From Candidatus Niyogibacteria bacterium (GTDB lineage: Bacteria; Patescibacteriota; Minisyncoccia; HO2-45-28): a stretch of DNA of 64,000 nucleotides. Both the position numbers and the translations under genes were made by a program. This document shows, in pieces, positions 1 through 64,000 of this stretch. The notes under the pieces are model-generated. The model worked only from the letters and a program-made list of their open reading frames with translations. It did no database searches and was not told the DNA's origin. The stretch lies in the NCBI GenBank assembly GCA_016432485.1, contig CP066691.1, positions 452,709 to 516,708 of the forward strand, given 5' to 3'. Position 1 is the stretch's first letter; each line of letters opens with the position of its first letter.

Positions 1-30
1 GCATTTAATAAAAATAGCATAAAATTTGGC

Positions 31-57
31 AAAAGAAAAGGCCCCTTAAGTGGGGCC
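31..57 (-). terminator. Rho-independent terminator-like hairpin (ggcccc/ggggcc stem) with T-run on minus strand, downstream of ORF 83..574
   Basis: perfect 6-bp GC stem at 40-57 preceded by aaaagaaaa (T-run on minus strand). Confidence 0.4.
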
Positions 58-82
58 CCCAATGACTCAGGAAACGAATATT

Positions 83-574
83 TCAGATTTCAGGAGGAAC
101 GGGAAGATGTATGCCATTTACCCTACCAATATAGACTAGCGAGGTGTCATATTTATGAAAAACCTCGGGACGTATCCGAAATATTTCTTTTCTATTATAA
201 AGCAATTTTTCGTGTGCTTTCCGGGAAATGATTTCAATGCGTTTTTCCTCGTCCTTAATCATTGCCGCGAGTTTCAGATAAAAAAATACTTCGGCAAACC
301 ACATAAAACACATTGTCTGTCCGCTTGGAACGATCTGGAACTTCTGATCGTCGTCAGTTTCTTCGGGATTATATATGGCTGAGACAAAAACTTTTCCTTC
401 CCACGCAAATGTAATGGCGTATCTATTCTTATCATCATCAAACACTATCTGAGCAGTAATGTTAATTTCCGCTGTTAAGTTATTCACCAACTGGTTAACA
501 CATTGAATTATGCGGTCATCTATCGGATGTTTCTCGTGATTTCCGGAATACCTTACTACGGCTCTTTTTTCCAT
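83..574 (-). CDS. hypothetical protein (163 aa)
   Basis: long ORF with terminator hairpin downstream; no motif recognised. Confidence 0.4.
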   Translation of the reverse strand: MEKRAVVRYSGNHEKHPIDDRIIQCVNQLVNNLTAEINITAQIVFDDDKNRYAITFAWEGKVFVSAIYNPEETDDDQKFQIVPSGQTMCFMWFAEVFFYLKLAAMIKDEEKRIEIISRKAHEKLLYNRKEIFRIRPEVFHKYDTSLVYIGRVNGIHLPVPPEI

Positions 575-728
575 TACAGCCCTCCTGCCGCTCGGTTTTT
601 AGCCTACGGCTCGAAGTATGAAAGAACTTCGTCCCGCCGTAACGGGACAAGGCGGACCATTCCGCCGAAAGTATATTAGCACGCAATGCTAAGGTCTGCA
701 ACAACATGCGAACGAAGCACATACGACG

Positions 729-749
729 TACGGACGTTCAACGTCCGTA
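729..749. repeat. REP-like palindrome tacggacgt-tca-acgtccgta, copy 1, immediately 3' of RAYT gene
   Basis: 9-bp perfect stem; same sequence recurs at 1242-1260, 1433-1452, 42416-42434. Confidence 0.7.
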
Positions 750-1433
750 TTAGGGTTCTAAATAATCCTTTTGTTCGCCCAATAATTCTTGGTCTCTTTC
801 GCTCCATTTCAGCATTGAATCAATTAGCTCTTCTGGATTTAAAAATTCTTCTAAAGCATGCCTAGAAATTATTAGATCGTCCTTTTTTCCGACAATACCC
901 AACAAACTGGACCACGGATATCTAAGTAATGCCGCTTTTGCACTTAAAACGCGTTTTATTCTTCCCCCTCGCCATTGGGGATGGGTATAATCTAACGCAT
1001 TAAGATGAATATAATTTACAAGGTGCTGAAAATAACGATCGGAATCAACGCGTATTACTTTAGCTCTTCCTTGAAACAAAACGCCCTTTCTTTTATTACG
1101 AAGATTAAAATACTTAACGTACCCGCCGAATATTTTTCTGACAAACTCGGTTGCGCCTTCGGGAGTTCTGCAACGAAAAAGAATGTGCGCGTGGTTATTC
1201 ATTAGAATATAAGCCAAAACCTCAACCAATTTTTCCTTTTCCGGACGTTGAACGTCCGTATTGTTATTAAAATTTCTAAGCTCCGCCGGCTCCCAAGAGT
1301 TAAAGATGCGCATCCCCAGCAAAAATCTTTGAAAATAAGAGTTGCCAGGAAATATAATTCTCCCGTCAACCCCCTTTTGACAAACATGATAAATCTCTTC
1401 TTCCACAAAAATCATATATTTTATATAGTACAC
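750..1433 (-). CDS. IS200/IS605-family TnpA-like HUH tyrosine transposase (REP-associated tyrosine transposase, RAYT-like); real start probably ATG at ~1415
   Basis: HuH motif 'LMNNHAHILF', 'YHV..G' N-term, C-terminal 'RYFQHLVNYIHLNAL' (catalytic Tyr helix) typical of Y1 transposases; flanked by REP hairpins; ORF as given starts at GTG. Confidence 0.6.
   Translation of the reverse strand: MYYIKYMIFVEEEIYHVCQKGVDGRIIFPGNSYFQRFLLGMRIFNSWEPAELRNFNNNTDVQRPEKEKLVEVLAYILMNNHAHILFRCRTPEGATEFVRKIFGGYVKYFNLRNKRKGVLFQGRAKVIRVDSDRYFQHLVNYIHLNALDYTHPQWRGGRIKRVLSAKAALLRYPWSSLLGIVGKKDDLIISRHALEEFLNPEELIDSMLKWSERDQELLGEQKDYLEP
1242..1260. repeat. REP-like palindrome (opposite orientation, ttgaa loop) lying in-frame inside the RAYT ORF (encodes TDVQRP)
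   Basis: cggacgttgaacgtccg; translation of ORF across it gives NTDVQRPEK. Confidence 0.6.
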
Positions 1434-1452
1434 GGACGTTCAACGTCCGTAA
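1433..1452. repeat. REP-like palindrome copy at 5' end of RAYT gene
   Basis: acggacgttcaacgtccgta. Confidence 0.7.
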
Positions 1453-1535
1453 ACATCTGTAAAATCAAAGGGGGGGGCGACAAAATTTGCGACCAATCAT
1501 AAAACCCGCCCAAAGGGCGGGTTTAAAAAACTATT

Positions 1536-4217
1536 TCAAATTATTCCAAAAAAGAACTTCTTGATATTCGCGGCGTCTCTTGAAAGCCACCGAGCATTCA
1601 TCCGTATGTGCTCAAGCGACTGTTCAATGGTGCGTTTGGCCGACGGCACGGGATGAGAAGCAAAAAATTCTTCTATTTCACGGGCCTTGCCTTCGGAAAC
1701 AAAGTCGTTGATAAGGCCGCCGATTATGCTTTGAAACATAAAAATTCCGCCGTCCGAATAGCGCCTACTTAACTCCGCAAAATTATTCTTCAGAAATTCC
1801 CACGCCCGATCGCGAGCGTACGCGTTTGCGCCGACGCTTCCGCTGATGAAAAAGACGTCTTGAGGCCTCACTTCATCCGAGAGCATAAATTCAAGGACTG
1901 ATTCAATCAGAGCTTGGGACCTGAATTTTCCAAGCGCTCTTAAAATTCTGGTCTTTTCTTCCGAAAGGCCTGTCGCGCGGTAAAGGTCAAGCAGGGCATG
2001 GTATTCCGCGTCGCTTCCATGGTCGGCCACAATCGCGTATACCGCTTCCTTCAAGTCGGGACTGATAAAACCGGATTTGAATTGCCTATACGCCTCAAAA
2101 ACAGTCGCGGGGTCTTTAGCTAAATTTGCAAAACCCCTTAAAATACGGGAGCGCAGAAGTTTATCGGTGTGGGTTTCGTTATCTTTCTGTTTCCATCCGA
2201 CATGCTCACTGATATCTTTCATCAATAGCCGCGAAAAATCGACCAACCCTCCTGAAAAATCAGTACTACAGAGCAAATTATCAAGCGAAGCCAAAATGCT
2301 TAAAATTTCCTGCCAGACGGCGTAATTTCTTTCTCCCCTGTAATACGGAAGCAACGAAAGAAGTTCCTCGGCTGAGACGCGTCCGGAGCGCGCGTTATAA
2401 AAAAGGTCGCTCAAAACTCCGAAACGATCTATTGGCGGAAGGTCGCCATTTGATAAAGGGACGCGCAATTTATGCAGAAACTCGGGCTCGTAATGAACGC
2501 GGCAAAAAGCCATTTGACCGGTGTTGATTTTCAACCATGTGTTGCCGGCGCTGAAAAGCGACTGATAGTCGGCTTCACTGCTCGGCATAGTTACGCGCAG
2601 TTCTCCCAAACCGCCGAGCTCAATGCCGAGCGGAATGGTCCAACGTTTTCCCCTCTCTTCGGAATCCAGAGTTTCGCCGCTTGAAAGAAACCTTTCTTGC
2701 CCCAAAGACACAAAGCCGCCGTCAATCCTCCTGACAGAAACCGAGGGATAACCCGCTTGTTTTGTCCAGCCGTCCATAAAAGATTTCACCGATTTGCCTG
2801 AAACTTCTTCAAAAACTTCGTAAAGTTCATCGGTTGAAGCATTTTTATAAGCAAAACGAATCAAGTAGGCCTTAAGACACTTTCTGAAAACCTCTTCGCC
2901 AAGATATTCAACCAGCATTCTTATGACGCAAGCGCCTTTTGAATAACTTATGGCGTCAAATATCTCATTTATTTCAGCGGGGTCGTTAACTTCAACTTCA
3001 ATCGGGTGAGTGCTTTTCAGGCCGTCTTTGGAAAGAGCGTTCGCGTATTCCCCGGCGACGAATTGCGTCTGAATGTCCCATTCTGGAAACAAATAATCGG
3101 TGCATTTCGGCTCAAGAAAGCTCGCGAACCCCTCGTTAAGCCACAAATCGTTCCACCATTTCATTGTCACAAGGTCTCCAAACCACATGTGCGTGTTTTC
3201 GTGAATGACGACTTCGGCTACGCGCTGTTTGGCTGAAGCAGCGGAATTTTCCGGGTCGTAAAGAAGCGTAGTTTCTCTGTAAGTCACAAGCCCCCAGTTC
3301 TCCATGGCTCCCGAGGCAAAATCGGGAACAGCAACCAAATCAAGTTTTGGCAAGGGATACGGCACGCCAAGATATTCTTCAAAAAATTCAATGCTCTTTT
3401 TGCAAGTATCAAGCGCGAACCGGCCCTGCTCAACTTTTCCGGGCGTCGTCCAGACCCTGATGGGTTTCCCGGGAATAACTATTTTTGATTTTTGACCATT
3501 ACCGCAACATTCGCCCTCGCAACTTTCGGCCTCTAGTTCAAGATCTTTGGTCCTGGTTTCGATTGATTCAAATTCTCCAACCGCAAAAGCCAGAGCGTAA
3601 GTTGACATCGGCGGAGTTTTTTCAAACTGGATAACTTTAAAGGGCCAAAAATCGGGGCATCTCTGAACCGGCATATTGGACAAAACCTGCAGATGGCGCG
3701 GCACAATAAAAGCAATTCTGAAAGTCGCTTTTATCGCCGGCTCGTCCCAGCACGGGAAAGCCCTGCGGGCATCGGTTGCTTCAAATTGAGTACAAGCCAT
3801 CCATCTTTTTTCACCGTTCACTTCATAACTTGAACGATAAAAACCGCGCATTTTGTCGTTCAAAACTCCGCTAAAATTGATGGTGAGCGCGTATCTGCCT
3901 TTTTGGAAAACCCTATCAAATTTTAAAGTAACGGTCTCTGCCTCCTTATTAAATTCCGTACCCTGCAATCTGGGGATGAATCTGTCGCGAGCAATGACTT
4001 TCACGTTATATATTGAAAGGTCTACGGCGTGCAGGACGATTTCCGAGGTTTCTTCCAAAACTTCAATCTCTATCAACTCACTGCCATCAAAAGTGAATTT
4101 TTTAAGATTGGGAGTAAATGTCAAGTAATACTCATCGGGTCTTACATTTTTAGGAAGACGAACGCCGGGTCTTACAGCTGACGCTTCCGGACACACGATC
4201 CTGCCTCCTTTTTTCAA
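1536..4217 (-). CDS. pepN: aminopeptidase N, M1 family zinc metallopeptidase
   Basis: GAMEN motif 'SGAMENWGLV' and 'HENTHMWFGDLVT...WLNEGFASF' (HEXXH-X18-E). Confidence 0.85.
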   Translation of the reverse strand: MKKGGRIVCPEASAVRPGVRLPKNVRPDEYYLTFTPNLKKFTFDGSELIEIEVLEETSEIVLHAVDLSIYNVKVIARDRFIPRLQGTEFNKEAETVTLKFDRVFQKGRYALTINFSGVLNDKMRGFYRSSYEVNGEKRWMACTQFEATDARRAFPCWDEPAIKATFRIAFIVPRHLQVLSNMPVQRCPDFWPFKVIQFEKTPPMSTYALAFAVGEFESIETRTKDLELEAESCEGECCGNGQKSKIVIPGKPIRVWTTPGKVEQGRFALDTCKKSIEFFEEYLGVPYPLPKLDLVAVPDFASGAMENWGLVTYRETTLLYDPENSAASAKQRVAEVVIHENTHMWFGDLVTMKWWNDLWLNEGFASFLEPKCTDYLFPEWDIQTQFVAGEYANALSKDGLKSTHPIEVEVNDPAEINEIFDAISYSKGACVIRMLVEYLGEEVFRKCLKAYLIRFAYKNASTDELYEVFEEVSGKSVKSFMDGWTKQAGYPSVSVRRIDGGFVSLGQERFLSSGETLDSEERGKRWTIPLGIELGGLGELRVTMPSSEADYQSLFSAGNTWLKINTGQMAFCRVHYEPEFLHKLRVPLSNGDLPPIDRFGVLSDLFYNARSGRVSAEELLSLLPYYRGERNYAVWQEILSILASLDNLLCSTDFSGGLVDFSRLLMKDISEHVGWKQKDNETHTDKLLRSRILRGFANLAKDPATVFEAYRQFKSGFISPDLKEAVYAIVADHGSDAEYHALLDLYRATGLSEEKTRILRALGKFRSQALIESVLEFMLSDEVRPQDVFFISGSVGANAYARDRAWEFLKNNFAELSRRYSDGGIFMFQSIIGGLINDFVSEGKAREIEEFFASHPVPSAKRTIEQSLEHIRMNARWLSRDAANIKKFFFGII

Positions 4218-4267
4218 GGACCGAAAACTAATTTAGAGTTTAATGCCGCTATGTTATATTTACAAGT

Positions 4268-4837
4268 ATGAAAATAATAGTCGGGCTCGGAAATCCGGGG
4301 AGCGATTATTCCGAAACGCGCCACAACGCCGGACGGCTCGCTTTGGAATACTTTGCCAAGAAAAATGATTTTCCGGATTGGAAGGAATCAAACAAATATT
4401 TTTCTCTTATTTCGGAAGGGGAAATCGGCAAAAAGCCGGTTTTATTGTTATTGCCAGAGACCTTTATGAATAACTCGGGCAAGGCGATCGCGCATCTAAA
4501 AGCTAAAAGCTATAAGCTAAAAGCTGAATTGATCGTCCTTCACGACGATATTGATTTGCCGTTGGGAAAAATCAAAATTTCATTCGGTCGGGGTTCGGGC
4601 GGGCATAAAGGAGTTGAATCAGTAATCCGCGCGTTAAAAACAAAAGATTTTTGGCGGATTCGTATTGGCGTCTCGCCGAAAAACAAGCTGCCGCATAAAA
4701 AAATTCCGGACTTTCTGACCTCGCCTATGCGCAAACCGGATTTTGAAACACTCAAAAAGTCATTCAAAAAAATTTCCGAAGCGTTGGAAACCATGCTTTC
4801 GAAATCCCCAGAAAAAGCGATGAATTTATTTAATTAA
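4268..4837 (+). CDS. pth: peptidyl-tRNA hydrolase
   Basis: N-term 'MKIIVGLGNPGSDYSETRHNAG', Pth fold length; contains short in-frame tandem repeat aaagct(a)taagct. Confidence 0.85.
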   Translation: MKIIVGLGNPGSDYSETRHNAGRLALEYFAKKNDFPDWKESNKYFSLISEGEIGKKPVLLLLPETFMNNSGKAIAHLKAKSYKLKAELIVLHDDIDLPLGKIKISFGRGSGGHKGVESVIRALKTKDFWRIRIGVSPKNKLPHKKIPDFLTSPMRKPDFETLKKSFKKISEALETMLSKSPEKAMNLFN

Positions 4838-4875
4838 AAAGAAAAGGCGCAGCTCTTTGGCCGCGCTTTTTTATT

Positions 4876-5118
4876 TTACTCTCTGTTTCTCCAGCAGTCG
4901 CCCAATAAGCCGACCACCAGCATCAAAATCCCCAAGAAACCAAAAATTCCTGCTAAACTGCTGACTACTACCAAAGGAATATTAGGCGGGAAATCAAACT
5001 TAATAATAAATATCGTCAGGCCAAGAAGCGCGCAACCGATAAAAACGGCTATTTTATCCGGTTGATTCACGATAGTTATCCCCCTCCCATGATGGTTTTC
5101 CCCCTCTTGATTTAACAC
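4876..5118 (-). CDS. small 2-TM membrane protein; likely starts at internal GTG preceded by GGGAGGGGG SD
   Basis: hydrophobic helices; strong SD; sigma70-like promoter in conserved 34-bp element upstream. Confidence 0.35.
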   Translation of the reverse strand: MLNQEGENHHGRGITIVNQPDKIAVFIGCALLGLTIFIIKFDFPPNIPLVVVSSLAGIFGFLGILMLVVGLLGDCWRNRE

Positions 5119-5149
5119 TGCTCTGGCTTGAATTATGCCGATTTTAATC

Positions 5150-5183
5150 TAAAATGCAATAGTTGGCAGAAAAACCAACCAAA
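5150..5183 (-). promoter_or_regulatory. 34-bp conserved element (copy 1) containing TTGCAT -35 of a sigma70-like promoter for small membrane protein gene
   Basis: identical 34-mer at 6201-6234; on minus strand reads TTGCAT-N16/17-CATAAT. Confidence 0.4.
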
Positions 5184-5197
5184 TACCAAAACCTATT

Positions 5198-5236
5198 TTG
5201 CCCACATCGCTACGATCGTAGTGATGTAGGCAAAAC
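5198..5236. repeat. imperfect 18-bp-arm inverted repeat centred on acgatcgt, downstream of the wHTH gene
   Basis: tgcccacatcgctacgat/atcgtagtgatgtaggca; related sequence at 5838-5870 on the other side of the gene. Confidence 0.4.
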
Positions 5237-5253
5237 AAAAAGTGTATTAAAAA

Positions 5254-5811
5254 TTAGGATAAGTCAAAATGCAATTTAAGGTCGGCGTCCATTGACATTT
5301 TTTCTACGGTCAAAACTCTAACATGCTGCTGAACCTCAAAAAATTCGGCCAAAAAATTTATCTCATTCGAGCACTCGTACGGAAAAACCCACGTACTTTT
5401 TTGCAACTCATAAAATCCTAATTTTTTGAGTTTTTTTCGCAAAGCATCGCGCGCCGTTCTTTTTTTCTCCGGTATGTCAAAAACAACAATGCGCCATTTT
5501 TTGTCCCAACGCACCGGTTTGGCCATCTCGATCTGGTCCGGATTATAGCGCATGGCGAACCTCTTTCCCCTCTCATTAATAACAATTGACACGGTGCCGT
5601 CATCCTCGTCTTTAAAATTAACCAAGCGGTCATACTTAAATTCTCTTAACACCCTTCTTAAGGTGCGGCGGTCAACATCGCGCCATTCTTTAGACAAGTT
5701 CTTTATGATATGCCAGTTGGTTCGTGGCGAGCGCGAAAGCCCCATGGATATTCCGGCCACCAACAACAAAAGTATTTTTTGTTTAGTCGGACTATAATAA
5801 TATTTAGCCAT
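5254..5811 (-). CDS. putative regulator: N-terminal winged-helix-like domain plus C-terminal Cas2/VapD-like (PaaX-C-like) fold
   Basis: C-term 'RIVVFDIPEKKRTARDALRKKLKKLGFYELQKSTWVF' matches the Cas2 beta-alpha pattern; no cas1 or CRISPR array nearby. Confidence 0.4.
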   Translation of the reverse strand: MAKYYYSPTKQKILLLLVAGISMGLSRSPRTNWHIIKNLSKEWRDVDRRTLRRVLREFKYDRLVNFKDEDDGTVSIVINERGKRFAMRYNPDQIEMAKPVRWDKKWRIVVFDIPEKKRTARDALRKKLKKLGFYELQKSTWVFPYECSNEINFLAEFFEVQQHVRVLTVEKMSMDADLKLHFDLS

Positions 5812-5945
5812 AATATTTAGTCACATCACAATTGTACCACATTGATACGATCGGAGCAGTGTGGGCAAAATAAGTTAAGAATAAGTTAGGTAAGTTACAA
5901 GTAAGTTATAAGAAAAACGGCTTGCGAGGAGCCGTTTTTGCTTTA

Positions 5946-6149
5946 TTATGCCGCACTATCTTTTTTCTTTTTATCCTCGTCATCATTTCCTTGATCATTG
6001 TTTTTTTGTTGATCAAGAAAAGACCCAAAAATAAGCGCGCAGATGCCTGTTCCGACCACAACCCAAAGAACGGTTGACAAAGACAAATTAAACATCACGG
6101 ACAATACCACAAACGTTACTAACCAAGAACCCAATCCTGTCACCACCAC
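5946..6149 (-). CDS. small 2-TM membrane protein (paralogous arrangement to 4876..5118), GTG start with AAGGAGA SD
   Basis: hydrophobic N-terminus, acidic K/D-rich tail; same 34-bp promoter element upstream. Confidence 0.35.
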   Translation of the reverse strand: MVVTGLGSWLVTFVVLSVMFNLSLSTVLWVVVGTGICALIFGSFLDQQKNNDQGNDDEDKKKKDSAA

Positions 6150-6200
6150 TCAACTCTCCTTTTATTCAAAAACTCTCCTTGCATCATACATTCTTTCATA

Positions 6201-6234
6201 TAAAATGCAATAGTTGGCAGAAAAACCAACCAAA
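6201..6234 (-). promoter_or_regulatory. 34-bp conserved element (copy 2), overlaps annotated TTG start of mfd
   Basis: identical to 5150-5183. Confidence 0.4.
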
Positions 6235-8160
6235 CAACTTAATACACTTTTGATCGCAGGGCTTGCCCCATATTTTTTGGAAAAGCCCGTTTTGTGGTGG
6301 GAAGAAAATGAGGAGGAAATAATAAAAAAGCGCGGTCTAAGTCCGACTTGGACCAGAAACACGGTTTTGGTGGAAACGGGACAAAAAATAAAGCAGAGCG
6401 AATTTTTACGCCGAATTTCGGAGTTGGGATATGAAAGGGTTTTTGAAACGATACTCCCCGGGACTTACAAAACGCTTGGCTCAACGATTGTTATCTTTCC
6501 AATCAATAAAAAAATCCCTTGGGGCGTGGAATTCTCGGGCAATATCGTAGAGGCGATTGAAAAACACGAAACAATCGCGAAAGGCGGTCTGACACTAAAG
6601 CCGCAAAAAAATAAAGAATTGAGTATTGCTTCTGGCGATTATGTCGTCCATATAGACCACGGAATCGGAATTTTCCAGGGCCTGGAAGAAAAAAACGGCG
6701 AAAATTATTTTAAAATTGAGTACGCTTCTCCCGCGCACGGAGCCGACCCCGACGCGCTTTTCGTCCCGATTTCGGAAAAAAAACGCCTTGAGCCGTATTA
6801 CGGCCTTGAGCGTCCGCGGTTAAACAGGTTGGGCAGCCAATTCTGGACCAGAACCAAAAAGAAGTCGCGCGAAGAAATAATCGCCTTCGCCCAAGAACTC
6901 ATAAAAATTTATAAAAATCGCGTCATTCAAAAACGTCCGCCCTACCTGCCTGACTCGTTTGAAAAAATTGTCTGGGATTCATTCAGGCACGAACTTACTC
7001 CGAGCCAGGAAAACGCCCTTGAAGAAATTTTAAGCAATATGGCTAGTCCCGAACCTATGGATAGAATCTTAACGGGAGATGTCGGCTTTGGGAAAACCGA
7101 ACTGGCGCTGCGCGCCGCGCTTCGCGCGGCACTAAACAGCAGACAAACGGCGATCCTCGCGCCAACCACCGTGCTTGCCGACCAGCATCTTTCGGTCTTC
7201 AAAGAACGTCTTAAAAATCTGCCGATAAAAATCGGGGGCTTAACCCGCTTATCACCCGAAAAAGAAAATAAAAAAACGCTGGAAAATCTGGCCGAAGGCG
7301 AAACGGATATCGTTATCGGCACGCATCGCTTGTTTTCAAAAGACGTTAAATTCAAAAATCTGGGATTGGTGATAATAGACGAAGAACAACGCTTTGGGGT
7401 AAGACACAAAGAACATTTCAAAAAACTTCATCCGGCAACCGATATCCTTTCGCTTTCAGCAACTCCCATCCCGCGCACACTCACTTTCTTTTTGGCCGGA
7501 GTACGGCCGGCAAGCCAAATCAAAGAGGCGCCACGCGGTCGCAAAGCGCCTCTCACCAAAGTTTTACCTTTTTCCAAAAAATTTGTAAAGGAAGCTCTGA
7601 AAGCCGAGTTAAAACGCGGGGGACAGGTTTATTATGTCGCCAACCGCATCAAAAACATTCCCAAAATTGTTGAAATGCTGGAAAAACTTATTCCGAAATC
7701 CAAAATCGGCTCAATTCACGCGAGATTGTCCGAAAAAAATATAATTGAAACGATGCGCGATTTTCGCGAGAAAAAAATAGAGATTCTTGTTTCAACCACC
7801 ATTATTGAAAATGGCCTGGATATTTCTTCGGTAAACACTTTAATTGTTGAAAACGCGGCGCTTCTCGGACTTTCGCAAGCGCATCAGTTAAGAGGCAGAA
7901 TCGGGCGAGGCGATACGCAAGCAATCGCTTATTTCTTGTATAATCCAAAAAACCTCATGCCTAAGGCCGAAAAGCGCCTGAACAATCTTCTTAACTTTCA
8001 GGAGCTTGGCTCCGGGCTTGAACTCGCAAAACGCGATTTGGAAATCAGGGGCGCGGGCAACATTTTGGGCCGCGAACAATCGGGTATAGCCAACCGCATC
8101 GGCTGGAATTTATATTTTCAGTTTATGAACGAAGCGACTGAAAATCTTTCTCTATTTTAG
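6214..8160 (+). CDS. mfd: transcription-repair coupling factor Mfd, short form lacking N-terminal UvrB-homology domains (start codon uncertain)
   Basis: CarD/TRCF RNAP-interacting domain 'GDYVVHIDHGIGIFQGL', helicase motifs 'GDVGFGKTE', 'DEEQRFGV', 'LSATPIPRTL'. Confidence 0.7.
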   Translation: MAEKPTKQLNTLLIAGLAPYFLEKPVLWWEENEEEIIKKRGLSPTWTRNTVLVETGQKIKQSEFLRRISELGYERVFETILPGTYKTLGSTIVIFPINKKIPWGVEFSGNIVEAIEKHETIAKGGLTLKPQKNKELSIASGDYVVHIDHGIGIFQGLEEKNGENYFKIEYASPAHGADPDALFVPISEKKRLEPYYGLERPRLNRLGSQFWTRTKKKSREEIIAFAQELIKIYKNRVIQKRPPYLPDSFEKIVWDSFRHELTPSQENALEEILSNMASPEPMDRILTGDVGFGKTELALRAALRAALNSRQTAILAPTTVLADQHLSVFKERLKNLPIKIGGLTRLSPEKENKKTLENLAEGETDIVIGTHRLFSKDVKFKNLGLVIIDEEQRFGVRHKEHFKKLHPATDILSLSATPIPRTLTFFLAGVRPASQIKEAPRGRKAPLTKVLPFSKKFVKEALKAELKRGGQVYYVANRIKNIPKIVEMLEKLIPKSKIGSIHARLSEKNIIETMRDFREKKIEILVSTTIIENGLDISSVNTLIVENAALLGLSQAHQLRGRIGRGDTQAIAYFLYNPKNLMPKAEKRLNNLLNFQELGSGLELAKRDLEIRGAGNILGREQSGIANRIGWNLYFQFMNEATENLSLF

Positions 8161-8188
8161 AAGCCGAAAAAAAATATATAATAAAAAT

Positions 8189-8791
8189 ATGCTGATGAAA
8201 TTATTCGGCTCATTTACACTATTAATCTTTTTTATAATTTTTGGGCCGGTTAACGCGCAAGCGGCGGGATTTGGTATATCGAAATACGGAGAAGCCGGCT
8301 ATGGCTACGGCACAACTACCGGAGAGACTTCTACCGTCCGGATGACCAGTACATCAGGAACGGCCGGCGCCACGACTTCGGTTATGGCCACCACTTCTGA
8401 AATGACCCTTGCCACAACTTCTGAAATGGCCACTGCCACAACTTCTGAAATAACCCTTGCCACAACTTCTGAAATGGCCACTGCCACAACTTCGGTTATG
8501 GCCACCACTTCTGAAATAAGCTCGCCCTCAATTAAACCCGCGGCCGCCCCAGCGCGCATAAAAGATAAAAAAATTTCACCTAAAAACAAAACAACTTCGG
8601 CGCCGGAGCCGACAATAGCTTTAATTTCTACGGAAGAAGAATATAGCACCTCAACAAAAGCCGTTCTGAAATCTCAAATGCCTATTAAAACATTGGTAGT
8701 CGGCATAATCACCAATAGTCTGAAAATAGCGCGGCGCGTGATAAAATATAAACTGTGGCAAGCCGGTCAATTTTTATTTTCAATATTTTAA
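8189..8791 (+). CDS. secreted Thr/Ser-rich tandem-repeat protein (mucin-like)
   Basis: signal peptide; protein repeats ATTSEMTLATTSEMATATTSEITLATTSEMATATTSVMATTSEI mirrored by 18/36-bp DNA tandem repeats at ~8385-8525. Confidence 0.5.
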   Translation: MLMKLFGSFTLLIFFIIFGPVNAQAAGFGISKYGEAGYGYGTTTGETSTVRMTSTSGTAGATTSVMATTSEMTLATTSEMATATTSEITLATTSEMATATTSVMATTSEISSPSIKPAAAPARIKDKKISPKNKTTSAPEPTIALISTEEEYSTSTKAVLKSQMPIKTLVVGIITNSLKIARRVIKYKLWQAGQFLFSIF

Positions 8792-8819
8792 TTATTCGCT
8801 TAGTTGATTAAAATAAAAT

Positions 8820-10700
8820 ATGCCTTATCTGGTTTCAATAATTAAAAGAATAAAAAATAATCCCGCGCCGGCCTTATCAATTTTAATTGTTTTAGCTCTT
8901 CTGATTTTAGGGAACCAGCGCCGGCGGCCGCCCGACCGTCCGCGCTTGCCCGCGGTCATAAAAGACGGGGGGTACGGCCAATTTCTTTTTGCGGCCGCCA
9001 GATTACCCGTGGCGGGAGGCGATGAAAATAATTGGGGCGAAATTCTAAATGAATTTTTGCGAGTCAGCCACGAAGAAAACGGCGAGTTAAAACCGAGCGG
9101 TCTGGGAGATATAACCGGTCTTGGCATAGTAAACGTCAAGGAGTTTGGCGCCAAAGGCGATGGCACTACCGACGACACTTCGGCGATTCAAGCCGCGATT
9201 AATTACCGAGGCAGTGACGGCGGAATGGTTTATCTTCCGCCCGGGGTCTACCGCGTTACGAGTTCTCTGATATTTTTCAATAACAATCATATGAAATTCG
9301 CGGGCGCCGGCAAGAATCTGACGAATATATTGTGGGATGGCGGAGCGGCCGGCCCGGTGCTTGATGTCGGAAGCGTCCGAGACAGTTTTTTTGAGGGCTT
9401 CAGAATAGCCGTCCAGAGCGTTAATCTGAATCTGGCAATAAAAATACATAATGCTTCGGGCGCGACCGTATCCACAAATAATGTTTTCAGGGATATTTAC
9501 ATACACCCCACGGCTTGGGCTATAGGCGGGGGGTCTATCACCGACGGCGTCAAAATCGGAGACGGCACGGACGCCAACAATGATTTTCATAAGTTCATAA
9601 GAGTAAGTATGGGCGATATTCTTCGCGACGGATTTGTCATAGAAAACTCGTCACAAGCAAAACACATACTCTTTGAAGATTCTCATGTGGGCTCCTCAAG
9701 ATACGGCCTGCGGCAAGACGGAGGAGGAAGTTTCAAATGGGTCCGCGGCGGCATGCGCGGCCAGACCACGGCTAATTTCCACCTCGGTCAGCCGACGGAT
9801 GTCATTATGATAGACGGCATTGATGTTGAGCGTTCCGCGTCTTTTATGGACAGTTCCGGCGCCGCGTCAGATTGGGCGACCATAGTGCAGAATGTGCGCT
9901 GGGATTCTCCATCGGAGGCAAACGCGTCGGGTAAAGTTATAGAGTTTAATTTTTCCGGCCCTCTGGTGCTGATAGGAAACAGGTTTCAAAGCGGGACAAC
10001 GGACCTGATTGTAACCGGCAACACATCAACCTCGCTTGTCGCTATCGGTAATTACGTTAAAAATACGGCCACGACCAAATTTTGGTCCGGGTCGTGGAAA
10101 AGCATTGTTGCTCTCGGCAATCTGGTGGGCACTCCGTATACTTATCAAAACGCGGACGCGTCTTTCGGCGCGAATCTTTCCGTGTCCGAGGGTTCTAATT
10201 TTATCGTGCCCTCGGGCAAAATAGGAATCGGGACTTCAAACCCCCAAACCCCGCTGCATATAGTTTCTAATGCCGGAACTAAACTGGCCCTGGATCATCC
10301 CACTGCCGATTCAGGACAGGAAATATCATTTAGAGTCAACGGGGTGGATCGGGGGCTCATACAATGGTTCAACGGCGCTTTTCGTCTGCATCCAGACATA
10401 ACCGTGCTTGATCCGACAAGTCCTCCGTTTGTGGTCAACTCCTCCGGCAATGTCGGCATAGGCATCACCAGTCCAACCAGCAAACTGCATGTTGTGGGCA
10501 AAGCAACCATAACCGGCGGGATTGACCCTCCCTATGTATCATTTTCAGATGAAACGCGAGAAAGCATAATAAAACGCGCCGAAAACATTGAAGAGCACGA
10601 AAAAGTAATGATGTTCTGGAACAGCCAGACCAAAAGTATGGAGGTCTATAATATTCAGGAAGACACTTTTTATTCTGTCAGCGGTGAAAAATTGGACTAG
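8820..10700 (+). CDS. membrane-anchored right-handed beta-helix protein (pectate-lyase-3 / tailspike-like N-terminal domain) with C-terminal tail-fibre-like repeats
   Basis: 'VKEFGAKGDGTTDDTSAIQAAINY...GGMVYLPPGVYRV' motif; C-term repeats 'IGIGTSNPQTPLHIV' / 'VGIGITSPTSKLHVVG'; N-terminal TM. Confidence 0.6.
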   Translation: MPYLVSIIKRIKNNPAPALSILIVLALLILGNQRRRPPDRPRLPAVIKDGGYGQFLFAAARLPVAGGDENNWGEILNEFLRVSHEENGELKPSGLGDITGLGIVNVKEFGAKGDGTTDDTSAIQAAINYRGSDGGMVYLPPGVYRVTSSLIFFNNNHMKFAGAGKNLTNILWDGGAAGPVLDVGSVRDSFFEGFRIAVQSVNLNLAIKIHNASGATVSTNNVFRDIYIHPTAWAIGGGSITDGVKIGDGTDANNDFHKFIRVSMGDILRDGFVIENSSQAKHILFEDSHVGSSRYGLRQDGGGSFKWVRGGMRGQTTANFHLGQPTDVIMIDGIDVERSASFMDSSGAASDWATIVQNVRWDSPSEANASGKVIEFNFSGPLVLIGNRFQSGTTDLIVTGNTSTSLVAIGNYVKNTATTKFWSGSWKSIVALGNLVGTPYTYQNADASFGANLSVSEGSNFIVPSGKIGIGTSNPQTPLHIVSNAGTKLALDHPTADSGQEISFRVNGVDRGLIQWFNGAFRLHPDITVLDPTSPPFVVNSSGNVGIGITSPTSKLHVVGKATITGGIDPPYVSFSDETRESIIKRAENIEEHEKVMMFWNSQTKSMEVYNIQEDTFYSVSGEKLD

Positions 10701-11842
10701 GCGGACTTTACTTCTTTTTCCACGTCGCCCAAGTACACCAAAGTCATCTTGCGCTCGTCGGGTTCAAACAGGGTTATTTGAAACGGGTAGGTTTTGCCCA
10801 ATTCTATTTTCTCGCGCATAGTATTCTCGGTTCCAAATTCCGAAATATGAACCAACCCGGCCAAACCTTCTTCTACCGCGACCAGAGCGCCGTAACGGTT
10901 CAGCCGTATGACCACACCCTGCACGATGTCGCCTTTTTTATATTTTTCTTTAGCCCTCACCCATGGGTCCGGTTCCAGAGCTTTAATGGAAAGTGAAATT
11001 TTTCCGTTTTCAATAGCGATTATCTTGGCTTTTATTTTGTCGCCTATGTTAAAAAGTGTCCTCGGGTCTTCAACCAAAGACCACGAAAGTTCGGAGATAT
11101 GAGCCAAACCTTCCAATCCCTCTTCTATTTTTAGAAAAATGCCGAAGTCGACCACGCCCGTAATTTCGCCGTCAACGATATCGCCAACCTTATATTTAGA
11201 TAAAACTTCCTTCAGCTCCTCTGTCTGAGTTTCTTTTTCCGAAAAAATAAGCTTGTCTTCTTCTTGGTCCGCGGTAATTATTGTTACCGTCAAACTTTGG
11301 CCGATCATTTTTTGGAGCTCGCCTAAAATTTTTTCTTTATCGCCTCCCTCAACTCTCGGATAATGGATTGACCTTAATTGCGAGGCCGGCAAAAAACCCT
11401 GAATCCCTTCCCATTCCATAACTAGCCCGCCTTTATTGGCTTCTTTTATTACCAATTCCAAAGGTATCTTTTTTTCAGCCAAATCCCTGGCTTCGCGCCA
11501 GACTATCTCACGGCCGGCTTCTTTCAGCGAAAGTTCAACGTATCCGTCTTCATTTTCCGGTTCAACCACTTTCGCGGTTATGCGATCGCCCATTCTGATG
11601 TTTGAAACCATGTCGCGCGCGGCCATCAATTCGCGGCCATACACGATGCCGGTGCCGACCGAACCCAAATCCACGTACAGAGCCGATTTTTTGCGGGCAA
11701 TCACCATTCCATCTATAAAATCCCCAACCTTAAGCACAGGGAAACTAACCGCCTTAAAAAGATATTCCATAGGACTTAATTCGGCCTTTTGGGGCTCTAT
11801 CAGCTGTTCGGCACTATTATTATTACTGCCATCTAAATCCAT
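10697..11842 (-). CDS. rpsA: 30S ribosomal protein S1 (four S1 domains)
   Basis: repeated S1-domain pattern 'G..V.G.V......G..VDLG..G..G.VH.SE'. Confidence 0.7.
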   Translation of the reverse strand: MDLDGSNNNSAEQLIEPQKAELSPMEYLFKAVSFPVLKVGDFIDGMVIARKKSALYVDLGSVGTGIVYGRELMAARDMVSNIRMGDRITAKVVEPENEDGYVELSLKEAGREIVWREARDLAEKKIPLELVIKEANKGGLVMEWEGIQGFLPASQLRSIHYPRVEGGDKEKILGELQKMIGQSLTVTIITADQEEDKLIFSEKETQTEELKEVLSKYKVGDIVDGEITGVVDFGIFLKIEEGLEGLAHISELSWSLVEDPRTLFNIGDKIKAKIIAIENGKISLSIKALEPDPWVRAKEKYKKGDIVQGVVIRLNRYGALVAVEEGLAGLVHISEFGTENTMREKIELGKTYPFQITLFEPDERKMTLVYLGDVEKEVKSA

Positions 11843-11896
11843 AACAAAGATTATACAGTCTAGACCTTACCCCGTCAATCATCTATAATACGAGGT

Positions 11897-12532
11897 ATGG
11901 TTATCACCTACTACGGCCTGTCGTGCTTTAAAATAAGTTCGGGAGAATTTGTTTTGGTTTTTGACCCTCCGTCAAAAAAATCCTCTTTTAAATCTCCGCG
12001 CTTCAGGGCTGACGCGGTATTAATAAGCCATGACCACGCCGACCATAACGGCTACGAAATGATCTCGGACAAAGAAAACGGCAATCCGCTCAAAATAGAC
12101 GGCCCCGGGGAATACGAAATCAAAGGCATGGACATTACGGGCGTGCCTTCATTTCACGACCCTTCTTCCGGCAAAAAACTCGGCCGAAACACGATATACG
12201 CCGCGAAAATTGAGGATATAAAAATATGCCATTTGGGAGACTTCGGAGAGAAAGAACTCAGGAACGAAACTTTGGAATCCATAGGAACGGTGGATATATT
12301 ATTTTTGCCGATAGGCGGAAAAACAGTTATTGACCCGGAAAATGCCGTAAAAATAGCAAATCTTCTGGAACCGAAAATAATCATACCGATGCATTATGAA
12401 AAAAAAGAACTGTCTGATTTCCTGAAAGAGTCGGGAGTTGAAACGCTGAAACCCGAAGAAAAACTTACTTTAAAGAAAAAAGATTTGCCGGAGGGTAAGG
12501 CGGAAGTAAAGATTTTAAAACCGGCTATTTAG
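11897..12532 (+). CDS. MBL-fold metallo-hydrolase
   Basis: 'VLISHDHADHNGY' HxHxDH motif. Confidence 0.7.
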   Translation: MVITYYGLSCFKISSGEFVLVFDPPSKKSSFKSPRFRADAVLISHDHADHNGYEMISDKENGNPLKIDGPGEYEIKGMDITGVPSFHDPSSGKKLGRNTIYAAKIEDIKICHLGDFGEKELRNETLESIGTVDILFLPIGGKTVIDPENAVKIANLLEPKIIIPMHYEKKELSDFLKESGVETLKPEEKLTLKKKDLPEGKAEVKILKPAI

Positions 12533-12552
12533 AATAATTAGAAATTTAGTAA

Positions 12553-12786
12553 ATGAGTTTTTTAGACCAAATAGAAAAATTACAAAAAAGACCGGCGAGA
12601 TCGCGGGAGCGCATACTGGTATCAAGCGTCATCATTATTATGATTCTGATTGTCGCGGTCTGGATACAGACGACTCGCCAAAATTTTATGAATTCGCCCG
12701 TAAAAAGCGCCGAAAACCCGATAAAAACCCTCTGGAACGCCGCCAGTGAAGGATTTAAAAGCGCTATGGATCAATTGGAATTTTAA
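12553..12786 (+). CDS. small single-TM protein, hypothetical
   Basis: ORF with one hydrophobic helix upstream of gyrA. Confidence 0.3.
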   Translation: MSFLDQIEKLQKRPARSRERILVSSVIIIMILIVAVWIQTTRQNFMNSPVKSAENPIKTLWNAASEGFKSAMDQLEF

Positions 12787-12795
12787 TCTTTTCAA

Positions 12796-15237
12796 ATGCC
12801 GGAACACAATCAAAATAAAATTGAGCCCAGAGACATCGTGCGTGAAATGCGCGAGTCGTACTTAGATTACGCGATGTCGGTTATTGTTTCGCGCGCCTTG
12901 CCCGACGTTCGCGACGGGCTCAAACCCGTTCATCGCCGGATTTTATACACCATGCACGAGATGGGGCTCACTTCCGGCGCCAAATTCAGAAAGTCGGCGG
13001 CCATAACCGGAGATGTCATGGGTAAATATCATCCGCACGGTGATGCGGCAATTTACGACACGCTGGTGCGCATGGCTCAACCGTGGGCAATGCGCTATCC
13101 CCTGATTAACGGTCAAGGTAATTTCGGGAACATTGATGGCGATTCTGCCGCGGCAATGAGGTATACCGAAGCCAGAATGAGCTCAATCTCGTCTGAAATG
13201 CTTAAAGATATTGAAAAAGAAACTGTTGATTTTCAGCCAACTTATGACGGTACAAGGCAAGAGCCAAAACTTCTCCCCTCGGCTATTCCGCAATTATTAC
13301 TGAATGGCTCTTTGGGCATCGCGGTCGGAATGGCCACCAATATCCCGCCGCACAATTTAAACGAAGTCGTAAGCGCTACTCGACATCTGATAGACCACCC
13401 CAAAGCCACAACCGAGGATTTGGTGAAATTCGTGCAAGGCCCAGATTTTCCGACCGGCGGCCTTATTTTTAATAAAGACGAAATCCATCAGGCCTACGCC
13501 ACGGGACGCGGCGGTGTTATCAACCGAGGCGAAGCTGAAATTGTTGAAAAAAAGCAGGGACAGTTTCAAATTATAGTCAGTTCTATCCCTTATCAAGTAA
13601 ATAAATCCGAACTGATAATAAAGATCGCGGAACTTGTGCGCGAGAAAAAGATAGAAGGCATCCGCGACGTCAGAGACGAATCGGACAAAGAAGGTCTGCG
13701 CGTGGTTATTGACCTTAAACAAGACGCTTTCGCCCAAAAAATTCTGAACAACCTATACAAACACACCGATCTTGAACGAACATATCACTTTAACATGCTG
13801 GCGCTGGTGGACGGCATTCAGCCGCAGATATTATCGCTTAAAGGATTTCTTGAAAAATTCATAGAGCATAGGCAAATTATTGTTGAAAGACGAACGCGCT
13901 TTGAACTTAAAAAAACAGAAGACCGCGTCCACATATTAGAGGGCCTGTCGCGCGCCCTTGACCATATAGACGCGATAATTAAAACCATAAAATCTTCAGC
14001 TGATCGTGAAACGGCAAAAAAGAACCTTGTTAAAAAATTCTCTTTTTCGGAGCGGCAGGCCGACGCCATACTGGAAATGCGCCTCTCGGCGCTTGCTAAT
14101 CTTGAGCGCCAAAAAATCACGGACGAATTAAAAGAAAAACAGAAACTCATCCGCGATCTTAAAGCTTTGCTGAAAAACCCGGCGCTTATTCTTGAGGTAA
14201 TCAAAAAAGAGCTTGAGGACATAAAAAATAAATACGGCGACGAACGCAAAACCAAAGTCATTTTAAGCGCGGCCAAATCGTTCAAAGCCGAAGACCTGAT
14301 ACCTGAATCCGAACAGGTAATGGTTCTGACTAAGGGCGGCTATGTCAAAAGGGTCAATCCCGAAGAATATCGCCTGCAAAAACGGGGCGGCAAAGGCTTA
14401 ATAGGCGCGGAGATTAAAGAAGAGGATGTGGTCAGCGTTTTTCTTTCGGCCAACACGCACGACGACCTTCTATTTTTCTCGTCTTTGGGCAAAGTATATC
14501 AAACAAAAATGTATGATGTTCCCGAAGGAAAGCGAACGTCAAAAGGCAAATCCGTGCTGAACATCCTGCCGCTTACGCAAACCGAGGAAATCACATCGGT
14601 CTTGGCGCTTCCCAAAACCAAAAAAGGAGAAAAAATATTTTTGGTTATGATTACGGCGCTTGGTATAATAAAAAAGGTGGAGCCGCATAATTTTGAGGGG
14701 GTCAGGCGTTCCGGCATAATAGCCATTCGCCTTCAAAAAGGAGATTCGCTGAGATGGGTAAGGCTGGCCGGAACCAAAGACCACGTTATTCTTGCCACCA
14801 AACTCGGCAAAGCCATTAGATTTAAAGAATCGGACGCAAGGCCGATGGGCAGGAATGCCGCGGGCGTGAAAGCCATGAGAATCGGCAAAAAAGACGAATT
14901 GATAGGAGCTGACGTCATATCGGCTCAGGAAAAAAACGCTCACCTCTTAGTAATGAGCTCCGAGGGATTCGGCAAAAGGACAAATGTGAAAAATTACAGA
15001 CTGCAGAAACGCGGGGGCTCCGGCGTAAAAACCGCGAAAATAACTTCAAAGACCGGACCATTAATGTCGGCTAAGGTTATTTATCCCGAACTGGAAGAAT
15101 TAATCGCCATTTCCCAAAAAGGCCAGGTCATCAAAACCGAGCTTAAGAGCATCCCCGAACTTGGCCGCGATACCCAGGGAGTGCGAATAATGAGACTGGA
15201 TAATAAAGACGCCATCGCTTCGCTCACATGTTTGTAA
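12796..15237 (+). CDS. gyrA: DNA gyrase subunit A
   Basis: '[26 protein letters not shown]', active-site region, GyrA-box 'QKRGGKG' in CTD. Confidence 0.9.
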
Positions 15238-15755
15238 ATCCGGAACAAACAATAAAATCAATGGGAATAAAATACGGCATGCAGGTGGCCGATTTCGGAA
15301 GTGGAACCGGTTTTTATACCGTCCCCCTGGCCCGGGCAGTCGGGCCTTCAGGAAAAGTTTACGCTTTGGATGCGCAGCCGGAAATGCTGGAGCTTACGCG
15401 CTCAAAGGCCCGCGAATCGCGTCTGCTGAATATAGCGGCAATGCGGGTTGACCTTGAGAGTCCCAGGGGGTCCAAACTTGCCGAAAACACGATGGATTTT
15501 GTACTCATATCCAATATCCTTTTTCAAGCCGAAGACAAGCCGGCACTTTTAAAAGAAGCTTTCCGAATTTTAAAAAATGGGGGCGAGGTCGCGGTGATTG
15601 AATGGAGTTCATTCGGCAGCGCAGCAGGGCCCCGGACAGAAAAAATAGTACCGCGGGAAGCCGCGGAAAAACTCCTGGATGATTCCGGTTTCAAACGAAT
15701 TAAAGAATTTAACGCGGGAGACAATCATTACGGTTTGCTGTACGGCAAACCATAA
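15228..15755 (+). CDS. class I SAM-dependent methyltransferase
   Basis: motif I '[16 protein letters not shown]'. Confidence 0.65.
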
Positions 15756-15850
15756 TAACTAATTTCTAATTGACCTAATTAATCTAAAAACTCTACGATT
15801 AAAACACAAAACATAGGAACCAAAATACAAATAATCAGAAATTTTACGAA

Positions 15851-17137
15851 ATGAATACTTTGCAAATCATCATAATCATTTTCTCAATCATCATCGCGGT
15901 GGCGGCTTTGCTGATTTTTTCCGGCATCTTACCGGGTTTCGGACCAAACGCCCCGGGGCAAACCGGAGAAATTTCTTTTTGGGGAACACTGCCTTCCGAA
16001 AATTTGTCGCCGGTTTTGAATGATTTCAGCCAGCGTTTCAAAAATATAAAAGTGGATTATCGCGAAATAGACCCCAAAATTTATATTGAAGAACTGATAA
16101 GCGCTTTGGCTTCTGGTCTTGGTCCGGATGTTTTTCTCCTGCCTCAAGACCAGATAATAAAACAAAAAGATTTGGTGTTCGCGCTTGATTCAACAACTTA
16201 TCCTTTGCGCGTTTTTCGCGACAACTTCGCGGACCTTGCCAATCTTTACGCGCGCCCGGAAGGCATTGTCGGCTTGCCTTTCTACATAGACCCCCTGGTC
16301 CTCTATTGGAATCGCGACCTTTTTAGAAACGCGGGACTGGTGCTTCCGCCGCGGTTCTGGGATGAATTTTCAGAATCAGCCAAAAATTTGACAATTCGCG
16401 ACGGACAGAAAATAACGCAGTCAGGCGCGGCTATGGGCGAATTTTCAAACATTTCGCAGGCAAAAGACATTCTGGCGTTATTGATACTGCAGACGGGCAA
16501 TAAAATAACAAATCCCGAAACTCTTCGCTCTGTTTTTGCCGAACGCGCCGCAGAAGCCTTGAGTCCGGCCGAAACCGCTCTTTTATTTTTTGTGAGTTTT
16601 TCGGACCCGATTAAAGAAACTTATAGCTGGAACAAGGCTCAGGGCGAAGCAATTGAAGCCTTCGGAGGAGGGCGGCTGGCTATGTATATCGGATACGCTT
16701 CCGAAATTGAACAAATCCTGGCTTTAAATCCGCACCTTGATTTTGACGCAAGCGAAGTTCCGCAGATAAGGGGCGGAAAACTAAGCGCCTCATACGGCCG
16801 AAGCTCGGCTTTGGCCATAAGCCGACAAAGCGCAAACAAAACAACGGCTTTTACTTTTATTTATGAATTAACCGGTCTTAATGCCCAAAATTTGCTGGCT
16901 AAAAATTCATTTTTAGCGCCCGCGTTAAGAAGCGCTCTGGCCGAAAAACAGGAAAATCCGATACTTGATGTTTTTTATAAATCGGCCGTAAAATCGCTCG
17001 GCTGGCTGGATCCGGACCCGGTCCAAACTAAAAATATATGGCGGGAAATGACTTCGTCTGTCGTTTCGGGCATCAAAAGAATAAATCAAGCGGTAACGGA
17101 AGCCCAAAGAAAATTTGAAACTTTAATGCCCAGATAA
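15851..17137 (+). CDS. extracellular solute-binding protein (ABC transporter family 1-like), membrane-anchored
   Basis: N-terminal TM, overall SBP-like pattern; weak assignment. Confidence 0.45.
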   Translation: MNTLQIIIIIFSIIIAVAALLIFSGILPGFGPNAPGQTGEISFWGTLPSENLSPVLNDFSQRFKNIKVDYREIDPKIYIEELISALASGLGPDVFLLPQDQIIKQKDLVFALDSTTYPLRVFRDNFADLANLYARPEGIVGLPFYIDPLVLYWNRDLFRNAGLVLPPRFWDEFSESAKNLTIRDGQKITQSGAAMGEFSNISQAKDILALLILQTGNKITNPETLRSVFAERAAEALSPAETALLFFVSFSDPIKETYSWNKAQGEAIEAFGGGRLAMYIGYASEIEQILALNPHLDFDASEVPQIRGGKLSASYGRSSALAISRQSANKTTAFTFIYELTGLNAQNLLAKNSFLAPALRSALAEKQENPILDVFYKSAVKSLGWLDPDPVQTKNIWREMTSSVVSGIKRINQAVTEAQRKFETLMPR

Positions 17138-17144
17138 AACTAAA

Positions 17145-17612
17145 ATGAAACTTTTTAACTTTTCAACTCTTAAACCTTTTAACTCTTTAACCTTTAAACT
17201 TTTTAACCTTTTAACCTTTATCTCTTTGGGCTTTATTGTTGCCGTCTTTTTGCCGTCTTTCGCTTTAGCTCAACAGCCGCTTGTCCCTTGCGGCGGCCCG
17301 GGACAGCCCTGTACTTTCTGCCATTTAATGGAGCTTGCGAATAGAGTCGTCAAGTTTGGCTTCAACTTCCTTATCCTGCCGTTGGCTGCCCTAGGAATAC
17401 TGGCTTCCGGCCTAACCTTGCTTACTGCCGGCGGGTCCCAAACCCAGCTGGAAAAGGGCAAGTCAATGCTCAAAGCCATCATCATCGGCTTCTTTATTGC
17501 CGTTTCGGCTTGGGTTATAATAAATACTATACTCGGAACATTAGTACAAGAAGGGCAGTTCTTTAATCCGTTAACGGAACCATTTCCGGCATGCGTTACC
17601 CCGAGGAACTAG
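17145..17612 (+). CDS. T4SS-pilin-like / TrbC-VirB2-like small membrane protein (paralog 1)
   Basis: signal peptide + two hydrophobic helices, 'AGG...K..IIG..IAVSAW.IIN' pattern shared with next three ORFs. Confidence 0.5.
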   Translation: MKLFNFSTLKPFNSLTFKLFNLLTFISLGFIVAVFLPSFALAQQPLVPCGGPGQPCTFCHLMELANRVVKFGFNFLILPLAALGILASGLTLLTAGGSQTQLEKGKSMLKAIIIGFFIAVSAWVIINTILGTLVQEGQFFNPLTEPFPACVTPRN

Positions 17613-17647
17613 AAGCATTACAAGGAGGCGCTTTTCGTTAAAATTTC

Positions 17648-18016
17648 ATGCAAAAACTTATTCACAAAATATTAAAAGGCATTTTGCTCAAATTGGGCGT
17701 TTTTTCTATAATAATAGAGGTGGCTTTGACAAAATCGGTTTTTGCCCAAACCCTTGAAAATCCGTTGGGCGAGACAAAAACTTTCGGCGAAGTCATTGAA
17801 AACTTGGCTCGGGCCGTCGCCTATGTTGGGGTGCCGATGGCCGGCATTTTCATAATCTATTCCGGATTTTTGTTCGTGACCGCTCGCGGTTCGGAAGACC
17901 AGCTGAAAAAAGCCAAAACAACTTTTTATTGGACAATCATCGGAACTATCCTGATTGTGGGCGCCTGGGCAATTGCTTCTGCTCTTAATGAATTCGCGAC
18001 AGGTTTACAAGGATAA
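17648..18016 (+). CDS. T4SS-pilin-like small membrane protein (paralog 2)
   Basis: same architecture: 'ARG...KAK...W.IIGTILIVGAWAI'. Confidence 0.5.
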   Translation: MQKLIHKILKGILLKLGVFSIIIEVALTKSVFAQTLENPLGETKTFGEVIENLARAVAYVGVPMAGIFIIYSGFLFVTARGSEDQLKKAKTTFYWTIIGTILIVGAWAIASALNEFATGLQG

Positions 18017-18115
18017 CTTTTAACGGCTAGCCATCGATTAAACATCGGGGGTTAGCGGTTGAAAATTATAAATCAAATAAAGGTCGTTAAATTTTAAAAC
18101 TTTATAAGACAAATT

Positions 18116-18472
18116 ATGGAAAAAATCAAAAAAATTATGATTGGCGTCGGCAGCGCGGGAATATTAGGCCTGCCCACGCTGGTCTTTGCCGTAACAACAT
18201 TTGATGCTTTTCTCACAAACATTAAAACCCAGATTAACAGAATTATACCAATAATCACAGCAATTGCCGCTTTAGTTTTCTTATGGGGGGTCGTAACTTA
18301 TATAATGTCCGCCGGAGACGAAGAAAAAAGAAAAGAAGCGAGACAATTCATAATCTGGGGTCTTGTTGGATTTGCCATCATTGTTGGTATTTGGGGGCTG
18401 ATTAATATAGCTGTAAACGCCCTTGGAATAGAAACTGGTGGAACTATTACGCCTCCAAGTGTCAGATTCTAA
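18116..18472 (+). CDS. T4SS-pilin-like small membrane protein (paralog 3)
   Basis: 'SAGDEEKRKEARQFIIWGLVGFAIIVGIWGLIN'. Confidence 0.5.
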   Translation: MEKIKKIMIGVGSAGILGLPTLVFAVTTFDAFLTNIKTQINRIIPIITAIAALVFLWGVVTYIMSAGDEEKRKEARQFIIWGLVGFAIIVGIWGLINIAVNALGIETGGTITPPSVRF

Positions 18473-18481
18473 TAAAAATCG

Positions 18482-18730
18482 GTGACTTCCAATAATTTCC
18501 TGCAAAAACTAGCCGATCAGATAATAAACCCGCTAATTGTCATTTTCATCGGAATCGCTTTAATTGTTTTTATCTGGGGCATTGTGGAATTCATCGCCAA
18601 AGCCGGAAGCGAGGATGCCAAAACCACCGGTAAGAAACACATGCTTTGGGGGATTATCGGAATGGCGATAATGATAGGCGTAGCGGGTATAATCAATATC
18701 CTTTCAAGTCTGTTTGAAAGCGGCCAGTAA
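18482..18730 (+). CDS. T4SS-pilin-like small membrane protein (paralog 4, no cleavable signal)
   Basis: 'KAGSEDAKTTGKKHMLWGIIGMAIMIGVAGIIN'. Confidence 0.5.
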   Translation: MTSNNFLQKLADQIINPLIVIFIGIALIVFIWGIVEFIAKAGSEDAKTTGKKHMLWGIIGMAIMIGVAGIINILSSLFESGQ

Positions 18731-18753
18731 ATAAATAAACGGTGAAACAAACC

Positions 18754-18779
18754 AAAAAACCCGACACATCGGGTTTTTT
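18754..18779. terminator. bidirectional Rho-independent terminator between pilin-like array (+) and rnhA (-)
   Basis: aaaaaacccgacacatcgggtttttt. Confidence 0.6.
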
Positions 18780-18783
18780 GGTT

Positions 18784-19227
18784 TTAAAATATTTTTCCTT
18801 GTTCTTTTTTGTCTAGTTCAATATTTACCAATCGGTCGGCTTCGCGGTTTTTTTCGCGAGGCACCGCGAAAAAAGAAATTTCTTCAAAATCCTGCTTTAA
18901 ATTCCAAATTTTAATAAAAAGCGGAAAAAGACGCTCTTCTTCAATTTTATATCTGGCGTTTAGCTGGTTGTACACCAATTCAGAATCCAGATATATCTCA
19001 ACTTCAGAGTTTTTAATCTTTTCCTTGCCAAAAATCTGTTTAGCTTTTTTCATAGCGAAAATAACCGCCTCGTATTCGGCTTCGTTATTCGTTCGCGTCC
19101 CTAAAAATTCGCTATATTTTTTGTCCTTGCCTCCTCCGCGGATAACGACACCCAAAGCGGAGGGCCCCGGATTGCCCCTGGATCCTCCGTCAGCGTTTAT
19201 GGTAATTTTTAATTCGTTTTTTCGCAT
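18784..19227 (-). CDS. rnhA: ribonuclease HI-like
   Basis: 'INADGGSRGNPGPSALGVV' and C-terminal 'REKNREADRL' RNase H motifs. Confidence 0.6.
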   Translation of the reverse strand: MRKNELKITINADGGSRGNPGPSALGVVIRGGGKDKKYSEFLGTRTNNEAEYEAVIFAMKKAKQIFGKEKIKNSEVEIYLDSELVYNQLNARYKIEEERLFPLFIKIWNLKQDFEEISFFAVPREKNREADRLVNIELDKKEQGKIF

Positions 19228-20930
19228 TAAATAATTTTAAAATCCTCTATCTTTAAACGCAATTCCTCGCGGCCTTTATATTTTGATAAATCCAGAGACC
19301 CGGCAAGGTCAATTTTGTCACCCGCCTTTATTTCCGGAAGAGAGCGTGCAGAAAAAAAACCGATGGCGTTTATGATTTCGTTCTTGGAATTCTTGAAAGA
19401 GATTTCGAGATGCGTCCCGCCGTTGCCGAAAGTCCTTGCGCTAAAAATATCAAGATTTTTGAATAAAAAATTCGGCCTTGGATTTTCCTGCCCAAAGGGT
19501 TCAAACTTTGAAATAATAGCGGAAGTTTCCGCGCTGACATCACTCATCGCAAGCTCACTCTCCAGAATCAAATCCGCATACGCATTTTTATCTTTGGGCA
19601 TACTCGCAAACGCTTTTTTAATTTTATTATTAAAATCGCGGGCGTATTCTTTTTTTAAAGTAAAGCCGGCGGCCATAGGGTGCCCGCCAAAATCAAGGTA
19701 CATCTCAATGCCCGCTTCGATCAAAAGATCTCTGACATTTACGTCGCCAGCCGAACGCGCAGAGCCTTTGATGGAGACTGCGTCGCCCTTGCCCCATAAA
19801 ATGACGGTACTAGAAAGGTTTTTTGATATTCTGCTCGCGGCCGCTCCCAAAACACCCGTCTGCCAGTCATTATTTCCCGCAACGATTATTTCTGCGCAGT
19901 CGCCGCGTAAAAACATCTCCTCAACTTCTTTGGCTATACGCTCGGTGGCTGCTTTTCTTTCCACGGTAAGTTCTTCAAGGCGTCTCACAAGCCACTCGGC
20001 CTCTTCATAAGAGTTGGTCAAAATAAGATCCCCGGCCAAGGTGGCATGATCCAGCCGACCAGCGACATTGATGCGCGGCGCTAAATAAAAAGACACGTCT
20101 TCTGAATTGATGCCCGATAGATCAACCCCCGCTTTTTCCGCCAAAATTTTAAGACCCACTCTTCTTGTCTTTTTCAAAACTTCAAGGCCCCAGTAAACCA
20201 AAACCCTGTTCTCTCCCAGAAGCGGCACCATATCGGCAATTGTGCCCAGGGCCGCCAGGTCCAGAAGCCATTTTTCCCAGCCCTCAACAAGCCCGAATCT
20301 ATTTTTTTGCAAAATAGCCGAAACCGTTTTAAAAGCAAGGCCGGACGCGCAAAAATCATGGAACGGATACTTTTCCCCTTTTTGACACAAGTCGACGATC
20401 ACGTAGGCCGGGGGTAAGTCATCCGGAACAATATGATGGTCAAGCACAACTACATTCACCCCGCCTTCTTCAAGTTTTTTTATTTCTTTATTTTCGGAAA
20501 TGCCGTTATCAATGGTTATAACTAAACTTGCCCTTTTTTCAAAAATATATTTAACGGCATCATCATTTAAGCCGTGCCCGTACTTAAAAAGGTCGGGTAT
20601 AAAAATCTCTGCATTTTCGAGCCCTGCCGCTCTGAAAAAATCCGCTAAAATCGCGGATGAACATACGCCATCGGCGTCATAATCCCCGTAAATTATTATT
20701 TTTTCTTTTTTTGATACGGCTTCAATAATCCTGTTCGTTGCTTTATCCATTCCTTTTATGTCAAGCGGATTTCCGAGACTGCCATAATCGGGATTCAAAA
20801 ATTTTTCAATATCTTCTTTTGTTTCAAGGCCGCGATTATAAGCCAGCTGTAAAGTTAAATCGCCGTACTCTTTTAAATCTTCCGCCCAATCTTTAGGATA
20901 TTTTACCTTTTTGTCCCACCTTTTTTGCAT
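19227..20930 (-). CDS. recJ: single-stranded-DNA-specific exonuclease RecJ
   Basis: DHH motifs 'DYDADGV', 'LDHH', DHHA1 'GGHPMAAG'. Confidence 0.8.
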   Translation of the reverse strand: MQKRWDKKVKYPKDWAEDLKEYGDLTLQLAYNRGLETKEDIEKFLNPDYGSLGNPLDIKGMDKATNRIIEAVSKKEKIIIYGDYDADGVCSSAILADFFRAAGLENAEIFIPDLFKYGHGLNDDAVKYIFEKRASLVITIDNGISENKEIKKLEEGGVNVVVLDHHIVPDDLPPAYVIVDLCQKGEKYPFHDFCASGLAFKTVSAILQKNRFGLVEGWEKWLLDLAALGTIADMVPLLGENRVLVYWGLEVLKKTRRVGLKILAEKAGVDLSGINSEDVSFYLAPRINVAGRLDHATLAGDLILTNSYEEAEWLVRRLEELTVERKAATERIAKEVEEMFLRGDCAEIIVAGNNDWQTGVLGAAASRISKNLSSTVILWGKGDAVSIKGSARSAGDVNVRDLLIEAGIEMYLDFGGHPMAAGFTLKKEYARDFNNKIKKAFASMPKDKNAYADLILESELAMSDVSAETSAIISKFEPFGQENPRPNFLFKNLDIFSARTFGNGGTHLEISFKNSKNEIINAIGFFSARSLPEIKAGDKIDLAGSLDLSKYKGREELRLKIEDFKII

Positions 20931-20958
20931 CTGTATAGTATAGCACGGCGAAACAAAC

Positions 20959-22035
20959 CTATTTCTTCAACGCTTCAATCCCCGGCAAAGTTCCTCTCAC
21001 CAAAAAATCGAGCATAGCTCCGCCAGCCGTGGATATAAAGTGAAAACCTTTGCCCAAACGTCGGGACTGCAAAAAAGCGGCGGTGTCTCCTCCTCCGGCG
21101 ATTACTTTTGCTTTTGTCATGCGCAAGGCCTTGATTAAACTCAACGTTCCCGAAACATACCCCCCCTCAACAAAACCGAGAGGGCCGTTCCATAAAATAA
21201 AACGGCTTTTTGAAGCTAGCTCGGCTATTTCTTTCATACTTTTCGGCCCAAGGTCATAAATAATATCTTCTTTTTTAAGTTGTAAGGTATCGATGACGAT
21301 TTTTCTGTTTTTGCGCCTTACTGTCACATCGCGCGGCAATAAGATTTTTGATGTTTTTAATCCCCTTCCTTTGCTGTCAATAAAAGAGCGCGCAAGCGAG
21401 CCGCCGACTATTATATAATCCGCTTTTTTAAAAAATTTTTTGATCAAAGGAATTTTGGTCGCAAGCTTGTTTCCACCGACTACAAGCATAAAGGGATTAG
21501 ACGGATTAAACGCCAGCGAAAGATTTTTAATTTCCTCTTTAAAAAGCGGGCCGGCATATGACGGCAGATATTTAGGCAAACCGACAATTGAAGCGTGCCT
21601 GCGATGTGAAACAGAGAAAGCTTCGTTTATGTAGATATCCGCGAGCGAGGCCAGATTCTTGGCAAAAACCGGGCTGTTTTTTTTCTCTCCGGCATTCCAA
21701 CGCAGATTTTCAAGCATTAAAATCTGTCCCGGCTTTAAACTATTAACCTCTTTTGATGTTTTGTGGCCAACAAGCCCACTAGAAAAACGCGCATTTCTAA
21801 TTTTCCTTTTTATCTTATCAAAAACCGTTTTCATGCTCGGGTGCACGCCCCCCTTTTCCAGATGGCTTATTAATATAATCCTGGCTTTTTTGCGGATTAA
21901 AAATTTTATTGTCGGCAGAGTGTTCGCCCAACGAAGGTCATCGCCAACTTCCCTTTTGGACGGCATATTAAAGTCAACCCTCAAAAGAACTTTTTTGCCG
22001 GATAAATTTCCCGGGATCGATTTTAAATTAAACAT
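20959..22035 (-). CDS. pgk: phosphoglycerate kinase
   Basis: 'LRVDFNMP', 'AGGGDTAAF', 'STAGGAMLDFL'. Confidence 0.85.
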   Translation of the reverse strand: MFNLKSIPGNLSGKKVLLRVDFNMPSKREVGDDLRWANTLPTIKFLIRKKARIILISHLEKGGVHPSMKTVFDKIKRKIRNARFSSGLVGHKTSKEVNSLKPGQILMLENLRWNAGEKKNSPVFAKNLASLADIYINEAFSVSHRRHASIVGLPKYLPSYAGPLFKEEIKNLSLAFNPSNPFMLVVGGNKLATKIPLIKKFFKKADYIIVGGSLARSFIDSKGRGLKTSKILLPRDVTVRRKNRKIVIDTLQLKKEDIIYDLGPKSMKEIAELASKSRFILWNGPLGFVEGGYVSGTLSLIKALRMTKAKVIAGGGDTAAFLQSRRLGKGFHFISTAGGAMLDFLVRGTLPGIEALKK

Positions 22036-22747
22036 TGATTGATTTCACGATGTCTATAAACTCTTTAGACAAAAGGCTGGCTCCGCCGACCAAAAGACCG
22101 CCCACACCTCTCGCGCGCAAAAATGCTTCGGCATTTTTGCGGTCAACAGAACCGCCGTATAAAATCGGCGTCTCATAAGCCGCTTTTTTGCCTAAAATAT
22201 CAAAAATATTTCTGCGGATGTAAGTTGCCATTTCAAAAATATCGTCCGGTTCGGCCGCGTTTCCCGTGCCGATGGCCCAAAGCGGTTCGTAAGCGATAAT
22301 TAAATTCTTGGCAAAGCGTTGGGAAACGCCCTCAAGGTCCGAGCGCAATTCATCTTTTACGAAATTCAGAACAGTTTTTAATCCGGCCGAAAGCGCCGCC
22401 TTCACCTTTCTGTTTATCATCTCGTCGGTTTCGCCCAAAAACTCGCGTCTTTCGGAATGTCCGACTATAACATAACTCACTCCGACATTTTTAAGCATTT
22501 TGGGAGAGATTTCGCCGGTATAAGCTCCCTCATCTTTCCAAAAAACATCCTGCGCCGCCAAATCCAGGCCGCCTATCTTTTGAAGGGCGGGCAGAAAAAC
22601 AAAAGGAGGCGCTACAACCACTTTTGACTTTCGACTTTTTTTTACTCCCAAAACAATTTTCTTAAATAAACTGGCGGCTTGTTCTGAATTCTGCGGATTC
22701 ATTTTCCAATTGGCAATTATTATTTTTTTTGTGTTATATTTTTTCAT
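22028..22747 (-). CDS. tpiA: triosephosphate isomerase
   Basis: 'ANWKMN', 'VIVGHSERR', 'AYEPLWAIGTG'. Confidence 0.85.
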   Translation of the reverse strand: MKKYNTKKIIIANWKMNPQNSEQAASLFKKIVLGVKKSRKSKVVVAPPFVFLPALQKIGGLDLAAQDVFWKDEGAYTGEISPKMLKNVGVSYVIVGHSERREFLGETDEMINRKVKAALSAGLKTVLNFVKDELRSDLEGVSQRFAKNLIIAYEPLWAIGTGNAAEPDDIFEMATYIRRNIFDILGKKAAYETPILYGGSVDRKNAEAFLRARGVGGLLVGGASLLSKEFIDIVKSINV

Positions 22748-22834
22748 ATATTAGGATTCATTTTCTCCCGATTTTGTTCAAATTTTTAATTTGAATACAA
22801 AATCGAGGACCCCGTTAATTTAAAATAAAAGATT

Positions 22835-23314
22835 TTAGATTTTATTAAAAATTGTTAAACCAAAAAGAGAAGCCCCTAATACCAGCGCGGCCGCGGTCAA
22901 AACGCCCAAAAAAATAATGAACGATGCCTTGGGCCACGGAACGCCGAAAATAAAAGAGGCCACGACTCCGCTCCACGCTCCGGTTAAAGGCAAAGGAATG
23001 GCCACGAAAATAAAAAGAGCGAGGGGCGTCCAACGCCAGTAATGAAAATGGTCGGCGTGTCTGGCCCTAGTATACTCAAAAATCCAGGACAAAAATCTGT
23101 TCACGAAATAAAAACGGCGCATTAAGAATTCGGAAAAATAATTAAGAAAAAAGATAAGCGGGATAATCGGCAATAAATTTCCCAGAACGCTCAAGAAAAA
23201 GGCCTTTAGGGGGCTCATCCCGAATAAAAGAATGCCGAGCGGTATCGCTCCCCTTACTTCGGATATGGGAGCGGCCCCGGAAAGTAAAACGATTAATTCT
23301 TGCTGGTAGGGCAT
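22835..23314 (-). CDS. small membrane protein (small multidrug-export-like, COG2426-like)
   Basis: 4 predicted TM helices; weak family resemblance. Confidence 0.35.
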   Translation of the reverse strand: MPYQQELIVLLSGAAPISEVRGAIPLGILLFGMSPLKAFFLSVLGNLLPIIPLIFFLNYFSEFLMRRFYFVNRFLSWIFEYTRARHADHFHYWRWTPLALFIFVAIPLPLTGAWSGVVASFIFGVPWPKASFIIFLGVLTAAALVLGASLFGLTIFNKI

Positions 23315-23322
23315 AATGCGGT

Positions 23323-24405
23323 TCAGGAATTCTTTAAGTCCCGGGCCGCTTCTTCGGGAGAAACGGCCACCACCTCAACACCCGTCCCCAACTCAAGGCC
23401 GGCCCATATAGAAGTTTTGGGCAGTATTTCAATATGCCAATGATAATAACTTCTGCCGTCTTTGGCCGGAGCGGTGTGTATAAAAAAATTGTAGTCGGGA
23501 TCGTTCATGGCTTTTTTTATTTTTTTAAGGGAGGCAATCATGGCATCGGCCAGCGCCATTCTCTCCTTCGCTTTCAAATCCTCAAAATTTCCGGCGTGCC
23601 TCTTTGGAAAAATCCTGGTCTCATAAGATACGCGCGAGGCGAACGGCGCCAAAACCGTAAAATAATTATTTTCGTAAATCACGCGCGTTCGTTTTTTGCG
23701 TTCCCACTCAAGCATGGCGCAATGAACGCATTTTTTATGGCGCTCAAAATAAATTCTGGAACCCTCCAAGCTCTTCGCGACATCCGGCGGTATAATGGGC
23801 AAAGCAATGAGTTGAGAGTGGGGATGAAAAATAGTGGCGCCCGCTCCCGGCCCCTGATTATGAAATATCAAAATATATTCAATGCATTCCTCGCGGGCTA
23901 GAGTCCGCCAGCGTTCCTGATAAGCGTAAATTAAAATCTCGACTTCTTTGGAAGTCATTTCCGATATTCTTCGGAGGTGGTCGCGGGTAATTATAACCTC
24001 GTGAAATCCTACCCCTTTCATTTTCGCGTACGGACCGTCGGACGTTATCGTCGGACAAATTTTATGCTGTTCAAGAGCCGGATATTTATTTTGTATAATC
24101 TGAACCCACCAGTTATCAAATGAGCTTTCGGCTTTTAGTCCCGACTCAGTCGAGGATCCTCGATGGCTTTGCCATCGGGACTTATAGCTTTTAGTCGGGT
24201 GAGGCAGCCACAATAAAGGAGGGGGCGTGCCTCTTTTCTGCGGGTCGTCAAACGGACAATTTTTTTTTGACGAACTAAGACGCCTTCTTTTTGACGCTTT
24301 GGTTTGAGGCCTTTTGGCGCGCTTGGCGGCTACCAATATCCAGTCGCCGGAAACCAAATCCCGCCTGAATTCCGAGCCGTCAATATTTTCTATTTTTCCC
24401 GTCAT
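23323..24405 (-). CDS. galT: galactose-1-phosphate uridylyltransferase (HIT superfamily), carrying an in-frame palindromic insertion
   Basis: 'RAKRP', 'CPF', 'NKYPAL', 'FHNQGPGAGATIFHPHSQLIALP', second half-site 'YYHWHIEILP'. Confidence 0.65.
   Translation of the reverse strand: MTGKIENIDGSEFRRDLVSGDWILVAAKRAKRPQTKASKRRRLSSSKKNCPFDDPQKRGTPPPLLWLPHPTKSYKSRWQSHRGSSTESGLKAESSFDNWWVQIIQNKYPALEQHKICPTITSDGPYAKMKGVGFHEVIITRDHLRRISEMTSKEVEILIYAYQERWRTLAREECIEYILIFHNQGPGAGATIFHPHSQLIALPIIPPDVAKSLEGSRIYFERHKKCVHCAMLEWERKKRTRVIYENNYFTVLAPFASRVSYETRIFPKRHAGNFEDLKAKERMALADAMIASLKKIKKAMNDPDYNFFIHTAPAKDGRSYYHWHIEILPKTSIWAGLELGTGVEVVAVSPEEAARDLKNS
24131..24196. repeat. palindromic element bounded by 10-bp direct repeat gcttttagtc, in-frame inside galT
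   Basis: DR at 24131-24140 and 24187-24196; stem agtcccga/tcgggact enclosing perfect palindrome tcgaggatcctcga; DR-to-DR distance 56 bp (not a multiple of 3); ~19 extra codons inferred from protein alignment. Confidence 0.5.
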
Positions 24406-25139
24406 AATATATACCTGTTTCTCCAAAAATTAAAACGGATTTTTAAAGTATCGCGCAAGACCTGCAGATATCCTGAAAGTTTAACATGGCTCCTGGGATC
24501 GTTAATCCAATAAGCCGGGATAATGCCGATTTTGTAGCCAAGCGCTTTAGCCAAAGCCAGTGTCTCAATATCAAATCCCCAGCCCGGTACGCGCTGCTGG
24601 GAAAAAATCTTTTCGGCAGCAAAGTCACGGAAGGCCTTAAAACCGCATTGGGTATCCCACACTCCGCGAATTGCCACCCATTGAATAAATAAATTTCCCA
24701 AGGTGCCCATCAAACGTTTATACCATACTTGCGCCACCGCTTGCCTCGCGCCAGGGGCGTCTTTGGAATCGCGCGAACATATCACCACTTCATAACCCTG
24801 GTCAAAAAACGGGCGCATCTTATCAAAATGGCTTATGTCCGTGGAGTTATCGGCGTCGGTAAAAAGCCGTATCCGCCCCTTGGCCGCGAGCATCCCCACT
24901 TTAACCCCCTCTCCCTTGCCCTTGTTTTTCTGACTGATTATTTTTAGATTCGTTATCTCCGGAATTTTTTGCCTGACGATTTCGGCGGTTTTATCGGGAG
25001 AAGCGGCATCAGAAACGATTATTTCGGATTTAAACGGCTGACGCGCGAGATAAGCTCCGATAATATCAATCGTTTTGCCGATTCTCTTTTCTTCATTATA
25101 AGCCGGAATTATAACTGATAGGTAAACATCCTCATTCAT
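24402..25139 (-). CDS. family 2 glycosyltransferase (dolichol-phosphate mannosyltransferase-like)
   Basis: 'LSVIIPAYNEEKRI', 'DADNSTD'. Confidence 0.8.
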   Translation of the reverse strand: MNEDVYLSVIIPAYNEEKRIGKTIDIIGAYLARQPFKSEIIVSDAASPDKTAEIVRQKIPEITNLKIISQKNKGKGEGVKVGMLAAKGRIRLFTDADNSTDISHFDKMRPFFDQGYEVVICSRDSKDAPGARQAVAQVWYKRLMGTLGNLFIQWVAIRGVWDTQCGFKAFRDFAAEKIFSQQRVPGWGFDIETLALAKALGYKIGIIPAYWINDPRSHVKLSGYLQVLRDTLKIRFNFWRNRYIL

Positions 25140-25151
25140 ATCTCCATTCTA

Positions 25152-25553
25152 TCACAAATCCTTATCTCGCCGCCTGTCTAAAAATGTCTGTAAAATCAGG
25201 GCGGCGGATGAAGCGTCAATCTTATGCTCCGGCGCGGATCCTTCGGTTCTAATTTGAGCCGAACTATAAACTTCGTTTTCAAAATGAATCGGCACGCTAA
25301 AAACTTCTTTTAATTTTTCCGCGAATTTGCGGACATCGCCCGAAAGCGGAGTTTCTTCGCCATTGAGTCCCACGGGCAAACCAATGACGATTTCGGAAAC
25401 ATTTTCTTTCAAAATAAAATCGCGAATTGAATCGCGCGCGTAATCCCAGACATTCGGCTGAACGGTCTTAGGAAAAGCGATTTTTTGACTTTCGTCCGAA
25501 AGAGCAAAACCGATTTTTTTAGTGCCATAGTCAATTCCCAAAATCCTAGCCAT
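25152..25553 (-). CDS. ruvX: putative pre-16S rRNA nuclease / Holliday junction resolvase-like YqgF
   Basis: 'MARILGIDYGTKKIGFALSD'. Confidence 0.85.
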   Translation of the reverse strand: MARILGIDYGTKKIGFALSDESQKIAFPKTVQPNVWDYARDSIRDFILKENVSEIVIGLPVGLNGEETPLSGDVRKFAEKLKEVFSVPIHFENEVYSSAQIRTEGSAPEHKIDASSAALILQTFLDRRRDKDL

Positions 25554-25630
25554 TTACCTATTTTATAAGAATTTAAAATATTATCCATTCAAAATGATAA
25601 CTCAATAACAAAAAGTATATCGCCTTATCA

Positions 25631-25666
25631 AAAAAGTTGGCCTGCCACGCAACTGCGCGGCAGGCC
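25631..25666 (-). terminator. Rho-independent terminator for GC-rich gene (8-bp GC stem ggcctgcc/ggcaggcc + TTTTTT on minus strand)
   Basis: perfect stem 25639-25666, aaaaaag at 25631-25637. Confidence 0.7.
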
Positions 25667-25696
25667 AAGAACCAAGGGGTCGAAGCCCCACAAGCC

Positions 25697-26266
25697 CTAC
25701 TTTCCGGAAACAACCCGAGAGCAGGTAAACCACCCACCCGGGCTCCCAACCGAGAGGGCCTCGACGCGCCAGCAGCCGTCGACATCGTACCGATTCGCGC
25801 CCACGACACAGAGTTTTCCACCATACCCTCGGATGTAGGCGAAATGCCAGCCTCTACGACCCTTAAGGCACTTCAGGAAGTGAAACAGACAAATCTCGTT
25901 CTTGTCTCCGAGCTCCTTTAGAATCGGCCCGTCCACCGATGCCTTCTTGAGCTCGTGGACATTGAGCTCTGCCCGGGGAATGCCCTCCTCAACCTTGCCC
26001 CTGAACAGGCGGTCAAAGCTGGACTCGGCGTAGGCATCTGCCTCTTCGAGGGCCCGGTCGTCAACCACGAACCTGTCGTCGGCGCCCTCCACTGCGACCG
26101 ACTCCACGAACTTGAGGAGGTCGGATTCGTGTGGAATGAGACCGCGAAGGAATTCCTGAAGACCAACCGGGTCATCAATCCACCTCTGCCTGTCGGCTCT
26201 CCCCATACTCGGAAGGTTTTCTGCGATTCGAGCAATGAGCTTGGCAACCTGCTTCTCTACATTCAT
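25697..26266 (-). CDS. hypothetical protein encoded in a ~60% GC island (probable horizontally acquired gene); start at ATG 26266 with AGGAGG SD
   Basis: AAGGAGGaaaaaccgccATG; terminator downstream; composition sharply different from flanks; ORFs open on both strands (GC effect). Confidence 0.5.
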   Translation of the reverse strand: MNVEKQVAKLIARIAENLPSMGRADRQRWIDDPVGLQEFLRGLIPHESDLLKFVESVAVEGADDRFVVDDRALEEADAYAESSFDRLFRGKVEEGIPRAELNVHELKKASVDGPILKELGDKNEICLFHFLKCLKGRRGWHFAYIRGYGGKLCVVGANRYDVDGCWRVEALSVGSPGGWFTCSRVVSGK

Positions 26267-26429
26267 GGCGGTTTTTCCTCCTTGGGGTTTTCGCCATTTT
26301 TGTTTTGTTAGAGGGCCATCCCAATGACAGCCATAGCCAGAAAACACCGAAGAATCGGGACCTTTTGGCTATAGCCGCCAAATTGCAAGTAGCAATATAA
26401 AAGAGCTGTTATTTTTTAAGCATAGCAAA

Positions 26430-27197
26430 TTATTTATCATTTGTCAACACCTCACAGCCGCCGCGCTTTACCAAAACCGTATGCTCAAAATGAGCCGCGC
26501 GAGAGCCATCTAAAGTGCGGTAAGTCCAGCCGTTTTTATCCGTAATAATTTTGGCTTCCCCTTCCGCAATCATTGGCTCAATGGCCAGCACCATTCCGTC
26601 TTTTAATTTTTCGCCGGCGCCGGCTTTACCCCAATTAGGAATATGCGGCGGTTCGTGAACCGCCCTGCCCACTCCGTGCCCCACCAATTCCCTAAAAACA
26701 TTAAAGCCGTTTTTTTTAACGAAGAATTCAACCGCGTGGCCGATATCTCCGATGGCTATACCCGCTTTGCATTTTTTAATCGCGGCATCAAGAGCTTGCC
26801 GGCAAACTGATATCAGACGATTTGAACGGCCGTCCGGATCGTATGACCCGCATAAAACCGTTCTGGCGCCGTCAGTAAAAAATCCTTTGTAATTTACGCC
26901 CAAATCCAAAGTTACGACATCGCCCTCACGCAAAATTTTTTTACCCGGAATGCCGTGCACCACCTCATCATTTATTGAAACGCAAATTGAAGAGGGATAC
27001 GGCCGTTCTCCGCCTTCGCCATAACCCTTAAACGATGGAACGGCTCCGGCTTTTATAATTTCACTCTCGGCAATAGCATCAAGTTTCAAGGTTTCAATGC
27101 CGGGCACAATTTCTCGCGCGACACGCGCCAAAACGCGGGCAAGTATTTGCCCGCTTATCCTTAACATTTCTATTTCTTTTTTTGATTTTGCGATCAT
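26430..27197 (-). CDS. map: methionine aminopeptidase type I
   Basis: 'ICVSINDEVVHGIP', 'HGVGRAVHEPP'. Confidence 0.85.
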   Translation of the reverse strand: MIAKSKKEIEMLRISGQILARVLARVAREIVPGIETLKLDAIAESEIIKAGAVPSFKGYGEGGERPYPSSICVSINDEVVHGIPGKKILREGDVVTLDLGVNYKGFFTDGARTVLCGSYDPDGRSNRLISVCRQALDAAIKKCKAGIAIGDIGHAVEFFVKKNGFNVFRELVGHGVGRAVHEPPHIPNWGKAGAGEKLKDGMVLAIEPMIAEGEAKIITDKNGWTYRTLDGSRAAHFEHTVLVKRGGCEVLTNDK

Positions 27198-27832
27198 TTA
27201 TTTTCAAACCCCAGCGCCTTCAAAATGTTTTGATGGATTTTTTGCGGATCGCGGGAGTTGCCATCGATCTCAATAAGACGATTCAAACTTTTGGTGCGAT
27301 AATATTCTACTGCCGGACCAACATGAACTTCAAAAAAATCCAGCCGATTATTTATTACTTCATCAGTATCATCCGCGCGGCCCCGTTCTTTTAGCCGACG
27401 AAAGGCCTCGTCTCGCTCCACCTTCAAAAAAATAGGATAATAAGGGCTGATACCCAAAAAATCCACAAGATCATCCATAACCCGAGCTTCTATTTCGGTC
27501 CTTGGAGAGCTAGAAAAAAGCAGATGTTCCTTGCCGGTAAAATGTTCAATAATCTCGTGTGTCCAGGACCAAATTGCCAAGAAATCCGGAGCTTTGGCGC
27601 CGACGCGCATTACCTTTTCATCGGTGAGTTTTGAAAGATACAGTCCCCGCTTTATCATATTTCGCAGAACCTCTCCTGTATAAACATAAAGCACCGAACC
27701 CAAACCATGTTTTTTCTCTAAAAATTCCTTCAAAAGAACAACCTGTGTATCTTTTCCCGAGCCGGACAATCCCATAAAAACCGCGACAACTATTCGTGAT
27801 TTCATTGTGCCTCTTTCAAAATCTAATCCCAT
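27194..27832 (-). CDS. adk: adenylate kinase-like nucleoside monophosphate kinase (position between secY and map)
   Basis: P-loop 'GLSGSGKDTQ', synteny secY-adk-map. Confidence 0.7.
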   Translation of the reverse strand: MGLDFERGTMKSRIVVAVFMGLSGSGKDTQVVLLKEFLEKKHGLGSVLYVYTGEVLRNMIKRGLYLSKLTDEKVMRVGAKAPDFLAIWSWTHEIIEHFTGKEHLLFSSSPRTEIEARVMDDLVDFLGISPYYPIFLKVERDEAFRRLKERGRADDTDEVINNRLDFFEVHVGPAVEYYRTKSLNRLIEIDGNSRDPQKIHQNILKALGFENK

Positions 27833-27876
27833 TTAAATTCAAGATAACACTTGCCGCGTTTAAACGCAACCCAATA

Positions 27877-29142
27877 TCACTCGTAACTTCTCATAACAAT
27901 CTGCGCCTCAACTTGTTTAATGGTTTCAAGAACAACAGAAACCACAATCAAAAGAGCGGTGCCGCCGATAGTCAGCGTCACGAGGCCGGTAATAGCGCGC
28001 ATGGCGAGCGGCAAAACCGCGATCGCGCCCAAAAACAAAGCGCCTATTAAAGTAATGCGGTTTAAAATCTTGTATAAAAATTCCGAGGTCGGGCGTCCGG
28101 GTCTTATTCCGGGCACGAACGCTCCCGATTTCTGGAGGTTGCCGGATATGGCGTCCGGGTCAAAAGTTACGGCCGTGTAAAAATAAGTGAAAAGAAAAAC
28201 CAAAAGAAAATAAAGGCCGGCGTAAACCCACGGATTATTCAAAAAATTTAAAAGCGCGGAACTTATTACTCTAAGAGTATTATTATCAATACTGGACATA
28301 AAATTAACTATCATCTGAGGAAAAAGGAGGATAGATAGGGCAAAAATTATCGGTATGACTCCGGCCTGATTCACCCTTAAAGGCAGGTAGGTGGATATTC
28401 CGCCGTACATCTTGGAACCGCGGATACGGCGGGCATAAGATATCGGCACCGGCCTCTGGCCTTCGGTTATGATTACCACAGCGGCAATAATTAAAACCGC
28501 GGCAACCACGAATCCAAAAATAACGGGCAGTTGATAAATATCGGAGGCAAAAATAGTCCGGCTCAAAGACTGCGGCACACCGGATATGATACCCGCGAAA
28601 ATAAGAATAGAAACCCCGTTTCCAAAACCGTATTCCGATATGAGCTCCCCCAACCACATCAAAAGAACGGACCCCGCAGTCACAATTATTATATTTGTTA
28701 CTTCACCAAAAAGAGAAAGCTCGCCTAAAACGCCTTGTCGGGATAAAAGTGTTAAAAGCCCGAAACCCTGCAAAGCAGCCAAAGGGGCGGCGGCCAGACG
28801 CGAATATTGATTAAATTTCTTTCGGCCGGCCTCGCCTTCTTCCTGATACATCTCTTTAAATCGGGGAATCATCATTGTTAAAAGCTGCATTATAATTGAA
28901 GCAGTAATATAGGGACCGACTCCGAGCATCATTACCGAAAGATTATCCATAGCTCCGCCCGAAAAAATATTCAGCAAGCCGAAAAATTGATTACCGCCGA
29001 AAAACGCCGCAAGCCTTTCGTGATCCACGCCCGGAATTGGAATGGCGGCCCCCAGCCTGAAAACGATAAGAATCGCCAAAACAAAAAGTATTTTTTTCCT
29101 TAAATCCGGGTCGGTAAAAATTAATTTTATTTTTTGCCACAT
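27877..29142 (-). CDS. secY: preprotein translocase subunit SecY
   Basis: 10-TM pattern, 'GNGVSILIFAGI', synteny after rplO. Confidence 0.9.
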   Translation of the reverse strand: MWQKIKLIFTDPDLRKKILFVLAILIVFRLGAAIPIPGVDHERLAAFFGGNQFFGLLNIFSGGAMDNLSVMMLGVGPYITASIIMQLLTMMIPRFKEMYQEEGEAGRKKFNQYSRLAAAPLAALQGFGLLTLLSRQGVLGELSLFGEVTNIIIVTAGSVLLMWLGELISEYGFGNGVSILIFAGIISGVPQSLSRTIFASDIYQLPVIFGFVVAAVLIIAAVVIITEGQRPVPISYARRIRGSKMYGGISTYLPLRVNQAGVIPIIFALSILLFPQMIVNFMSSIDNNTLRVISSALLNFLNNPWVYAGLYFLLVFLFTYFYTAVTFDPDAISGNLQKSGAFVPGIRPGRPTSEFLYKILNRITLIGALFLGAIAVLPLAMRAITGLVTLTIGGTALLIVVSVVLETIKQVEAQIVMRSYE

Positions 29143-29145
29143 AAA

Positions 29146-29586
29146 TTATGCGTTTTGAACTATACTTCCTCCGGCTTTTTCTATTTTTTCTTTAGCTCCC
29201 CTGGATATCTGGCATTCCGCAACCAATAGGTTTTTCGTCAATTCCCCGGAACCAAGAAGTTTTACCTCGGGGACTCGGCCGCTTATTTTTTTAACCAAGC
29301 CCTTTTTAACCAGTTCCTGGGGGGTCACTTTGCTTCCGGGCTGAAAATGTTTTTCCAAATCTAAAGTATTAACAATGACAGTATGCCTCGGCCTGGTTTT
29401 TACGCGATACCCGCGAAGTTTAGGTATCTTTTTCAAGACATCGCGTATTTCCGGTCTGATTCTGTGACCGGCCCTTGCCTTCTGGCCCTTTATGCCGCGT
29501 CCGGAATACGTGCCGCGTTTGCCTCCGCGGCCTATTCTTTTTTTATTCTTAAAACGGGTTTTTGGTTTTAAATGATGAAGCTGCAT
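29146..29586 (-). CDS. rplO: 50S ribosomal protein L15
   Basis: 'KRIGRGGKRGTYSGRG'. Confidence 0.85.
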   Translation of the reverse strand: MQLHHLKPKTRFKNKKRIGRGGKRGTYSGRGIKGQKARAGHRIRPEIRDVLKKIPKLRGYRVKTRPRHTVIVNTLDLEKHFQPGSKVTPQELVKKGLVKKISGRVPEVKLLGSGELTKNLLVAECQISRGAKEKIEKAGGSIVQNA

Positions 29587-29590
29587 ATTT

Positions 29591-30061
29591 TTATTTAAGT
29601 TTTTTAAGCGCTTCCATCGCCGCGCGGGCGTTGGAAATCTTATTTTTTGTACGTGATAAAATCTTGGCCGAGGCGTTTTTTACGCCAGCGAGATCCAAAA
29701 TCGCGCGCACCGAACTGCCGGCTACCAAACCATGTCCCTCAAGAGCCGGCCTAATTATGACTTCAGAGCTCGCGAACTTGCCGTAAACATCATGGGAAAT
29801 TGACATATTTTTATTCAAAGAAATCCTAATGGTCCTTTTCCCGGCTTGTTTAACGGCTTTTTGTATGGCCGTAGACGTATCTGAGCCCTTGGCCGTTCCT
29901 ATTCCGACCTCCCCAAATTTATTGCCGACAACCATTGTCGCCCTGAAACTGAAACGCCGGCCGCCGGCCACAACTCTGGCAACGCGACGCAAATCAATCA
30001 GCTTCTGTTCAAACTCAGAATCACTTTTTTCGCGTCTTTTTGAAAAATTTTTTGACCGCAT
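29591..30061 (-). CDS. rpsE: 30S ribosomal protein S5 (start at internal Met of the annotated ORF)
   Basis: 'RVARVVAGGRRFSFRATMVVGNKFGEVGIG'. Confidence 0.85.
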   Translation of the reverse strand: MRSKNFSKRREKSDSEFEQKLIDLRRVARVVAGGRRFSFRATMVVGNKFGEVGIGTAKGSDTSTAIQKAVKQAGKRTIRISLNKNMSISHDVYGKFASSEVIIRPALEGHGLVAGSSVRAILDLAGVKNASAKILSRTKNKISNARAAMEALKKLK

Positions 30062-30065
30062 AAAA

Positions 30066-30416
30066 TTAAAATTCCAGCCCGCCCTCCCTGGCACCATCAG
30101 CCAAAGATTTAAGCCGACCATGATAATTATAACCCCCTCGGTCAAAAACTACTTTTTTAACCTTGGCTTCTTTGGCGCGCTGGGCAAGCAGTTTGCCTAA
30201 AGCGCGGGCGCGGATGCTTTTGTTCTGTTTTTTGGCATCTTTTGCCGCCGGGTCGGAAATGCCTACGATGGTCCTGCCTTTTTCATCATCTATCACCTGA
30301 GCATAAATATGTTTATTGGAACGGAAAACCGAAAGTCGCGGACGCTTCGCGGTTCCGCTAACTTTTATACGAATCATTTTGTGGCTGCGTATTCTTTTTT
30401 CTTTCTTGTTTTTCAT
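30066..30416 (-). CDS. rplR: 50S ribosomal protein L18
   Basis: 'KRPRLSVFRSNKHIYAQVIDD'. Confidence 0.85.
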   Translation of the reverse strand: MKNKKEKRIRSHKMIRIKVSGTAKRPRLSVFRSNKHIYAQVIDDEKGRTIVGISDPAAKDAKKQNKSIRARALGKLLAQRAKEAKVKKVVFDRGGYNYHGRLKSLADGAREGGLEF

Positions 30417-30441
30417 TCGAATAATTAAAATAATCTTAAAA

Positions 30442-30984
30442 CTAAGCCGAGGCGGCCACCTTTTTGCCGGCCTTTCGCCTTATTATTTCTCCGGAATAAC
30501 GTATGCCCTTGCCTTTGTAGGGCTCGGGTTTTTTGTGGCTTCTTATGGTCGCGGCTAGATTGCCGACGGTTTCTTTGTCCGGACCAGAAACAATAATCGT
30601 ATTTTTTTCCACCGAAAAGGAAACTCCCTTAGGCGGAGAAACTGTTATCGGGTGCGAAAAACCCAGGTTCAGGACCAAGTCGTTGCCTCTGACTTCGGCT
30701 CTAAAGCCCACGCCCTCCAATTCCAGTTTTTTTTCAAATCCTTTGGTCACACCATCAATCATATTGTTCAAATGTCTGACAAATGTCCCCAAGAAAGCCG
30801 AAATATCTTTAGTGTTTAATTTGGGTTTAATATAAACTTCGCCCGCCGAAACGTCAAAGTCAAGAAACGCCGGAACTTTTCGGTTTAGCTCCCCCTTCGG
30901 CCCTTTAACTTTTAATTCGCCCCCGCTAAATTCAACGGAGACGCCTTGAGGAATTATTATCGGTTTTTTGGCTAAACGGCTCAT
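30442..30984 (-). CDS. rplF: 50S ribosomal protein L6
   Basis: 'MSRLAKKPIIIPQGV...GPKGEL'. Confidence 0.85.
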   Translation of the reverse strand: MSRLAKKPIIIPQGVSVEFSGGELKVKGPKGELNRKVPAFLDFDVSAGEVYIKPKLNTKDISAFLGTFVRHLNNMIDGVTKGFEKKLELEGVGFRAEVRGNDLVLNLGFSHPITVSPPKGVSFSVEKNTIIVSGPDKETVGNLAATIRSHKKPEPYKGKGIRYSGEIIRRKAGKKVAASA

Positions 30985-31033
30985 ATTGCGAATTAAAAAT
31001 TAAAATCCAAAAAATAAAGGTCTTTATTCAGAT

Positions 31034-31429
31034 TTACCATGCTTCGCCGAGAATTTCTCCGCCCACCTTTAATTTTCTAGCTTGCTTATCATCTATTATC
31101 CCGAACGGTGTTGAAATTATGTACAGGCCTGTCCCGCCTTTAACCGGCTTCAACTCGCGCCAACCTTTATAAATTCTTCGCGACGGTTTTGAAACGCGTT
31201 TTATTTCCGTAATTTTGCCCGAGCCGGATTCGTCATAAAATAGCGGCAACTCAATTGCGCGGCGGTTCTTTTTGCCTTTCCGCGCGGCTTCACCGGCTAA
31301 ACCACGTTTTTCCAGAAGTTTAGCTATTTCCATTTTTATTTTGGAATACGGAACCGCAACCACGGATTTTTTCGCCCGTCCGGCATTATTTATACGACTG
31401 AACATGTCGCCGATTGGATCTCCTACCAT
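31034..31429 (-). CDS. rpsH: 30S ribosomal protein S8 (start inferred at [10 protein letters not shown], overlaps rpsN end)
   Basis: '[13 protein letters not shown]'. Confidence 0.8.
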
Positions 31430-31608
31430 GATGATTTTCTTATTCCGGGTATTTCTCCTTCGTTGGCTAACTCTCTGAAACAAATTCGGCAAAGGTCAAA
31501 ATCGCGCATGTAACCCCGCTTCCGGCCGCACCGAAAACAACGGCGCACTAAGCGCGATTTAAATTTGGGTGTTTTTTGGGATCTGGCGACAACCGATGTT
31601 TTGGCCAT
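31423..31608 (-). CDS. rpsN: 30S ribosomal protein S14, zinc-ribbon type Z
   Basis: 61 aa, '[20 protein letters not shown]'. Confidence 0.85.
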
Positions 31609-31654
31609 ATTTCAAACTAAAAACTTAAAGCGTAATTCGTTTTGCATTTTACGC

Positions 31655-32188
31655 TTATTTCTTAAACGGTACTCCAATCGCCTTAAACAGCGCCTCTGCC
31701 TCATCTCTCGTCTTGGCGTTCGTCACTAAGGTCACCTCCAATCCGAACGGCGCCTTGACATCTTCGCCGGCTATCTCCGGAAATACAATATGCTCTTTAA
31801 AGCCGATAGTCAAGTTTCCGGAAGAATCTATGGACTTCAAATCAATGCCCCTGAAATCGCGGATGCGAGGAAGCGCCACATTTATCAGTTTATCCAAAAA
31901 ATCATACATCCGCGCCCCGCGCAAAGTGCAGGCAAAACCAACCACTACCCCCTGCCTTGTCTTGAAAGCAGCAATAGACTTTTTAGCCCCGCGGGGCGCG
32001 CATTTCTGTCCAGAAATAAGCTCAAAATGCCTGATAATAATCTCTTTATCTTTTTCCTCCTTGCGGCCCGTACCGGTATTTATGACAATTTTAATCAGTC
32101 TCGGGGCGGCAAGGCTGTTTTTAAATCCGAGCTTTTTTTTCAAAATATCCGCGATATTTTCACCGTATTTTAATTTTAATTCATTCAT
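31655..32188 (-). CDS. rplE: 50S ribosomal protein L5
   Basis: 'MNELKLKY...NTGTG'. Confidence 0.85.
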   Translation of the reverse strand: MNELKLKYGENIADILKKKLGFKNSLAAPRLIKIVINTGTGRKEEKDKEIIIRHFELISGQKCAPRGAKKSIAAFKTRQGVVVGFACTLRGARMYDFLDKLINVALPRIRDFRGIDLKSIDSSGNLTIGFKEHIVFPEIAGEDVKAPFGLEVTLVTNAKTRDEAEALFKAIGVPFKK

Positions 32189-32499
32189 GGTATTTTTGCT
32201 CCGCATTTGCGGCAAACCCTTGTTCGGTGGCCTTTATCATCCAAAACGCTCTTGGTTCTTTGCGGCTTTGAACAAGAAGGACAAATCAGCATAGCGTTTG
32301 AAATATGAATGGGGGAAGGAACCTGAACAACTTGGCCCTTTTCCCCCTGACGCTTTGGGCGACGATGGCGTTTCCTGATATTTAAACCCTCAACCACGAC
32401 CAGATTATCCTTTGGTAAAACTTTAAGCACGCGGCCGGATTTTCCACGGTCTTTACCGCTTAATACTTTGACCAAATCGTTCTTTTTTATTTTTTCCAT
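32185..32499 (-). CDS. rplX: 50S ribosomal protein L24
   Basis: 'KKNDLVKVLSGKDRGKSGRVLKV'. Confidence 0.85.
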   Translation of the reverse strand: MEKIKKNDLVKVLSGKDRGKSGRVLKVLPKDNLVVVEGLNIRKRHRRPKRQGEKGQVVQVPSPIHISNAMLICPSCSKPQRTKSVLDDKGHRTRVCRKCGAKIP

Positions 32500-32524
32500 T
32501 TTGCTTAAATTTTAAAGTGTTTCC

Positions 32525-32890
32525 TTAAATTACTTCCGGAGCCAAAGATATAATCTTGATAAATCCCATCTCTCTCAATTCCCGCGGCATCGGCCCGAAA
32601 ATTCTGCCGCCCTTAGGCTCTTTGCCGTCTACGATTACCGCGGCGTTATCGTCAAACCTTATGTAAGTTCCGTCTTTTCGGCGATAGGGCTGACGCTGCC
32701 GGACTACAACGGCACGCACAACATCTTTTTTCTTTACTTCTTTGCGCGGTTCGGCTTTTTTAACCGAGGCTATAATAATATCGCCGATACGGGCATATCT
32801 GCGCCTTGTCCCGCCTAAAACACGGATGCACTGTATAATTTTTGCTCCGGAATTATCGGCAACTCCAATAATTGATCTTGGCTGAATCAT
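32525..32890 (-). CDS. rplN: 50S ribosomal protein L14
   Basis: '[17 protein letters not shown]'. Confidence 0.9.
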
Positions 32891-32891
32891 G

Positions 32892-33131
32892 TTAAATTAA
32901 AACCCATTTTTTAGTCTTGGAAATCGGGCGCGCCGATTCAATCACCGCCATCTCGCCGATTTTATGCTGGCCGGTTTCATAATGAGCGCTGTATCTTTTA
33001 AACCTTTTAAAATATTTCTTGTATTTCGGATGTTTTAAAAGGCGCGTAACTTCAACAATCGCCGTCTTATTCTGCGACAAAGAAATAATTTTGCCTTTAA
33101 ACCTTTGTTTATGTTTTATTGAGTCGTTCAT
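32892..33131 (-). CDS. rpsQ: 30S ribosomal protein S17
   Basis: '[16 protein letters not shown]'. Confidence 0.85.
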
Positions 33132-33328
33132 TTTCGTTTTAATTGATTAATGCGCGTAAGAAGACGGGCGATAATATGTTTTATTTCACGGCCTGATTTA
33201 ACATTTTTAATCTTGGATTGGGACGCCGAAAAACGAAACTCACGAAGTTCCTCGCGGCTGGAAGCAAGCTCACGCTCAAGGTCCCCGATATTATTGCGGC
33301 TAAAAATTTCTTTTGTTTTCATTTTCAT
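33128..33328 (-). CDS. rpmC: 50S ribosomal protein L29
   Basis: 66 aa, L29 helical pattern, position between rplP and rpsQ. Confidence 0.8.
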   Translation of the reverse strand: MKMKTKEIFSRNNIGDLERELASSREELREFRFSASQSKIKNVKSGREIKHIIARLLTRINQLKRK

Positions 33329-33735
33329 CTTTTTACTATTTTGGTTTTAAGTCCCAGTTTGGCTCCGGCTTTGCGCAGAGATTCGTGCGCGTTTTCATCG
33401 CTTAGACCGTCCACCTCAAAAATAACTCGCCCGGCCTTAACCATCGCGAAATATCCGACCAAATCGCCCTTTCCGGCTCCCATCCCGACCTCCGGAGGTT
33501 TAGCGGTTTTGGGACGATCAGGAAATATTCTGATCCACATTCGTCCTCCTTTCTGAACGTAACGCGATATGGCTTTGCGGCCGGCTTCAATTTGTTGGGC
33601 GGTTATATGGCCCCCTTCTTGAGACTTCAAACCAAAAGACCCGAAGGAAACTTCGGTTCCCCGATTGTCAACGCCGCGCTCACTACCGCGCAGACGATGC
33701 CATTTTCTATGTTTTACTTTTTTAGGCAACAACAT
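33325..33735 (-). CDS. rplP: 50S ribosomal protein L16
   Basis: 'MLLPKKVKHRKWHR'. Confidence 0.9.
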   Translation of the reverse strand: MLLPKKVKHRKWHRLRGSERGVDNRGTEVSFGSFGLKSQEGGHITAQQIEAGRKAISRYVQKGGRMWIRIFPDRPKTAKPPEVGMGAGKGDLVGYFAMVKAGRVIFEVDGLSDENAHESLRKAGAKLGLKTKIVKR

Positions 33736-33776
33736 GTCAAATTTATATGAATGTTAGTGAATAATAAATTTGAGCA

Positions 33777-33901
33777 CCCCACACATAATTTACGATGGCC
33801 TGCTTCAAAAAATTGTCCGCAAGACAATTTTTTATTTTTATGCTGTTGCTGTGAATTATCATAATTTTTGTTATTTTTACTATTGTAAATTATGTGTGGG
33901 G
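33777..33901. repeat. nested palindromic element in the rplP-rpsC spacer: 17-bp perfect inverted repeat ccccacacataatttac/gtaaattatgtgtgggg enclosing a second palindrome aaaaaattgtc-cgcaa-gacaatttttt
   Basis: arms at 33777-33793 and 33885-33901; rplP and rpsC are normally contiguous. Confidence 0.55.
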
Positions 33902-33937
33902 TTCTCGAAAAATATAGTCGCTCACTTCGTTCGCTCC

Positions 33938-34594
33938 TTATTTTTCGGAAAATACCTCGCCCTTATAAATCCAGACCTTTATGCCGATATCGCCGTAAGG
34001 CAGGTGGGCTCTGGTCCGCGCAAAATCAATGTCGGCCCTTATGGTCTGCAAAGGAATCCGGCCGTCCGAAAGCCATTCGCGCCGGCTCATTTCGGCGCCG
34101 TCAAGACGTCCGGCTAAAGCAACTTTCACCCCCAAGACCTCTTTGTGGGAAGACACCTTGCTTAAAATCTGCTTGAGCACTCTTCTGAAAGGGAGCCTTT
34201 TTTCCAAACTTTCGGCCACCATTCTGGAGACCACCGCCGCGTCCGTTTCCGGACTCTTTATTTCCTCAATCGCCAGCTGCAATTCGCGAGGCCGGTTCAG
34301 ACCAAACTTCTCAAAAAACTTTTCTATTTCCTTTTTTAAAGAATTCGCGCCGGCTCCGGATCTCCCGATGATAAGGCCGGGCCTTGAAGTGTGGATTATG
34401 ATTTTCAAAAGCGTGGGCGATCTTTCAATTTCTATTTTTGAAACATACATCTTAATAAGACGATCATTAAGCCACGAACGCAATTTAACGTCGGCTTTTA
34501 AAAATTTACGGTAATTGCGCAAATCAAACCAGCGCGATTTCCAATCGCGAACCTGGCCTAATCTGAATGAATATGGGTGAACTCGATGGGTCAT
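33938..34594 (-). CDS. rpsC: 30S ribosomal protein S3
   Basis: 'MTHRVHPYSFRLG...W.SRWF', KH domain. Confidence 0.85.
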   Translation of the reverse strand: MTHRVHPYSFRLGQVRDWKSRWFDLRNYRKFLKADVKLRSWLNDRLIKMYVSKIEIERSPTLLKIIIHTSRPGLIIGRSGAGANSLKKEIEKFFEKFGLNRPRELQLAIEEIKSPETDAAVVSRMVAESLEKRLPFRRVLKQILSKVSSHKEVLGVKVALAGRLDGAEMSRREWLSDGRIPLQTIRADIDFARTRAHLPYGDIGIKVWIYKGEVFSEK

Positions 34595-34621
34595 AATAAA
34601 CCAATAATCAATAATCAAATG

Positions 34622-34954
34622 TTATTTCTCTTTTTCTGCGAGAACGAGTCTTACGCGGCTTGTTTTTTTTCTGATAAGCGACGGAACGCCTCTGGCCCGC
34701 GCCATGAAACGTTTGAAAACCGGGCCTTCATCTACGGTCAATTTTGAAATATAAAGATTTTTGGGCAACGAACTTAAATTATTGCGGGCATTGGCCGCGG
34801 CCGATTCCAAAAGCTTAGCCATGGGCTTGGCCGCTCCTTTTTTGGAAAATTTCAAAATTGTCCGGACTTCGTCTATATTTTTGCCCCTGATAGCGTCGGC
34901 CACCAATCTTAATTTTCTGGGAGCTATTCTAATGTAATTTAATTCGGCTTTCAT
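34622..34954 (-). CDS. rplV: 50S ribosomal protein L22
   Basis: L22 pattern, synteny. Confidence 0.85.
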   Translation of the reverse strand: MKAELNYIRIAPRKLRLVADAIRGKNIDEVRTILKFSKKGAAKPMAKLLESAAANARNNLSSLPKNLYISKLTVDEGPVFKRFMARARGVPSLIRKKTSRVRLVLAEKEK

Positions 34955-34956
34955 AT

Positions 34957-35274
34957 CTACGGCGTTTTAGCGGCGGCCTTCACCGATTCGGTTTCTTTCT
35001 GTTCCAGTTCTCTTTGCATACGCCCGCCGTGCCTCGTAAATTTTTTAGTCGGAGAAAATTCGCCCAAACGATGTCCGACCATCTCTTCGCTGACGGATAC
35101 CGATATAAACTCGCGGCCGTTATGAACTCCGAAAACATAGCCGACCATCTCCGGAGAAATTTGGGAATTTCTGGACCAGGTCTTAATAACCTCCCTTGAA
35201 CCGGCTGGAAGCCGGCTTATCTTTTTCAATAATTTTGGGTCCACATACGGACCTTTTTTCGCGCTTCGCGTCAT
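34957..35274 (-). CDS. rpsS: 30S ribosomal protein S19
   Basis: '[12 protein letters not shown]', '[10 protein letters not shown]'. Confidence 0.9.
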
Positions 35275-35275
35275 A

Positions 35276-36103
35276 TTATTTTTTTCTTTTTTGGAGAATC
35301 AGCGAGTTGGAATACTTGTGGCGCTTTCGCGTCTTTACTCCTCTCGTGCCCCGGCCCCAAAGATTCTTCGGCCTTCTTGTTCCGCGCAAAGTCCTGCCCT
35401 CACCGCCTCCATAAGGATGATCAACCGGATTCATTGCCGACCCCCTCACGGTCGGTCTGATGCCCATATGTCTGGACCTGCCAGCCTTACCGATAGTGAT
35501 GAAACTTCTTTCCTCATTGGAAACCTGGCCAACGGAGGCCCAGGAATTTTTATTTATCCGCCTTATCTCCCCGGACGGCATCTTAATCTGGCTGTATTTT
35601 TCCTCATGGGCTAAAATCTCGGCGCGGCCTGCGGCAGCTCTTACAAGTTTAGCTCCTGATCCTGGCTCAATTTCAACATTATAAACCGATGTTCCCGAAG
35701 GAATCAAGCGAAGCGGCAAACGATTCCCGGGTTTAATCGGAGCATGTTCGGAAATAATAACCTCGTCGCCCGCCTTGATTCCAACAGGCAAAAGATGATA
35801 CCTGTATTCGCCGTCACGATAAAGCACCAGCCCTATGAATCCCGACCGCCCGGGATCATATTCCGCTGATACGACACGAGCCGGAACATCCAACTTGTCG
35901 TATTTAAAATCAACTATTCTCTGGAGCCTTTTTGCCCCGCCGCCTCTATGACGAACGGTTATCCGCCCTCGATTATTCCGTCCGGCGGATTTTTTCATAC
36001 CTTTAGTCAGACTTTTTCGGGGCTGGACCGAATACACAAGCGCTTTATATTCAGCAACTTGCATATGACGGCGCGATGGAGTTGTGGGTTTATAAGATTT
36101 CAT
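35276..36103 (-). CDS. rplB: 50S ribosomal protein L2
   Basis: '[13 protein letters not shown]'. Confidence 0.9.
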
Positions 36104-36510
36104 TATGTGAATTCTATTTTATGACCCCGAGAGAGCCTAACCAAGGCCTTGCGGTATCCGGGACTATGGCCGAATTTCCGGCCGAAACTTCTTAAACGCG
36201 GGGGCATATTTATCACGTTCACTTTATCAACTTTTACTTTATATAATTCTTCAACCGCCATTTTTATATCTTTCTTGGAAGCTTCGTAAGCCACGTTAAA
36301 GACATAAACGCCTTCTTCTTTCATAATAGAAGATTTTTCAGTTATTTTGGGGCGAAGCAGGGTGGAAGCCGCGTGTTTAGATTCCCCCAGATTTTTACGT
36401 TCCTCTTTTTTCTCAACCTCGTCCGGCTCCAAAACAACATCGCGCCTGGAAACAATTTTTTCAAGCCTTTTTCTTTTTTCTTTTTTCTTAAAAAAATCAA
36501 GCAGATTCAT
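36103..36510 (-). CDS. rplW: 50S ribosomal protein L23 (with N-terminal K/E-rich extension)
   Basis: C-terminal L23 core 'VYVFNVAYEASKKDIKMAVEELYKVKV'. Confidence 0.8.
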   Translation of the reverse strand: MNLLDFFKKKEKRKRLEKIVSRRDVVLEPDEVEKKEERKNLGESKHAASTLLRPKITEKSSIMKEEGVYVFNVAYEASKKDIKMAVEELYKVKVDKVNVINMPPRLRSFGRKFGHSPGYRKALVRLSRGHKIEFT

Positions 36511-36515
36511 ACTTT

Positions 36516-37157
36516 TTAAATCTTGACTAAATTTAAAAGGTCTTTTTGACCCAGAATCAGATATTTTACCGCCAGCAAATCAAGAGGATTGATATTTCTG
36601 GCTTCCAAAGTTTTGACGCCGTAAATATTGCGAAAAGCCAGGTGGGTATTTCTGTCTTTAGCCGCAACTATGATTTTAGACCCCTTTTTAGCCAAACCTT
36701 CAAATCCTTTAATTTTACCCAGGGCTGTCAGAGCTTCTCTGGCTTTTTTGGTTTTGGACTCAAGCAATAAAACCTCATCCATAATCATCATTTCTTGATC
36801 AGCCATCTTTTTGGATAAAATCATAAATAAAGCTTTCTTTTTGGCTTTTTTGTTTATTTTCCGGCCGTATTTTTTTTCGTTCGTCGGTCCATGAGTCACC
36901 CCTCCGCCGACCCATATCGGAGAACGCGTTGAGCCGTGGCGAGCCCTGCCGGTTCCTTTCTGGCGCCAAGGCTTTTTTCCACCGCCGGAAACATCTCCGC
37001 GCCCCCGAGCCTGAGCAAGTCCTTTTCGGCTTTGGGAGCGCATGGATTCTATCACCTGATGAACCAAATCCGCGTTCCATTTCAAAGCAAAAATTTTCTC
37101 CGGCAATTCCAGAGTGTCCACTTTTTCGGCTTTTAAGTTGTATACGGAGACTTCCAT
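36516..37157 (-). CDS. rplD: 50S ribosomal protein L4
   Basis: L4 pattern, synteny. Confidence 0.85.
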
Positions 37158-37160
37158 AAA

Positions 37161-37856
37161 TTAATTTCTTATCTCTACCAACGTCCCGCGTCTTCCGGGA
37201 ACCGCTCCGGACACCAAAATCAGATTGTTTTCAGAATCCACTTTAAGGATTTTCAGATTGCGCATAGTAACGCGCCGTCCGCCCATCCTTCCGGGCATGC
37301 GCATACCCTTTGTAACCCGGCCTCCGGATCGGCCTCCGCCGCCTATTGAACCGGCTTCCCTCTCGGAATGCTTCTGACCATGAGTCCTCGGCCCGCCCGC
37401 GAACCCATGGCGCCTAACCACGCCCTGAAAACCCTTACCCTTGGAAATCGCGGAAACCCTTACTTTATCGCCTTCTTTAAAAACTCCTGCGCCAATAACA
37501 TCTCCGGGTTGAAAATCTTCCGGCTTTTCAACCCTGAACTCCTTTAACCATTTCACATTGGAAATCGAAAATTGCCTGTCCGCCGAAGCTTTACTGTATC
37601 CTTCCGTAGCCTTTGGCGGAGGAGCGAAGGCGGAAAAATTGGAAATTTTTTTAAGATGTCCCTTTTGAGGTTTTTTAATGTGTTTGGAATTTTTGAAACC
37701 ATACCCAATCTGAACGGATTTATATCCGTCCTTTTCGGGGGTTTTCAGCTGAACGATAACCACAGGACCCGCCTCGATCAGAGTCGCCGGCGTCAGATGG
37801 CCGTCCTCTGAAAAAACCTGCGTCATTTCCTTTTTTTGTCCTAAAATAAAACTCAT
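37161..37856 (-). CDS. rplC: 50S ribosomal protein L3
   Basis: 'MSFILGQKKEMTQVF'. Confidence 0.85.
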   Translation of the reverse strand: MSFILGQKKEMTQVFSEDGHLTPATLIEAGPVVIVQLKTPEKDGYKSVQIGYGFKNSKHIKKPQKGHLKKISNFSAFAPPPKATEGYSKASADRQFSISNVKWLKEFRVEKPEDFQPGDVIGAGVFKEGDKVRVSAISKGKGFQGVVRRHGFAGGPRTHGQKHSEREAGSIGGGGRSGGRVTKGMRMPGRMGGRRVTMRNLKILKVDSENNLILVSGAVPGRRGTLVEIRN

Positions 37857-37935
37857 GCGCTTGTTTTAATACCCCTAATTAAAAAACTCCGAGGCTCCGG
37901 AGTCTTTTAATCGGAAATCCCACGTGGTGATAAGC

Positions 37936-38292
37936 TTACATCATTTTAACTTCTATGTCCACACCTGCGGGAAGATTAAGATTTGTCAGAGAATCTATGA
38001 TTTTAGGATTGGTATTCAAAATATCAATCAATCTTTTATGGACGCGCATCTCGAACTGTTCCCGGGAATTTTTATGGACGAAGGTTGAACGATTAACGGT
38101 ATATTTTCTTATCTCGGTCGGCAAAGGAACAGGACCGACTATCTCGGCTCCGTATCTCAAAGAAGTGTCCACTATCTGTTTTACGCTGGAATCCAGAATC
38201 TTATTGTCATAGCCGCGCACGCGTATACGCAATTTCTGGCGTTCTTCTTTTTTGAGAGCCTTTGGCTTCTCGGCTGTCTTTATCTTTGCCAC
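37936..38292 (-). CDS. rpsJ: 30S ribosomal protein S10
   Basis: '[14 protein letters not shown]'. Confidence 0.85.
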
Positions 38293-38305
38293 AATTTTAA
38301 AGAAT

Positions 38306-39499
38306 TTATTTGATTATTTTAGTCACGACTCCCGCGCCGACTGTTTTGCCGCCTTCGCGAATCGCAAAACGCTGACGCTCTTCAAGGGCCACCGGAGCTA
38401 TAAGCTTGATGCTCAAATTAACCGTATCTCCCGGCATAACCATTTCCGTTCCTTGGGGCAAAACCGCTTCACCCGTCACATCAGTTGTGCGCATATAAAA
38501 CTGCGGTTTGTATCCGGCAAAAAACGGGGTGTGTCTGCCTCCTTCTTCTTTGGTCAGAATATAAATCTCGGCTTCAAATTCAGTGTGGGGCGTAATTGAA
38601 CCGGGCTTAGCCAAAACCTGTCCGCGCTCAACATCTTCTTTTTTAAGGCCGCGCAAAAGTATTCCGGCGTTATCTCCGGCCATGCCCTCGTCTAAAGATT
38701 TATTAAACATTTCAATTCCGGTAACGACGGTCTTTTGCGTGTCTTTCAAACCCACGACCTCAATTTCTTCGGCAGTTTTGACTTTTCCGCGCTCAATTCG
38801 TCCGGTTACAACCGTGCCTCGGCCTTCAATGGAAAAGATGTCTTCAACCGGCATCAAAAACGGTTTTTCTACGTCGCGCACCGGCTCCGGTATATATTCA
38901 TCCAGCTGTTTGGTCAATTCAAGCACTTGTTTCGCCCACTCATCATCGGCTGATTTGGCTTCAAGGGCCTTGAGAGCCGACCCGCGAATAATCGGGGTTT
39001 TATCGCCCGGATATTCGTATTTATTCAGAAGTTCCCTGACTTCGGCCTCAACCAAATCAACCAAATCTTTATCTTCAGCGGCATCAACTTTATTCAAAAA
39101 AACAATAATCGCGGGAACCCCGACTTGGCGCGCAAGAAGTATGTGCTCACGGGTTTGCGGCATAGGACCGTCAACGGCCGAAACCACCAAAACCGCTCCG
39201 TCCATTTGTGCAGCGCCCGTAATCATATTTTTGATGTAATCGGCATGTCCAGGAGCATCAATGTGGGCGTAATGCCTTTTCGGAGTTTCGTATTCCGAGT
39301 GATGCAAAGCAATGGTAATTCCGCGCTGGCGTTCTTCGGGAGCGTTATCAATATCCTCGACTTTTTCCTCTTTGACCTTGTTGCCGGCCAATTTAAGCAC
39401 GTGCAAAATGGCCGCGGTCAAAGTGGTTTTGCCGTGGTCAACGTGCCCTATGGTGCCGACATTGACATGCGGCTTGGTCCGTTCAAATTTCTCTGCCAT
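38306..39499 (-). CDS. tuf: elongation factor Tu
   Basis: '[10 protein letters not shown]', 'DAPGHADY', 'NKVD', start [11 protein letters not shown]. Confidence 0.95.
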
Positions 39500-39866
39500 G
39501 TTTTTTAAAAATTTTGGAGCCGGGGCGAACAAAATTTTTGTAAAAATATGAGCACCCCTGCTCTAATTTTGCTTAATTTAACTAATAATCATTAATTATT
39601 TTCCGACTATCTTCGCCCTCGCGACCTGAGAACCGCGAATAGCGGCAAACTTATGGGGCGAAGCGGGTCGCCATGGATTTCCCCGCGAAATTAGAGCGGA
39701 GTAGCCATTCCAAGATATAAATTATAGTTTATTATACGCCTTATTTAAAGTCAAGTATGCCAATTTTCTGGATTTTCACAAAGAAACAGCTATACTTAAT
39801 ATCATTATGGGTAATCCCATTTGCAAATTAAATTTTATTTGTTAACACTCTAAAATTTAAGCAAAT

Positions 39867-40862
39867 ATGGCAAAAGAAATTGTTTTGTCCGGAATGAGAC
39901 CGACGGGAGAATTGCATCTCGGAAATTACTTCGGCGCGTTGCGTCAGTGGGTTAACGCGCAGAATCGGGGATATAAATGTTTTTGGATGGTGGCCGACTT
40001 GCACTCCCTGACAACGCTTGAAGACACCAAAAGCGTCCGCAAAAATACTTACGAAATGGCCGCGACATGGATCGCCTCCGGACTTGACCCGAAAAAATCA
40101 GTTATCTTTTTGCAATCAGCCGTTCCGGAACACGGCGAACTTGCGTCGATTTTTTCCACGCTCCTTCCGGTTTCGATGCTGGAACTAAACCCGACTTATA
40201 AAGAAATGACTGCCGAACATCCGAAATCGGGGTCGTTTGGCATACTTAATTATCCGGTTTTACAGGCCGCCGATATTTTAATTTACAAAGCGACGGCAGT
40301 GCCAATAGGCAAAGATCAAAACGCGCATATTGAAATCGCGCGCGAAGTCGCGCGTAGATTTAATCACCGCTTCGGAAAAATTTTTCCGGAGCCGCAAGCG
40401 CTTTTCGGGGCATTGCCTAAAATATTTTCGCTCAAATTTCCAGACAAAAAAATGTCCAAATCGCACGGTTCTGATTCATATATTGCCCTTTTGGATTCGC
40501 CCGACAAAATCCGAGAAAAAATAAAAAGCGCGGTCACGGACTCCGGCTCTGATATTAAGTATGACGGGGCAAAAAAACCGGCCATATCCAACCTGCTTGC
40601 GATTTATGAATTGATTTCGGGTGTATCAATAAAAAAGCTTGAAACAAAATACAAAAAATCAGGATACTCCGAATTTAAAAAAGACCTAGCCGAAGCCGTC
40701 ATCGCCCATCTTTCGCCGATTCAAAAAAAATACGCTCTGCTTTCGAAAAATCCCAAGGCAATAGATAAAATTTTAAAAGACGGCTCAAAAGCGGCTCGCA
40801 TTTTCGCCCAAAAAACAATGGAAGAGGTCAAACAAAAAATAGGGCTTCTTGATTTTTATTAG
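39867..40862 (+). CDS. trpS: tryptophan--tRNA ligase
   Basis: HIGH-class 'PTGELHLGNY', 'KMSKS', ~330 aa. Confidence 0.85.
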   Translation: MAKEIVLSGMRPTGELHLGNYFGALRQWVNAQNRGYKCFWMVADLHSLTTLEDTKSVRKNTYEMAATWIASGLDPKKSVIFLQSAVPEHGELASIFSTLLPVSMLELNPTYKEMTAEHPKSGSFGILNYPVLQAADILIYKATAVPIGKDQNAHIEIAREVARRFNHRFGKIFPEPQALFGALPKIFSLKFPDKKMSKSHGSDSYIALLDSPDKIREKIKSAVTDSGSDIKYDGAKKPAISNLLAIYELISGVSIKKLETKYKKSGYSEFKKDLAEAVIAHLSPIQKKYALLSKNPKAIDKILKDGSKAARIFAQKTMEEVKQKIGLLDFY

Positions 40863-40870
40863 AAATGTCA

Positions 40871-40920
40871 AAATCCAAAACCCCGCAGTTATGCGGGGCA
40901 AGTCGGCCTTTTGGATTTTT
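40871..40920 (+). terminator. Rho-independent terminator after trpS (nested hairpin aaatccaaaa.../ccccgcag..cgggg + T-run)
   Basis: perfect 10-bp outer stem and 6-bp inner stem. Confidence 0.7.
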
Positions 40921-41018
40921 TCGTCAAGAGTTAGCGTAAGCTCTCTTTTTGCAGCTATGTTTGTTTTTACCACGATCGTGAGATTTTCTAACATCTCAAA
41001 AACGTAAATAAGTAAATA

Positions 41019-41050
41019 AAAACCGCCTCGACTGCGCCGAGACGGTTTTC
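41019..41050 (-). terminator. Rho-independent terminator for minus-strand gene 41060..41524
   Basis: aaaaccgcctcg...cgagacggtttt hairpin followed by T-run on minus strand. Confidence 0.6.
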
Positions 41051-41059
41051 AACCGCGAG

Positions 41060-41524
41060 TTAATCGCTTAATTTTTTAAAAGTCCTTTTGTGCATATCAA
41101 CCACCGCTTTAATTATTAAACTAATTAGTGCGACAAGAACTGTGATAAGACCCAGAGCAAGACCCGCGATAGGACCCGTGACAAAACCTGCGCCAAAGCC
41201 CGCGATAAGACCCAGGGCAAGACCCGCGATAAGACCTAGAACAAGACCCGTGACAAAACCCGCGACAAGGTCTTCGTAATCTGCTCTATATTTTTTTAAA
41301 ACAGGAAACAACCAGAGATAAACGGATAAAATGAGGTTCAGATAGAGTGGGAACAAAAAGACGTCAAACCAGCGGTTAACTGTTATTGAAAAAGAGCCGA
41401 TTGCCACTTCGTAGGCGTGAGGAACATTTGCCAAGTAGCTGACAAGACCCCAGCCAACAGCGTAAATCAGAGCACCCCAGAAAAAAACGACCCCCATCAG
41501 ATAAAACTTCTGTGTTTGGGACAT
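41060..41524 (-). CDS. membrane protein with glycine-zipper repeats (GLxLGLIAG)n
   Basis: repeats 'GLVLGLIAGLALGLIAGFGAGFVTGPIAGLALGLI' and underlying DNA tandem repeats ~41140-41260. Confidence 0.45.
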   Translation of the reverse strand: MSQTQKFYLMGVVFFWGALIYAVGWGLVSYLANVPHAYEVAIGSFSITVNRWFDVFLFPLYLNLILSVYLWLFPVLKKYRADYEDLVAGFVTGLVLGLIAGLALGLIAGFGAGFVTGPIAGLALGLITVLVALISLIIKAVVDMHKRTFKKLSD

Positions 41525-41591
41525 CTTCTATTCTCCCTTGGCATCTAGGCCGGAGAGAAATCAAAAGCCAAACTCCGATGAGTATTGTACA

Positions 41592-42929
41592 TTATAAGAT
41601 TGACTCTATCAATTCTCTTATTTTCTCCTCCATCAGTTCTTTGCTTTCGGCTTCAACAACTAGACGGACGAGGGGTTCGGTTTTTGAGGCGCGGATGTTG
41701 AACCACCATTTTGGATATTCAACCGTCAGACCGTCAAGAAATGACTGCTTACCGCCTGAATATTCTTTTTTTAACCTTTCAATCGCCTCGGCCGGATTTT
41801 TGGTTTCAAAGTTTAATTCGCCGGAGTGAAAATACCGCATATAAGGTTTAAGGGTTTCAGAAAATGGCTTATCGGTTTTGGAGGCCAGAGACAAAACATG
41901 CGCCGCCATCAAAAGAGCCGAATCGGAATAATAAAAATCACGAAAATAAAAATGTCCCGAGAGTTCTCCTCCAAAACGAGCGTCTTTTAAACGCATTGCC
42001 GTCTTAATATTGGCATGGCCCACGGGAACACGCTCAAAACGAGCATTTTTATTTTTGGCGACATCCTCAATAATTTTTGAAACAGAGGCTGTGCCTAAAC
42101 ACAATTCTCCGCTTTGCAAAAAATTATCAAGTAAGAAAGCGTAAACATGGTTTGACTCAACCGTTTCTCCTTTTTCGTTTATAAAAAACACCCTGTCGCC
42201 GTCGGCGTCCACCATAAATCCCAGATCCGCTCCGGAATTTTTAACTTTTTCTTCAATCGTTTTTCTTGCTTCGGGTAAAAGCGGGTTTGGCGAGTGGTTT
42301 GGAAAATTTCCGTCGGGCTCAAAAAATAATTTTTCGGCTGAAACTCCGATTTCATCCAAAAATTTTTCCAAAACGAGTCCGGCCGAGCCGTTTGACGCGT
42401 CAACAACTATTTTTAACGGACGTTCAACGTCCGTATATTTTTTCAGGAAATCCAGATAACCGCGGACAAAATCTTTTTTCGCGATTTTTCCCGCGCCTAT
42501 TTTCCGAGGCATTTCGGAGCCAGCCAGTATTTCAATTTCGGGCAGGCCGTCTTTTTTATAGACCGGCCATCCGCCCTCGCGCACAAGTTTTAAGCCATTA
42601 TATTCTTTGGGATTGTGAGATGCGCTAACCATTGCCCCGCCCGCAGCACCCGATGAATTCACGGCGAAATAAAAAAGAGGAGTTGAAACAAGTCCAATAT
42701 CAATAACATCCCTGCCCCGGTCCAAACCCCCCCGGCTAAAGGCCTCAAATAATTCCGGCGACGAAAGACGCGCGTCGCGGCCAACTACGATATTTCCGAA
42801 AATTTTTTTGCGCCCCAGATATTCCGAAAACGCCGCGCCTATTTTATAAGCCGCGCTTTCATCAATTTCATCGGGGTATTTCCCGCGGATATCGTATTCT
42901 TTGAAAATTTCCGACTTGATATTACGCAT
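41592..42929 (-). CDS. phosphoglucomutase/phosphomannomutase (alpha-D-phosphohexomutase) carrying an in-frame REP copy
   Basis: active-site 'SASHNP', Mg loop 'DADGDR'. Confidence 0.8.
   Translation of the reverse strand: MRNIKSEIFKEYDIRGKYPDEIDESAAYKIGAAFSEYLGRKKIFGNIVVGRDARLSSPELFEAFSRGGLDRGRDVIDIGLVSTPLFYFAVNSSGAAGGAMVSASHNPKEYNGLKLVREGGWPVYKKDGLPEIEILAGSEMPRKIGAGKIAKKDFVRGYLDFLKKYTDVERPLKIVVDASNGSAGLVLEKFLDEIGVSAEKLFFEPDGNFPNHSPNPLLPEARKTIEEKVKNSGADLGFMVDADGDRVFFINEKGETVESNHVYAFLLDNFLQSGELCLGTASVSKIIEDVAKNKNARFERVPVGHANIKTAMRLKDARFGGELSGHFYFRDFYYSDSALLMAAHVLSLASKTDKPFSETLKPYMRYFHSGELNFETKNPAEAIERLKKEYSGGKQSFLDGLTVEYPKWWFNIRASKTEPLVRLVVEAESKELMEEKIRELIESIL
42416..42434. repeat. REP-like palindrome (same as RAYT-flanking REPs) in-frame inside pgm, encoding TDVERP
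   Basis: acggacgttcaacgtccgt; ORF reads ...KKYTDVERPLKIV... Confidence 0.7.
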
Positions 42930-42951
42930 CTTTATATTTTAACATTTCTCT

Positions 42952-43965
42952 ATGGCTTTAACTGTAGGTATCATTGGCCTGCCGAATGTGGGAAAATCGT
43001 CCCTTTTTAACGCGCTATTAAAACGCGAGCAAGCGCTCGTGGCCAATTACCCTTTCGCGACAATTGAGCCGAATATAGGCGTGGTCAGCGTCCCCGATGA
43101 ACGCCTTGATAAACTCGCGCGCTGGTTTAATCAAGAAAACCCGCCGCCGACGATTCCGACCGCCATAACCTTTGTTGATATTGCGGGACTGGTCAAGGGC
43201 GCGTCCGCCGGAGAAGGCCTTGGGAATCAATTTTTAAACCACATTAAAAACGCTTCCATAATACTGGAGGTCGTGCGCGACTTTGACGATCCGGAAATTT
43301 CCAGAGAACATTCAAAGGACCCCAGCGAGGATGCCGAAACCATTGAGACCGAACTTAGACTAAAAGACCTTGAAACACTAGATAAAAAAATTAGCTCCGT
43401 GAAAAAAGACCCGGCCAAAAAAAACGAATCTTCTTTTCTGGCGGCGCTGAAAGAAAAAATTTCTTCCGGCGAGGATTTAAAAATCCCGGAAAAAGATTCC
43501 CAAAATGAAAAAATATCCGAACTACTTAGGGAGCTAAGCTTGCTTTCTTTGAAACCAAAAATTTACGCCTTCAACAGCGATTCGTCAAAACTCGCGCAAA
43601 AAGACGAACGCCCCAAGACCCATCGCGGAAGGCTAGTCGTATATTTTTCCGCGATTTCAGGCGAAGGGCTTGAAAAGATAATAAAGGCCGGCTATGAAAC
43701 GCTGGACTTGATTTCTTTTTTAACTGTCGGCGAGAAAGAAGCGCGGGCATGGACAATAAAAAGGGGGACGAAAGCCAGAGAAGCCGCGGGCGTCATTCAT
43801 TCCGATTTTGAGAAAAACTTCATAAGAGCGCGGATTATAGATTGGAAAAAACTGGTCGCGGTCAAATCTTTGGCCGATGCCGCAAGCCGCGGACTAATTC
43901 GCTCCGAAGGCAAAGATTATATAATGCAGGACGGCGACGTGGTTGAATTTCTGGTGGGCAAATAG
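42952..43965 (+). CDS. ychF: ribosome-binding ATPase YchF (Obg-family)
   Basis: 'IGLPNVGKSSLFNAL', C-terminal TGS 'GKDYIMQDGDVVEF'. Confidence 0.85.
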   Translation: MALTVGIIGLPNVGKSSLFNALLKREQALVANYPFATIEPNIGVVSVPDERLDKLARWFNQENPPPTIPTAITFVDIAGLVKGASAGEGLGNQFLNHIKNASIILEVVRDFDDPEISREHSKDPSEDAETIETELRLKDLETLDKKISSVKKDPAKKNESSFLAALKEKISSGEDLKIPEKDSQNEKISELLRELSLLSLKPKIYAFNSDSSKLAQKDERPKTHRGRLVVYFSAISGEGLEKIIKAGYETLDLISFLTVGEKEARAWTIKRGTKAREAAGVIHSDFEKNFIRARIIDWKKLVAVKSLADAASRGLIRSEGKDYIMQDGDVVEFLVGK

Positions 43966-44005
43966 AACTTGCGTCAGAGCTCAAGGTATGATATTCTTTT
44001 ATTCA

Positions 44006-44416
44006 ATGGACACGGAAAGCGATCCGAAATTATACGAAATATCCTATCTGGCTAAAGCCGCCGACGAACAAGCGGCTTTAGATGGTGCGGCTTCAATTAC
44101 CGGAATCATAGAAAAAGAACGCGGCATTATCGCGACACAAAACCGGCCGACAAAGAAAGATTTAAGCTACCCTATAGAAGGCGCGCGGGAAGGATGGTGG
44201 GGATGGATAAAATTCATGTCCAGGCCGGAAAGTATAGGAGCTATCAGAGAAAAAGCGAATAACGACCCGAAAATAGAGCGGTTTGCCATTTTTAAAATTA
44301 ATAAAGCCGAGATAGCCGAAAAATCCAGGACTAAAAGAAGAATTATCCGCCCTCCCGAGGAAAAAACCAACATTGAAGAAATAGATAAAAAACTCGAGGA
44401 AATACTCGGAAATTAA
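44006..44416 (+). CDS. rpsF: 30S ribosomal protein S6
   Basis: 'YEISYL....L...YPIEG..G.W.WIKF' pattern; rpsF-ssb-rpsR synteny. Confidence 0.7.
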   Translation: MDTESDPKLYEISYLAKAADEQAALDGAASITGIIEKERGIIATQNRPTKKDLSYPIEGAREGWWGWIKFMSRPESIGAIREKANNDPKIERFAIFKINKAEIAEKSRTKRRIIRPPEEKTNIEEIDKKLEEILGN

Positions 44417-44436
44417 TATTAATTTTCAATAAAAAT

Positions 44437-44871
44437 ATGAACCTAAATAAAATTTTTATAATCGGCAATTTGACCCGCGACCCGGAAACAAGATCACTGC
44501 CGTCGGGCCAAAACGTAACTTCGTTCGGCGTGGCCACGAACAGATTCTTCAATAAAGACGGACAAAAACAACAGGATACCCAATTCCATAATGTCGTGGC
44601 TTTCGGTCGTCTGGCAGACGTCGCCAAACAATATCTGAACAAGGGATCCCTTATAATGGTTGAGGGCCGGATTCAAAATCGCTCATGGCAGGGGCAAGAC
44701 GGACAGAAAAAATACCGCACCGAGATAGTGACTGAAAGAATGCAGCTCGGCCCAAGAAATTCCGGCTCTTCGGCAAGCCGCCCGGAAAAAGCGAAAGAAG
44801 AAAGCCAGCCGGAAGTGGACACGATTGAATACGGAGAAGAAAATATTAATCCGGACGATATCCCGTTTTAA
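44437..44871 (+). CDS. ssb: single-stranded DNA-binding protein
   Basis: OB fold 'MNLNKIFIIGNLTRDPE', C-terminal acidic tail ending 'DDIPF'. Confidence 0.9.
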   Translation: MNLNKIFIIGNLTRDPETRSLPSGQNVTSFGVATNRFFNKDGQKQQDTQFHNVVAFGRLADVAKQYLNKGSLIMVEGRIQNRSWQGQDGQKKYRTEIVTERMQLGPRNSGSSASRPEKAKEESQPEVDTIEYGEENINPDDIPF

Positions 44872-44950
44872 AATTAAATGTGGATCCGCCTTCGCCAAGG
44901 CTTCGGCGGATTCTCATTTTTGCAATTACTCGTTAAATTCGTAAGTAAAA

Positions 44951-45160
44951 ATGGAAAAAAAACAGCAGTGCTATTTTTGCACTTCAAATATGAAATCGGT
45001 GGATTATAAAAACACCGAGGTCTTAAAGCGTTTTTTGACTCCGCAGTCAAAAATTTTGGCTCGCCGCAAAACCTTTGTCTGCTCCGCCCACCAACGTAAG
45101 CTCGCCCGTGCCATCAAACGCGCGAGACAAATGGCCCTTATGCCGTTTGTTACGCATTAG
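44951..45160 (+). CDS. rpsR: 30S ribosomal protein S18
   Basis: 'CYFC....VDYKN...LKRFL...KILARR'. Confidence 0.85.
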   Translation: MEKKQQCYFCTSNMKSVDYKNTEVLKRFLTPQSKILARRKTFVCSAHQRKLARAIKRARQMALMPFVTH

Positions 45161-45165
45161 CGTCT

Positions 45166-46173
45166 TTAGGCCTTTGCCGCTTCTTTTATTTTTTTGACCA
45201 ACTCCTGAACGATTTTATGGTTTTCTTTCAAAAAAATCCTGGCGTTATCATATCCGACGCCGAGTTTATCGGCTTCATAAGAAAAAGTGTTGCCTGATTT
45301 TTTGATCAGCTCGTATTTAATGCCTAAATTCAAAATATCGCCCTCATAAGAAATGCCTTCTCCGAACATTATGTCAAATTCGGCGACCCTAAACGGAGGC
45401 GCCACTTTGTTTTTTACCACTTTGGCCTTAACTCTGTTGCCGATTGATTCTTCGCCTTTTTTAATTTGGGCCATGCGCCTGACGTCAATTCGGACCGAAG
45501 CGTAAAATTTGAGCGCCTTGCCGCCCGGGGTCGTTTCCGGGTTGCCGAACATCATGCCGATTTGCATCCTGATTTGATTTATAAAAATAACAATGGTTTT
45601 AGTTTTGGCCACAAGCGCCGTAAGTTTGCGAAGCGCTTGAGACATCAATCTTGCCTGCAGGCCGATATGGGCCTGGCCCATTTCTCCCTCAATTTCAGCC
45701 TGCGGAGTGAGCGCCGCGACCGAATCAATGACTACCACATCAATGCTTCCGGAACGAACCAGGGATTCAACTATTTCCAAAGCTTGCTCGCCGGTATCGG
45801 GCTGAGATATTAAAAGATCATTTATTTTAACACCAATCCGCTTGGCATACTCCGGATCAAGCGCGTGCTCGGCATCCACAAAAGCGCAAAGACCTCCTTT
45901 TTTCTGGGCTTGAGCCACGATATTTAAAGCCAAGGTTGTTTTGCCGGAACTTTCCGGGCCGAAAATTTCAATCACCCGGCCTCTCGGGACTCCGCCAACG
46001 CCCAAGGCCATATCAAGCGACAGCGAACCCGTAGGAATGACGTCAACGTCAACCCTTCGCGCCTCGCCCAATTTCATAATCGCGCCCTCGCCATATTTTT
46101 GCTGAATCCCTTTAATCGCGGCCTCTATATTGGCAGCTTTGTTGCTTTTTTCTTCGCTTGGTTTTTTTGTCAT
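45166..46173 (-). CDS. recA: recombinase RecA
   Basis: '[16 protein letters not shown]', loop L1/L2. Confidence 0.9.
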
Positions 46174-46194
46174 AAATTTTAATAATTATTCTAA

Positions 46195-46539
46195 TTATTC
46201 GGGCATTCTCACCATCACCATCCTTTGTTCGAAAAGCTTCCTGCCGAAACGTCCGTCGGCCTTCAGCTCAATGATATTCAAACCGGAAAATAAAATCAAT
46301 TCCTCTTCAAAATTCCCTTTTTCGTCCGTATAAATCGGGCGTCCGTTCAACTCAAGCCGGGAAATATCCCGACTACGGCCCTTGACTAAAACCCTGGAAT
46401 TATTAAGCGTTACGCCCTCTTCGGGAAAATCAATTGATACGGTCGGGCCGAGCCAAAATCCCTGAAAATTAAAAACAAAATAAATAAAAAAGGCGGTGAG
46501 CAGGAGGCCGAAAATAAAAATCGCGGCAAAACGGCGCAT
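46195..46539 (-). CDS. membrane-anchored hypothetical protein
   Basis: N-terminal TM; no motif. Confidence 0.35.
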   Translation of the reverse strand: MRRFAAIFIFGLLLTAFFIYFVFNFQGFWLGPTVSIDFPEEGVTLNNSRVLVKGRSRDISRLELNGRPIYTDEKGNFEEELILFSGLNIIELKADGRFGRKLFEQRMVMVRMPE

Positions 46540-46544
46540 AAAAA

Positions 46545-48785
46545 TTAAAACGAATCAAAAAAATTTTTATCCCCGGCACTAAACTCCTCATTTTCACCTT
46601 CAGAAGATGATTCTTCCTTCTTTGCCCCCTTTTTAGTCAAAACATCTCGGGGCTTTGCGCCGTCAGCCGGACCGATAATTCCCCGCGATTCCATAATATC
46701 TAAAAGACGCGCCGCCCGCGCATAGCCCACTCTTAACCGGCGCTGCAAATAAGAGGCCGAGGCCTTACCGGCCTGCATCACAACCTCTTCGGCTTGTTTA
46801 TATAATTCATCATCAACGTCTTCTTCTTCGGATGAATCAAAAATTGAGGAAGTGCTGCTTTCCGGTTCAAGATTCAACCCGCCGAATTCGGCTTGGGCGT
46901 ATTGAGCTTCAAGATGCTGGGTAACACGGCGCACTTCGGATTCTGAAACAAAAGCGCCCTGCAAACGCTTGGGCTTGGAAGTGTCACCGGATAAATACAG
47001 CATATCGCCGTTTCCCAGAAGTTTTTCAGAGCCGGCCATATCAAGAATTGTTCTGGAATCAACTTGCGAAGCCACCTGAAAAGCAATGCGGCTGGTTATA
47101 TTTGCCTTAATCAAACCGGTTATCACTTCCACCGACGGCCTTTGGGTTGAAACAACCAGATGTATTCCGACGGCTCTGGACATTTGAGCCAAACGAACTA
47201 TTGAAGCTTCCATTTCTCTGGGATATGCCGCCATCATATCCGCCAACTCATCTATAACTACAATAATATATGGCATTGGATTTTCTCCGGCGTCTTTTAA
47301 GGGTTGATAAGATTTTATGTCGCGGACTTTGGCTCCGGCCAAAAGCTCGTATCTTCGTTCCATTTCTTTCACCGCCCACCTCAGGGCCATAATCGCTTTT
47401 TTGGAATCCGTAATAACCGGCGTCAAAATATGCGGAATTCCGGAGTAAACGGATAGTTCAACTCTTTTGGGGTCTATCATTAAAAACCTGAGTCTTTCGG
47501 GAGGATTGCGGAATAAAAGCGACATCATCATCGCGTGAATCGCAACTGATTTTCCGGAACCGGTCGAACCGGCTACCAAAAGATGCGGCATTTTACAAAG
47601 ATCGGCAAAAATTGCCCGTCCCGTAACATCGCGCCCAAGGCCCAAAAGAAGCGGAGTCGGAGAGACAGCATATTCTTCTTGAGACAAAATACTGCCCATT
47701 CCCACAAGAGCTATGGATTTATTCGGTATCTCAACGCCGACCAAAGACTTGCCGGGAATTGGAGCCTCAATCCTTATGGGATGAGCCGCCAGGGCCAAAG
47801 ATAAATCATTTTGCAAACCGGTAATGCGTGAAAGTTTTATGCCTTCGGCCGGCCTTAAAGTATATTGAGTGATGGACGGCCCGACATTTATCTCACCCAT
47901 TTCAACCACGATGCCGAAATTCTGAAGAGTTCTTTTTATTATGTTGGAATTGGCTTTGATGTCGCCCGATGACGGCTTGCCTTTGTCGTTTTCCAAAAGA
48001 TCCAGCGGCGGAGGTTTAAACTCTCCTCCTACGGCTAAAAAGACCGCGCTATTTTTGTTTTTCTGGGCAAAATTTAGAGGCATCCGTTCCTCATCCGGTT
48101 CGGCTTCCGGCTCTTCTTTCGGAACTTCTTCAGTTTTTAGGCCTTCAAGCGCGGCATTATCTTCAAACCGCTGACGAATAACAGTGCCCGGAATTTCTTT
48201 TGCCACGGACCAGGCCGAAGACGGAGATTCTTTGACTTCCGAGTCCGCTTCTTCCGGCTCTGTTTCTTCTTTTTTAGCAAACCAGCGCCGCGGTTTTATA
48301 GAAACATTAAGCATTAAAAGAAACGATACTCCCACTAAAGCAAACAATATTACCAGAGTAGCCCAAAAATCAAAAAGTTTTAAAAGCGGCAGGGAAAACG
48401 CGAAGCCCAGAAAACCCGCGGTTTTTTCGCCAAAAACCGCGTCAAAAATACCTAGAGCCGAAAAAAGCATTAAAACCCCTCCGCCAACGGTAGTGGCCAC
48501 CAGATGAGCGCGAAGCGAAAAAATAAAAGACAGACCGGCCAGGAAAAAAACCAGCGGGACCAAAAAGAAAGCCCGGCCGAAAAGAAGCTCCAAAAAACCG
48601 TAAATGCGTTCTCCGACCAAGCCGGCTTGCCCGTAGGCGGCAAGAACAAAAAGAAGGGAGGAGGCAAAAGAAAAAATAGCCCAAATGGAGTGTTTGGTTT
48701 CGCTGTTTAATCTTTCAAATTTAACCTCGTCTTCAGCTTCTTTTTTTTTAGCTCTGCGCCTTAATTTTTTTCTGGCCATTTGCAT
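46545..48785 (-). CDS. ftsK: DNA translocase FtsK
   Basis: N-terminal TM domain, 'LLVAGSTGSGKSV', gamma domain at C-terminus. Confidence 0.9.
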   Translation of the reverse strand: MQMARKKLRRRAKKKEAEDEVKFERLNSETKHSIWAIFSFASSLLFVLAAYGQAGLVGERIYGFLELLFGRAFFLVPLVFFLAGLSFIFSLRAHLVATTVGGGVLMLFSALGIFDAVFGEKTAGFLGFAFSLPLLKLFDFWATLVILFALVGVSFLLMLNVSIKPRRWFAKKEETEPEEADSEVKESPSSAWSVAKEIPGTVIRQRFEDNAALEGLKTEEVPKEEPEAEPDEERMPLNFAQKNKNSAVFLAVGGEFKPPPLDLLENDKGKPSSGDIKANSNIIKRTLQNFGIVVEMGEINVGPSITQYTLRPAEGIKLSRITGLQNDLSLALAAHPIRIEAPIPGKSLVGVEIPNKSIALVGMGSILSQEEYAVSPTPLLLGLGRDVTGRAIFADLCKMPHLLVAGSTGSGKSVAIHAMMMSLLFRNPPERLRFLMIDPKRVELSVYSGIPHILTPVITDSKKAIMALRWAVKEMERRYELLAGAKVRDIKSYQPLKDAGENPMPYIIVVIDELADMMAAYPREMEASIVRLAQMSRAVGIHLVVSTQRPSVEVITGLIKANITSRIAFQVASQVDSRTILDMAGSEKLLGNGDMLYLSGDTSKPKRLQGAFVSESEVRRVTQHLEAQYAQAEFGGLNLEPESSTSSIFDSSEEEDVDDELYKQAEEVVMQAGKASASYLQRRLRVGYARAARLLDIMESRGIIGPADGAKPRDVLTKKGAKKEESSSEGENEEFSAGDKNFFDSF

Positions 48786-48842
48786 TTATTATACAGATTT
48801 CTCGCAAAAAATAAAAACTCTCGGCTGTGCCGAGAGTTTCAT

Positions 48843-50162
48843 TTATTTACTGTGTTTTAAAACCTCAAGCGCCATATCAAGCGCTTCGTCCTTGAGCGTC
48901 AATCGGTCATCTGTTGCCGGAACATGCGGTTCAACTCCTTTGCCGTGAACTCTGTAACCGGAAACTGGAAAAATGTATTCATAAGTCGTTATATAAGCTT
49001 CCCCTCCGCTTTCCATCCCCCAATTTGACTGCACAAGCCCTTTGCCAAATGTTTTTTCGCCAACAATCTTCGCAAGACCGTAGTCTTTCAAAACCCCCGC
49101 CAAAATTTCAGAAGAGCTCGCCGAATTTCTATTTATCAAAACCGCGATCGGCCCCTCAAATATTACGGGTACGGAATAGTCGGAGTAAAAAGCAATTTCT
49201 TTTTTCCCTCTTTTCTCGTGAAAAAGCATGATCCTTCCCGGAGGGACGAGGCGGTCAAGCACGCCATCGACAGCGTTTTCCAAGCCGCCCGGATTATTCC
49301 TGACATCAATAACAAGCTTTTTCATTCCCTGTTTTTTCAGCTCAAAAACAATGTCTTCAAATCCTTTTGCCGTATCGGGGGAAAAAGCAGTTATCTGAAC
49401 ATAGCCGATATCATTTGTTTTCATCTCGCCCCAGACGGTTTCACGCGCTACGGTTTTTCGCAAAATTTGTAAAACAACCTCCGTGCTGTCGGGCTTTCTA
49501 AACTTAATCCTTACGTTCGTGTTTTCAGAACTTTTTTCAAGATATGTTCCTTTAATAAGGTCCAGCACGTCTTTCGTTTCCATACCCGCGGCTTTTTTCA
49601 GCTCGCCCTTTTGGTTTTGCACGGCAACAATTGACCATCCGCGCTTCACGCCCGCCAAATGCGCTCCGCCATTTTTGAAAACCTGCGTTATGTAAATTCC
49701 CCGCTCACCCACAATACCATAGCGCTTTATCAAAATCTGCCCTTCCTTTTGTATCAAAGTTTCATATTCCGGGTCAGTCTCGGGAAGTTGCTGTCTTTTT
49801 TTCAAATGCGTTTCAAGTTCCTTCAAAAATTCAATCTCGTCTTCGGGATGCGCGGAGAGACCAACTCCTATTCCCACAAACTTCTCTCCTAACCTTTCCA
49901 AGGTGGTTTTTCCCTGCGGAGCAAGGCGGAAAAAGCTAAAACGGTCAAGATTGTCGCGAACGATTTTATTCAAGGACTCCTCAAGCCCCTGGATGATGGC
50001 TTTTTCCTGCTCTGGAGTTAATTTCTTGTAATATTCTTCTTCAATAATGGTCAGGGCTTCCTGAATCCGTTTGCCCGCGTTCTCAAGTTCACCCGCGTAC
50101 CCGATAATTGCCGAGAAAACAAAAATTGAAGCAAGTAAAGACGCAAATATTCTTTTCATCAC
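48843..50162 (-). CDS. ctpA: carboxy-terminal processing protease (S41 family)
   Basis: signal peptide, PDZ, 'LINRNSASSSEILAGVLKD...GEKTFGKGLVQS'. Confidence 0.8.
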   Translation of the reverse strand: MMKRIFASLLASIFVFSAIIGYAGELENAGKRIQEALTIIEEEYYKKLTPEQEKAIIQGLEESLNKIVRDNLDRFSFFRLAPQGKTTLERLGEKFVGIGVGLSAHPEDEIEFLKELETHLKKRQQLPETDPEYETLIQKEGQILIKRYGIVGERGIYITQVFKNGGAHLAGVKRGWSIVAVQNQKGELKKAAGMETKDVLDLIKGTYLEKSSENTNVRIKFRKPDSTEVVLQILRKTVARETVWGEMKTNDIGYVQITAFSPDTAKGFEDIVFELKKQGMKKLVIDVRNNPGGLENAVDGVLDRLVPPGRIMLFHEKRGKKEIAFYSDYSVPVIFEGPIAVLINRNSASSSEILAGVLKDYGLAKIVGEKTFGKGLVQSNWGMESGGEAYITTYEYIFPVSGYRVHGKGVEPHVPATDDRLTLKDEALDMALEVLKHSK

Positions 50163-50412
50163 AAATCCTCCTCAATTTCAAAAAACCTGTTTTTAAGATA
50201 ACACCTGAAACCAAGCCGCGCCTCTTTACAAAAGGAATAAAATGGTTTTTAAAAATTTCAAGAGAAAGCACCCTCCCGAAATTTTGGAAAAATTAGGGTT
50301 TTGAGATCACAAAATCCTCCCCGCGAACGGAGGGGTTTTTAATATTTACTTAAAAACGCCCGTGTGTTATTTTCAGCCCAGAGATGGCTTTCCTTGAAAA
50401 TATAAGCAGGGG

Positions 50413-51246
50413 GTGGAAATGCTCAAAAGCAATGAATTTCCAAACGGACAAAAGGAGCATCTTACCTATTACAAGGCGCTGTTTGGTTATATCGTCATCG
50501 GGACCATTTTTATTTTTCTTGTAAGCGTCGGCATCGCGCAAACACTTCTTGCCTGGAACACCTCGGTATTTGTCAGCACCATGCTAATGTTCGCGGTAAT
50601 GGTTTTTTATTTCAGAAAAACCTTGAAAAGATCGGGGTTTATGGGTCTCGAAAAAGACGCTTTGGACTTGGTAAGAAAAAAGTTGGCGGAGACGGAAACG
50701 GAAAAACTGCCCGATTGCCATGAACTTATTTTTGAAACCGACGCTTTTTTTGAAAGATATTCCGCGACGGAATTTAACGGCACTTCTGTCGTCGACTATT
50801 TCAGGGACTTAGGAAAAAGAATCAAGGCGGTCGGCGCGCTTGCGGGCAAACACAAAAAAGAACCCGTGCTCACAGATGAATTAAAATTCTGTTTCTATGC
50901 CAATATGGAACGGCTTATCAAACCAACGGTCAATGGCGCTAGAAAACTTCTTCTTTTCGGTTTTCTGGGAACGGTCACGGGAATTCTGTTAATCGGTGTG
51001 GGCATGCAATTCGGGGAAAGCGCGCAACAGGCTCAGCTCATAGCGAAAGAACTGATCGGCGGACTTGGGGTGGCGGCAATAACAACCATTTTAGGCCTTG
51101 TCGGAAACTTGTTCTTGAGTTCTATTTACGAGCAGCATGAAGACATAAGAGATCGGATTCTCGCGGAACTTGCGCGCCTGACAAGTATCTACGGATTGGA
51201 TCTGTGCTCGCCTCCCGAACCAGAGGAGGAAATGGCGAATGGATAA
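50413..51246 (+). CDS. MotA/TolQ/ExbB-family proton channel-like protein
   Basis: C-terminal 'FGFLGTVTGILLIGVGMQF...LGVAAITTILGLVGNLF' matches family signature helices. Confidence 0.5.
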   Translation: MEMLKSNEFPNGQKEHLTYYKALFGYIVIGTIFIFLVSVGIAQTLLAWNTSVFVSTMLMFAVMVFYFRKTLKRSGFMGLEKDALDLVRKKLAETETEKLPDCHELIFETDAFFERYSATEFNGTSVVDYFRDLGKRIKAVGALAGKHKKEPVLTDELKFCFYANMERLIKPTVNGARKLLLFGFLGTVTGILLIGVGMQFGESAQQAQLIAKELIGGLGVAAITTILGLVGNLFLSSIYEQHEDIRDRILAELARLTSIYGLDLCSPPEPEEEMANG

Positions 51247-51895
51247 ATGGAGAATTTTTTCAAGAAGAGAATCCGACCATGCTATCGTCCAGGGAGACCT
51301 GACGCTTCTTATAGCCATTATTCCTTTTATGCTTGTGTTTTTGTTTCTAATTCACCTAAACGACGCCTCAAGCAAAGACCAAGACAAAAATCCCTTTGAA
51401 GTCACGGTTGAATGGGACGGAAAATCGCCGGTTGATATTGATACCTGGACTTGGTGCACCAACCCCTCGACGGAACTTTGGGAAATTGTCAGTTACCAAA
51501 ACAGAAAGGGCAAATTTCTTCTTCTGGACCAGGACGACAGAGGTTACAAAGACGAAAGTCCTCTTGACGACAAAAATAAAGAGAAAGTAAAATCGCTAGG
51601 TAACCGTCTGCCGGCTGCCCTTTGCGGGGTAAATCTGCATGTCTACGGCACAAACGGCGGAACTCTGCCCATTGAAGTAACTGTGTCTGCAGTCCTTTTC
51701 AAGGGGCACGAGACCGGAAAACAAATTGTGCTTTTGGACCAGAAAAAATTTACCCTAAGCAGAGTTGGAGAAGAAATTACGACAACCAGTTTTGAAATTG
51801 ACACGGAAGGCAAATTAATGGTAGGAAGTAATAAGACGACAATCCAGATGCGTTGCGCCAGTTCTTCTGGTCGCAACTGTACTCCTGCCTGGTGA
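51239..51895 (+). CDS. ExbD/TolR/MotB-like single-TM partner protein with extended periplasmic domain
   Basis: N-term 'RRESDHAIVQGDLTLLIAIIPFMLVFLFLI' resembles ExbD/TolR TM segment; 4-bp overlap with preceding gene. Confidence 0.4.
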   Translation: MDKWRIFSRRESDHAIVQGDLTLLIAIIPFMLVFLFLIHLNDASSKDQDKNPFEVTVEWDGKSPVDIDTWTWCTNPSTELWEIVSYQNRKGKFLLLDQDDRGYKDESPLDDKNKEKVKSLGNRLPAALCGVNLHVYGTNGGTLPIEVTVSAVLFKGHETGKQIVLLDQKKFTLSRVGEEITTTSFEIDTEGKLMVGSNKTTIQMRCASSSGRNCTPAW

Positions 51896-51905
51896 GGGAC
51901 GGAAA

Positions 51906-52628
51906 ATGGACGCACCGCTCTTCGGCGTGCTAAAAACTACTTTCAGAATTGTTTTTTATTCAGAGCCATGGTTTGAATGGTTGGTGCCTATTTTGACGAC
52001 TCTTGTAATGTTGTACTGGCTCTTTATAATTCTGCACCGGACACATGCTTCAAGAAATTTTAAAGTTTCCATGGCGATCTTATCTCTGCCGATCTCTTTC
52101 ATGCTGTTAAACATACCTAATTTCTATAAATATATGAACGCGGGCGCGCCAGACAAAAACTGCCCGGAAATCAACATCAATCCGTTAACCAAAGAAATTG
52201 AACCGATTAAATACGATTATTTAGCACAGCATGTGGTGCCGGGTCCGGTAGAATCGGGATTCGCCGACTTGTTTCTTAAACAGCACGAAATCTTTGGGCA
52301 AAGTTTGAACGTCCAAAACTCTCATGTTTGCCGTCTCCCTTACGATGAGCGAACAAGAATGCTCCTGCAAAATTTGCAAGAAGCAAAAAGACTTCAGGGG
52401 GAGGCGGCTAAAAGAGCCGGCGTGCCTGTCGAATCGGCCTCGGAATTCGGAAACATTCGGATTACTCTGCCGGGTTCTGCAGAAAGCAGAGCGAAAATGG
52501 ATTCTGCTTTACGCAAAAAGGGCGACAAAGAACAAAAGGGTGAACGAGATCGTGATGAAAGTTTCGGTCGCGCCGAATTCAAGGCGCCAAAGACAAATCT
52601 TGTCCCAAAGACGGAAACGGGCCGGTGA
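51906..52628 (+). CDS. membrane protein, hypothetical (third gene of MotA/ExbD-like operon)
   Basis: 3 hydrophobic helices then charged C-terminal tail. Confidence 0.35.
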   Translation: MDAPLFGVLKTTFRIVFYSEPWFEWLVPILTTLVMLYWLFIILHRTHASRNFKVSMAILSLPISFMLLNIPNFYKYMNAGAPDKNCPEININPLTKEIEPIKYDYLAQHVVPGPVESGFADLFLKQHEIFGQSLNVQNSHVCRLPYDERTRMLLQNLQEAKRLQGEAAKRAGVPVESASEFGNIRITLPGSAESRAKMDSALRKKGDKEQKGERDRDESFGRAEFKAPKTNLVPKTETGR

Positions 52629-52728
52629 AATATCCGGCCTTTTAATTTGACAGATCGGCTATCTTTATAAAAATAGCCCCGCCATCCGTTATATTCCTAT
52701 AACGATTAGCGGGACTGGATTCAAAAAA

Positions 52729-53565
52729 TTATTTTGGAGGAATAAAAAATCTTTTTATTTCATCCGAACACTTTGCGCATTTATCCATAATTTCGCGCCC
52801 AATCGCGTTAATTTTCAGCATTCCGCCGATGCGGCTAAGGTATCTGCCGAATGGGTCCATAAGCACATACTGCGCCAGACCAACCAACTCAAATTCTCCG
52901 TCCTTTATAGCCACAACCGGCCCGCCGCTGTCGCCCGGATATATGCCGTTAGAGATACGCGCGGTATCTTGATTTTCAGATGCGGTCAAAGATGACACAA
53001 TGCCCTCGCGGACGTTAACGCCGCTTGAAGCCGGATCGCCTACGATATAAATAAAATTCCCCAGGCTCAGTTTATTGCTATTTCCGATGGAATAAGGAAA
53101 AAACGGGACTTTTAAAAACGGGGGTATTTCAAAAAGAGCCACTTCAACAATCCCATCCGCGCTCACGTAAAGCGGGTCTAATTTATACTCTCGGCCACCG
53201 ACCATAATAAAAGTTTCTTCGGATATTTTTTTCGCGGGGATTATGGTCGGGCCGAACGGCGTCATAACCTGCAAAGAAGGCGGGTGCTTCACCACGTGAG
53301 TCAGGGTCAGCAACAGCCGCCCCTCATTTATGGCCAACCCCCGTCCGTCCAAGATGCGGATTATTTTTTTGGAAACATTGGGAGGCACATCTTCGGTTTG
53401 TTCAAAAACAGTTTTGGTTCTTATTCTGGCAAGGGCCGGAATAATCTTTTCGAGCTTGCTTCCCAAATCAGGAATCAAAGAATTATTATTGTCGTACGGC
53501 TCGGCTCGAGCCAGAAAACCGCCCAAAAACACCAAAATAAAGGCCATTAAAAGAATCTTCCTCAT
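52729..53565 (-). CDS. secreted trypsin-like serine protease (S1 family)
   Basis: signal peptide; 'GDSGGPVV' catalytic Ser motif. Confidence 0.7.
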   Translation of the reverse strand: MRKILLMAFILVFLGGFLARAEPYDNNNSLIPDLGSKLEKIIPALARIRTKTVFEQTEDVPPNVSKKIIRILDGRGLAINEGRLLLTLTHVVKHPPSLQVMTPFGPTIIPAKKISEETFIMVGGREYKLDPLYVSADGIVEVALFEIPPFLKVPFFPYSIGNSNKLSLGNFIYIVGDPASSGVNVREGIVSSLTASENQDTARISNGIYPGDSGGPVVAIKDGEFELVGLAQYVLMDPFGRYLSRIGGMLKINAIGREIMDKCAKCSDEIKRFFIPPK

Positions 53566-53624
53566 CTTCTTCCTCCTTTTTTGTCAACGAACGAAGGAAT
53601 TTCGTCCGTGATTAGCCTAAAGAA

Positions 53625-53691
53625 AAACCGAGTTTTTGGCGTGACTAAAATTCCTTGGCTAGGAATAGAGTCGGCGCCGAAAACTCGGTTT
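53625..53691 (-). terminator. long-stem terminator (17-bp arms aaaccgagtttttggcg/cgccgaaaactcggttt) with T-run on minus strand, downstream of fusA
   Basis: near-perfect inverted repeat followed by ttttctttag on minus strand. Confidence 0.55.
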
Positions 53692-53927
53692 GCCCTTTTC
53701 TTTTCACCCTTACCTCCAAAATACTCTTCTCATTTTGTTTGTCAAACCCTTATACCGGAAGATCTTCCAAATCGTCAGAAAGCTCAAAATCTTCGTCCAG
53801 CAACTCATCAGAAATGATGTCTTCCTTTTTTTCACTATCCTGAAAAGTTTTGTCAGTCATGTTTTTAATAACCAAGATACAATAATCAATAATCAAACAA
53901 ATTCAAATAACCAATATTATTGGTTAT

Positions 53928-56030
<2,103 letters not shown>

Positions 56031-56038
56031 AAATCAAA

Positions 56039-56183
56039 TGAAATTTAGTTTAACATACGAATATTGACGTGCGAAAGGGGGTCGGGGAAAACTGTAGTTT
56101 TCCCCGTAGAGGAAAACAGCGACCCCGCAGTTGCGGGGGAGCGCTAGAAACCGAGAGGTTTCTAGGGAGGCCTTTGGCCGACG
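56039..56183. mobile_element. ~145-bp GC-rich element of three consecutive perfect hairpins inserted at the fusA start, flanked by ~71-bp direct duplication of fusA 5' end (55968-56038 and 56184-56254)
   Basis: hairpins ggggaaaac/gttttcccc, ccccgc/gcgggg, ctagaaacc/ggtttctag; duplicated 5'UTR+21 codons. Confidence 0.5.
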
Positions 56184-56244
56184 CGTCAATATGAGCGATT
56201 ATTCCGATATCTCTTGTCTTTTCAATAGGAAAATCTCTTGGCAT
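56050..56244 (-). pseudogene. duplicated fusA 5' fragment (first 21 codons [21 protein letters not shown] then unrelated sequence)
   Basis: identical to fusA N-terminus; diverges at insertion boundary. Confidence 0.6.
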
Positions 56245-56258
56245 AAATCAAACGAGTA

Positions 56259-57068
56259 TTAATTTATTTCTTTCTTTTTATCTTCTTTTATTTTCTGGTA
56301 CGCCCTTTCAAAATCTTCATGGGCTTTACGACGCTCCTTGGAGCCAGGTTCAGAAAGTCGCAAAAGCTGACGCCTCAATCCGTGCCATGCCTGTTCTTTC
56401 AAATATTTTTCGCCTTTCTCGGCTAACGCTTTTTCGTCTTCCGGCAATTCTTCCGAAGAAATTCCGCGGGACTTTACTTCTTTATCCGCGCTTGCGTCTG
56501 CGCCTTTCGTTTGCTCTTTTTCTTTGGCGCGCCGTCCCATCACCACATCCTTCTCTTCCACAAAAGGGTAAATCTCGGTGGGGTCAATGCCATTATGACG
56601 ATAATAATCTGCCTCCAATTCATACGCGCGCGCGATAAACGGCGCTATCTCAAACATTTCCTTCTTCGCCCCACCCTCTTCAATCATAAATTTCATAGTT
56701 AAGGCAAACCATTGCCGAAAAATCTCCGGCTGTTCAAACGGCGTCTCCTTTTCAGGTTCTGCGGATGCTGTTAAATTTTCAACTTTTTGCTGAAAATCGC
56801 GAAATCGGTTGTTAAATTCCTCGTCGTTATCCGATTCTCTCAAGACAGGGTGATTAAGCTCTCCATCAGCGGCGGTAAAACCAACTACAATCATTTCTTG
56901 AAAGGTTTTCTCCCTTAAATTCTTTTCAAGTTTCTCATCGCTCCAAAAACGTTCAGCTTCTTTAGGGTCTTCGTGGAGTTTACGTAAATATTCACGTCTC
57001 AACGGCGGAATTATGGATTCATCCCACGGAACGGGTTTTTCAAATCGCGGTTCTTGTTCAATTCCCAT
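56259..57068 (-). CDS. highly charged (E/K-rich) hypothetical protein inserted between rpsG and fusA
   Basis: 269-aa ORF in conserved str operon position where no gene is expected; no motif. Confidence 0.45.
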   Translation of the reverse strand: MGIEQEPRFEKPVPWDESIIPPLRREYLRKLHEDPKEAERFWSDEKLEKNLREKTFQEMIVVGFTAADGELNHPVLRESDNDEEFNNRFRDFQQKVENLTASAEPEKETPFEQPEIFRQWFALTMKFMIEEGGAKKEMFEIAPFIARAYELEADYYRHNGIDPTEIYPFVEEKDVVMGRRAKEKEQTKGADASADKEVKSRGISSEELPEDEKALAEKGEKYLKEQAWHGLRRQLLRLSEPGSKERRKAHEDFERAYQKIKEDKKKEIN

Positions 57069-57184
57069 AAATTAAAATTACCATGCAAAATGACCAAACT
57101 TCAAATTTCCCCCGACCCCCGTCTCGGACACCCTCGGTTTCTGACGGTCGCTTCGCTCCCTGCCTTCCGACGCGGGGGAAATTT

Positions 57185-57222
57185 CTTCGCTCATTTCGTG
57201 TTACCACGCGAAATGAGCGAAG
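57185..57222. promoter_or_regulatory. 14-bp perfect stem hairpin overlapping rpsG stop codon
   Basis: cttcgctcatttcg-tgttaccacg-cgaaatgagcgaag; no T-run. Confidence 0.4.
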
Positions 57223-57668
57223 GCACGGTTGGCTTCGGCCATCTTGTGGGTGTCCTCTTTTTTCTTAACCGCGGCTCCTTCGTTCTTGGACGCCAGAATC
57301 AGTTCTTCAGCCAATTTTTCAGACATTGGTTTTCCTTTTTTGGATTCGGCCGCCTGAATCAACCAGCGCATCGCGAGCGTCAACCTCCTTTCCGGCCTGA
57401 CTTCGCGCGGCACCTGATAATTCGCGCCTCCAACCCGGCGCGACCTGACCTCAAGCGCGGGCGAGATATTTTTAATTGCTTCATCCAAGACCGTCATCGG
57501 TTCTTTTTTGGCTGTTTTTCCGGCTAAATCCAACGCGCTATAAACGATTTTTCGCGCAATATTTTTTTTACCGGAAAGCATAATATGATTAATAAGTTTT
57601 GAAACAACAATGGACCCGTAGCGATAATCGGGCTCAATTGATGTTTTTATTTTTACTTTTCTTCTCAT
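57201..57668 (-). CDS. rpsG: 30S ribosomal protein S7
   Basis: 'MRRKVKIK...IEPDYRYGS..V.KLIN'. Confidence 0.9.
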   Translation of the reverse strand: MRRKVKIKTSIEPDYRYGSIVVSKLINHIMLSGKKNIARKIVYSALDLAGKTAKKEPMTVLDEAIKNISPALEVRSRRVGGANYQVPREVRPERRLTLAMRWLIQAAESKKGKPMSEKLAEELILASKNEGAAVKKKEDTHKMAEANRAFAHFAW

Positions 57669-57717
57669 AACGCGATACTAATATACGAATTCATGCGAAT
57701 AACACGAATAATTAAAA

Positions 57718-58131
57718 TTATTGCTTTGGTCTTTTGGCTCCGTATTTGCTTCTTTGCTGTTTTCGTTTATCAACGCCGGCGGTATCAAGAACGCCCCGAA
57801 CAATATGATAGCGCACGCCGGGCAAATCCTTCACCCTGCCGCCGCGAATCACCACCACCGAGTGTTCCTGCAGATTGTGCCCTTCGCCCGGAATGTAGGC
57901 CGTAACCTCCATACCGTTGGTAAGCCGGACCCTGGCCACCTTACGCAAAGCCGAATTGGGCTTTTTAGGCGTAACCGTCGAGACTTTAACGCAGACTCCG
58001 CGCTTAAAAGACGACGGATAAAATATCGGCCTGTTTTTCAAGACATTAAAACCGCGCCGCAGGGCAACGGCTTTAGACTTCCTTATTAAAGGCTTGCGGC
58101 CCCTTTTTATCAGCTGATTAAAAGTCGGCAT
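57718..58131 (-). CDS. rpsL: 30S ribosomal protein S12
   Basis: '[13 protein letters not shown]', '[10 protein letters not shown]'. Confidence 0.95.
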
Positions 58132-58174
58132 AAAAGTAATAAGTACTATAACTTTTTGAGTTTAAATAGTCAAA

Positions 58175-58882
58175 TTAAAACAACCCAACTCCGGTTATCA
58201 GACGAAAGGCCCATAAAATAACGGGGAAAATGAAACGAAAGAGGAAAAATATGAAAAAGATGAGAACCATAAACCCCCACCGTTCCATAAAATACTCAAG
58301 CTCCGGCCAGTGCCGGCCTATGAGAGCGAAAAGCACCTTTGAGCCGTCAAGCGGAGGAATGGGCACAAGGTTGAAAAAAGCAAGAAGCAGGTTTATAAAT
58401 ATTATCAACAGAAAAATAGCATACACGGATTCTACGAAGTTTGACCCAATCACACCAAGAGATATCTGTCTGGTCAAAAAACCAAAAACAAATTTAACCC
58501 ACAGCTCTTCCCTAATGCTGGCAGTAAGTGGTAAAAGAAATCCTAATATCCCAAAAATAAACGCAACAAAAATATTTGAAGCCGGCCCCGCAGCACCAAC
58601 CAAGGCTGGTCCCCAACGTTGGTTACTAAGATTATAAGGATTATACGGAACCGGTCGGGCCCAACCAAAAATAAACGGGGATCTAATTAAAACTAAAATA
58701 AGAGGCAAAAGCACGGAGCCGAACGGATCAAGGTGTTTTAACGGATTAAGCGTAAGACGGCCCTCGTTTTTTGCTGTGGGGTCGCCCAAGGAATAAGCGG
58801 CATAACCATGGGAAACCTCGTGCACCACGACCGACATTATCAAAACCGTTATTGAAAATATAAAATCTACTGATCCTGACAT
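58175..58882 (-). CDS. site-2-protease-family (M50) zinc metalloprotease (start inferred at MSGSVDF...)
   Basis: 'VVHEVSHGYAAY' HExxH in TM helix, 'LNPLKHLDPFG'. Confidence 0.65.
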   Translation of the reverse strand: MSGSVDFIFSITVLIMSVVVHEVSHGYAAYSLGDPTAKNEGRLTLNPLKHLDPFGSVLLPLILVLIRSPFIFGWARPVPYNPYNLSNQRWGPALVGAAGPASNIFVAFIFGILGFLLPLTASIREELWVKFVFGFLTRQISLGVIGSNFVESVYAIFLLIIFINLLLAFFNLVPIPPLDGSKVLFALIGRHWPELEYFMERWGFMVLIFFIFFLFRFIFPVILWAFRLITGVGLF

Positions 58883-58918
58883 TGATTTAATCTTTAGTTT
58901 ATCATAAACTCTTAAGAT

Positions 58919-59161
58919 ATGGCGCAAAAGTGCGAACTCTGCGGCAAGGGGTCCAAAATGGGCGGAAAGCGAAACTTGCTTCGCGGAAAATACAATCCCA
59001 CAAAGACACAAAGAAAAAAACCCAATTTGCAATGGGCGCGCTTGCCCGCCGAAGCTTTACTCGCCCGGCGTAGCCTTGGCGTAGCGGGGGCGAAGGCGGA
59101 ACTTCCCAATGGCAAAAGGGCTTTAGTTTGCGCGAAGTGTATTAAAAAATTGTATAAATAA
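58919..59161 (+). CDS. rpmB: 50S ribosomal protein L28 with a GC-rich internal segment
   Basis: 'MAQKCELCGKG', 'KPNLQ', C-terminal 'CAKCIKK'. Confidence 0.75.
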   Translation: MAQKCELCGKGSKMGGKRNLLRGKYNPTKTQRKKPNLQWARLPAEALLARRSLGVAGAKAELPNGKRALVCAKCIKKLYK

Positions 59162-59216
59162 AATCCGCCTTGGCGAGACTGCCGCGTGTCTCTAAAACTT
59201 TAACGGTAGCGCAAGA

Positions 59217-59290
59217 CGGGACGTAGTATAGTGGTAGTACGTATGCATGGGGTGCATATAGTGGGAGTTCGATTCTCCCCGTCCCGACCA
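59217..59290 (+). tRNA. tRNA-Pro (anticodon GGG), CCA encoded
   Basis: manual cloverleaf: acceptor cgggacg/cgtcccg, D-stem gtat/gtac, anticodon stem tatgc/gcata, loop atGGGgt, T-arm gggag-ttcgatt-ctccc. Confidence 0.8.
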
Positions 59291-59418
59291 AGTTAAACTT
59301 TTTTTAAATCTTTTGCTGGGGACAGAGAGGTTGCCTCGCGGCCTCTTTCATTTGAAAATCAGGAGTGGTATTATCTAGTCGGCAGTATTTTAACTAATGA
59401 CTAAAGAAAGGGGGCCAA

Positions 59419-60696
59419 ATGCGCAATCTGGAAAACATTCTGGGACGCGTCCGAAAAAGCGCGGAACTGCTTGAACTCGGAGACAAATTAATCGAAATCC
59501 TCACCAGTTTTAAATGCATCTGGTCATGCGATCTTCCGGTAAAAATAAGAGGCAAACAGCAGTTAATACCGGCAGTACGAGTTTGGCATCGCTCCCCCCA
59601 CAACGATAAGCCCACAAAAGGCGGAATCCGCTTTCACCCGAATATCAAGTTAACCGATATGCAGGCGCATGCTATTGAAATGTCGCTTAAAAATTGGCTG
59701 ATGGAATTGCCCTTTGGCGGCGCAAAAGGCGGAGTGGCAATTGATCCCGGTAGATGCAGTAAATCAGAACTCAAAGCTATAACTGAAAAACTGGTGGATG
59801 AATTAGACGAACGCAATATGATCGGGCCGTATCTGGATGTTCCCGCGCCGGATGTCGGAACAAATCCTGAAATTATGAATTGGATTCGCCAGCGCTTTGC
59901 CCAAAGACGCCGGACGCGCGAAACAGCCCAATTCGCCGGCGTTGTAACCGGAAAACCGGTAGGCTACGGCCGCGACGGCATCCCAGGCAGAGAACAGGCA
60001 ACCGGCTATGGATTGATTGAGGTTCTGGAAATAGTCCTTAGATTGAAAAGAATTTCGCCGGATAATATGAAACGAGTAGCTATAATGGGCTTTGGAAATG
60101 TCGGAGCGAACGCGGCGCGTTTTCTGGCTCAAAAAGGCTATGAGATAATCGCTCTGGGGGATGTCGATGGCGCGGTGTACAGGCGCGACGGCTTTGACCC
60201 AGATGAATTATCGCGTGTAAAGACGCCCCATGAATTAAAAGCCGCGAAAATCACTAATCATGAACTTCTGGAACTTTTTGATATAGATATTTTGCTGCCG
60301 GCGGCTTTGGAAAACGTGATTACCGAAGAAAACGCTTTACACGTTAAAGCAAAAATTATTCTTGAAGGCGCCAACGGCCCGACAACGCCGGAAGCGGATG
60401 AAATTCTGGAAAGCCGAGAAATTTTGGTCATCCCCGACATACTGGCTAACGCCGGCGGCGTTACGGTTTCATTTTTTGAATGGGCGCGAAATACCGGATA
60501 CGCCAAAGATCCGCGCGTGCCGTTCAACACCGAATATGATAAGAGCATTCTAACGGCGATGTCAGACATACTGAAAAAAGCGGCGGTGGAAGTTTTTGAA
60601 TACAGCTCTAAACACCAGCTTTCATTACGTCAAGCGGCCTATACTGTTGCCATAAAACACGTGGCTTCCTTGCTTCGCGATAAATATCTCGTCTGA
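59419..60696 (+). CDS. gdhA: NAD(P)-dependent glutamate dehydrogenase (Glu/Leu/Phe/Val DH family)
   Basis: 'KGGIRFHP', 'LPFGGAKGGV', Rossmann 'GFGNVG'. Confidence 0.85.
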   Translation: MRNLENILGRVRKSAELLELGDKLIEILTSFKCIWSCDLPVKIRGKQQLIPAVRVWHRSPHNDKPTKGGIRFHPNIKLTDMQAHAIEMSLKNWLMELPFGGAKGGVAIDPGRCSKSELKAITEKLVDELDERNMIGPYLDVPAPDVGTNPEIMNWIRQRFAQRRRTRETAQFAGVVTGKPVGYGRDGIPGREQATGYGLIEVLEIVLRLKRISPDNMKRVAIMGFGNVGANAARFLAQKGYEIIALGDVDGAVYRRDGFDPDELSRVKTPHELKAAKITNHELLELFDIDILLPAALENVITEENALHVKAKIILEGANGPTTPEADEILESREILVIPDILANAGGVTVSFFEWARNTGYAKDPRVPFNTEYDKSILTAMSDILKKAAVEVFEYSSKHQLSLRQAAYTVAIKHVASLLRDKYLV

Positions 60697-60697
60697 T

Positions 60698-60730
60698 CAA
60701 ACAGGCGGCTCAAAGAGCCGCCTGTTTTTT
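60698..60730 (+). terminator. Rho-independent terminator after gdh
   Basis: aaacaggcggctc-aaa-gagccgcctgtttttt. Confidence 0.75.
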
Positions 60731-60736
60731 ATTTTC

Positions 60737-60756
60737 GTGTCCGCCCGGAAGGAATC
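60737..60756. repeat. 20-bp direct repeat of the tRNA-Lys 3' end (distal att-like copy)
   Basis: gtgtccgcccggaaggaatc identical to 61330-61349. Confidence 0.7.
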
Positions 60757-60785
60757 TCCCGCAACTCTAGCCGTCTTCCAATGCA

Positions 60786-60818
60786 GAAAAAAGAGGCGGT
60801 CTCTGTAGAAACCGCCTC
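60786..60818 (-). terminator. Rho-independent terminator for cassette gene 60843..61151
   Basis: gaggcggt-ctctgtagaa-accgcctc preceded by aaaaaaa (T-run on minus). Confidence 0.65.
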
Positions 60819-60842
60819 CCTATGTTGTGTGGAGCACAATCA

Positions 60843-61151
60843 TCACCGCACCCGAACGGTGCCGCCCTTGAAGATGACGCCCGCGCAGACGTACACCTCC
60901 GCGGGCTTGCCCGCTGGATTGGTTGCCTTCGCGGTAAACCGCGCTGCGTCCTTCTTGTCGCATCCCCGAAAGCCGACCGCAAACCAGGCATGGTCCACAA
61001 TCTGGATATTGCTGTATCCCTGTGCTTGGAGTGTACGGACAGCGACGTCCTGGCTCGCGAAGACACCCCTGCCGACTCCAATGAAGAGAGCGACAAGGAT
61101 GAGAATAACGTAGAGCACGATCGGCCCATCGTTACTGCTGTGCCCGCTCAT
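60843..61151 (-). CDS. small N-terminally membrane-anchored protein encoded on a GC-rich cassette next to tRNA-Lys
   Basis: GGAGGG SD 7 nt upstream of ATG; TM 'IVLYVILILVALFIGVG'; terminator downstream. Confidence 0.45.
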   Translation of the reverse strand: MSGHSSNDGPIVLYVILILVALFIGVGRGVFASQDVAVRTLQAQGYSNIQIVDHAWFAVGFRGCDKKDAARFTAKATNPAGKPAEVYVCAGVIFKGGTVRVR

Positions 61152-61332
61152 TGTTTCTCCCTCCTCAAAGAGCTGTTCTCTGCCACAGGGTTGCGGCAGA
61201 GATTATTGGTTTTTAGGGTTTCCAATAATAACCGAAATATAGCAGTAATCACCGTGAGGTCAAGACAAACAAAAAACCAGCATCCCTGCTGTTTTCGTAG
61301 CTAAAATCTTTAGCTTGCGCTTTTCTAAAGTG

Positions 61333-61405
61333 TCCGCCCGGAAGGAATCGAACCTTCAACCTTATCCTTAAGAGGGATCTGCTCTGCCAATTGAGCTACG
61401 GGCGG
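61333..61405 (-). tRNA. tRNA-Lys (anticodon CTT), CCA not encoded
   Basis: manual cloverleaf: acceptor ccgcccg/cgggcgg, D-arm gctc-aattggca-gagc, anticodon loop ctCTTaa, T-arm gaagg-ttcgatt-ccttc. Confidence 0.75.
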
Positions 61406-61455
61406 AATCTAATATATAATAAGTAGAGAAAACTTTGATTTCAAGGAGGAAAGAA

Positions 61456-61785
61456 ATGATTAAACTGACTGAATCCGCGATAAAAGAAATCAAAAGATTA
61501 AAAGAAGAAAAAAATCTGCAAAATCATGTTCTTAGAATAGGTGTACAGGGAGGAGGCTGTTCCGGTCTTTCCTATACTTTGGGCTTTGACACGGAAATTA
61601 AAGACAAAGACAAAGTTTTTGAAATTGAAGGAATCAAGGTGGTTGTTGACCAAAAAAGCTTGCTTTATATAGATGGAACAACCCTGACATACGAACAGTC
61701 CATGATGGGCGGCGGTTTCCGGTTTGAAAACCCCAACGCCAGCCGCACTTGCGGCTGCGGCGAATCATTCTCTCCAAAAAATTAA
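61456..61785 (+). CDS. iscA: iron-sulfur cluster insertion protein (HesB/IscA/ErpA family)
   Basis: 'GGGCSGLSY', C-terminal 'CGCGESF'; AAGGAGG SD. Confidence 0.8.
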   Translation: MIKLTESAIKEIKRLKEEKNLQNHVLRIGVQGGGCSGLSYTLGFDTEIKDKDKVFEIEGIKVVVDQKSLLYIDGTTLTYEQSMMGGGFRFENPNASRTCGCGESFSPKN

Positions 61786-61877
61786 ACTTCCGGAGCCCAA
61801 TTTTGGGCTCTTTTTCTTTTGCGTTATGTGGATAACTAACGCTTTTACACTTTCGATTTATTTTCTATAATATCACT

Positions 61878-63380
61878 ATGATAACAAAAAGGCAAAAACA
61901 AACCCTCGACTTTATAACCGACTATCAGGAGCAGAAAGGATATGCCCCCTCTCTTGACGAGATACGCAAGAAATTAAAACTCTCGTCAGTTTCAACAGCC
62001 CATTTTCATGTTTCTAAACTTCGCGATTTGGGACTTTTATCCAAAGAAGAGAACAAACCGCGCTCTATTGAAGCGTTCGGTCGCGAAACAATGGTAAAAA
62101 TTCCACTTTTAGGGGCTATTGCTGCCGGTCAACCAATAGAGGCAATACAGAACAAAGAAATGATTGCCATTCCTAAAAGTAAGATCCCTTCTTCGTCAGA
62201 AGTTTACGCTCTCCGCGTGGTCGGGAGCAGTATGATTGACGAAAACATAAACGATGGCGATGTGGTTTTGGTGCGCCAGCAGGAAGTCGCGGAAAATGGC
62301 CAGCGGGTAGTCGCTTTGATAGACAATTACGAAGCGACGCTAAAAAAATTTTATAAAGAGCGCGGACATATCCGCCTACAACCTGCGAACAAAACTATGG
62401 AGCCGCTTATTTTTAGAAATGGGCGAGATGTTTCAATTCAAGGAATTGTGCTTGATGTTATTCGTGATGGGGGTTTTATGTCTCCAGTAGAAATTTATCC
62501 AGACGCAAAACTTCTTAATCGAGAAAGAAAAGTCAAAAATAGAGAAGCGAAAGAAAGGGCGCGGGGTGGTACAAAATTTCAAAAAGAAGCTTTTGCGGTT
62601 GCGCAAGCAAACGGCATTGAGAAGTTTACAGACAAAATTATATGTGGCGACAGCGGAGAAGTTTTGCGTAAAATCCCAACTGGTTCGATTGATATCATCA
62701 TTACATCCCCACCGTATAATTTTGGCCTAGAATATAAAGACGATAAGAAAAATGATGCGATTCATTGGGACGAGTATTTTAAGAAGATAGATACAATTTG
62801 GAAAGAGTGTGCGCGCGTTCTAAAACCCGGAGGACGGCTCTGCCTTAACGTGCAGCCGTTGTTTTCAGATTACATTCCGACACATCATTTGATGTCAAAA
62901 CAACTACTTAATCATGGGCTGATCTGGAAGGGAGAAATTTTGTGGGAGAAAAATAACTATAACTGCAAGTATACAGCATGGGGCAGTTGGAAAAGCCCCA
63001 GTATGCCATATCTAAAATACACGTGGGAATTTGTTGAAGTTTTCTCGAAAGATACACACAAAAAGACTGGCGACTCATCAAAAGCCGATATAACTGGTGA
63101 TGAATTCAAAAAATGGGTTTATGCAAAATGGTCCATCGCTCCCGAACGAAACATGAAAGAATACGATCATCCTGCAATGTTTCCAAAAGAGTTAGCAACG
63201 CGACTAATGAAACTTTTTAGCTATCAAGACGATATTGTGCTTGATCCGTTCAACGGCGCGGGGACAACCACGCTTTGCGCCGCAGAAACAGGCAGAAAAT
63301 ATATCGGAATAGATATCTCACCAAAATACTGCAAAATCTCCGAGAAACGAATAAAGGAAATCCCCGCGAAGTTATTTTAG
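61878..63380 (+). CDS. fusion protein: full-length LexA repressor (wHTH + S24 autopeptidase) joined to a beta-class DNA amino-methyltransferase (N4-C/N6-A)
   Basis: LexA: 'TKRQKQTLDFITDY...LDEIRKKL', 'LLGAIAAGQPIEA', 'LRVVGSSMIDENINDGDVVLV', 'ATLKKFYKE'; MTase: motif IV 'IIITSPPYN' preceding motif I 'VLDPFNGAGTT'. Confidence 0.7.
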   Translation: MITKRQKQTLDFITDYQEQKGYAPSLDEIRKKLKLSSVSTAHFHVSKLRDLGLLSKEENKPRSIEAFGRETMVKIPLLGAIAAGQPIEAIQNKEMIAIPKSKIPSSSEVYALRVVGSSMIDENINDGDVVLVRQQEVAENGQRVVALIDNYEATLKKFYKERGHIRLQPANKTMEPLIFRNGRDVSIQGIVLDVIRDGGFMSPVEIYPDAKLLNRERKVKNREAKERARGGTKFQKEAFAVAQANGIEKFTDKIICGDSGEVLRKIPTGSIDIIITSPPYNFGLEYKDDKKNDAIHWDEYFKKIDTIWKECARVLKPGGRLCLNVQPLFSDYIPTHHLMSKQLLNHGLIWKGEILWEKNNYNCKYTAWGSWKSPSMPYLKYTWEFVEVFSKDTHKKTGDSSKADITGDEFKKWVYAKWSIAPERNMKEYDHPAMFPKELATRLMKLFSYQDDIVLDPFNGAGTTTLCAAETGRKYIGIDISPKYCKISEKRIKEIPAKLF

Positions 63381-63988
63381 AGACGCTCTTTTAATGCGCG
63401 CTCAAAATATTTGATTGCGCGGTCTAATCTTTCGGGACGCAGTGGTTTATAAAACTGCTTTTTGTGTATTTCCCCTTTGATGTTTCGCTCTCCGTCCAGC
63501 ATAGTGATGATCTCAATGTCGAGATTTGGAAAATGATACTCAAGAACTTTGACCGATGGGCTTCCGCTCGGATGATCAACGGCAACGGAGTAATCGCCAC
63601 CAAGCATACTTTCTAATTGGAAAAGGCAGAATTTAAGTTTTGGAAAATGCTTTTTTAGCAAAAAGGCATCAACTAATATGCGTTTATACATCGCGACCTC
63701 TGCATACGCCTTACACTCAACTGAAAGCACAAATTCATCATCAATATAGACCTGTTTATCTTGGGACAGTTTATAAACATTTCCCCTTCCATCACTGATA
63801 GGATATTTTGTTTTGTTGATTTTGATGCGCAAAGGTTTGCCGCCGATATTTTTCCATGCGAGTAAAACCATCTCCTCGGCCATCGTCTCAACGAGCGTGC
63901 CCTTCAGCGAACGTAAAGTGCCGCCGGCACGAATGCGCCACATTTTTCGTATTGTTCTATTGTAGAATTTTATAAATCTGTTGAACAT
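63377..63988 (-). CDS. putative type II restriction endonuclease (PD-(D/E)xK-like), convergent partner of the methyltransferase
   Basis: 'YIDDEFVLSVECK' PD-x(n)-E-x-K-like motif; 4-bp tail-to-tail overlap with MTase gene; ORF starts 12 nt from the window edge (63988 of 64000), so the true start may lie further upstream. Confidence 0.4.
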   Translation of the reverse strand: MFNRFIKFYNRTIRKMWRIRAGGTLRSLKGTLVETMAEEMVLLAWKNIGGKPLRIKINKTKYPISDGRGNVYKLSQDKQVYIDDEFVLSVECKAYAEVAMYKRILVDAFLLKKHFPKLKFCLFQLESMLGGDYSVAVDHPSGSPSVKVLEYHFPNLDIEIITMLDGERNIKGEIHKKQFYKPLRPERLDRAIKYFERALKERL

Positions 63989-64000
63989 GTTGCTTAAAAA

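Follow-up and report, generated by a model that had tools for sequence, protein, structure and literature searches.

At the locus described here, a lexA gene and a DNA methyltransferase gene form one open frame, and a predicted restriction endonuclease gene converges on it from the opposite strand (Table 1). Positions refer to the window, the whole 64,000-nucleotide (64-kb) stretch of DNA that was analysed. The frame reads cleanly as a single unbroken run of 500 codons, as the preliminary description of the region had claimed. LexA usually stands alone at ~200 aa, not at the 500 aa found here, and residues 198-500 of the product belong to the methyltransferase. Profile searches recover the expected domains within one polypeptide: LexA_DNA_bind at residues 2-62 (2e-13) and Peptidase_S24 at residues 76-191 (9e-30), followed in the C-terminal half by N6_N4_Mtase (PF01555) at residues 271-490 (1e-39).

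Table 1. Features of the LexA-methyltransferase cassette and its left border, in window coordinates.
Feature	Position	Strand	Basis or remark
Upstream Fe-S gene	61435-61785		PF01521 Fe-S_biosyn
Terminator-like hairpin and T-run of upstream Fe-S (IscA-type) gene	61792..61811	+	8-bp stem GGAGCCCA/TGGGCTCT
TGTGGATAA box	61827..61835	+	Reverse complement of DnaA-box consensus TTATCCACA
Sigma-70-type promoter TTTACA, 16-nt spacer, TATAAT	61844..61871	+	11/12 consensus matches
Candidate LexA box TTTCGAT-TTAT-TTTCTAT	61851..61868	+	Direct repeat TTTC-N7-TTTC, 11-bp period
lexA-methyltransferase fusion gene	61878..63380	+	Single unbroken frame, 500 aa
LexA winged-HTH DNA-binding domain, residues 2-62	61881..62063	+	PF01726; recognition helix SVSTAHFHVSKLRDLG
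Peptidase S24 catalytic and dimerisation domain, residues 76-191	62103..62450	+	Pfam (PF00717)
Predicted self-cleavage site, Ala83-Gly84	62124..62129	+	Aligned with E. coli A84-G85
Ser118; Lys156	62229-62231; 62343-62345	+	S24 dyad, within Peptidase S24 domain
Fusion junction, short flexible linker, about residues 198-207	62469..62498	+	AF2 and starts of stand-alone methyltransferases
Basic N-terminal arm of methyltransferase family, YPDAKLLNRERKVKNR..RGGTK	62499..62687	+	Conserved in family alignment
Beta-class amino-methyltransferase domain, residues 271-490	62688..63347	+	Pfam
Motif IV SPPY, residues 277-280	62706-62717	+	Invariant in family alignment
Motif I DPFNGAGTT (FxGxG, residues 458-462)	63243-63269	+	Invariant in family alignment
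Restriction endonuclease gene (predicted), 203 aa	63377..63988	-	Convergent with fusion gene, 4-bp stop-stop overlap
Predicted catalytic D77...E91-C-K93 of nuclease	63710-63760	-	Invariant in nuclease family

The N-terminal part had been proposed to be a complete LexA with its self-cleavage machinery, and Pfam, the NCBIfam lexA equivalog TIGR00498 (182.8 bits against a cut-off of 110.95, residues 2-197) and alignments to solved LexA proteins agree with that proposal. Alignment to solved LexA proteins begins at residue 2 and runs end to end (T. maritima 3K2Z, E 4e-35; E. coli, E ~1e-23), and it makes Ala83-Gly84, Ser118 and Lys156 the counterparts of E. coli A84-G85, S119 and K156. These cleavage residues are kept in 67 of 69 proteins in an alignment of the window protein with 68 homologues of at least 455 aa drawn from ENA, JGI, NCBI and Logan assemblies; the two proteins that lack them (P0088 and P0101) are nuclease-methyltransferase fusions without an S24 domain. 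They are also invariant in the representatives of 41/41 divergent fusion clusters formed at 50% identity. Recombination with stand-alone lexA copies might account for this conservation.

The C-terminal part is a complete beta-class methyltransferase fused in frame, and SPPY precedes FxGxG, as first described. Circular permutation with motif IV before motif I, together with an SPP(Y/F) motif, marks beta-class m4C enzymes, and both are found here. The closest solved relatives are 2ZIE (E 7e-32) and then 8S9N/8S9M (E ~1e-23), the closest named ones, which are DNA cytosine-N4 methyltransferases; the enzyme is probably an N4-cytosine methyltransferase. What had been taken for a basic linker of ~40 aa is instead an N-terminal arm conserved in the methyltransferase family and shared by stand-alone methyltransferases of ~305 aa that start just before 'YPDAKLL'. 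The true junction is placed at about residues 198-207 because stand-alone enzymes start nearby and because pLDDT in the AF2 model of the fusion falls below 50 there, over residues 198-220.

The convergent 203-aa frame overlaps the methyltransferase stop by 4 bp, as had been noted, in 'TTAG', and a terminator scan finds no terminator between the two genes. It has no match among Pfam, NCBIfam or PDB-sequence profiles. Its structure model reaches a pLDDT of 96, a fold search with that model matches Type II PD-(D/E)xK enzymes, and the nuclease assignment draws entirely on this prediction and search. The PD-(D/E)xK nuclease anticipated in the preliminary description thus survives as a predicted fold, with the motif corrected from PD...ECK to QD...ECK. 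That the endonuclease is cognate to the methyltransferase, also anticipated there, is borne out by relatives: the two are adjacent in five loci and form one polypeptide in P0088 and P0101. The arrangement is that of a Type II restriction-modification (R-M) system, with an adjacent endonuclease of predicted nuclease fold and predicted catalytic residues. A small C-protein-like HTH gene abuts the nuclease gene on its upstream side in four relatives (L006, where it encodes 73 aa at 8113-8334 of that locus, L007, L023 and L117). The window stops 12 nt upstream of the nuclease start, and the upstream region of the nuclease gene lies past the window end. No LexA box is found upstream of the C and nuclease genes in relatives L006 and L007.

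The hairpin and T-run downstream of the Fe-S gene mark the left limit of the cassette. The promoter beyond it is the best consensus match in its region and is conserved nearly base for base in about 30 loci; because the ATG comes 6 nt after the -10, the fusion mRNA is probably leaderless. The candidate LexA box overlies the spacer and continues halfway into the -10, has its only exact match in the window at this site, and scores 36.9 bits by position weight matrix (PWM) against 16.8 for the next-best site in the window. Across loci the operator takes the form (T/G)TTC-N7-(T/G)TTC, its repeat unit and the recognition helix of LexA change together, forming three classes, and promoter and operator are more strongly conserved than the proteins. 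The candidate box resembles the published direct-repeat LexA box of Alphaproteobacteria and Acidobacteria, GTTC-N7-GTTC (PMC8565304). A PWM scan of the window for further LexA boxes, as would mark members of an SOS regulon, finds the cassette's own promoter alone; beyond it no strong box turned up in the window, nor in 976 kb of related loci, where a loose pattern returns only noise. An apparent triple repeat in locus L023 was rejected as a LexA box, since it sits within a coding region. A GC-rich stretch at 60.7-61.3 kb was considered as structured RNA and set aside, Rfam finding only two tRNAs in the whole window.

A TGTGGATAA box lies 8 nt upstream of the -35, at the exact left edge of inter-locus homology, as a single exact copy in the window. 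At least 43 of 48 exact copies in the 976 kb of related loci sit at lexA promoters, and the box is retained in promoters whose LexA boxes differ. It is not part of the LexA box, given that it stays constant while the LexA box and the recognition helix change and that its spacing to the box varies. A role as a cassette-flanking repeat is not supported, there being no systematic second copy at the far end.

The same in-frame fusion recurs in over 60 assemblies that are independent of one another and come from four sources, and in about 45 species-level genomes; 67 of the 69 aligned proteins carry the full LexA-methyltransferase in one frame. At species level the nearest relative, with 95% identity, is a Candidatus Jorgensenbacteria genome. 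LexA modules 76-94% identical, behind near-identical promoters, are joined to methyltransferases only 23-37% identical, and one methyltransferase is joined also to LexA modules of 46-71% identity. A scan of 20 long proteins with LexA at the N-terminus finds a DNA methyltransferase in every one, of beta, gamma, alpha or C5 class, and the fusions adjoin differing nucleases of at least 7 families. Stand-alone Patescibacteria LexA proteins are 73-91% identical to the LexA part of the window protein. Among seven stand-alone lexA genes checked, five have DpnI-family or NmeDI_C genes 6-20 bp downstream, one precedes an unannotated ORF cut at a contig end, and one is a broken fusion. A mainly phage-borne origin was rejected: 22 of 23 viral-contig matches cover the methyltransferase part only, and the remaining one is a full-length fusion of 42% identity. 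Judged from these comparisons, the design is one member of a lineage-wide modular pattern and not a one-off, a scope that the preliminary description underestimated.

Autorepression by methyltransferases with an N-terminal HTH is established in R-M systems, where M.SsoII, M.Ecl18kI, M.EcoRII, M.MspI and M.ScrFIA repress their own promoters (PMC3874152). As in the SsoII/EcoRII type, regulator and methyltransferase here share one polypeptide and the candidate operator overlaps the methyltransferase promoter, so that the methyltransferase would be self-limiting in both. The regulator here, however, is a complete LexA with winged HTH and S24 autoprotease, not the simple HTH of the SsoII/EcoRII/MspI type. 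In principle DNA damage could signal its irreversible removal, which sets it apart from the SsoII/EcoRII repressors, and the genes are convergent with a 4-bp overlap, whereas those of the SsoII/EcoRII type are divergent with a shared regulatory region. With LexA itself (1JHH, 3K2Z, TIGR00498) the protein shares full-length homology, the cleavage site, the Ser/Lys dyad and a predicted autoregulated promoter, but it carries a 300-aa C-terminal DNA methyltransferase within a mobile R-M cassette and can occur in more than one copy per genome, each with its own operator.

R-M systems of the PvuII, BamHI and Esp1396I type are run by a controller (C) protein. The HTH gene that abuts the nuclease gene in the nearest relatives recalls this type, but the methyltransferase is predicted to be under its own LexA module and not under C. 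In E. coli, Type I restriction is alleviated after DNA damage by ClpXP-dependent loss of HsdR. The proposal made here likewise damps restriction when damage or repair makes unmodified sites; the Type I route is post-translational and acts on the nuclease, whereas this one would be transcriptional and proteolytic, act through the methyltransferase and serve a Type II system. CapH and CapP are DNA-damage-responsive regulators of CBASS, another defence system. As with CapH/CapP, a protease-controlled repressor is proposed here to link an immune cassette to DNA damage, although the protein families differ and CapH and CapP are encoded by separate genes, with the regulator unfused to the effector enzyme.

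The favoured reading, held at a probability of about 0.55, is a mobile Type II R-M cassette of a Jorgensenbacteria-like Patescibacteria genome in which a LexA-methyltransferase autorepressor, released by RecA-stimulated cleavage, provides built-in restriction alleviation. Comparative evidence supports the opening step, in which dimers of the fusion would bind the direct-repeat box over the spacer and -10 of their own promoter and the methyltransferase would thereby limit its own synthesis. DNA damage, which may include double-strand breaks made by the cassette's own nuclease at unmethylated sites, would yield RecA filaments that stimulate LexA self-cleavage at Ala83-Gly84. Unbalanced Type II restriction does induce SOS (PMC3874152). 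Cleavage would part the winged HTH from the S24-methyltransferase and derepress the promoter; the untethered but intact S24-methyltransferase would build up, and stronger methyltransferase transcription would collide head-on with the overlapping convergent nuclease gene. The nuclease would be under separate control by a C-protein-like HTH gene of the kind present in the closest relatives, which here would lie past the window end. The net result, higher methylation with lower restriction while DNA is damaged and being repaired, would shield a small genome from autoimmunity. The inferred SOS coupling is strengthened by the cleavage residues, invariant in 41/41 clusters, and by the LexA box in a putatively autoregulatory promoter. 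The direction of the response is uncertain: cleavage could lower rather than raise methyltransferase levels, because cleaved E. coli LexA fragments are reportedly degraded, as Neher et al. are said to have found in 2003.

The LexA part could also be a borrowed DNA-binding and dimerisation module that makes the methyltransferase a constitutive autorepressor, with self-cleavage that has no R-M role and no link to SOS. This is unlikely, though several observations lean its way. Variants of the same methyltransferase family carry the LexA winged HTH alone, without S24 (P0037, P0059 and P0066), so DNA binding by itself can suffice; the family also occurs without any regulator in non-CPR bacteria and phages, and N-terminal-HTH autorepression is an established mechanism (PMC3874152). 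Against it, a module kept for dimerisation only could freely lose its cleavage residues, yet Ala-Gly, Ser and Lys are invariant in 67/67 full-length fusions and, with unrelated methyltransferases attached, in all 41 divergent clusters. A damage-triggered suicide or abortive-infection switch, appears more doubtful still. In it, cleavage would lay bare degradation signals, the S24-methyltransferase fragment would be broken down, methylation would fade and the damaged or infected cell would be killed by the stable nuclease. Against it, the box overlaps the -10, so the same cleavage would also lift repression of the fusion gene and restore the methyltransferase supply; methylation already in place lasts for generations, and convergent read-through would reduce rather than increase nuclease expression. 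Such a switch would nevertheless fit the co-transcription of stand-alone lexA with DpnI-type nucleases, which damage would induce, and the fate of E. coli LexA, both of whose cleavage fragments become protease substrates. It would also fit with R-M systems acting like toxin-antitoxin modules in which the antitoxin function is labile (PMC3874152).

Slightly further down the scale of probability lies the view that the fusion is the cell's general SOS repressor and the methyltransferase a passenger, R-M cassettes inserting or recombining at the lexA 3' end. A lexA that is hard to lose could then act as a form of addiction, with methyltransferase regulation incidental. The LexA part does score as a LexA equivalog, is close to stand-alone Patescibacteria LexA (73-91% identity), and faces a box like known LexA boxes (PMC8565304). 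Other observations oppose this view: one 522.9-kb contig, Ga0315277_10000002, has a pair of LexA-methyltransferase fusions separated by 4.4 kb and differing in operator, the genomic position of the cassette shifts even among 95%-identical relatives, and neither the window nor the 976 kb of loci yielded another strong box. LexA is joined to all methyltransferase classes and invariably to their N-terminus, a pattern that speaks for selection. The passenger view and the favoured reading are mutually compatible. The chance that the single frame is spurious, produced by an overlooked stop, a frameshift or chimeric assembly of lexA with a neighbouring methyltransferase gene, is practically negligible. 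Nothing in the window points to such an artefact, the frame is clean, and the same in-frame junction recurs across the independent assemblies; long-read contig P0277 (L117) has the opposite error, with the fusion in pieces.

Full-text literature searches return no LexA-methyltransferase fusion, which upholds the earlier claim of an undescribed arrangement within the limits of the searchable full text, a scope outside which the study of Patescibacteria LexA by Sanchez-Osuna et al. 2017 falls. A broader interpretation, offered tentatively and at less than even odds, is that the LexA switch is a portable control head for Patescibacteria restriction systems, the 'SOS repressor' being largely or mainly a damage-gated R-M regulator and a classical SOS regulon secondary. 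One promoter-operator-LexA module would then have been recombined onto all methyltransferase classes and also placed ahead of DpnI-type methyl-directed nucleases; if so, the DnaA-box-like promoter site would further tie these cassettes to replication status. Patescibacteria 'LexA' annotations may need to be reread, as many are R-M methyltransferases and, of the stand-alone copies checked, the majority stand at the front of restriction operons. The compact promoter-operator-LexA head might find use as a damage-responsive control part.

An old open question is how a Type II R-M system spares its host once repair or recombination has made unmethylated sites, and to our knowledge dedicated restriction alleviation is confined to Type I systems. 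If the favoured reading is true, a methyltransferase fused to a damage sensor and repressor would be a direct solution to Type II autoimmunity. R-M is the main defence of CPR bacteria, which are poor in CRISPR. The recurrence of the design with every methyltransferase class suggests that these bacteria wire DNA damage directly to self-protection from their own restriction enzymes, and, if true, R-M would join the growing list of DNA-damage-gated immune systems.

The lexA-methyltransferase gene is a single frame of 500 codons with no stop or shift, as the preliminary description had it, and Pfam finds LexA, S24 peptidase, and methyltransferase domains in the same polypeptide, again as proposed. 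The LexA part is full-length, in agreement with the original reading: the NCBIfam lexA equivalog matches residues 2-197 at 182.8 bits (cut-off 110.95), and crystallised LexA aligns with the first 200 residues over their whole length (T. maritima, E 4e-35; E. coli, E ~1e-23). Ala83-Gly84, Ser118, and Lys156 correspond to A84-G85, S119, and K156 of E. coli LexA, and the fused LexA is predicted to be cleavage-competent. The C-terminal part is a beta-class methyltransferase, as first suggested, with motif IV (SPPY) preceding motif I (DPFNGAGTT). Because among solved structures it is closest to 2ZIE and two DNA cytosine-N4 methyltransferases, it is likely an m4C enzyme. The supposed basic linker between the halves is instead the methyltransferase family's own N-terminal arm, found in free methyltransferases too. 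The junction, at about residues 198-207, lies inside a low-confidence stretch of the full-length model (mean pLDDT 75.7; below 50 at residues 198-220). Database names read only "transcriptional repressor LexA" or "methylase".

A homologue search of 5.8 billion proteins across independent ENA, JGI, NCBI, and Logan assemblies recovered 68 homologues of at least 455 aa (49-91% identity). The three domains share one frame in 66 of them, and a fusion artefact is rejected on these grounds; the remaining two, P0088 and P0101, are nuclease-methyltransferase fusions. Scanned at one genome per species, related genomes carry the same fusion in about 45 Patescibacteria species, whose groups include Jorgensen-, Zambryski-, Ryan-, Azam-, Levy-, Lipton-, Terry-, Harrison-, Uhr-, Yanofsky-, Nealson-, and Portnoybacteria and Paceibacterota. 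The nearest species-level match is a Jorgensenbacteria genome (95% identity). Beyond this lineage, Planctomycetes, Anaerolineae, Ignavibacteria, and phages have the window-type methyltransferase without LexA.

LexA parts are 76-94% identical across loci where the methyltransferase parts are only 23-37% identical, and the related loci L001 and L004 join the window's methyltransferase (96% and 79%) to LexA parts at 71% and 46%. Compared part by part, the fusion proteins are mosaics evolved by module exchange. The LexA part, searched exhaustively with HMMER against 1.84 billion cluster representatives, gave 35 long proteins (378-841 aa) with LexA at residues 1-197 among its top 50 matches. All 20 long LexA proteins scanned have a DNA methyltransferase domain, and every class is represented: N6_N4 (beta), N6_Mtase/Eco57I/TaqI_C (gamma), D12 (alpha), and C5. 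The Ala-Gly, Ser, and Lys residues are kept in 41 of 41 long representatives.

The genes adjoining 42 fusion genes encode nucleases of many kinds: His-Me/Endonuclease VII, HNH, MutH-like, BglII, TaqI, MwoI/SfiI-like, the window's own PD-(D/E)xK family, and a family of about 330 aa with no assignment. They are mostly convergent with the fusion gene, many with a 4-bp stop overlap. Unrelated methyltransferase-nuclease pairs have the same convergent layout and 4-bp stop-stop overlap (e.g., L013, L016, L017, L019, L021, L031, L037, L039, and L083), which suggests that overlapping 3' ends are selected for, or that the genomes are extremely compacted. On the 522.9-kb contig Ga0315277_10000002 (L004), a defence island that also has AbiE, NERD, and GIY-YIG genes houses two LexA-methyltransferase systems, different from each other and separated by 4.4 kb.

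In the window, four bases, TTAG, are common to the convergent ORF and the methyltransferase stop, the overlap noted at the outset. The 203-aa product of the convergent ORF has no match in Pfam, NCBIfam, or PDB sequences and has 116 homologues, among them proteins annotated as "restriction endonuclease" in Kingella, Neisseriaceae, and Zixibacteria. D77, E91, and K93 (a D...ExK arrangement) are invariant in an alignment of 34 diverse family members, from which an AlphaFold model reaches pLDDT 96.3. P0088 and P0101 (527 aa; metagenomic) place this nuclease family on the N-terminus of the window's methyltransferase family in a single chain, a natural R-M fusion that confirms the two as partners. 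Because the genes are adjacent in five loci and fused in these proteins, the putative nuclease and methyltransferase are cognate, as the preliminary description expected. A C-protein-like XRE/HTH_3 gene (~73 aa) abuts the nuclease gene start in four relatives and is reduced to a 3'-end remnant (..DYFLK*) in L001; for the window, the corresponding region lies past position 64000.

Free LexA proteins of 206-219 aa also exist, sharing 73-91% identity with the LexA part of the window's fusion. Among seven stand-alone lexA loci inspected, four have a DpnI-family (methyl-directed) gene 6-20 bp behind lexA in the same orientation, and one (L118) has an NmeDI_C-type gene next. In another the next ORF is unannotated and cut by the contig end, and the last is a frameshift-broken fusion followed by a methyltransferase, a convergent ORF, and a C-like HTH gene. 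In the sample examined, LexA of the window-type clade almost invariably comes with restriction genes attached. The lexA-restriction pairs are followed by two or three small conserved ORFs of 55-80 aa.

Coordinates of features in the window, the fusion protein, and related loci
Feature	Location	Strand	Remark
Four consecutive-looking ORFs	50413-52628 and 56262-57068		218-277 aa; among FtsK, S41 peptidase, EF-G
tRNA-Pro	59217-59290		about 1.4 kb further upstream of G+C-rich stretch
G+C-rich stretch	60700-61330		G+C 0.54-0.55; overlapping ORFs in several frames
Plausible membrane protein	60843-61151	minus	102 aa; in G+C-rich stretch
tRNA-Lys	61332-61405	minus	adjoins G+C-rich stretch
TGTGGATAA box	61827-61835		perfect DnaA-box-like 9-mer; reverse complement TTATCCACA
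-35/-10	61844-61871		TTTACA, 16 nt, TATAAT; 11/12 consensus matches
Candidate LexA box	61851-61868		direct repeat TTTCGAT-TTAT-TTTCTAT; spans spacer and -10
Fusion gene	61878-63380	plus	500 aa
Nuclease gene	63377-63988	minus	203 aa
LexA_DNA_bind	residues 2-62		Pfam match, fusion protein
Peptidase_S24	residues 76-191		Pfam match, fusion protein
N6_N4_Mtase	residues 271-490		Pfam match, fusion protein
Second LexA-methyltransferase fusion	L004 15208-17940		616 aa; MwoI_N/SfiI-like nuclease alongside
TGTGGATAA box	L004 17829-17845		homology edge
C-like HTH gene	L006 8113-8334
C-like HTH gene	L007 about 3380-3600
C-like HTH gene	L023 8501-8866
C-like HTH gene	L117 5619-5840
lexA then DpnI-family gene	L086, L088, L090, L115		lexA at 6001-6640 or 3001-3636

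Across loci, conservation is higher in the 60 nt ahead of the start codon than in the proteins. Because the ATG lies only 6 nt past the -10 without a Shine-Dalgarno sequence (61866-61880), the fusion mRNA is probably leaderless; relatives include a second promoter class with a ~35-nt leader. The repeat unit of the candidate LexA box co-varies with the recognition helix in three classes: helix STAHFHVSKLRDLG with TTTC(G/T)AT / TTTCTAT, ..IHQH(I/V).AL.. with two copies of TTTCGGT, and ST(I/V)HFHISKLK with TTTCTAC / GTTCTAT. The second L004 fusion has a palindromic operator, ACCCGACC-ATTT-GGTCGGGT, between -35 and -10. Sanchez-Osuna et al. reportedly described a direct-repeat box for Patescibacteria LexA in 2017, and the window's operator form matches it. 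The (T/G)TTC-N7-(T/G)TTC form also resembles direct-repeat LexA boxes of Alphaproteobacteria (PMC8565304). No further strong LexA-box match occurs in the 64-kb window besides the cassette's own promoter, and no LexA box was found before the controller-like or nuclease genes in the nearest relatives. Just upstream of the -35 in lexA and lexA-methyltransferase promoters sits TGTGGATAA, the exact homology edge between loci in the window, L004, and about 45 related loci. It is retained where the LexA box differs, the palindromic box included, and at least 43 of 48 exact copies in 976 kb of loci are at lexA promoters. It may be a site for DnaA control, for a second regulator, or for recombination.

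The cassette sits among housekeeping genes (FtsK, EF-G, glutamate dehydrogenase, an IscA-type gene, and two tRNAs), is slightly poorer in G+C than its surroundings (0.40-0.43 vs 0.44-0.55), and does not keep the same position even between relatives at 95% identity; for these reasons a mobile cassette fits. The nearby G+C-rich stretch has no Rfam match, and the four ORFs further upstream have no Pfam match.

We infer every functional step of an SOS-coupled model from these features. The fusion protein would repress its own gene through a putative operator located where binding must block the promoter; self-repression by HTH-methyltransferases is established (PMC3874152). RecA filaments, which could come from self-restriction, itself known to induce SOS (PMC3874152), would trigger cleavage at Ala83-Gly84. 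Loss of the HTH would derepress the gene and leave an intact S24-methyltransferase. No terminator was found between the convergent, overlapping methyltransferase and nuclease genes, and stronger read-through would oppose nuclease transcription, with restriction alleviation during damage as the outcome. What becomes of the methyltransferase fragment after cleavage is the main uncertainty of the restriction-alleviation model; were the fragment degraded, the same circuit would work in reverse, as a suicide switch. Autorepression alone is also viable, as shown by HTH-only variants of the same methyltransferase such as P0037, P0059, and P0066 (375-417 aa), in which the LexA winged HTH (residues 1-63) runs straight onto the methyltransferase arm and the S24 domain is absent.

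Neither LexA-methyltransferase fusions nor lexA-restriction operons turned up in the searchable full-text literature, and within that literature the view that the arrangement is undescribed stands. Known restriction-modification systems with a methyltransferase-borne autoregulator likewise carry the regulator on the methyltransferase, but here the autoregulator is a complete self-cleaving LexA. The arrangement spans the lineage, suggests a mechanism, and can be tested directly.
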